A stretch of 27,956 bases of DNA from a virus (Duplodnaviria; Caudoviricetes). How positions within the stretch are numbered: the first letter of the stretch is position 1; every line of letters begins with the position of its first letter. Location of the stretch: positions 1 to 27,956 of the IMG/VR virus record IMGVR_UViG_3300044580_000255; one strand, given 5' to 3'. A model generated the notes under the pieces. It was not told the DNA's origin. It saw only the letters and a list, made by a program, of their open reading frames with translations, and did not search any database. Position numbers and translations under genes: made by a program. Positions 1-27,956 of this stretch are shown here, piece after piece.

Positions 1-135
1 CAACCACTGCAACCACTGCAACCACTGCAACCACTGCAACCACTGAAACCACTGAAACCACTGAAACCACTGAAACCACTGAAACCACTGCAACCACTGC
101 AACCACTGAAACCACTGAAACCGATGCAACTAATG
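1..135 (+). repeat. 9-bp tandem repeat (C/A)AACCACTG, 13 perfect units plus 2 degenerate units, coding (A/E)TT
   Basis: Units 1..117 read 5xCAACCACTG, 5xAAACCACTG, 2xCAACCACTG, 1xAAACCACTG, followed by AAACCGATG and CAACTAATG. The repeat is in frame with the transposase. Confidence 0.95.
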
Positions 136-2342
136 AAGGTGGATGTTTGGATTGTTATGCGAAGGGTTGTGGAGAGGAATGCTGTTACGAATGCGAGCGT
201 TACGAGGACTGTAACAGTAGGCAATGCAAGCTAGCAGAGAGTGAAGCGAAGAGGACTGGAAATGATTATCTGGAGGTGATGGCGGGGTATCGGGAGTTCC
301 GGCAGTCGGCAGCTGGAGCAGTGATGGCGGAGGTAATGAAGGATGAGGCGTTCTTCGGGGTCAGCAAAAAGATGGATATGAGTGGCGGCGGAACGGCGTC
401 CGCCGGTACAAACAAGAAGATGGGGACGGATGGCGGCGGAACGGCGTCCGCCGGGATAATCAAGCGGCAGGTGGTAGAATATGTGCCGTATCATAAGCTT
501 GAAGAGGCGCAATTATATGCTTTACTGTTAGAAGAAATAGACAGGCGTTTGCGGGGAGCGAAAAGTAAAACAGCGGAATGGTCAGCTATTGCAAATGATT
601 ATAATAATGGGGAGTTAGTTCCTGAGCTGAAGAGATTGAAGGGCAGGCGGAGTGAGCGGGGGTTGAGGTATTGGTATCAGAAGTGGCAGGAAGCGGAGCA
701 GGATATGTTTGAACTGGTGCATAAGAACAATGCGCAGGTTCGGGGGCGGAAGGTGACATATATGGAGCAGCAGTTTTTGATTGGGGCATTGCTTTGTGGC
801 AGTGAGAAGCCGATAATGAATGCGATTCGGGAGCTAAAGGTGAAGGCGATGCAGGGGATAATGGAAAGTCCGAGCAGTGTAGCGACGCTAAAGCGATGGT
901 GTCGTGACTTTGCAGAGGATAATCCGGCAGAATGGTGTCAGGGTAGGCGGGGAGACAAGGCAGTGATGGAGGAAATAGTAAAGAGCGTTGACCGGGATGA
1001 CAGTAGTATTGAGCCATTACAGGTAGTGGTAGTGGACGGGCATAAGCTGAATGTGTTTGTGGAGAATCCGATAACGGGGAAGGCATTCAGGCCTACACTA
1101 ATAGTGGTTTTTGATTGGGGGACGCGGTATCCGGTGGGTATGTCTCTTGCGCTGACGGAGGATAGTGCGCACACTTTGACAGCTTTCAGGAACGCATTTT
1201 TAAATATGGGGGTATTGCCTAAATGGGCATTATTAGATAACGGCAAGGCATTCAGAAGTAAGCTTTTTAATGAGAAGTGGGAAGAACATAATTTGGAGAA
1301 GGAATTTGCGGGGATATTTCCGAGATTGGGGATAGAGGCACATTTCGCCAGGGCATACAATGCAAAAGCAAAGATAGTGGAACGGTGGTTCAAGACCCTG
1401 GATGATCAATGGAGCAGTAGGCAAGCGAGCTATTGCGGGCGCGACATAAAGAACAAGCCAGCGCAATATGGTCGTAACGAGAAGTGGATGCAGGAGATGT
1501 TTGGAAGTAAGGCAATGGATTATGCGGAGTGCATACACAGCATATATGAGTATATACGCTGGGAATATGGGATGGCAGTGCACAGCAAAACGAAGCAGAG
1601 ACCTTATGAGGCGTTTACCAAGGCAGAACGGGATCCGGAAAGGATAGTAGATCCGATTAAGCTGAACATGCTGATGCTGACGGCAGAGCGTAGGAAGTTG
1701 AGGAGCGAGGGGATAATGCTTTATAAGAACCGGTATTGGGCACCGGAGATGATTGATTATGTAGGCAAGAGGGTGATTATTCGGTATGATTACAATGATT
1801 TAAGAAACATCCTGGTATATGATGAGCGGAGCCGATATATTTGCATGGCGGAGTTGAGAGAGAGTCAGAGCGCATGGGTATATGCCGAGATGGATAATCC
1901 CCTGGTAGCGCAGAAATTGTGGGCAGAGGACAGGGAGATAGAGGGGATTAAACGGACAATTCGGAAGAAGACCAAGCAATTGGTGACCATTAGCAAGAAG
2001 GTGGTGGATGAGACAATGGCCAAACATCAGCATATAATTGATGCCCGTAAAGAAGAAGTTCGGCAGCACAATCCGGCGTTTATGAATGCGTCAATGATGC
2101 CGGAGCGGGTAAAGCGTGTGGATGTGAATGAAGAAGTGGCTGAGTTGGAGCGGATGGCGGCGAGCGCTTTTGCTGAGGTGGTTCCCGCAGATAACGCCAA
2201 TAAAAACGCAGATAGCGCAGATCAAGCAACTGATAACGGGAAGGTGATATTGTTGGAGGATTTGCTGCAGGAAGATGAAGGTGATTTGGTGGAGACGGTG
2301 AGTTTTAGCGAGATGCAGAAGATTATCGGGCTAAAGAAGTAG
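3..2342 (+). CDS. Mu-like DDE transposase (MuA family), 5'-partial
   Basis: The frame is open from base 3, so the TTG at 147 is probably internal. DDE motifs are VVVDGH, LLDNGKAF and AKIVERWF. A Mu transposase C-terminal beta domain is present (GIMLYKNRYW..VIIRYD). The gene is followed by an ATPase. Confidence 0.93.
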   Translation, partial: TTATTATTATTATTETTETTETTETTETTATTATTETTETDATNEGGCLDCYAKGCGEECCYECERYEDCNSRQCKLAESEAKRTGNDYLEVMAGYREFRQSAAGAVMAEVMKDEAFFGVSKKMDMSGGGTASAGTNKKMGTDGGGTASAGIIKRQVVEYVPYHKLEEAQLYALLLEEIDRRLRGAKSKTAEWSAIANDYNNGELVPELKRLKGRRSERGLRYWYQKWQEAEQDMFELVHKNNAQVRGRKVTYMEQQFLIGALLCGSEKPIMNAIRELKVKAMQGIMESPSSVATLKRWCRDFAEDNPAEWCQGRRGDKAVMEEIVKSVDRDDSSIEPLQVVVVDGHKLNVFVENPITGKAFRPTLIVVFDWGTRYPVGMSLALTEDSAHTLTAFRNAFLNMGVLPKWALLDNGKAFRSKLFNEKWEEHNLEKEFAGIFPRLGIEAHFARAYNAKAKIVERWFKTLDDQWSSRQASYCGRDIKNKPAQYGRNEKWMQEMFGSKAMDYAECIHSIYEYIRWEYGMAVHSKTKQRPYEAFTKAERDPERIVDPIKLNMLMLTAERRKLRSEGIMLYKNRYWAPEMIDYVGKRVIIRYDYNDLRNILVYDERSRYICMAELRESQSAWVYAEMDNPLVAQKLWAEDREIEGIKRTIRKKTKQLVTISKKVVDETMAKHQHIIDARKEEVRQHNPAFMNASMMPERVKRVDVNEEVAELERMAASAFAEVVPADNANKNADSADQATDNGKVILLEDLLQEDEGDLVETVSFSEMQKIIGLKK
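383..454 (+). repeat. Two copies of a 24-bp GC-rich palindromic unit, 48 bp apart, inside the transposase
   Basis: TGGCGGCGGAACGGCGTCCGCCGG occurs at 383..406 and 431..454. Each copy contains the stem CGGCGGA/TCCGCCG and encodes GGGTASAG. Confidence 0.9.
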
Positions 2343-2398
2343 GATAGAATGCAGATGAATCAAATTTATATAAATAAACAAAATGGAGGTACGAACAA

Positions 2399-3109
2399 AT
2401 GAAAGAAGGTAAACTGGCAAGATTAAGCAATGTGATAGCGGCGGACAGGTGCGTGGAGTATCTGCTGGCGCGTCCGAAGCTGGAGATGGTGGGCTTGGGA
2501 TTATTATACGGATATCCTGGGTTGGGTAAGACAACTTATGGGCAGCGGATGGCATATAGCAAGGGTTATTTGTATTTGAGGTTGGAAAATTATATGACGC
2601 CCAAGACCTTTGCGGTGGCTCTGAAAGAAGCATTGATGAGACATTTGGGACTGGGAAGCTATTTGGTGTCAGGAAGCAGTGCAACTATTTACGACAGTGT
2701 GAGAGGATTATTGGTGGAATATCCAGAGACGGTGATCTTGATAGATGAGATAGATTATGCGTTCCAAGAGAAGAAGATATTGGGAGCGATTAGGGACATT
2801 GTAGATCAGACAACGGCAGTAGTGATTCTGATTGGGATGCAGAATGCCAAAGAGCGTCTGTATCAGATTAACCGCTATTATTTTGATAGGTGCGGGGTGT
2901 TTTATGAGTTTCAAGCCCCGAGCAAGAAGGACATAGCGATATTGATGGCTACGGTAATGGAGGTGGGATTTGGAGAGGATATGGTGGATTATATAGCCAA
3001 ACGTAACCAAGGAACATTGAGGGATACGATCAAGTTGATACACAGTGTAGAGAGCGTGGCGCGGGTGAAGAAGCTGGAGCGGGTGACGGTGCAGGATTTG
3101 GAGGGATGA
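2399..3109 (+). CDS. MuB-like AAA+ transposition ATPase
   Basis: Walker A GYPGLGKT, Walker B ILIDEID, a GGAGG RBS, and a position directly after the transposase. Confidence 0.9.
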   Translation: MKEGKLARLSNVIAADRCVEYLLARPKLEMVGLGLLYGYPGLGKTTYGQRMAYSKGYLYLRLENYMTPKTFAVALKEALMRHLGLGSYLVSGSSATIYDSVRGLLVEYPETVILIDEIDYAFQEKKILGAIRDIVDQTTAVVILIGMQNAKERLYQINRYYFDRCGVFYEFQAPSKKDIAILMATVMEVGFGEDMVDYIAKRNQGTLRDTIKLIHSVESVARVKKLERVTVQDLEG

Positions 3110-3165
3110 GATGAGAGAACAGGAAACAAAGATGAGAGAACAGGAAACAAAGATGAGAGAACAGG
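3109..3165 (+). repeat. 21-bp tandem repeat (about 2.7 copies) encoding MREQETK
   Basis: ATGAGAGAACAGGAAACAAAG at 3111 and 3132, with a partial copy at 3153. Confidence 0.92.
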
Positions 3166-3653
3166 GTGCGATGGAGCGGCATCTGCCGGTGACAAAGAGG
3201 TTGTTAGATAACTTTATAGCGGGATATAAGAAGCCATTCAATGCGGAGATTATGGCGGAGATGACAGGTTTGAGCCGGAGTATATGTGAAAAGTATCTGC
3301 GTTTGGCGGAGGAACTGGGAGAAGTGAAGAAGATTGAGAAGGGGATTTGGCTGGTAAAGCAGAACGACATTGTAGTGACTATCGGGAACTGGAAGTATAG
3401 CCGGAGAGCGGCAGAGGCGGTTTTGGAAGTGATCCGAGCCGGGGATGGCAAGAGTATTCGTAAGATTGCCATGAAATTGGGGTTTAGCAGGCAATATGTA
3501 TATAAGTATTTGGAGGCATTGGCATCAATCGGGGCAGTGGCGTGGGACGGGAGCAGATATATAAGCACGGGACAGGGAGATATGCTGAAATTAGGGACGA
3601 AGATAGAGAAGGGGATATTAAGCAGGATAAAACGAGAGGTGCAAGATGAATAG
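3111..3653 (+). CDS. DNA-binding protein with two (winged) HTH domains
   Basis: AEIMAEMTGLSRSICEKYL and SIRKIAMKLGFSRQYVYKYL are both HTH-like. The start is uncertain (3111 to 3171). Confidence 0.75.
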   Translation: MREQETKMREQETKMREQGAMERHLPVTKRLLDNFIAGYKKPFNAEIMAEMTGLSRSICEKYLRLAEELGEVKKIEKGIWLVKQNDIVVTIGNWKYSRRAAEAVLEVIRAGDGKSIRKIAMKLGFSRQYVYKYLEALASIGAVAWDGSRYISTGQGDMLKLGTKIEKGILSRIKREVQDE

Positions 3654-4143
3654 CACGCAGAGAGCAAGGGACAGGGTGGAGGCAGAGCGAGAGATTGTAA
3701 CCCGCTGGAACACCCAAACAACCAACAAGTTATCTGACAGGGATAGCGAACATAGGAAGGACAGTCCCCGCTGCAGGGAGCTGAGGAGGCAGATTCAGGC
3801 ACATCGGATCAAGCGTTTGGGGTGGAGCGATTTTGTGTTCCATTTTGTGATGGAGGGACTGGGATTTGGACGGAGCTTGAGGGAGTTAGATGAGGTGCGT
3901 CTGGAGGAATTGTGGAAGATAGTGAAGGGCTACAGGAAGAGTGGGAAGCCGATTGAATATGAGTATGACAAGCAAGGGCGATATATGCATTCGCTGATGA
4001 AGCGGGCGGGCTGGGAGGAGCGGACATTGAGGGCTTATTTAATCATCAACTTTAAAAAGACACACTGGAATCTGCTTAACAAAGAAGAGCGGCGGAGTGT
4101 GATAAAAAAACTAAAAGAATGTGTTCAGGAGGTACAAAAATGA
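3646..4143 (+). CDS. Mu GemA/gp16-like (DUF1018) early protein
   Basis: The pattern RRQIQAHRIKRLGWSD..SLRELDE..L..Q.RYM..L...GW...L.....VIKKLK is typical of this family, and the gene lies in the Mu early region. Confidence 0.65.
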   Translation: MNSTQRARDRVEAEREIVTRWNTQTTNKLSDRDSEHRKDSPRCRELRRQIQAHRIKRLGWSDFVFHFVMEGLGFGRSLRELDEVRLEELWKIVKGYRKSGKPIEYEYDKQGRYMHSLMKRAGWEERTLRAYLIINFKKTHWNLLNKEERRSVIKKLKECVQEVQK

Positions 4144-4520
4144 CAACCACGATCAATCTGATATATATCGTAGGCATGTTACTTTATGCAATGATAGTAA
4201 CGGGTTTATGGATATGCGCACTGATAGGAGGGGGCAAAGAAAGGCAGGATAGGATAATGGAGCAAAAGGAAAGGAGTATGGAATGCCGGCATTTCATAGA
4301 TCAAGCAAAGAAGCTGGAGGAAGAGAACGGAAAGCTGCGGGAAGAGATGGAGACCTTGCATAGATGCAAGCATATATTGGCTGAACAGTATATAAAGATA
4401 CAGAACGAATACGCCTATTACCGGATACTAGTGCGAACAGCAGATCCAAAGACAAACGAAAGCGCATGTGAGAATATGAATAATTACAAAAGGTCATTAA
4501 AAAACAAAGGAGGAAGCTAA
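4140..4520 (+). CDS. Membrane-anchored coiled-coil protein
   Basis: An AGGAGG RBS precedes ATG 4140, which overlaps the upstream stop (ATGA). The protein has an N-terminal hydrophobic segment followed by a charged helix. Confidence 0.65.
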   Translation: MTTTINLIYIVGMLLYAMIVTGLWICALIGGGKERQDRIMEQKERSMECRHFIDQAKKLEEENGKLREEMETLHRCKHILAEQYIKIQNEYAYYRILVRTADPKTNESACENMNNYKRSLKNKGGS

Positions 4521-5068
4521 TGGCTAAGATTACGAATGTGATAATCCACTGCAGTGACAGTGAATTTGGCACGGCGGCGGAGATCAGGCGGTGGCACATG
4601 CAAAAAGGATGGGAAGACATAGGATATAATTGGGTGATTCTGAATGGACTGCTGGTACCAGAGACGAAGTGGCAGAAGCGACTGTATATGGAATGTATGG
4701 ACGGGATGATAGAAGTTGGCCGGAAGGTGGACGGAGACAATATCCTGGTGGGTAAAGAAGTGGGAGCACATACATTGGGATACAATGACAAGAGCTTAGG
4801 ATTGTGCCTGATAGGCGTGAAGAACTTCACAAAGAAGCAGTTCTATAGCCTGGCTGTAATCACCTTGGAGATTCAGGCGATCTGGGGAGTGAAGAGTGAT
4901 ATGTTCCTGGGGCACTATAATGTAGCAAAGAAGACCTGTCCGAACTTCAATGTGCAGTTATTTATGAAGGATCGGGAGATGATCCTGATGAAGGGCGTTG
5001 GGAGTGTGGAGGTTGATAAATATAAGCTGGCTGGTTTTGAGCAGGAGGTGAACAATGCCAACAAGTAA
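4520..5068 (+). CDS. N-acetylmuramoyl-L-alanine amidase (T7 lysozyme/Amidase_2-like), probable endolysin
   Basis: Zn-amidase motifs IIHCSD, HMQKGWEDIGYN, GAHTLGYN.KSLGLCLIG and GH....KTCPNF. Confidence 0.88.
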   Translation: MAKITNVIIHCSDSEFGTAAEIRRWHMQKGWEDIGYNWVILNGLLVPETKWQKRLYMECMDGMIEVGRKVDGDNILVGKEVGAHTLGYNDKSLGLCLIGVKNFTKKQFYSLAVITLEIQAIWGVKSDMFLGHYNVAKKTCPNFNVQLFMKDREMILMKGVGSVEVDKYKLAGFEQEVNNANK

Positions 5069-5660
5069 GATGACATGCCCACTGTGCCAGGGAAAGGGCA
5101 CGCTAACCGAGGATGTGAAAGAGTATGAGTTTATTACGAGGGATCCGTTGACGAGTCGATGCATGGTTTGTAATGGTAAGGGATACATAAATCCCAACAC
5201 CAAGCTACCGAATGGGCAAAGGGTGCGGGATGCGTTTGGAAAACAAGATATAGAACAGAAGAAGCAGTTAAAAAGGATTCAGCCGGAAAAGGAGCAGAAG
5301 AGATTGAATGTGAGCCGGAAGGCGGTGTTCAATCTGGAGGCAGCAGATACGGTGGAGGGGTATGATAAAGCGCAGAAGACGCAGATTAAAAGGAATGAGC
5401 CGGAGAAGGCAATGAGTCCGCGGTTGCAAAAGGTGTTAGCAAGCGGGAAGAAATTTCTGATCGTGACGGAAACGGAACCGTATTACATCTATGTATATGG
5501 ACTGATTCGGGAGCAAGAGAGAAAGCAGGGCAGTTGGACATGGGAAGATGAGGAGGCATATGTGGAAGCTCTAATGACTGAAAGGCAACGATTGATAAAT
5601 GGGATAGCTGTGCTCAATCAAAAGGATGTTTCATTTAGAAAGGAGGTGAACAATGGCTAA
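5055..5660 (+). CDS. Hypothetical protein with an N-terminal DnaJ-type zinc finger
   Basis: CPLCQGKG and CMVCNGKG (two CxxCxGxG motifs), and an AGGAGGT RBS. Confidence 0.7.
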   Translation: MPTSKMTCPLCQGKGTLTEDVKEYEFITRDPLTSRCMVCNGKGYINPNTKLPNGQRVRDAFGKQDIEQKKQLKRIQPEKEQKRLNVSRKAVFNLEAADTVEGYDKAQKTQIKRNEPEKAMSPRLQKVLASGKKFLIVTETEPYYIYVYGLIREQERKQGSWTWEDEEAYVEALMTERQRLINGIAVLNQKDVSFRKEVNNG

Positions 5661-6264
5661 GACGGTAAAAAAGGGTAAGCTGGTGATGTGGATAGATGGA
5701 GCCGGGATTGAAGTTCCGGAGAAGTATATTGCTCCGGAAGAGAAGAACCGAGATGCTTTGGTGAGCAAGCTGGTGGGAAGAGCGAGGAGATTACACCAGA
5801 TCATCAAGAATGAAAAGCGGGAGATGGAGCGAGAGATTGCTGATTTTTTGCAGGATACTGCCAAGCGCGAAGGCGAGGAATGGGTTGGCGGAACTACACT
5901 GTATAACTTCAGTATGGACGAAGCAATTGTGATTAAGATTGCGAAGAAATGGACCTTTGACGAGAAACTGCGACTTGCCAAGCAGAAGATAGACCGCGTG
6001 ATAGAGAGCCGTAGTGCCGATAGTGACCCGTTAATAGTTACCCTGGTCAACCGGGCATTTGCGGTGGACAGCAAGGGAGAAGTGGATGCGAGACAGTTAA
6101 TAGGGCTCAGGCAGATCAAGGTGGATGATAAGCTTTGGAATGAGGCAATGGAATTGATTGCCGACAGCCAGAAGGTGCAGAGCACAAAGACTTATTTCTA
6201 CTTTCAGGAGGCAGGGGATGACGGGAAGATGGTGAGCATTGTGCTGGATTTTGCGGCGCTGTAA
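5653..6264 (+). CDS. DUF3164-like Mu-phage early protein
   Basis: W.D..G..VP...I, FDEKLRLAKQKID, LVNRAF.VD.KG, W.EAM.LI.DS......K.Y..F and a terminal I.LDFAAL are all characteristic of the family. Confidence 0.8.
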   Translation: MAKTVKKGKLVMWIDGAGIEVPEKYIAPEEKNRDALVSKLVGRARRLHQIIKNEKREMEREIADFLQDTAKREGEEWVGGTTLYNFSMDEAIVIKIAKKWTFDEKLRLAKQKIDRVIESRSADSDPLIVTLVNRAFAVDSKGEVDARQLIGLRQIKVDDKLWNEAMELIADSQKVQSTKTYFYFQEAGDDGKMVSIVLDFAAL

Positions 6265-6313
6265 GGGATTTCCGCAGATGAGCGTAAATGAGGATTGAAG
6301 AAGAGGTGTGAAG

Positions 6314-7054
6314 ATGGGAAATAAAGAGTTATGGCAGAAGGCGAAGGAACAGGTGGGTGAAGAAGAGCTCACCCGCCGGTTCCGGAGTTGGATCGGGACA
6401 TTGATCCGCAATGCCCGGTTAAAGAGCGAGAAATGTGCTTCTACGGAGTTGCAGACAAGAGATGTGCTTACTATACTATCTGACCTAAATGAACGCACAA
6501 AGAGCCGTTTTCAAGCGACAGACAAAGCCACGCATCTGATTATTGCGCTTTTGAAGAAGGGATATTTGGTAGAAGATTTTTTTAAGGTGCATGAGGTAAA
6601 ATGCGGGCAATGGCAGGGGAATGAGAAGATGGAATATTGTTTGAGACCGAGCACACTGTATGCGCCGAGCCATTTTGACGAGTACCTGGCGGAGTGGTGG
6701 AAGGAGGACAGGGAGCGGAAGGAACTGAAGCAGAAGCGGGAGCAGGCGGGGAAAAAACCGCAGAATGGAGCAGAGCAAGCACAACGAGCAGAGCGAGAAG
6801 CCAAGGTGAAAGAATTGAACAGTCGGAAGTGGTATGAGCATGACAGCTGGCTGGAATTTATGCGGTGGACTATTCAGTTTCCGGATAATGAGAGCTTGGA
6901 AGCATATCCAATGCCGGAACGAATCAGGAAGATGCGGAAGACACCGGGAATGCTGATGCAGGTTGCTGCCGGTAAGTGTGCGGAATGGGCGGAAGCGGAA
7001 TATAAGGAATTGAAAAGGGAGGCGGAGCATGATAAACACGGGCAGATACTATAG
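6314..7054 (+). CDS. Protein with a conserved phage C-terminal (Phg_2220_C-like) replication-associated domain
   Basis: Motif I.ALLKKGY..EDF.KV...K...W....KM..CLRPSTLY..SHFDEYL. The start is ATG 6314 (after GAGGTG) or GTG 6308. Confidence 0.7.
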   Translation: MGNKELWQKAKEQVGEEELTRRFRSWIGTLIRNARLKSEKCASTELQTRDVLTILSDLNERTKSRFQATDKATHLIIALLKKGYLVEDFFKVHEVKCGQWQGNEKMEYCLRPSTLYAPSHFDEYLAEWWKEDRERKELKQKREQAGKKPQNGAEQAQRAEREAKVKELNSRKWYEHDSWLEFMRWTIQFPDNESLEAYPMPERIRKMRKTPGMLMQVAAGKCAEWAEAEYKELKREAEHDKHGQIL

Positions 7055-7229
7055 GCCTGATGAAGTGGCAGAGATACTGAATGTGGATAAGTCATCCATC
7101 TATCGGATGATAAAAGACATTGAGGATCCGTTACCGGCGATAAAACTGAATGGAGGGTGTTTAAGAATACCGGGGCAAGAACTGAGTGAATGGCTGGAGC
7201 GGAGGCGAGTGAATTCGGCGGAAGTATAA
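7029..7229 (+). CDS. Excisionase-like HTH (HTH_17) DNA-binding protein
   Basis: YYRPDEVAEILNVDKSSIYRMI..LPAIKL.G.LRIP..EL.EWL; 66 aa. Confidence 0.85.
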   Translation: MINTGRYYRPDEVAEILNVDKSSIYRMIKDIEDPLPAIKLNGGCLRIPGQELSEWLERRRVNSAEV

Positions 7230-7248
7230 AGGACGAGATGAGCAAGAT

Positions 7249-7277
7249 AAAAACCCGGCACAATACCGGGTTTTTTT
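7249..7277 (+). terminator. Intrinsic terminator ending the early operon (possibly bidirectional)
   Basis: AAAAA CCCGG CACAATA CCGGG TTTTTTT, about 20 bp after the HTH gene stop. Confidence 0.85.
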
Positions 7278-7293
7278 GTAACGCCTGCATACT

Positions 7294-7355
7294 CCAGTCC
7301 ACTCCTGCCACAGTATTTTTAAGAAAATGCAAAAACAGTGGCAGGAATGGACTGG
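7294..7355. promoter_or_regulatory. 18-bp inverted repeat upstream of the late genes
   Basis: CCAGTCCACTCCTGCCAC (7294..7311) and GTGGCAGGAATGGACTGG (7338..7355) are complementary at 17 of 18 positions around an AT-rich spacer. The function is inferred only. Confidence 0.6.
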
Positions 7356-7394
7356 TGTGTTTGACAAGATTAGGGTATGTGGCAGGATGGAGCT

Positions 7395-7844
7395 ATGAGT
7401 AACAGCAAAGCTTTTAGAGAAAAAAAAGAAATGGCGTTTGAGGCCTTTATCAGCGGGAAGACGAGCCCGAAGGAATTGGCAGAGTTAGTGGGCTGCAGTC
7501 CGGTGACGGTGAGCAAGTGGATAGCGAATGGGAAGTGGGACAAGATTGAGGGAGAAGAGCGGAGACTGAACCGGAAGATAACAGTTGCCAGAAGAAAGGC
7601 ATTACTAACAGCACTTGAAGAATATTCCAAAGATCCAAAGAACACAGCTTTGCAATCTCTGGTAGGTATATTGCGGCAGGAGATGAAGCGAGAAGAGCCG
7701 GCGAAGGAACTTTGCAACTACATAGTGAAGTTTTTAGACCAAGTGACAGATTTTATGATTGAGAAGGGGTATGATGGTCTGCTGAAGCAGTTTCAATCAA
7801 TTGTGATGGAATTGGCAGAATATTTGAGGATGAGGAACGGATGA
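7395..7844 (+). CDS. HTH protein, probable terminase small subunit
   Basis: N-terminal HTH (KELAELVGCSPVTVSKWIANGKWD) followed by a helical body. It is the first gene of the late region. An alternative start is 7377. Confidence 0.65.
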   Translation: MSNSKAFREKKEMAFEAFISGKTSPKELAELVGCSPVTVSKWIANGKWDKIEGEERRLNRKITVARRKALLTALEEYSKDPKNTALQSLVGILRQEMKREEPAKELCNYIVKFLDQVTDFMIEKGYDGLLKQFQSIVMELAEYLRMRNG

Positions 7845-7882
7845 GAAATTTAACACTGACCCAGACATGTACCTCCAAGCGA

Positions 7883-7981
7883 CCCGGTGGCATACCCTAT
7901 GCCACCGGGGATATTTTACCCTACCAATCCTCAGAGCCCTGCCTAAGTATTCCTAAAGGAATGAGGGCGGGGCTGATTTTT
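7883..7981 (+). terminator. Two consecutive hairpins, terminator/attenuator-like
   Basis: A perfect 12-bp stem CCCGGTGGCATA-CCC-TATGCCACCGGG (7883..7909). A second stem AGCCCTGCC..GGCGGGGCT (7935..7974) has an inner ATTCC/GGAAT pair and is followed by GATTTTT. Confidence 0.55.
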
Positions 7982-7998
7982 GTAACGGGAGAGGAGTA

Positions 7999-8304
7999 AT
8001 GGAAGATATAGTAATGAAGATCCTTTTTTTGTTGTTTGGTCTTTATGCGGGGGTGATGAGCTGGCTGTTTAAGATGGCGTGGGATGATGTGCAACGGCTG
8101 AAGCAGGAATTAAACGAACTGTGGAGTGGTTGTGCAAAGTGCCAGACGGGGACATTGGAGAGCATTCGGGAGCTAATAGACGAGCGATTTGACAAATTTA
8201 TGATAACGGTGGAACAGAAGATAGAGCAGGGCTTCACAAAAATAGAACTTACCTGGGTTAATGATGGGCGAATAAGCCCCAAGAAGCAAAAGAAGGAAGG
8301 ATGA
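7999..8304 (+). CDS. Small single-pass membrane protein (holin-like)
   Basis: GAGGAG RBS, an N-terminal TM segment (ILFLLFGLYAGVMSWLF), a coiled coil and a basic C-terminus. Confidence 0.55.
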   Translation: MEDIVMKILFLLFGLYAGVMSWLFKMAWDDVQRLKQELNELWSGCAKCQTGTLESIRELIDERFDKFMITVEQKIEQGFTKIELTWVNDGRISPKKQKKEG

Positions 8305-8600
8305 AAGCCAAGACATTGCAGGCCTTTGAGAAAGATAGCATCTGGTTGAAGATAGCGGTATATGATGAAAGGGGCAAGGCATTTGATTTGGTTGAGAACG
8401 GAATAAGAGAAGCAAAATTTGAAGTGCCAGCCCTGGGAATAGATGTGATTGGAGAGATGAAGGAGAATGTGGTGTGTTTTAAGGTTGGATCTGATATAAC
8501 AGAACAGGGCAGCTATCCCTATTTTGTGGAATTGATAGGCGACAGGATAAAATTTACTGTGGCATACGGTATGCTGCAGGTGATGAGTAAAGAGATATGA
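8301..8600 (+). CDS. Small beta-sandwich virion protein (BppU N-terminal-like)
   Basis: Pattern DS..L.I.V.D..G..FDL....GSYPY.VEL......TVA.G.L.V. The gene is coupled to both neighbours. Confidence 0.5.
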   Translation: MKAKTLQAFEKDSIWLKIAVYDERGKAFDLVENGIREAKFEVPALGIDVIGEMKENVVCFKVGSDITEQGSYPYFVELIGDRIKFTVAYGMLQVMSKEI

Positions 8601-8782
8601 GCATTATAGAAATACGCGTGGTAATTCACCAGCAGATAACAGGAAACATAGGCAGGTATCTGCGCGGCATAGCGCTCAATGCGGGGTTACAACGGACAGA
8701 GGGTAAAGGATTGGATATCAGGATAGCCAAAGAGAGCGGATATATAATAGCGGACGCCAGTGGCGTGAGTGGAAGCTGCTAA
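8597..8782 (+). CDS. Hypothetical protein (61 aa)
   Basis: ATGA overlap with the upstream gene and TAATG overlap downstream. Confidence 0.45.
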   Translation: MSIIEIRVVIHQQITGNIGRYLRGIALNAGLQRTEGKGLDIRIAKESGYIIADASGVSGSC

Positions 8783-8876
8783 TGGAACAATTCATCCAGA
8801 CAGAAGAAAGCATTGGTGGAGATAGCGGCTACGCTGCTGGCGCTTCCTTTTGCAGGAGAGGCACCAAGCTGGATAA
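8782..8876 (+). pseudogene. Decayed copy of the terminase large subunit 5' end
   Basis: Aligns to 12600..12697, including an exact 17-mer GCTTCCTTTTGCAGGAG (8842..8858 = 12665..12681). It is frameshifted after codon 6. Confidence 0.8.
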
Positions 8877-8958
8877 TCGGTGGAACAAAAGGAAATGCGT
8901 ATAGAATGACGGCAGATTGCCGTCAAAACGAACTAAACGAGAATCTTAGGAGGATATA

Positions 8959-9249
8959 ATGGACCAAACTTTAGCTACACGGAGCATCGCGAAGAAGACA
9001 CTCCAATCAATACCGGATCAAGGGCTCCCTTATGGAGCAGATACTCAACTGGAAGGAACTTTCGGTGCGATTACTATATTTCATGCTGATTTTCCCGACG
9101 ATGATAACTCTTTTGAGATCAATGGCGAGGGAGTGAATCTTAGTATTCTGAACGGCATAGTACCGGATGGGTTCACTTACATAAGCCATTTTACGAAGAT
9201 CACTATCCCTGACGAATCGGAAATGGTATTGATAGTGTACGGGTTTTAA
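8959..9249 (+). CDS. Small beta-rich protein, first gene of the DGR cassette (possible spike/fibre base)
   Basis: Strong AGGAGG RBS; the gene ends 1 bp before the target gene. Confidence 0.7.
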   Translation: MDQTLATRSIAKKTLQSIPDQGLPYGADTQLEGTFGAITIFHADFPDDDNSFEINGEGVNLSILNGIVPDGFTYISHFTKITIPDESEMVLIVYGF

Positions 9250-9250
9250 T

Positions 9251-10723
9251 ATGCGGCTGAGGCATGAATTGCGGTTAGGTAGGGAGGGGAATTATCCTCA
9301 GCCATACGGAGTTAGGTTCAACTTTTCGCTACCTGTGACAGGTGAGGCAGGTAAATATTACCGGCTGGGCTCACTATCGGCATACAATGACGGAAATGGT
9401 GCCTTGCAGTGGAATCCTGAAATAGGGGCAAAATGCAAGATACAGCAGAGAATGCGTAGATGTGTGATGCCTGACATCATTGCTGATCCCATGAATCCGC
9501 AAAAAAGCGTAGCATATTACCTTTCACCATTGGATAGTACAAAAAAAGCAGATGGAACGAATGCAGATCTCACTGGTGGTGATGGACAAATAATGGTGGA
9601 GATACCAAAATTCTATCAGAAAATAGTTTTTGATGGTGCAGATACAATGGAATGGTGGATATCTGATTATAAATTAACTGGCTATACTGTTCATCCGGCA
9701 TTCATAAAAAGCATTGGGGGTGTATTGGTGGAAGTACCATACCGCTATATTGGTGCATATATGGGGGCATTACAGGATCAAAATGGAGTATATCAGGACT
9801 ATTATGATGTCAATCCGGAAGCGGTAGGATACCCGCATATTAGGACAATTACCACAGAGCGTCAACTACAAAATGCTACCAACCCGAAATTAGCATCTGT
9901 GAAAGGTAAAATACCAGTAGCACAGGGAACAAGAGCAAAATTCAGAGAAGCAGCGAGGAGAAGAGACGGCAATACTGACGATTCAACATGGCGATTGACA
10001 GATTGGAGTTTATGGAGTGCTATTCAATTACTCTTTTTAGTGGAATATGCATCATTTAACAGCCAAAGAGCATTGGTGGGCAATGATACTGGTGGTCTGA
10101 GCAATATAGCGTCAGGAACTTGGTCGTCATCGGTTTCCGGTGGTAGCTCTACATATTTACCTATTGTGCCTACTGGAGGGACTGAATCGCTGGGCAATTG
10201 TAGCGGAGCGATACCATTGGCTGAGCTATATGGTGACGGGAACGGACTACCAGTATATACCGGTTCTCAAAACTCATTCTGGACAGATAGCATACCCTGC
10301 TATAGAGGCATAGAATCGCCTTATGGAAATATCTGGCAATGGTTGGACGGAATTATTTTGGATTTTGCAACAACCAATAGGATGAACGCATATATATCAG
10401 CGGGTAATTATGTGGACGATAATCCTACGATTAACTACCGCAAATTCATAGCGCATAATGGAAATGATAATGTTCCGGGAAATACATATCCATCCAGAAT
10501 TCATGAAGAAGCCGCATTAGATGGGTTTTATGCAAGGGTGGGTGGCGGTAGCACGATTACAGGACTCACGGATTATTACTATAATACGGGAAGCGCTGGT
10601 AAGCGGGTGGTCGCGGTGGGCGGTATTTCGACTAACGGTGGAGGTGCTGGCGTTTTCTACGTGACTGCGGATAGCGGCTCCGGTACCCGTAATACGCGCA
10701 TTGGCGGGCGGCTCTGCTTATGA
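9251..10723 (+). CDS. DGR target protein: phage fibre/adhesin with a C-terminal C-type-lectin-fold variable domain
   Basis: Motifs DGQIMVEIPKFY, YRGIESPYGNIWQWLDG (GNxWEW-like) and terminal GGRLCL. The last 39 codons are the VR. Confidence 0.92.
   Translation: MRLRHELRLGREGNYPQPYGVRFNFSLPVTGEAGKYYRLGSLSAYNDGNGALQWNPEIGAKCKIQQRMRRCVMPDIIADPMNPQKSVAYYLSPLDSTKKADGTNADLTGGDGQIMVEIPKFYQKIVFDGADTMEWWISDYKLTGYTVHPAFIKSIGGVLVEVPYRYIGAYMGALQDQNGVYQDYYDVNPEAVGYPHIRTITTERQLQNATNPKLASVKGKIPVAQGTRAKFREAARRRDGNTDDSTWRLTDWSLWSAIQLLFLVEYASFNSQRALVGNDTGGLSNIASGTWSSSVSGGSSTYLPIVPTGGTESLGNCSGAIPLAELYGDGNGLPVYTGSQNSFWTDSIPCYRGIESPYGNIWQWLDGIILDFATTNRMNAYISAGNYVDDNPTINYRKFIAHNGNDNVPGNTYPSRIHEEAALDGFYARVGGGSTITGLTDYYYNTGSAGKRVVAVGGISTNGGGAGVFYVTADSGSGTRNTRIGGRLCL
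10603..10720 (+). repeat. DGR variable repeat (VR)
   Basis: 118-bp ungapped match to 10776..10893 with 15 mismatches, all opposite TR adenines. Confidence 0.97.
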
Positions 10724-10762
10724 AAATTGTTAATAATACTAATAAAATAACACCTATGATTC

Positions 10763-10984
10763 GGTGGTTGGCCATGCGGGTAGTCGCGGTGGGCGGTAAT
10801 TCGAATAACGGTGGAAATGCTGGCGTTTTCTACGTGAATGCGAATAACGGCTCCGGTAACCGTAATACGAACATTGGCAGGCAGCTAAGCTTATTTTTAT
10901 TCAGACTGACACCAATCACCATGCCTCTTGGCAAAATACAAAGCAAGCCCAAGGTGTTGGTAGCAATATGCGAAGGCTCCGGGC
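10763..10984 (+). ncRNA. Putative DGR template RNA (TR plus structured flanks)
   Basis: GGTGGTTGG (10763..10771) can pair with CCAATCACC (10912..10920). There is a hairpin TGCC-TCTT-GGCA (10922..10933) and a stem GCCC..GGGC (10947..10984). Confidence 0.6.
10776..10893 (+). repeat. DGR template repeat (TR)
   Basis: Adenine-rich copy of the VR with 30 A and 10 AAY codons in the VR frame, directly upstream of the RT. Confidence 0.97.
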
Positions 10985-10996
10985 GGTAATAAGCAG

Positions 10997-12052
10997 ATGA
11001 AACGAATAGGAATGTTATTTAATCGGATTGTTGACGAGCAAAATATATCAATGGCGCACCAGAACGCAAGGAAAGGCAAGATATGGTATAAAGAGGTAAG
11101 AGCAGTTGATAAAGACACAAAGCAGTATATCCACAAGTTGATGGAAACTCTTATTTCGGGCGAGTATAAAACCTCGCAATATAAGATATTTGAGCGCAAC
11201 TGCGGAGGCAAGGTAAGGACAATCTATAAACTGCCTTATTATCCTGATAGAATTGTGCATCATGCTATTCTTCAGGTTATTTTACCCTATCTGATAAAAA
11301 ACCTAATTGCGGACACATATGCTTGCATCCCAGGTAGAGGCATTCATAAGTGTGCTAAGAAATTAGCCGAGGTTCTTCGCAATGACCGCAAGTTGAAATA
11401 TTGCTTAAAGATGGATATTAGTAAGTTTTATCCAAGCATCGATCATGAGATAATGAAACGTGCAATACGGCGTATAATTAAGTGTAAAAGAACCTTAGAT
11501 CTTCTTGATGAGATAATTGATAGCGCAAATACTGGAATGCCTATTGGCAATTATCTTTCTCAACACTTGGCCAATTTATATCTTAGTGGTTTTGATCATT
11601 GGATAAAAGAAGTAAAAGGCGTAAAACATTATTTCAGGTATTCAGATGATTTGGTAATTATTGAGGATAATAAGCAAAGTCTTCATAGTTTGCGCATGGA
11701 AATATGTGAATATCTATCAAGAGAGCTTAAATTAAGTGTTAAGGATAATTGGCAGGTGTTTCCAATCGAATCTAGGGGAATAGATTTCCTGGGGTATCGG
11801 TTTTATCCTAATTATACATTGCTGCGAAAGTCAATTGCTCTGAAATTTAAGCGGAAAATGCGTAAGCTTAGCAAAGTAGATACTAAACATCAATCTGCAT
11901 TGAGCAGTATTGTGAGCTACTATGGATGGCTATGTCACGCGAATACGCTTAATCTACGGAGAAAGTTCATTACGGACGAGATTATAGACATTGTAAACAC
12001 AGCAAGTGAAGAATTGAAATGCAAAAGCCCAATCAGGAAGATGGTAATATGA
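10997..12052 (+). CDS. DGR reverse transcriptase
   Basis: Motifs GKVRTI, DRIVHHA, YCLKMDISKFYPSIDH, the DGR-typical GMPIGNYLSQ, catalytic RYSDD and GIDFLGY. At 351 aa it has no maturase or endonuclease extension. Confidence 0.96.
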   Translation: MKRIGMLFNRIVDEQNISMAHQNARKGKIWYKEVRAVDKDTKQYIHKLMETLISGEYKTSQYKIFERNCGGKVRTIYKLPYYPDRIVHHAILQVILPYLIKNLIADTYACIPGRGIHKCAKKLAEVLRNDRKLKYCLKMDISKFYPSIDHEIMKRAIRRIIKCKRTLDLLDEIIDSANTGMPIGNYLSQHLANLYLSGFDHWIKEVKGVKHYFRYSDDLVIIEDNKQSLHSLRMEICEYLSRELKLSVKDNWQVFPIESRGIDFLGYRFYPNYTLLRKSIALKFKRKMRKLSKVDTKHQSALSSIVSYYGWLCHANTLNLRRKFITDEIIDIVNTASEELKCKSPIRKMVI

Positions 12053-12342
12053 AACGGTTTAGCGACTTTGCTGAAGAACCACGGCCATTAGAGGGAGATA
12101 AAATAGCCATAGACAGCATATTAAACAAAGAGTTGATTATTACCGGGCATAAGATTGGTAAAACCAAGTATGTGCGAGGCGACTCGGATAAATGCCTTAC
12201 GATTGAAGTTGAGATTGATGGAATAAAAAGAGTGGTGTTTACTGGCAGCAGAGTTTTAATAGATCAGATGGAAAAGTATGGCTGTTATGTACCGTTCGTG
12301 GCAGAAATAGTTAAAATCAATAAGTATTATAGATTCAAATGA
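12049..12342 (+). CDS. Small beta-rich protein coupled to the RT, candidate DGR accessory protein
   Basis: ATGA overlap with the RT stop; 97 aa (MKRFSDF..GDKIAIDSILNKELII..VFTGSRVLIDQ..PF). It is not a four-helix Avd. Confidence 0.75.
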   Translation: MKRFSDFAEEPRPLEGDKIAIDSILNKELIITGHKIGKTKYVRGDSDKCLTIEVEIDGIKRVVFTGSRVLIDQMEKYGCYVPFVAEIVKINKYYRFK

Positions 12343-12349
12343 GGATTAA

Positions 12350-12607
12350 ATGAAAGCAACAGGTAGCACTATTCCACTAAGGGATTTCCAGTATAGCAGA
12401 TATCGCTATATAACATGGGATGCAGAAGAAAAAACAGATGAAGAGGGAAATTCTATAGTTGAGTTTAATTATGCAGAGGCAGAGAGAGATTGTTCAGATG
12501 AACAAATGCGAGCAGCCATATTAGTGGAATTGGCAAAGACCGGCGAAGAAAATCGGATTGATGAGATAATGAACATAGATAATGAAGGGTGTGATATAGA
12601 TGGCTAA
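12350..12607 (+). CDS. Acidic hypothetical protein at the end of the DGR cassette
   Basis: GAGG RBS, 85 aa, overlaps the terL start. Confidence 0.65.
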   Translation: MKATGSTIPLRDFQYSRYRYITWDAEEKTDEEGNSIVEFNYAEAERDCSDEQMRAAILVELAKTGEENRIDEIMNIDNEGCDIDG

Positions 12608-14150
12608 GTTCATCCGCAGCCAGAACAAAGCACTGCAAGAGATTGCAGCGAAGACGCCGCAGGTGCTTCCTTTTGCAGGAGGGACACCGCGGGATAAAGA
12701 AGAGCGAATCAAGCGGTCTACTGGAGAGGGATGGGAAGCGTTTGAGTATTTTTGCAAGACCTATTTTCCCCATGTATTTACGAAGCCGTTTGCGGAGCAA
12801 CACCGGGAGATGTTTGAGGAGACGGAGGCAGCCAGCGGAGTGATCGGGATCACAGGATTCAGAGGGCTGGGAAAGACAGTTATGATGGGGGTGGTGTATC
12901 CACTATGGAAGATTGTGAAGGGATGCCAGTATGTGATTCACACTGCAGCAGATATTGATTTAGCCTGTGAGCGGACGGCATTTACGCTGAATGAGCTGAA
13001 GGAGAACAGAAGATTAGTAATGGACTTTCCAGAGCTGGAGGTGATAGAGGGAGAGAAGGATAATTTTTATTTAAAGAATAGGTGCCGGATTAGGGCAAGA
13101 AGTATAAAGCAGAGCCATAGAGGAACCATCAATCCCAAAACAGCTAAGAGGCCTGGGCTGATTGTCTGCGATGACATTGATAAAGAAGAGAATGTGGGCA
13201 GTCAGACGATTGGAAGGCGGAAGATGGACAAGATAACGCAGGAATTGGCAGGGGCATTGGATCCGGCGAAACCGGGGAAGGTGATTTGGCTGGGGAATTT
13301 GGTGCATCCGAATTATGGGATTTGCCAGTTTATGGAGCTCATAATAGGCGAAATAAAAGCCGATAATCCGGAGATAGAGATTGGATATCAAAAAATAATA
13401 AAGACGAGTCAGAGGGCACTTTTGCGTTATTCATTGGAAGATTCTGAGGGCAGAAGCACTTGGCCGGAGCAATATCCGGATGAGATACTGCAGGAATTGC
13501 GGAAGCGGTATGGGCTTGCGGGTTATCAGAGAGAGATGTTGGGACAGCCGGTGATTGAGGGGAATATCTTTAAGAATGAGTGGTTTAAGCGTTACAAAGT
13601 GCTTCCGGAGCCCAGCAAGATCAAGCGTGTTTGGTTATATGCGGATCCTGCCTGGGGAGAGAAGGGATGCTATAAGGCAATCATCTCCATTGGTTATGAT
13701 GGCAGTTGCTTTTATGTAATTCATGCGTGGATTCGTCAGACGGAGAACACGAAGTTCTTCAGGTATTATTACGATGCTTACCAGGAGTTGGATAGAACAT
13801 ATCGGGTGAAAGCGAGGGCGGCTTGTGAAACGACTTACGGGCAGGGTCGCATCCTGGCAGACTTTGACAGATGGGCAACAGACAATCATCTGCCACCGAT
13901 ATCGCACAGGATAAAGAAGATTGATAATAAAGAGAATAAGAACCTGCGTATTGAACGCACGGAGACACTTATAGAGACGGCAAAGGTGTTGTTTCCAGAG
14001 GGGCAGGATATGCCGACGCTGTTGAGCCAGTTTCTAACATATCCGGATGGGTATGTAGATGGACCTGATGCGCTGGCGGGATGTCTGGAACGCTTCTCCG
14101 AATACGATATTGGCAGGAATAGAGTGAAAGTGCGGAGGATGAGCTGGTGA
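12600..14150 (+). CDS. terL: Terminase large subunit
   Basis: Walker A-like GFRGLGKT, Walker B LIVCDDID, and nuclease motifs YADPA and DGPDA. Confidence 0.9.
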   Translation: MAKFIRSQNKALQEIAAKTPQVLPFAGGTPRDKEERIKRSTGEGWEAFEYFCKTYFPHVFTKPFAEQHREMFEETEAASGVIGITGFRGLGKTVMMGVVYPLWKIVKGCQYVIHTAADIDLACERTAFTLNELKENRRLVMDFPELEVIEGEKDNFYLKNRCRIRARSIKQSHRGTINPKTAKRPGLIVCDDIDKEENVGSQTIGRRKMDKITQELAGALDPAKPGKVIWLGNLVHPNYGICQFMELIIGEIKADNPEIEIGYQKIIKTSQRALLRYSLEDSEGRSTWPEQYPDEILQELRKRYGLAGYQREMLGQPVIEGNIFKNEWFKRYKVLPEPSKIKRVWLYADPAWGEKGCYKAIISIGYDGSCFYVIHAWIRQTENTKFFRYYYDAYQELDRTYRVKARAACETTYGQGRILADFDRWATDNHLPPISHRIKKIDNKENKNLRIERTETLIETAKVLFPEGQDMPTLLSQFLTYPDGYVDGPDALAGCLERFSEYDIGRNRVKVRRMSW

Positions 14151-15025
14151 GTTATTTTGACCGGATGATGCTGGATTATTACCTGGTTCTGAATAATGCC
14201 TGGAAAAAAGAGATAAAAGAGGCAGCAAGAGCGGCGATCGGGATGCTTACTGAGATGCCGAAAGCGGAGCGGGTGGATAAGCACAAGGTGGACTTACTAT
14301 TAGAGGTGATAAACCAGAATTTGGGAGATGATTTTATGATGGCAGTGAGCTCTGAAACGAAGGCATTTTTGGAGCGTAGTTTGCAGCTTGGCATCCAGGA
14401 TGTTAAAACAAGAGCCAAGGCAAGGATAAGCATCGGGCTATGGGGAATTGAGGACCAGGCATTGGTGGCACAAGTTCAGAAGCAGAATTTATTTTGGATA
14501 GGACAGCATTTTGGAGCGGATATCAGCGATGACTTCCGGGAGACATTAACAAAGGCGATTGAGCAGGGATGGACCAAAGAGATGCTGGCAGAGGCGTTGA
14601 GAGAGAGTTTTAGAGATTTGGGGGAGAAGGGAGCGTTTTACTGGCAGGGATTAGCGGAGCATACGGCTCTGCGGATAAGGGAATTTGGGCGGCTATCAGG
14701 ATATGAGAAAGCGGGGGCAAAGGGCTACAGATTAGTGAATCCGATGGATAACAGGACGAGTGAGATTTGTTGGGCTTTGGTGAGCCAAAACAAGGTTTAT
14801 CCGGTGGATGTTGCTTTGGAAGTGAGAGATAACTTGCTGGCTATAGATGTGAATAAAGAAGGGCTGGAAGAGGCGAGGGAGCAGATTAAGGCGATAGCAC
14901 CTTGGGTGAAAGAGAGCCAGATAGAGAGAGACAAGGAAGGCAATCCGGTGGGAGTGAGCGGGGGGCATACGCCTTTTCCACCTTTTCATTGGAAATGCCG
15001 GACACAGACGGAGATAGTAATATGA
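14147..15025 (+). CDS. Head morphogenesis protein (Mu gpF / SPP1 gp7 family)
   Basis: Motifs D.RTSEIC..L and C-terminal PPFHWKCRT. Confidence 0.85.
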   Translation: MSYFDRMMLDYYLVLNNAWKKEIKEAARAAIGMLTEMPKAERVDKHKVDLLLEVINQNLGDDFMMAVSSETKAFLERSLQLGIQDVKTRAKARISIGLWGIEDQALVAQVQKQNLFWIGQHFGADISDDFRETLTKAIEQGWTKEMLAEALRESFRDLGEKGAFYWQGLAEHTALRIREFGRLSGYEKAGAKGYRLVNPMDNRTSEICWALVSQNKVYPVDVALEVRDNLLAIDVNKEGLEEAREQIKAIAPWVKESQIERDKEGNPVGVSGGHTPFPPFHWKCRTQTEIVI

Positions 15026-15480
15026 AAGCGATACCTGTGGAAGTGAAGGATGTGATCACGATATTGAATCTACCGGGAGATTTGGCGGGGAATCCGATCT
15101 TTGGAGAGCATGAGCCATTGGTGATGCGGCACTTATCTGAAATCACAATGCAAGAATATTACGAAGAAGCAGTGACAAAAGATCTGGAGGCGGGTGACGC
15201 TCTGTATGTGGCGTTCCGATATGGATACGCATTTTTGCTGTTGGAGAGCATAGCGGAATTCCTGAACCTAAAGACCCTGGGCGAGGGAATCGTGAAGAGC
15301 ATCGGGCTGGATTCCTCTGCCACAGAACTGCTGACTGGGGCGGAGATAGAGGAATTTAAGGCGAAGCTGGAATTGAGGGCGTTAATGCTTTTGAAAGGGT
15401 ATTTAAACGAAGAAGGGCTGGCCAGATTGGACGAGTTGAAGCCAAGACCTGCCAGGTTGATGCGGGTTGGAGTGATCTGA
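15022..15480 (+). CDS. Probable head-tail connector/adaptor protein
   Basis: ATGA-coupled start at 15022 and a helical 152-aa product. The assignment is positional. Confidence 0.5.
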   Translation: MKAIPVEVKDVITILNLPGDLAGNPIFGEHEPLVMRHLSEITMQEYYEEAVTKDLEAGDALYVAFRYGYAFLLLESIAEFLNLKTLGEGIVKSIGLDSSATELLTGAEIEEFKAKLELRALMLLKGYLNEEGLARLDELKPRPARLMRVGVI

Positions 15481-15947
15481 TGGATGAGCTGATGACTGAG
15501 ATCTACCGGGCAATTTACAATGCTTTGGAGGGGAAGCTGCATCTGATCGGGAGCGTGATAGACCGGGATGCCCGGCGGGAGATATTGGAGCAACAGATAT
15601 ATGATAAGGGAGATTTTTATACGAATGCCGGTTACATTGTGGAAAACAGGGCAGACGGATTAAGCTTAAGGGTTGGCAGTAATGTGAAGCATGAGCCGTA
15701 TGTGTTAGGCGGGAAAGAACCGAGTTGGACACCGATTAAGCCGCTGATCGGTTGGGTGGAGCGTAAAGGACTATCCTGGGTGGATAAGAAGAGCGGTAAG
15801 CAACTGAAGGTGGAGCAGATGGCGTATATGATTAGGAGCAAGATTAAACGCGAGGGTATTGCAGGCAGGAATGTTTATGAGACAGTGATACAAAATCAGG
15901 AAGCATGGATATTTGAGCAATTGAACAGCATTGAGGTGAGAATATGA
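15480..15947 (+). CDS. HK97 gp10-like neck/tail-completion protein
   Basis: Motifs DKG.F, VGSNVKH..YV..G, P..PL..WV.RKG and AYMI..KI.REG...R. Confidence 0.7.
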   Translation: MDELMTEIYRAIYNALEGKLHLIGSVIDRDARREILEQQIYDKGDFYTNAGYIVENRADGLSLRVGSNVKHEPYVLGGKEPSWTPIKPLIGWVERKGLSWVDKKSGKQLKVEQMAYMIRSKIKREGIAGRNVYETVIQNQEAWIFEQLNSIEVRI

Positions 15948-16345
15948 CTGGGCTTGAGAAATTTGAGAGCGAGCGAGAGAAGATCGGAACTGCTTTGTTA
16001 GACGCCGGTTTTTCAACGGTAATGTATAACAAGGACGATATACCGAAGGAGCTGCCAGCGGGAATAGTGATATTGGACGGTGAGAAGGGCAAGAATGGCA
16101 CGGGACGGCGGTTTGTAGACACGGACATAGCCTGGACAGTATATCTGATTGTGAATGCCACCAAAGCGGAGGATCCGGATTTGGATTTATACACACTCAA
16201 AGAGGCATTCAGGGAGAAGTATCAGGCGGCGATGTTCCGGGACATACCGGAAATAGAATATTACACAAGCCGGGTGGATGGCGCAAGATTAGTGCGGGTG
16301 GCGCGACTTGCACTGCTGAAGAGCGGAATAGGAGCGAGCGAATGA
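15944..16345 (+). CDS. Probable tail terminator protein
   Basis: 133 aa, motif ELPAGIVI, and follows the gp10-like gene. The assignment is mostly positional. Confidence 0.5.
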   Translation: MTGLEKFESEREKIGTALLDAGFSTVMYNKDDIPKELPAGIVILDGEKGKNGTGRRFVDTDIAWTVYLIVNATKAEDPDLDLYTLKEAFREKYQAAMFRDIPEIEYYTSRVDGARLVRVARLALLKSGIGASE

Positions 16346-17529
16346 GAGTGATGCGGATAGGTGAAAGCAGGGTGATGATAAGCGGAGTGAGCGAACTGAT
16401 GGAGAAGAATTACCGGAGTGAAGTGGTTGATCTGAGCAAGCTGCAGCGAGTAGGTAAGCAGTTGGTGAGCAAGGCAGCGGAGCAGAAGAAGGTGTTGAGT
16501 GCTCCATACAGCATGCTCATGCTGCTGAATATGTTGGATATGGACGAGTATCACAGTGGCTGTGTGGACGCTATCTGTATGGCTACGGTAATGAAAACGG
16601 CTTGCAAAAACATCCAGGTAAACCAGTGGCTGAAAGCGGCTGAGTATCCGGGATGTGAGGACGAGACGACGATGCTGGCGGAAATGCTGAAGTTTTATCT
16701 GGCTTGTGGTAACGGATTTTTGATCAAGATGCGCAATGCGCAGGGGGAATGGATAGGACTGGAGCGGTTGTTACCAAGTGAAGTGCAGATTGTGGAGAAC
16801 TATGATGATTATGGTTTTTTCAGACCAAACTACATCCAGGTGAAGAACAGCCAAAAGAGGGATTTTGCCTATGAAGATATTGTGCATATCAAGAAGAGCA
16901 CTCACAGATCGAATGCGTGGGGTCTTGCCTGCCTGCCCATCGCTATCAATATAGAAATATTGGGCGAGATCAAGACCTTTGATTATAACAACTTCAAGAA
17001 CGGGCTGATGGTAGACTATTTTATGATTGTGGAAGGCGGAACTTTGAGAGACGGAGTAGTAACGGATGAGCAGGGCAATGAAGTGCTGACTGATGCCTAT
17101 ACCGAGATTGAAAAAGCATTAACCGAAGTTAAAGGCAATGTTAAAAGCCATTCCACAGTGCTGATTGAGAGTGAAAGTAAGGATGTAAAGATTCGGTTGG
17201 AACCACTTAGACAACAAGACAGGGAGGGTGGATTCCTGAGCTTAAAAAAGGACTTGAGAGAAGGAATATTCGCATATCACAGGGTGCCACCGCGGGTAGT
17301 GAGCCAACTGATAAGCGGGCAACTGGGCGGGGACAACAATAGTGACATGCAATTGTTTTATAATTTTGTAGTTAAACCGTTACAGAGGCGGCTGGCGCTG
17401 ACATTAGCCAATGAATTTAACTATGAGTATAATTGGAATGTAAGTGCGGATGACTGGGATTTTGGAATACTTACAGAGGAGCTATTAACCAATGACGAGA
17501 AGCTGTTTAACAGCTTACGCAACAAGTAA
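16342..17529 (+). CDS. Portal protein (PBSX/HK97-like)
   Basis: Motifs YLACGNGFL...RN..GE..GLERL, IVHIK, NNFKNG and I...HRVPP; 395 aa. Confidence 0.85.
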   Translation: MRVMRIGESRVMISGVSELMEKNYRSEVVDLSKLQRVGKQLVSKAAEQKKVLSAPYSMLMLLNMLDMDEYHSGCVDAICMATVMKTACKNIQVNQWLKAAEYPGCEDETTMLAEMLKFYLACGNGFLIKMRNAQGEWIGLERLLPSEVQIVENYDDYGFFRPNYIQVKNSQKRDFAYEDIVHIKKSTHRSNAWGLACLPIAINIEILGEIKTFDYNNFKNGLMVDYFMIVEGGTLRDGVVTDEQGNEVLTDAYTEIEKALTEVKGNVKSHSTVLIESESKDVKIRLEPLRQQDREGGFLSLKKDLREGIFAYHRVPPRVVSQLISGQLGGDNNSDMQLFYNFVVKPLQRRLALTLANEFNYEYNWNVSADDWDFGILTEELLTNDEKLFNSLRNK

Positions 17530-17537
17530 AGAAGGAG

Positions 17538-19283
17538 ATGAAGATGAGAATCTTTGAACGAGGGCGCAGGATAGTGAAGGGCGAGCTGAAAAATGTAGAT
17601 GTGGACTTAATCAGTCTGCTGTTTGACGAGATGAAGCCAGCCAATATGAAGAGCGCCGTAATCAAGAGTGCGGACGGCAAGGGGCATTACAAGCCAGTTG
17701 CCGTGAGTGCGAAGTTTAAGAGCGAGACGGTGGGCAAAGAGGGCCTACTGTATGTGACCGTGATGGAGCCGGATGTAGTGGATGCACAGGGTGACAGCTA
17801 CACTGCGGAAGAGGTGAAGAAGGCAGCCATGAACTTCCTAAAGAAGGGAGTGGTGGGCAAGAACGATGTGAACCATAACAACCAACCCGTCCCGGAGTTT
17901 GTAATCGCAGAGTCGTATATCCTCAAAAGCGAGGACAAAGAGCACTTTCCCGATACCAAGATAGGCAGTTGGGTGGCGGTGCTGAAGTGCGAGGACCTGC
18001 AGAGTGAGCTTTGGCAGAAGGTAGTGAAGGGACGATTTAACGGCGTAAGCATAGCCGGCTATGCCGAGGACAATGGAAGCAGTAATGCCGCGTTAGTAGC
18101 GGAGCTGAAGAGCCAGCTGGAAGAAATCCGGAAAGCGATCGGGGGGCAACCCAATCAGGAAACCGAAAAGGTGCTGGATAAGCTGCAGGAGAGGATCAAT
18201 GAGCTGGAGAAGGCGGACAAAGGGACCGAAACGACCCAGCTTATCAAGGCATTCACAGAAGAAATCAAGGAGCTGAGTATGGCAATTAAAAAGGCGATAT
18301 CCAAGAGCTTGAAGGGAGAACCGGAGGGGAACGAAATAAAAGACCGCGAGGTGATGATTGATGGCAACAAGGTGGTGGTAAAAAGCACCCATCGCGAGAT
18401 TTACAAAGGCATAGCGGATGTGGACAGCGGCATGGCGATGAATATCCTGACAGCCAATACCACGAGTTTGTTCATAGACGAGGTGATCGGCAGCCAGCCA
18501 GGAGACACCTTGAGCGACATCACGGTGGTTCCGCTACTCAAAGACGAGAAGATTGATGCCGGTTTGGTGCAGGATTTGGTATTCAAGAATGCACTGGACG
18601 GCAGTGTTAGCGCACAGGACATCGCAGGGGCAGACATAACCTGCCCGACCGGCATCCTGAATGCCGAGTTCACCCTCGGAAGAGATGTTGTGGAATTCTA
18701 CAAGGATAAGTATGGCGCTGATGCCTTCGGAGCTTATGTGGAGCAGCACATTGCCCGTAAAGCGGAGAAAGCGCTGCGCTTGCTACTGTTCAGAGGTGAC
18801 CGTGATAGCGGGACCGCTAACCTGAAGGGATTGAATGGAGTGATCAAGTTGGCTACGACAGCAAGTGCGATAGTGGAAATTGATGCTGAGACCAATGTGA
18901 ACTGGGACGAAAAGTTTGAGGCAGCTTTGCTGGCATTTAGCGATGCCATGCTGGAAGACCAGGAGAACTTTAAGTTCTATGTAAGCCATAAGGACCTGGT
19001 GCGAATTCGCAGTGAGATTGCCCGCAGACAAACCGTAGCCGGTGACCGTCTCTTGCTGGAAGGCGGGAATGTGAGCTTTGCCGGGATTCCCGTGAAGCCG
19101 CGTTTAATGCCAGATAACTACATAATCGGCGGATTGCCCAAGTTCATCATTTTGGGTTACCGGACTGACGCCGAAATGAAGGTGGAGCATCATGGCAGCG
19201 ACTGGAAGTATCACTGGTACATCCGCGTGAGGCCTGGGATCACATACGTTGACGGCTTTGTGAAAGTGTTCAATGTGACTTAA
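17538..19283 (+). CDS. Fused prohead protease (XkdF-like), scaffold and major capsid protein
   Basis: N-terminal V.EPD.VDAQGD....EEV.KAA..F, VAESYI-like, GSWV and W.KV.KG...G.SI.G motifs; a central coiled coil; a C-terminal HK97-like region (LLLFRGD..GLNGVIKLA). The start may be 17544. Confidence 0.82.
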   Translation: MKMRIFERGRRIVKGELKNVDVDLISLLFDEMKPANMKSAVIKSADGKGHYKPVAVSAKFKSETVGKEGLLYVTVMEPDVVDAQGDSYTAEEVKKAAMNFLKKGVVGKNDVNHNNQPVPEFVIAESYILKSEDKEHFPDTKIGSWVAVLKCEDLQSELWQKVVKGRFNGVSIAGYAEDNGSSNAALVAELKSQLEEIRKAIGGQPNQETEKVLDKLQERINELEKADKGTETTQLIKAFTEEIKELSMAIKKAISKSLKGEPEGNEIKDREVMIDGNKVVVKSTHREIYKGIADVDSGMAMNILTANTTSLFIDEVIGSQPGDTLSDITVVPLLKDEKIDAGLVQDLVFKNALDGSVSAQDIAGADITCPTGILNAEFTLGRDVVEFYKDKYGADAFGAYVEQHIARKAEKALRLLLFRGDRDSGTANLKGLNGVIKLATTASAIVEIDAETNVNWDEKFEAALLAFSDAMLEDQENFKFYVSHKDLVRIRSEIARRQTVAGDRLLLEGGNVSFAGIPVKPRLMPDNYIIGGLPKFIILGYRTDAEMKVEHHGSDWKYHWYIRVRPGITYVDGFVKVFNVT

Positions 19284-19294
19284 AGAGGTGAGAA

Positions 19295-19681
19295 ATGAAA
19301 AAAACAATAATGATAATAAGCGTGGTATTAGTGCTGATTGCGATGGGGTTGGCGGAACTGCAGGCACAGACCCTGCCAGTGGATACCCGAAAGAAAGAGA
19401 TGCAATTTCACAAGAGCTGGGAGGCACTGAAATATGCGGCTCCAGCGGATACCAGCTGGCATAAGATCACAATTCCGGCAAATACGATGGAAGTGCTGAT
19501 ACTGCCTGTTACAGGAGCTATAGGCGTGCGCCAAGATAGCACATACACGAACTTCAAATACTTTGAAATAGCTGCTGGAGTGCCAATAAAGTTACCTGCC
19601 TACAAGGCAACGAAATTCTATGTGCGCAGAACAGCAGCCGCAACCGCGAGCGTAGCCAACATATTGTTCCTAAAAATGTGA
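19295..19681 (+). CDS. Protein with an N-terminal signal peptide and a beta-rich mature domain
   Basis: Signal-like N-terminus MKKTIMIISVVLVLIAMGLAELQA-Q and a GAGGTG RBS. Confidence 0.7.
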   Translation: MKKTIMIISVVLVLIAMGLAELQAQTLPVDTRKKEMQFHKSWEALKYAAPADTSWHKITIPANTMEVLILPVTGAIGVRQDSTYTNFKYFEIAAGVPIKLPAYKATKFYVRRTAAATASVANILFLKM

Positions 19682-19689
19682 GGTGAAGA

Positions 19690-20100
19690 ATGAAGAAGCT
19701 AAAATTACTAGTGTTGATGCTGGTGCTGGTATTGCCGATGCTGGCTACGGAAGCCGCTGGCATTAAAGAGCCGAACCAGATATGGATACTGTTGGCTCCG
19801 ATTATAGCCACTATAATTACCAGCTATGGAGTTCGGCTGTTTAAATGGCTGGGCATCCCGATAGAGGATCAACTGCTTTATCCGATTATGGTGAAACTAA
19901 TAGAGATTATTGCCGGAGTGGAGGCAGCCAAAGCGGGAGAACCGGGAGCAGACAAGAAAAGCAGCGTGGTTGACCTGGCAAAAGCCAAGCTAAAGCCGAA
20001 AGAGATAAAACTGTTGAATAGACGCTTTGGCAGCATAGATACGGCGGTGCAGGCGGCATTTGAGATGAGCAGCACAGCCAAAAAGAAGAGGAGTGACTAA
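19690..20100 (+). CDS. Membrane protein, LL-H-type holin-like
   Basis: Signal/TM segment plus a second TM segment. The C-terminus VEAA....GADKK..V...A.....IDTAVQAA resembles LL-H holins. Confidence 0.5.
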   Translation: MKKLKLLVLMLVLVLPMLATEAAGIKEPNQIWILLAPIIATIITSYGVRLFKWLGIPIEDQLLYPIMVKLIEIIAGVEAAKAGEPGADKKSSVVDLAKAKLKPKEIKLLNRRFGSIDTAVQAAFEMSSTAKKKRSD

Positions 20101-20630
20101 TGGCACTAACAACACCGACATTCCCAAGTGGGACGACAGCAGCGGATTTGCTGTTTAATGCTTTAGTAGATGTGCTGGTGGCGGATAATGTTTACTATGG
20201 ACTGGGTGAATATACCGCTGCCGAAGTGGGCACCAAGTATGCAACAAAGGCATCAATGGCGACCGAAATCAGCACCTTTCTGAAGCCGCTCGGAGAGCTG
20301 GCAGAGAAGCCGGGAAAGACGGACAGCAAGATAAACAAGCTGAAGAGCCGTAACTATCAGATACCGGGCAAGCGCACTTCTACGGTGGAGCTAACGCTGA
20401 ACGGACTGAGTATGAAACAGAAGGATTATCTGGAAAGCTCCGCATTCAGCGGGGTGGTGACGACAATCCTGCTGACCAACAGAGAACAGGACAGATATAC
20501 GATCTTCAACGGCATGCGCTGGACAGTGGACTGGAGCGGAGAAGCCGATGGACTTTATACCGTAGTGATTTCAAGTGAATATTCCGGAAATACCGCAAAC
20601 AAGCTGTTTGTAGGCAAAGGTTTGGCATAA
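20100..20630 (+). CDS. Probable major tail (tube) protein
   Basis: 176 aa, beta-rich, upstream of the chaperone and tape measure genes, and followed by a strong hairpin. Confidence 0.6.
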   Translation: MALTTPTFPSGTTAADLLFNALVDVLVADNVYYGLGEYTAAEVGTKYATKASMATEISTFLKPLGELAEKPGKTDSKINKLKSRNYQIPGKRTSTVELTLNGLSMKQKDYLESSAFSGVVTTILLTNREQDRYTIFNGMRWTVDWSGEADGLYTVVISSEYSGNTANKLFVGKGLA

Positions 20631-20642
20631 GCCAAGGAATGA

Positions 20643-20666
20643 GGCCGTCCCTTAATTGGGACGGCC
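20643..20666 (+). terminator. GC-rich hairpin after the first tail tube gene (no U-tract)
   Basis: GGCCGTCCC-TTAATT-GGGACGGCC, a perfect 9-bp stem. Confidence 0.5.
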
Positions 20667-20684
20667 GTAATTAAAGGAGAAGAG

Positions 20685-21215
20685 ATGGAAGACATAGACA
20701 TGACTTTTGATATGCTGGAGCATGTGATGCCAGGGGATTATGTTTACTTTGCCTTGGGATCGGCGCTGTCACATATAAATGATATTAGCGCTATTACCAA
20801 TCAAGATATTGATGAAATCGTTCAATACATGGAATTACTTGGTGAACTTGCCGATAAACCAGGCAAAGTAGATTCTAAAATCAACCGCTTGAAGACCCGT
20901 AATTTTGCTATAGAAAGCAAACGGAACAGTGAGATTGAGCTGAATATTGTGGGCATAAGTAAAAAAAGGAAGGACTATCTGGAATCATCATTATTCCAGG
21001 AAAAAGATGTTACTATTCTTATAACAGATAAAGACAAATCTAATATAAGTATATTAACAGACCCCGGATATCGCTGTTTGTTATTTGATGCTATGCGTTG
21101 GACAGCGGATTGGAGTGCGGAAGTTGATGGTTTGTGGACGGTTGTGCTGAGCACAGCAGTTAGCGGATCGACGGCAAGCAAGATATTACCATTTACTACT
21201 ATTATACCTGAATAA
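20685..21215 (+). CDS. Paralog of the preceding tail-tube-like protein
   Basis: Shares LGELA.KPGK.DSKIN.LK.RN..I..KR.S..EL...G.S.K.KDYLESS.F and MRWT.DWS.E.DGL.TVV.S with 20100..20630. Confidence 0.7.
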   Translation: MEDIDMTFDMLEHVMPGDYVYFALGSALSHINDISAITNQDIDEIVQYMELLGELADKPGKVDSKINRLKTRNFAIESKRNSEIELNIVGISKKRKDYLESSLFQEKDVTILITDKDKSNISILTDPGYRCLLFDAMRWTADWSAEVDGLWTVVLSTAVSGSTASKILPFTTIIPE

Positions 21216-21230
21216 AGGAAGGGAGGCAAG

Positions 21231-21530
21231 ATGAAGATAAATACAAGTATCCGGACGCTTAAGGGCGTGTATGGGCTGTTTAAAGCAGCTGGACTGGCCG
21301 GGTTATTGACGGGAGAAGCCAGTGAAGTGAAGGCGAGTGAGGTGATGGATAAGCTGATAGAAGGGGGTTTGATGGTGGAGGCGATGAAGCTGATTACAGG
21401 AAGTGAAAAGCATATAGATGAGAAGCAGGTGGAGACGGACTGGGAAGATGTGCCATACGCAGTGATAAATGAGGTGCTGGTGGATTTTTTCGCCGGTATC
21501 GGCAGCGTCTCAGCGCTTGCCCGCGGGTAA
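21231..21530 (+). CDS. Tail assembly chaperone (gpG-like), with a -1 frameshift extension to 21700
   Basis: Lies between the tube and tape measure genes. Slippery site T TTT TTC at 21485..21491; the -1 frame is open to TAG at 21698..21700. Confidence 0.75.
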   Translation: MKINTSIRTLKGVYGLFKAAGLAGLLTGEASEVKASEVMDKLIEGGLMVEAMKLITGSEKHIDEKQVETDWEDVPYAVINEVLVDFFAGIGSVSALARG

Positions 21531-21704
21531 GGCAGCGTGGGAAGAAGAGATGTGCGCCGAAAGATGAGAACCCGTTTATGCGGTTGTGCTACCAATGCAT
21601 AAGTGCGTTTGGGACGATGGATTTAGAACTGGATGAAGCGATGTGGTGGCTGCAGTGGCGGAAGGAAGAGATAGATGAGATTAGGAAGAATGAGCGGTAG
21701 TCAG

Positions 21705-21797
21705 CTACTTTTTGCGGAACTTTTTAAGGCGCAGGCAGTTTGGCAACAAGTCCTGTGCCAAAAGGTAGCAAATGAACAAAGCTATGAAAGAGTCCAT
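21705..21797 (-). CDS. 30-aa hydrophobic/basic peptide MDSFIALFICYLLAQDLLPNCLRLKKFRKK
   Basis: AAGGAG lies 6 nt upstream of the ATG on the minus strand. The ORF fills the gap between the chaperone extension and the tape measure gene. Confidence 0.5.
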   Translation of the reverse strand: MDSFIALFICYLLAQDLLPNCLRLKKFRKK

Positions 21798-21830
21798 TGA
21801 TAACTCCTTAATAATAAGGTAATAGAAATT

Positions 21831-24800
21831 ATGAGTAACGCAAGCATAAATTTGACGATAGATCTGAATAGCTTCAGACAGAGTTTGACATCTGCATTTG
21901 CAATGTATAGCAAGATGATAGAAGAGATGGGCAAACAAAGCCCGATAAACGCCAAGGAGATGGAAAAAGAGCTGCGGAAGATAACCGATGCAGCGAAGGA
22001 ACCTATAAAGATCAAGGCGGAGACGGGAGGCGCAAGAATTGAGCTGCAAGAGCTAGGTAAGGAACTGGAGGCAACCAAGGAAAAGGGCGAGAGTTATTGG
22101 CAGATGAACCGAGCCGGTTTTGCATCGCTATCGCTGATTTACAATGGAGTAATGTCCGTATTCAATGATGTGACCAGGATATTTGGAGGGATGATCAATC
22201 AGCAGATTGAAGCGCAGAAAGGTATGGCAAGGGTAGAAGCGGCAGTGCGCAGCAGTGGAGCTGCAGCAGGATATACTGCAGAGCAGCTAAAGAGTTTGGC
22301 TGGTGGGCTGGAAGAGGCATTTGGATTTGATGCAGATGATATTATGAATCAGGTGACTACACCGCTATTGACATTCAGAGCTGTGAGCGGAGAGGTATTT
22401 AAGGATGCTCAGGAACAGATATTGAATATGAGCAGGGCATTGGGCATAGATTTGCAGAGTGCATCCATGCAGGTGGGTAAAGCATTGCAAGACCCGGTGG
22501 AAGGACTAACAGCCCTGAGGCGAAGCGGCGTAAGCTTTACGGATCAGCAACAGGAGATGATTCAGAGTATGAATGCAGCAGGAGATGCGGCAGGGGCACA
22601 GAAATTGATTTTGGCGGAATTGAACGCTGAATTTGGGGGGCAAGCCGCAGCATATATGGAGACAGGAGCAGGTAAACTGGAAGCATTGAAGGTGGCTTTT
22701 GACAATCTGAGCGAGAGCATTGGGGGCTTACTTTTGCCTGTGATTACCACATTGGGAGCAGTGGTGAAGCCCATTGTGGAATGGATCAGCAATATGGACA
22801 ATGCTTTTAAAGTATTGATACCGACTTTGCTATTGGCTACAGCAGCATGGTATAAATACAGCGTGGCGCAGACGGCAACAGCTACTATATCGGGAGCATT
22901 GACGGGAGCAATAGCAGCGGCGAGCGCAGCTGTTCAAGGATTTTTAACGGCTGTAGGACCTGTAGGCTGGGTGATGATGGGTGTTACTGCTGCAGTGACA
23001 GCTTGGACGGTGGCGAAGGGGCAGGCGAAGAATAAGTCAGATGAACTGGCAGAGGCGCAAAAGGGTCTGAAGGATGAGATAAAGGGAGCTCAAAACGAAG
23101 TTAGCGTGGAGGCAGAGAAGTTTAACATACTGGCAAATCGGTTGCTGGAGATAAAAGGGAAGACTGATCAGACAGCAGAGAGCAAGAAAGAGATGAAAGG
23201 CGTGATCAGCAGCTTGAATGAGAATTACGGCGAGTATCTGGGCAATATAGATTTGGAGACAGCGAGCTATGATAGATTGGCTGAGGCGTTGAGGCAAGCA
23301 TCTGCTGGGTTGATTCAGAAAAAGATAGCGGAAGTGTATGGTCAGAAATACAATACACAGGTTCAAGAGGTAGCTGAACTGCAAATAAAGCTAAATGAAC
23401 TGAGACCTGCTGCGGAAGCTGCTCAAGACAAGATGAACCAGCTTAGAGCATCTGTGGACTGGGACTTTATGACCAGTGATAAGAATGCTATGGGATTTAA
23501 TCCTGCTACCTACTTTGGCAAAGAAGATGACTGGAGTGGCTTAGAGAGGGTGGTTAATCAATTTGGAGCGCTGAGTGGTCGCTTGCAAGCTGCTAAGAAT
23601 GACTTGCAGAGCATTGGAGAGGCGTATAGGCAGGCAATGCTTAATGTTTCTGATCTGGAGTTTAAGCCAGGAGGCGAGGGCACAGATAATACAGGTAACA
23701 GTACTGCAACCCAGGCAGCGGCGGCGGCAGCCGAGGCAGAGAAGCGGGAAGCAGAACGATTGATGGCGGAGCTGGCGAAATTGCGAGAGACGGAGACGGC
23801 ACAACTGCAAGCAGAGTATGAGAAGCGCAAAGCGATAATCTTGAAATATACTGAAGACAACAGCGAGGCGGAGAAGACCGCGATTGCCAACCTGAATGCC
23901 TGGAAGGCGGAGAAAGAGGCGGAGATTACAGCACGGGAGAATGCCGGGATGCAGGAGAAATTTAGAGCCGAAGTACAGTATCTATCAAATCTGCAGGAAA
24001 TGGGAGTAAGCAGCTATGACCAGCTAAAGGCAAAGATGGAGGAGTATTACGCTTGGGCGAAAGAGAATTTAAGTGCAGAAGAAGCCGCATTAGTGCTGAA
24101 ACAACAGCAGGAAAGCAATTTGCGATGGGGAGAGCATCAAAAAGAGAGGGAAGAGAAAGAGCGAGCTCATCAGAGAACATTGGCGGACATCAAGAGAGAG
24201 TGGAATGACCGAAATAAAAGCGAAGAAGAGCAGGATCTGAACGAGCAGTTGGTTGAGTTGGAGCGTCATTTTGAGGATCAAAAGGCGTTGATGATCCAAG
24301 CTGGGATGAGTGAGCTGGAGATTGAACAGTGGAAGGCAGACGAAAAAGAGCGGATAACCACTGAATCTGAAGAAAAAATCCAAAAAATGAAGCTGAGCTT
24401 AGCGAGCAGTTCACTAAACCAAATGAGCGGAGTTTTGGGTAAATTTGGGGATGCTCAAAATAAGGAGAGCAAGCGAGGGTTTAAGACCTGGAAAGCGATG
24501 GCAACGGCACAGGCAATAGTGGATATGGCTTCCGCAGTATTAGGAGCATTCAAATCCCAGATTGCAATTCCGATAATAGGTCCTATATTGGCGGCGGCTC
24601 AGGCTGCAGCAGCATTAGCATTTGGATCGAAGCAGATATCGGAAATCCAAAAAACAGAATATGAGCCACCACAAGCAGCAGAGGGAGGATATCTGGAGGG
24701 ACCATCGCACAGGGAAGGCGGGACAATCATAGAGGTTGAAGGTGGTGAGTATATGATCAGGAAAAGCCGGGTGAGCGAGTTGGGCAAGAATATATTTGAT

Positions 24801-25100
24801 TTTATAAATAACGGACCAATTGCGAAGGTGAGAGAGCTATTCGCGGGGATGGCGCTACCGGCGATTGAGTTTAATGCGGCTTACGCTACAGACGGGGGCG
24901 GGAGCTATTCATTTGCGGGGGGCGGAAGCGTGCCGGGCAATAACATAGTGAGCACGCTGCTGAGCTCATTGGATGATAAAATGGGGCAGCTATTGGAGAA
25001 GAAAATCGGGTTTGACATTCACATTGATCCGTTGGATACGAATCCAGTGCGGGTTAGCGAGATAGCCGACGCTGGAAGGCAGATGCGGAGCGAGGTGTAG
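21831..25100 (+). CDS. Tail tape measure protein
   Basis: 1089 aa, helical and Ala/Glu-rich, motif A..QVGKALQDP..GLTALRRSGV.F, hydrophobic segments, and C-terminal A.GG...GPSH..GG...E.EGGE. Confidence 0.92.
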   Translation: MSNASINLTIDLNSFRQSLTSAFAMYSKMIEEMGKQSPINAKEMEKELRKITDAAKEPIKIKAETGGARIELQELGKELEATKEKGESYWQMNRAGFASLSLIYNGVMSVFNDVTRIFGGMINQQIEAQKGMARVEAAVRSSGAAAGYTAEQLKSLAGGLEEAFGFDADDIMNQVTTPLLTFRAVSGEVFKDAQEQILNMSRALGIDLQSASMQVGKALQDPVEGLTALRRSGVSFTDQQQEMIQSMNAAGDAAGAQKLILAELNAEFGGQAAAYMETGAGKLEALKVAFDNLSESIGGLLLPVITTLGAVVKPIVEWISNMDNAFKVLIPTLLLATAAWYKYSVAQTATATISGALTGAIAAASAAVQGFLTAVGPVGWVMMGVTAAVTAWTVAKGQAKNKSDELAEAQKGLKDEIKGAQNEVSVEAEKFNILANRLLEIKGKTDQTAESKKEMKGVISSLNENYGEYLGNIDLETASYDRLAEALRQASAGLIQKKIAEVYGQKYNTQVQEVAELQIKLNELRPAAEAAQDKMNQLRASVDWDFMTSDKNAMGFNPATYFGKEDDWSGLERVVNQFGALSGRLQAAKNDLQSIGEAYRQAMLNVSDLEFKPGGEGTDNTGNSTATQAAAAAAEAEKREAERLMAELAKLRETETAQLQAEYEKRKAIILKYTEDNSEAEKTAIANLNAWKAEKEAEITARENAGMQEKFRAEVQYLSNLQEMGVSSYDQLKAKMEEYYAWAKENLSAEEAALVLKQQQESNLRWGEHQKEREEKERAHQRTLADIKREWNDRNKSEEEQDLNEQLVELERHFEDQKALMIQAGMSELEIEQWKADEKERITTESEEKIQKMKLSLASSSLNQMSGVLGKFGDAQNKESKRGFKTWKAMATAQAIVDMASAVLGAFKSQIAIPIIGPILAAAQAAAALAFGSKQISEIQKTEYEPPQAAEGGYLEGPSHREGGTIIEVEGGEYMIRKSRVSELGKNIFDFINNGPIAKVRELFAGMALPAIEFNAAYATDGGGSYSFAGGGSVPGNNIVSTLLSSLDDKMGQLLEKKIGFDIHIDPLDTNPVRVSEIADAGRQMRSEV

Positions 25101-25102
25101 AG

Positions 25103-26581
25103 GTGCCAAATCTATTTAGAGTTGACTTTTACCAAGGCAAGACAGATGCCGAGGATTATGGCCAGGTGAAACACAGCTTGGTGGATACTGCTACGGACCG
25201 CAAGATCATTAGTTTGACGATATCCGGTGATAAACTTCAGAGTGTTAGCAATTACACAAGGGAGCCAAAACGGCTTGTCTTTGAGTGTTTTCCTACGACA
25301 TGGATTATGGATAACATTCTATCCGGAAGCAATGAGTATGAGCGATATATATCGCATTATGAGGTAAAAGTTTACCGGGATGGAGTGGTATTCTTTACTG
25401 GGATAATTGATACATCTCAATTGAGCTTTGACGAGAGCTCTGGGATCATGAAAATTATGTGTTATGATAAGATTAAACTGCTATCGGTGTTTTCCAATCT
25501 AACGCATTATTACAGTTTAACAGCGGGTTATCTGCCGATCTGGATACTGGGGTATTTTCTGCAGGATATTCAGCAGACGATACCAATAAGCATCCCGTAT
25601 CGGAACCAGTTTGAGATACCAAATTTGTACATCCCGTCTGATAGTTCGCTGAAATTGGTGCATTTGGATTATGATGACATGCTACCCACTGCGGTTGGTG
25701 GATGGGAATATAGCTTTGATAGCAGTGGATGGCCAGCGCCCTTTTACGGTTATCGGGTGGATGTGCTATCTAACACCATTACGTTTGTTTTTGCGTTTAG
25801 GGCTCACATAAAGGCAGTTCATCAAGGTTATGCTACACAATATCAAGCTAAATTCCGCGGGAGAATATACCGATTTTATAATGGAATTTGCCCCGTAATG
25901 AAAGAGTATGAGGAGAAGAGCGAATGGAATACTGATCCAAGCACATTTGAGAATGCGTATAACGAATTTCTTAACTTTTTCAGTAAATATGGGATCAACC
26001 AAGACATATTAATGAATGGTTTAAGCGGATGTGCATCATTGGACAGACGGAGTTATAACAGCGGCCATTACATACATTATTGGGTAGAAGCGGAATGCTA
26101 CGGCTACATACTTCCAAGTTTTATTCATCCTGGCAAGTCATATGAGACCTATAAGCAGGAAAACACGGATAATCTGAAGGTTCTTCAAGCCATGCTGATG
26201 ATGTATAATGCCACTATCTTCACCAATGAAGCCGGACAGATTATTTTGAAGAATAAGGATGCCTACGCCACTGACATTATAGACATAGCCGATGAGGATG
26301 TTATCTCCTTCATCACCAAACGAGTCAATCAGGAAACACCAGATACGAGCGTGATTGAGGTTCTGGCAGGAGATACAACACATTTAGCTAGTTTGATCAA
26401 GGATTATCTAATAGGTTTTCATAATGGCAAGTGGAGCTGTGAAGCGACCATTGATCAGATAGGCAAGTATAACTTGGCACTGCAGAGTAAGATATGCATC
26501 CAAGGGGTAGAATATGCAATTACAGAGATTGAAAGAGATTATGTTAACGACGAGTATAAGGTGAAAGCATGGCGTATATAA
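25103..26581 (+). CDS. Minor tail / tail-tip hub-like protein
   Basis: GTG start directly after the tape measure gene; motif V.V..DG...FTG.ID......D......I.C.D...LL. Confidence 0.6.
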   Translation: MPNLFRVDFYQGKTDAEDYGQVKHSLVDTATDRKIISLTISGDKLQSVSNYTREPKRLVFECFPTTWIMDNILSGSNEYERYISHYEVKVYRDGVVFFTGIIDTSQLSFDESSGIMKIMCYDKIKLLSVFSNLTHYYSLTAGYLPIWILGYFLQDIQQTIPISIPYRNQFEIPNLYIPSDSSLKLVHLDYDDMLPTAVGGWEYSFDSSGWPAPFYGYRVDVLSNTITFVFAFRAHIKAVHQGYATQYQAKFRGRIYRFYNGICPVMKEYEEKSEWNTDPSTFENAYNEFLNFFSKYGINQDILMNGLSGCASLDRRSYNSGHYIHYWVEAECYGYILPSFIHPGKSYETYKQENTDNLKVLQAMLMMYNATIFTNEAGQIILKNKDAYATDIIDIADEDVISFITKRVNQETPDTSVIEVLAGDTTHLASLIKDYLIGFHNGKWSCEATIDQIGKYNLALQSKICIQGVEYAITEIERDYVNDEYKVKAWRI

Positions 26582-27015
26582 AAGGATGGAGATTGATCCG
26601 GCTATCGCAAGGTGAACTGTATTTTTACAACTGCCTAAACGGTCAGGTAGATTATAATCCAAACCGCAAATACCGTTTGGAAAAACGGAACGCGTTTGAT
26701 CCTACCATCAAGCATCAGCGGGATGAATACCGCGAAGATACATTTGAATTGCAGGCAATATTACGGCCGAGTGAATATTATGCATTGATCAATTTTATAA
26801 CCGCTCCAGGAATGTTATATTTGGAATATACGGCGCACGATAAGATAAGAAGCCAATTTCCGGTTACTTTAGTCAATATGCCTAAGTGCCCGGATGATTT
26901 GCATGAATATCCTGAAAAGATTAAGTTTAGCTTGGAATCGAGGTATATTGGCAGTCCAGGATACATACAATTTGATTATATCACAGGTGAAGATGACGAT
27001 GTTACATATAATTGA
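26569..27015 (+). CDS. Minor tail protein (distal-tail-like)
   Basis: 148 aa, overlaps the upstream gene. The assignment is positional. Confidence 0.5.
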   Translation: MAYIKGWRLIRLSQGELYFYNCLNGQVDYNPNRKYRLEKRNAFDPTIKHQRDEYREDTFELQAILRPSEYYALINFITAPGMLYLEYTAHDKIRSQFPVTLVNMPKCPDDLHEYPEKIKFSLESRYIGSPGYIQFDYITGEDDDVTYN

Positions 27016-27021
27016 GGAGTT

Positions 27022-27678
27022 ATGATGTATAAGTATGGCATTAGCTATTATAGGATGGAAGATGGGCAACGAGTGCCGTTATCAGGCGTTGATGTTCGGC
27101 TGTTGAGTCCTGGTGCATCCTGGGATGATGGAATTTTACTGATTGAAAAAGAGACCTCCGGATTTTATGAGTGCTTTATTGATGAAGAGGACTGCGGGTA
27201 CTATGAAGTGTGGGATAACCTTAGTGATCCTGATGGGGCATTTTCTGGCAAGACTTGTATCATTGGGAAAGTGGATGCCAGGGGTCTTCAGAATGAATGT
27301 ATATATGGCAATCACATTCTTGATGGAGTTGTTACCGCTAATAAGATAGCCAATAATGCGATTTCATTAAATCATTTGAGCTCTGAGTTTATTCTATCAC
27401 TCTCAAGGTTCTTATATGAGCTGCAAGACCAGGACGATGGCATTGGAGATGTTACTATGAGTTCCCCCGCTAGTTGCACTGAGGATAAATACATTACACA
27501 TAAATTGAACCGAGAATTTAGTGCAGTTCCATATATCATTATGACTAATCAGTGCAATTGCTTTATGTATGTATCCGACATTTCACTTGATGGTTCTAAA
27601 GTTACAATAAAGATAGCCATTGGAAATAATTATGAAGCAGATTATGCTAAGTATCAGCTACTGGCAATTCCATTTTAG
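27022..27678 (+). CDS. Tail fibre-like protein
   Basis: N-terminal beta-sandwich, fibre-type repeats (ILDGVVTANKIANNAISLNHL) and a C-terminal F...P.I beta domain. It is the last phage gene. Confidence 0.55.
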   Translation: MMYKYGISYYRMEDGQRVPLSGVDVRLLSPGASWDDGILLIEKETSGFYECFIDEEDCGYYEVWDNLSDPDGAFSGKTCIIGKVDARGLQNECIYGNHILDGVVTANKIANNAISLNHLSSEFILSLSRFLYELQDQDDGIGDVTMSSPASCTEDKYITHKLNREFSAVPYIIMTNQCNCFMYVSDISLDGSKVTIKIAIGNNYEADYAKYQLLAIPF

Positions 27679-27683
27679 GAGCA

Positions 27684-27834
27684 TGCAAGAATGGTGAGCT
27701 AATTTGCAAGAATGGTGAGCTGTTCTACAGATGAAATAACTTGAAAGTGCATCTGTAGGCGAAGCTATATATACAACAAATTGCACATATGCAAGAATGG
27801 TGAGCTGGCATGCAAGATTAAGTGAGCTCTTACA
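27684..27834. repeat. Prophage right end: four transposase-binding-like repeats and a terminal CA
   Basis: TGCAAGAATGGTGAGCT at 27684, 27705 and 27790, a variant TGCAAGATTAAGTGAGCT at 27811, then CTTACA ending at 27834. Confidence 0.85.
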
Positions 27835-27956
27835 ATACGGGATTTAATATCTATAAAAACGGAGTGCTTTATACTACTGTTACTGATACCTTTTTTATAG
27901 ACACTGATGTCTATCACGGTGAACAATATACTTATCAGGTGAGCGTTGTTTATGAG

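Follow-up and report, generated by a model that had tools for sequence, protein, structure and literature searches.

The window, meaning the whole 27,956-nucleotide stretch of DNA that was analysed, carries a Mu-like prophage whose left end lies beyond the record and whose right end, at 27834, is joined to host DNA. Between a terS-like gene and terL, outside the tail module, the prophage harbors a DGR cassette that extends over about 8862-12607. The features considered here are the following:

147..2342, + strand: MuA-like DDE transposase (Pfam Mu-transpos_C, E 7e-20; PHROG 310, E 2e-86)
2399..3109, + strand: MuB-like AAA ATPase (PHROG 296 DNA transposition protein, E 1e-22)
7377..7844, + strand: HTH gene of terS-like type that bounds the variable slot on the left (PHROG 4151, E 3e-11; PHROG 1889 terminase small subunit, E 6e-6)
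7999..8782, + strand: three small recipient-type slot genes (101, 99 and 61 aa), 57-84% identical to pre-terL genes of DGR-less L001-L008 and L161
8782..8866, + strand: frameshifted, degenerate duplicate of the 5' end of terL, forming the left half of the insertion scar (local alignment to 12600-12697)
8862..8958, + strand: 3' remnant of a donor-type 101-aa gene copy with ribosome-binding site, right half of the insertion scar (aligns with the end of the gene that lies ahead of the cassette in L029 and L010)
8959..9249, + strand: 96-aa gene preceding the target in this phage family (66-79% identical in L009, L010, L029, L030, L082, L083 and L204)
9251..10723, + strand: gene for the 490-aa DGR target (PHROG 5302 tail protein, E 6e-71)
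10603..10721, + strand: variable repeat, VR (repeat alignment)
10706..10721, + strand: IMH-like conserved 3' end of VR (VR bases against TR constant in 8-9 of 9 related cassettes)
10776..10894, + strand: template repeat, TR, with 30 adenines and 10 AAY codons (repeat alignment)
10895..10996, + strand: conserved spacer with a predicted structure in the DGR RNA (12-sequence alignment, consensus fold)
10997..12052, + strand: DGR reverse transcriptase (RT), 351 aa, YSDD (Pfam RVT_1, E 5e-18; ORF motifs)
12049..12342, + strand: candidate accessory protein of 97 aa with a predicted OB fold (RT adjacency, fusions, structure model)
12350..12607, + strand: 85-aa acidic gene between the candidate accessory gene and terL (57-58% identical in L079, L082, L083 and L168)
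12600..14150, + strand: intact terminase large subunit gene, terL, right border of the slot (PHROG 38, E 1e-65)
27683..27834, + strand: prophage right end, four repeat copies in two pairs spaced 21 nt, terminal CA at 27834 (sister-phage identity stops exactly after CA)
27835..27956, + strand: host flank, from the interior of a gene for a large host protein (40-aa translation match)

The cassette is an intact DGR with the order target-TR-RT. VR and TR align without gaps over 119 bp, one matching base beyond the 118 bp of an earlier sequence-only reading, and a recount returned the 15 mismatches it had listed, each of them at an adenine of TR (eight A>G, five A>C and two A>T); no non-adenine difference occurs across the 119 bp, and the probability that 15 random VR/TR mismatches would all fall on A is 4e-11. 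The ten AAY codons, likewise confirmed, correspond to target codons 459, 461, 462, 465, 472, 474, 475, 479, 481 and 483. VR bases 10710, 10714 and 10715 are constant in all nine related cassettes and 10706 in eight; on this sequence comparison, three or four of the 15 differences are fixed and of the IMH/IMH* type, which leaves about 11 mismatches within the diversified part. No GC-rich hairpin was found 3' of VR (z 0.94 here, at or below the shuffles in four relatives). Only 52 nt separate the target from TR. The spacer that follows TR has 72% column identity in a 12-sequence alignment, and its consensus fold comprises 22 pairs, 9 of them with two-sided change. An 89-aa ORF across TR was not counted as a gene and is taken to arise incidentally from the TR frame; the tail of this ORF is conserved and coincides with the conserved spacer RNA.

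The RT ORF is open and carries the IGNYLSQ and YSDD motifs previously reported. An adenine-biased TR/VR pair is present at 70 of the 80 best RT-relative loci, and the RT is therefore classed with DGR RTs. YSDD was dismissed as an inactivating change: it is common to L017, L082 and L173, and L082 varies in VR. The DGR had been called complete, which holds for target, TR and RT but not for avd: PF22296 gave no match in the window (0/1), a profile for which the control also stayed without a match above the cut-off and is thus no positive control, none of 54 neighbour ORFs was an avd, and there is no space for one between target, TR and RT. Lineage 3 with architecture A1 (TG-TR-RT) and CLec3 likewise lacks avd and has the same order (Wu et al., 2018, PMC5758913), an assignment that rests on features and not on a tree with the sequences of Wu et al. 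By eye, the C-terminal VR ends in G-x-R-L-C, as in the published CLec3 alignment (PMC5758913). In BPP-1 (mtd-avd-TR-brt), too, adenine-specific TR-to-VR differences, IMH/IMH*-type differences and a conserved spacer after TR occur; in contrast, BPP-1 needs Avd and a hairpin after VR, neither of which was found here.

The target, for which the database gene call begins later (462 aa), matches PDB 5VF4, named TaqVP (PMC11054128), by profile at E 2.5e-6, a match that is weak over the VR stretch itself. On these similarities it is likely a CLec-fold receptor-binding or adhesin protein.

Activity is best followed in a sister phage with the same layout (L079/L082/L083), where sequence comparison shows adenine-specific variation confined to VR. 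L082 and L083 differ at 20 of 3081 nt, 19 of these inside VR and 18 of the 19 at TR adenines, while the 22 differences between L082 and L079 over 1770 nt all fall inside VR, 21 of them at TR adenines; the TRs are identical, and the RT of these phages is likewise YSDD. For the present phage, three soil runs, all from a single study, contain nearly the same sequence (95-99%). The low-depth contigs of runs X1-X3 give no cover from about 10590 to 10835, a gap that either the TR/VR repeat or a variable VR could explain, and the VR-like contigs of run X6 belong to a different relative (<90%). The copy described here could look intact and yet be silent, a relic within a decaying prophage: VR is without read cover in these contigs, RT-deleted remnants are known within the family (L009), and the insertion, given the decay of the scar, is not recent. 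On the other side, TR and VR have accumulated no difference outside adenines, all ORFs are open, and nearly the same sequence recurs in the three runs. We regard a silent relic as improbable.

The earlier view of the element as an intact DGR in a Mu-like transposable prophage is supported; MuA- and MuB-like genes and a right end with repeats and a terminal CA are present. The 40-aa translation of the host flank matches long ORFs in five of five Cloacimonadota genomes (best E 3e-6), and on this match the host is likely a Cloacimonadota bacterium. The cassette, for which 9251..12342 had been given, is larger than that, and it likely entered the variable slot ahead of terL through recombination, with 8782-8958 as the scar of the acquisition. 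Its left half aligns with 12600-12697 at a score of 91 (shuffle maximum 37, 300 shuffles), its right half reaches 107 (shuffle maximum 37), and 8862-8876 is compatible with both parents. The cassette is absent from all nine closest terL relatives (88-89%), and its genes have a GC3 of 0.29-0.44 as against 0.51-0.65 in MuA, terS, terL, capsid and tape measure genes. The terS-like gene lies upstream of terL in 122 of 140 terL loci, and the slot holds <250 nt at 106 of 122 terL-relative loci; in L001 and L162 it is occupied by a Peptidase_G2 protein. The Peptidase_G2 domain occurs in phage spikes. The 85-aa gene is not seen beside distant RTs and hence likely belongs to the phage, not to the DGR.

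That no gin or mom could be recognised was confirmed: resolvase/invertase (PF00239) gave no match in the window (0/1, with the control positive in 13 of 14 genomes), and none of the 35 window proteins matches the Mom family. From this absence it had been proposed that retrohoming appears to replace Mu-style inversion as the source of variation; the form weighed here is that it replaced Gin-type inversion as the phage's host-range switch. The right end is complete, which favors that idea, yet the cassette lies outside the tail module, the slot in DGR-less relatives is mostly near-empty or holds a Peptidase_G2 gene, and a DGR-less provirus (L014) ends in the same tail genes. None of the 25 longest inverted repeats listed flanks tail genes, and the slot examined in DGR-less relatives contains no invertible module. 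Because of the non-tail location, the near-empty slots and the shared tail end, the DGR appears to be an optional add-on and not a swap for the G segment; the replacement proposal is thus left unsupported, and we consider it very improbable.

Transposable phages that carry a DGR were already known, as the sequence-only reading had noted, and activity has been shown for Hankyphage (PMC12135933) and Mushu (PMC5883640). Both resemble the present phage in their Mu-type transposase, a DGR on the phage genome and a variable virion protein, which in Mushu is Hoc-like. They differ in their hosts (Bacteroides and Faecalibacterium, respectively, as against likely Cloacimonadota) and in having Avd (PMC12135933, PMC5883640), whereas here no Avd was found and the cassette precedes terL. 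Novelty had been placed in the architecture and location. The architecture does hold the interest, but the lack of Avd, the OB-fold-like gene and the insertion scar had gone unnamed. A DGR in a transposable phage being published, the accessory gene is the part that matters.

The ATG of the 97-aa gene overlaps the RT stop (ATGA); a 107-aa version starting at 12019 was rejected, as homologues begin at 12049. Of 80 loci retrieved through their RT, 57 have a homologue next to the RT, on its downstream side in 50 and upstream, between VR and TR, in 7; the latter arrangement occurs in two RT clades. The homologue-bearing loci make up 18 of 30 clusters at 70% identity. The settings are unrelated: Cloacimonadota Mu-like phages, two-target DGRs and the archaeal virus ANMV-1. 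In scans of 232, 401 and 399 genomes, all 12 matches at E<1e-6 adjoin an RT, although the profile was built from RT-adjacent proteins and would be biased against remote homologues located elsewhere than in DGRs. No RT accompanies two weak matches, in L295 and L297 (E about 8e-4), and L009 and L282 have kept the gene while losing the RT. The family has 1372 representatives at E<=1e-3. Fourteen RT fusions are predicted, 12 C-terminal and 2 N-terminal, most resting on one to three contigs; with the stop codon of the RT overlapping the start of the accessory gene, a single altered base or a misassembly is enough to join the two. The 23 RT loci without a homologue, many still with TR/VR pairs, indicate that the gene is not essential across the whole lineage.

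In ANMV-1 (Paul et al., 2015, PMC4372165), by annotation not a Mu-like phage, the order target-TR-RT is followed by a 42%-identical homologue of the 97-aa gene; a figure legend of that paper names an 'Avd' ORF (PMC4372165), whereas Wu et al. list none (PMC5758913). Architecture A1 is classed as lacking an accessory gene (PMC5758913), in contrast to the conserved OB-fold-like gene coupled to the RT here. The supplement of Wu et al. (2018) does describe PAG1, a 'potential accessory gene' of three Bacteroidetes lineage-3 DGRs, called tenuous and given no fold. By eye PAG1 is nearly identical to the upstream-type ORFs of L153 and L158, and a profile without upstream members matches these ORFs at E 1e-4 to 2e-3 (among 35,046 ORFs). 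PAG1-type loci fall inside the main clade of an RT tree that comprises only the loci gathered here. PAG1 lies between VR and TR, unlike the 97-aa protein, which follows the RT, is only 17-18% identical to the upstream type and is part of a family of >1,000 clusters. The profile matches suggest that the 97-aa protein is likely a distant PAG1 relative. CH1, MSL, HRDC and PAG2-4 were excluded as its identity by size, charge, the absence of a Pfam hit or inspection by eye; the accessory of CH1-type DGRs (architecture E), for example, is acidic and 160-169 aa long, whereas this protein has 97 aa and a pI of 8.9.

The family has no significant sequence match in Pfam, PHROGs or PDB. The structure model (pLDDT 91) is most similar to 2cqa, a RuvBL2 fragment (Z 7.0, rmsd 3.0, 69 aligned), followed among others by the SSB 3lgj (Z 6.5, rmsd 2.2, 68 aligned); SSBs span Z 5-6.5, and SSB or PriB proteins make up most of the top 15. 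None reaches Z>=8 in this comparison, a single VIA-align search, and values below 8 may reflect merely a common arrangement and say nothing on function. Language-model neighbours include Phi29_Phage_SSB on 22-44% of members. The Atlas recognition score lies below its own threshold, and the Pfam SSB domain has no hit in 51 members. The predicted complex of RT and 97-aa protein scored 0.00 and so lends no support. No description of an OB-fold DGR accessory was found in the literature searched, which most subscription papers lay outside. On the model and the genomic association, the protein is likely an OB-fold accessory of Avd-less lineage-3 DGRs, an overlooked helper.

Three accounts of this protein were weighed. 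With about even chances, Avd-less lineage-3 DGRs would be two-protein machines made up of the RT and a small OB-fold subunit (an expanded PAG1 family of >1,000 clusters, often RT-fused), the latter carrying mutagenised cDNA or folding the template RNA. Alternatively, the protein may be a true DGR component with a structural or regulatory role, either as an RNA chaperone or as a domain of the RT that in most cases is produced as a chain of its own, and not a carrier of ssDNA or cDNA. Translational coupling through the ATGA overlap, frequent fusion and the non-SSB OB folds in the match list (editosome and RuvBL2 domains) speak for such a role, but the predominance of SSB and PriB proteins among the top structural matches and a family mean pI of 8.1 with conserved aromatic residues suit nucleic-acid binding, and we hold this account only tentatively. 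Somewhat less probable still, and in our view unlikely, is that the DGR is genuine and Avd-independent, the RT needing no encoded helper (Wu architecture A1), and the gene a passenger of phage SSB-like or virion-module origin. This would explain the RT loci that lack the gene yet keep TR/VR pairs, the two RT-less remnants that retain it, and a phi29-like SSB resemblance befitting an ordinary phage gene. A passenger would not be expected to stay RT-adjacent in unrelated contexts and in every strong genome-wide match, to take up, in two RT clades, a place between VR and TR, or to fuse to either end of the RT.

Taken as a whole, we have moderate confidence in an intact Avd-less DGR, likely acquired before terL by a Mu-like prophage of likely Cloacimonadota origin, that would rewrite the tip of a likely receptor-binding protein, with the predicted OB-fold neighbour as a likely RT accessory. 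By analogy with established DGR biology, TR and spacer would be transcribed, the RT would copy the TR RNA with errors at adenines, and the cDNA would replace VR starting from the IMH end, so that the adenine-templated codons at the tip of the target would be rewritten. The OB-fold protein may bind single strands, with newly made cDNA or else the TR-spacer RNA as the most likely ligand, and may aid synthesis or delivery to VR. Avd is a helical protein; the 97-aa helper would stand in for it with an unrelated fold, and may be dispensable or host-substituted in some sub-clades.

The scar would be a base-level record of a phage gaining a DGR together with its target. The compact four-part cassette (VR, TR-spacer, RT and 97-aa OB-fold-like protein) could simplify DGR-based mutagenesis tools and, with the natural RT fusions, makes two questions of mechanism testable. 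DGRs without avd imply an Avd-independent mechanism (Wu et al., 2018, PMC5758913), and the step from cDNA to VR is described as not yet elucidated (PMC12135933). If true, the two-protein reading would supply the factor so far missing from 'Avd-independent' retrohoming, and the RT fusions would offer a single-chain system for the unsolved cDNA-integration step.

In the window, the variable repeat (VR, 10603-10721), at the 3′ end of the gene for the 490-aa target, aligns without gaps with the template repeat (TR, 10776-10894). Each of the 15 mismatches falls at an adenine of TR; 8 are A>G, 5 A>C and 2 A>T. With 30 adenines in TR the probability that 15 mismatches would all lie at A by chance is 4e-11; TR contains ten AAY codons. 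The reverse transcriptase (RT) ORF, 10997-12052, is open, matches RVT_1 (Pfam) and carries the motifs IGNYLSQ and YSDD. The repeat pair with adenine-only differences and the intact RT described in the sequence-only reading are thereby confirmed, as is its view of an intact DGR in a Mu-like phage. VR bases 10710, 10714 and 10715 are identical across nine related cassettes, eight of which also agree at 10706; because of this recurrence, the differences at these four positions are read as fixed, IMH/IMH*-type differences and not recent mutations. The spacer 3′ of TR is conserved, and its consensus fold shows two-sided change at 9 of 22 pairs, a weak test given that the sequences are related. A hairpin was looked for 3′ of VR and none was found.

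The target matches PHROG 5302 ("tail protein"), and the only match of its profile is PDB 5VF4 (E 2.5e-6), which PMC11054128 identifies as the DGR protein TaqVP, with a CLec fold. Three assemblies represent a sister phage that shares this layout and whose RT also carries YSDD; they differ almost exclusively in VR: one comparison gives 20 differences over 3081 nt (19 in VR, 18 at TR adenines), another 22 over 1770 nt (22/22 in VR, 21 at adenines). The related loci L029 and L030 show zero difference. Elsewhere, locus L009 (3754-4270, on a contig shared with L272) cleanly lacks the RT, the spacer joining the accessory gene directly, and its TR and VR differ at 25 positions, 17 at A, with drift at non-adenine positions; this cassette reads as a frozen DGR. 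L282 (3200-4270) holds a second remnant without RT, retaining the target, a shortened TR, the accessory gene and an apparent short RT end.

The search for Avd came back empty both for the window and for the 54 ORFs examined of 67 representatives flanking related RTs (13 apparent alternative frames being left out). The RT is followed by a 97-aa ORF (12049-12342) that overlaps its stop. A family profile built from 51 homologues places a homologue next to the RT in 57 of the 80 loci fetched with the RT (downstream in 50 and upstream, between VR and TR, in 7; 23 have none); with RTs clustered at 70% identity, it is present in 18 clusters and absent in 9, with 3 truncated. Because this profile was trained on RT-adjacent loci, the converse was tested by genome-wide scans of 232, 401 and 399 genomes from three phyla, which returned 7, 5 and 2 matches. 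All 12 matches at E<1e-6 adjoin an RT (one frameshifted; six of the matches are in genomes already reached via the terL search); two at E about 8e-4 have no adjoining RT. Eleven viral loci fetched with the 97-aa protein include nine with an RT, the other two being DGR remnants without it, and in ANMV-1 and one further archaeal virus the gene lies 3′ of the RT. Among the 1372 family representatives (E<=1e-3), RVT_1 occurs on 4 of 6 long matches checked and on 9 of 10 "longer" ones, the tenth carrying a C-terminal RT piece. Fourteen predicted RT fusions (12 C-terminal, 2 N-terminal) have mostly 35-66% mutual identity; some may be errors, since RT stop and 97-aa start overlap. The family also stands straight after the RT in a large RT clade (37 loci, L093-L159) with short TRs and two small tandem target genes. 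One member, P0172 (233 aa), carries the accessory domain twice in tandem and no RT domain.

The AlphaFold2 model of the 97-aa protein is a confident small barrel (pLDDT 91). Among 48,161 chains, none matched at Z 8; the best was a RuvBL2 fragment (Z 7.0), followed at Z 5-6.5 by numerous SSB and PriB proteins. As a weak lead, Phi29_Phage_SSB clusters are among the language-model neighbours. Following established DGR biology, TR-spacer RNA would be made and copied with errors at adenines, and VR replaced; the OB-fold-like protein may bind the cDNA or RNA, aiding synthesis or integration. On balance, the protein probably functions in the DGR in this way. The main objection is that sub-clades without the gene must rely on a host protein or another route.

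As to its identity, Wu et al. 2018 (PMC5758913) report avd as absent from lineage 3 and describe accessory genes. CH1, acidic and 160-169 aa long, was ruled out, the 97-aa protein having a pI of 8.9. PAG1, listed in three lineage-3 DGRs and called tenuous, resembles by eye the ORFs of upstream type in L153 and L158. When upstream members are left out of the profile, it still matches this type, with E between 1e-4 and 2e-3; on these two grounds PAG1 is likely a remote relative of the 97-aa protein. In Paul et al. 2015 (PMC4372165), a figure labels one ANMV-1 ORF as Avd. The accessible portions of Roux et al. (bioRxiv 2020.04.01.020958), the Bacteroides DGR preprint and PMC8867640 contain no mention of the protein.

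The window, which spans the whole of a viral record, encodes MuA, MuB, terL, portal, protease-capsid and a 1089-aa tape measure; the major capsid protein is fused to an XkdF-type protease (17538-19283). Because the tape measure is long and Pfam and PHROG profile searches recognised no tail sheath gene among the window proteins, the tail is likely non-contractile. The right end contains four repeats arranged as two pairs, and identity to the sister phage breaks off after CA at 27834; the left end lies beyond the record. The segment past 27834 matches large host proteins in 5/5 Cloacimonadota genomes, and Cloacimonadota, the likely host, is named in the titles of most of the 60 genome loci found as terL relatives. 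At least 11 tandem 9-bp repeats (2-145) lie immediately 5′ of the called MuA start and likely encode a peptide repeat of variable length in the MuA N-terminus; comparable arrays occur in L003-L005 and L008. A 28-nt inverted repeat (7291-7358) between the xis-like and terS-like genes is possibly a terminator or late-promoter site. This Mu-like family (L161-L220) is very frequent in Cloacimonadota genome bins, often in multiple copies per genome; a few bins with labels of other phyla have near-identical terL and may be mis-binned.

An invertase search of the window found no match, in agreement with the earlier failure to recognise gin. The accompanying proposal that the DGR replaced Mu-style (Gin) inversion is unsupported, as a DGR-less provirus has the same tail genes at its end.

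The cassette occupies a slot between the terS-like gene and terL. This slot is present in 122 of 140 terL loci, 106 of them with <250 nt of content; a DGR target occurs in four (RT too in three) and an RT just 5′ of terL in four others. The complete layout is found in L082 and L083, reached by RT search, and the DGR is absent from all nine of the closest terL relatives (88-89%). Peptidase_G2 is a spike-associated domain; because a protein with this domain occupies the slot instead in L001 and L162, the slot is likely a site of adhesion modules. The alternative content in L001 (8553-10000), L002 and L162 is a 309-aa Peptidase_G2 protein with a 177-191-aa protein, and L003-L008 have before terL only a short stump of its first gene.

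Genes of recipient type occupy 7999-8782 of the window and genes of donor type 8959-12607, with two scar halves between the runs:
8782-8866, + strand: decayed terL 5′ end (score 91 against a shuffle maximum of 37)
8862-8958, + strand: 3′ end of the gene standing before the cassette in L029 and L010 (score 107 against a shuffle maximum of 37)
The halves share a short overlap that fits both parents, and the cassette genes have lower GC3. From these sequence features we infer gain of the cassette through recombination. From its first 100 nt on, the intact terL is nearer to DGR-less relatives (76-81% vs 58-75%), so the exact donor would be an unsampled one.

Mu-like Firmicutes phages with such retroelements are reportedly the subject of a 2013 paper. 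The claim that DGRs in transposable phages were already known is upheld by Hankyphage (PMC12135933) and Mushu (PMC5883640), both described as active; both have Avd, whereas the window cassette lacks it. New here is probably the combination: a cassette without Avd, its likely OB-fold accessory, a likely Cloacimonadota transposable phage as carrier, and an acquisition scar that can still be read in the window sequence.
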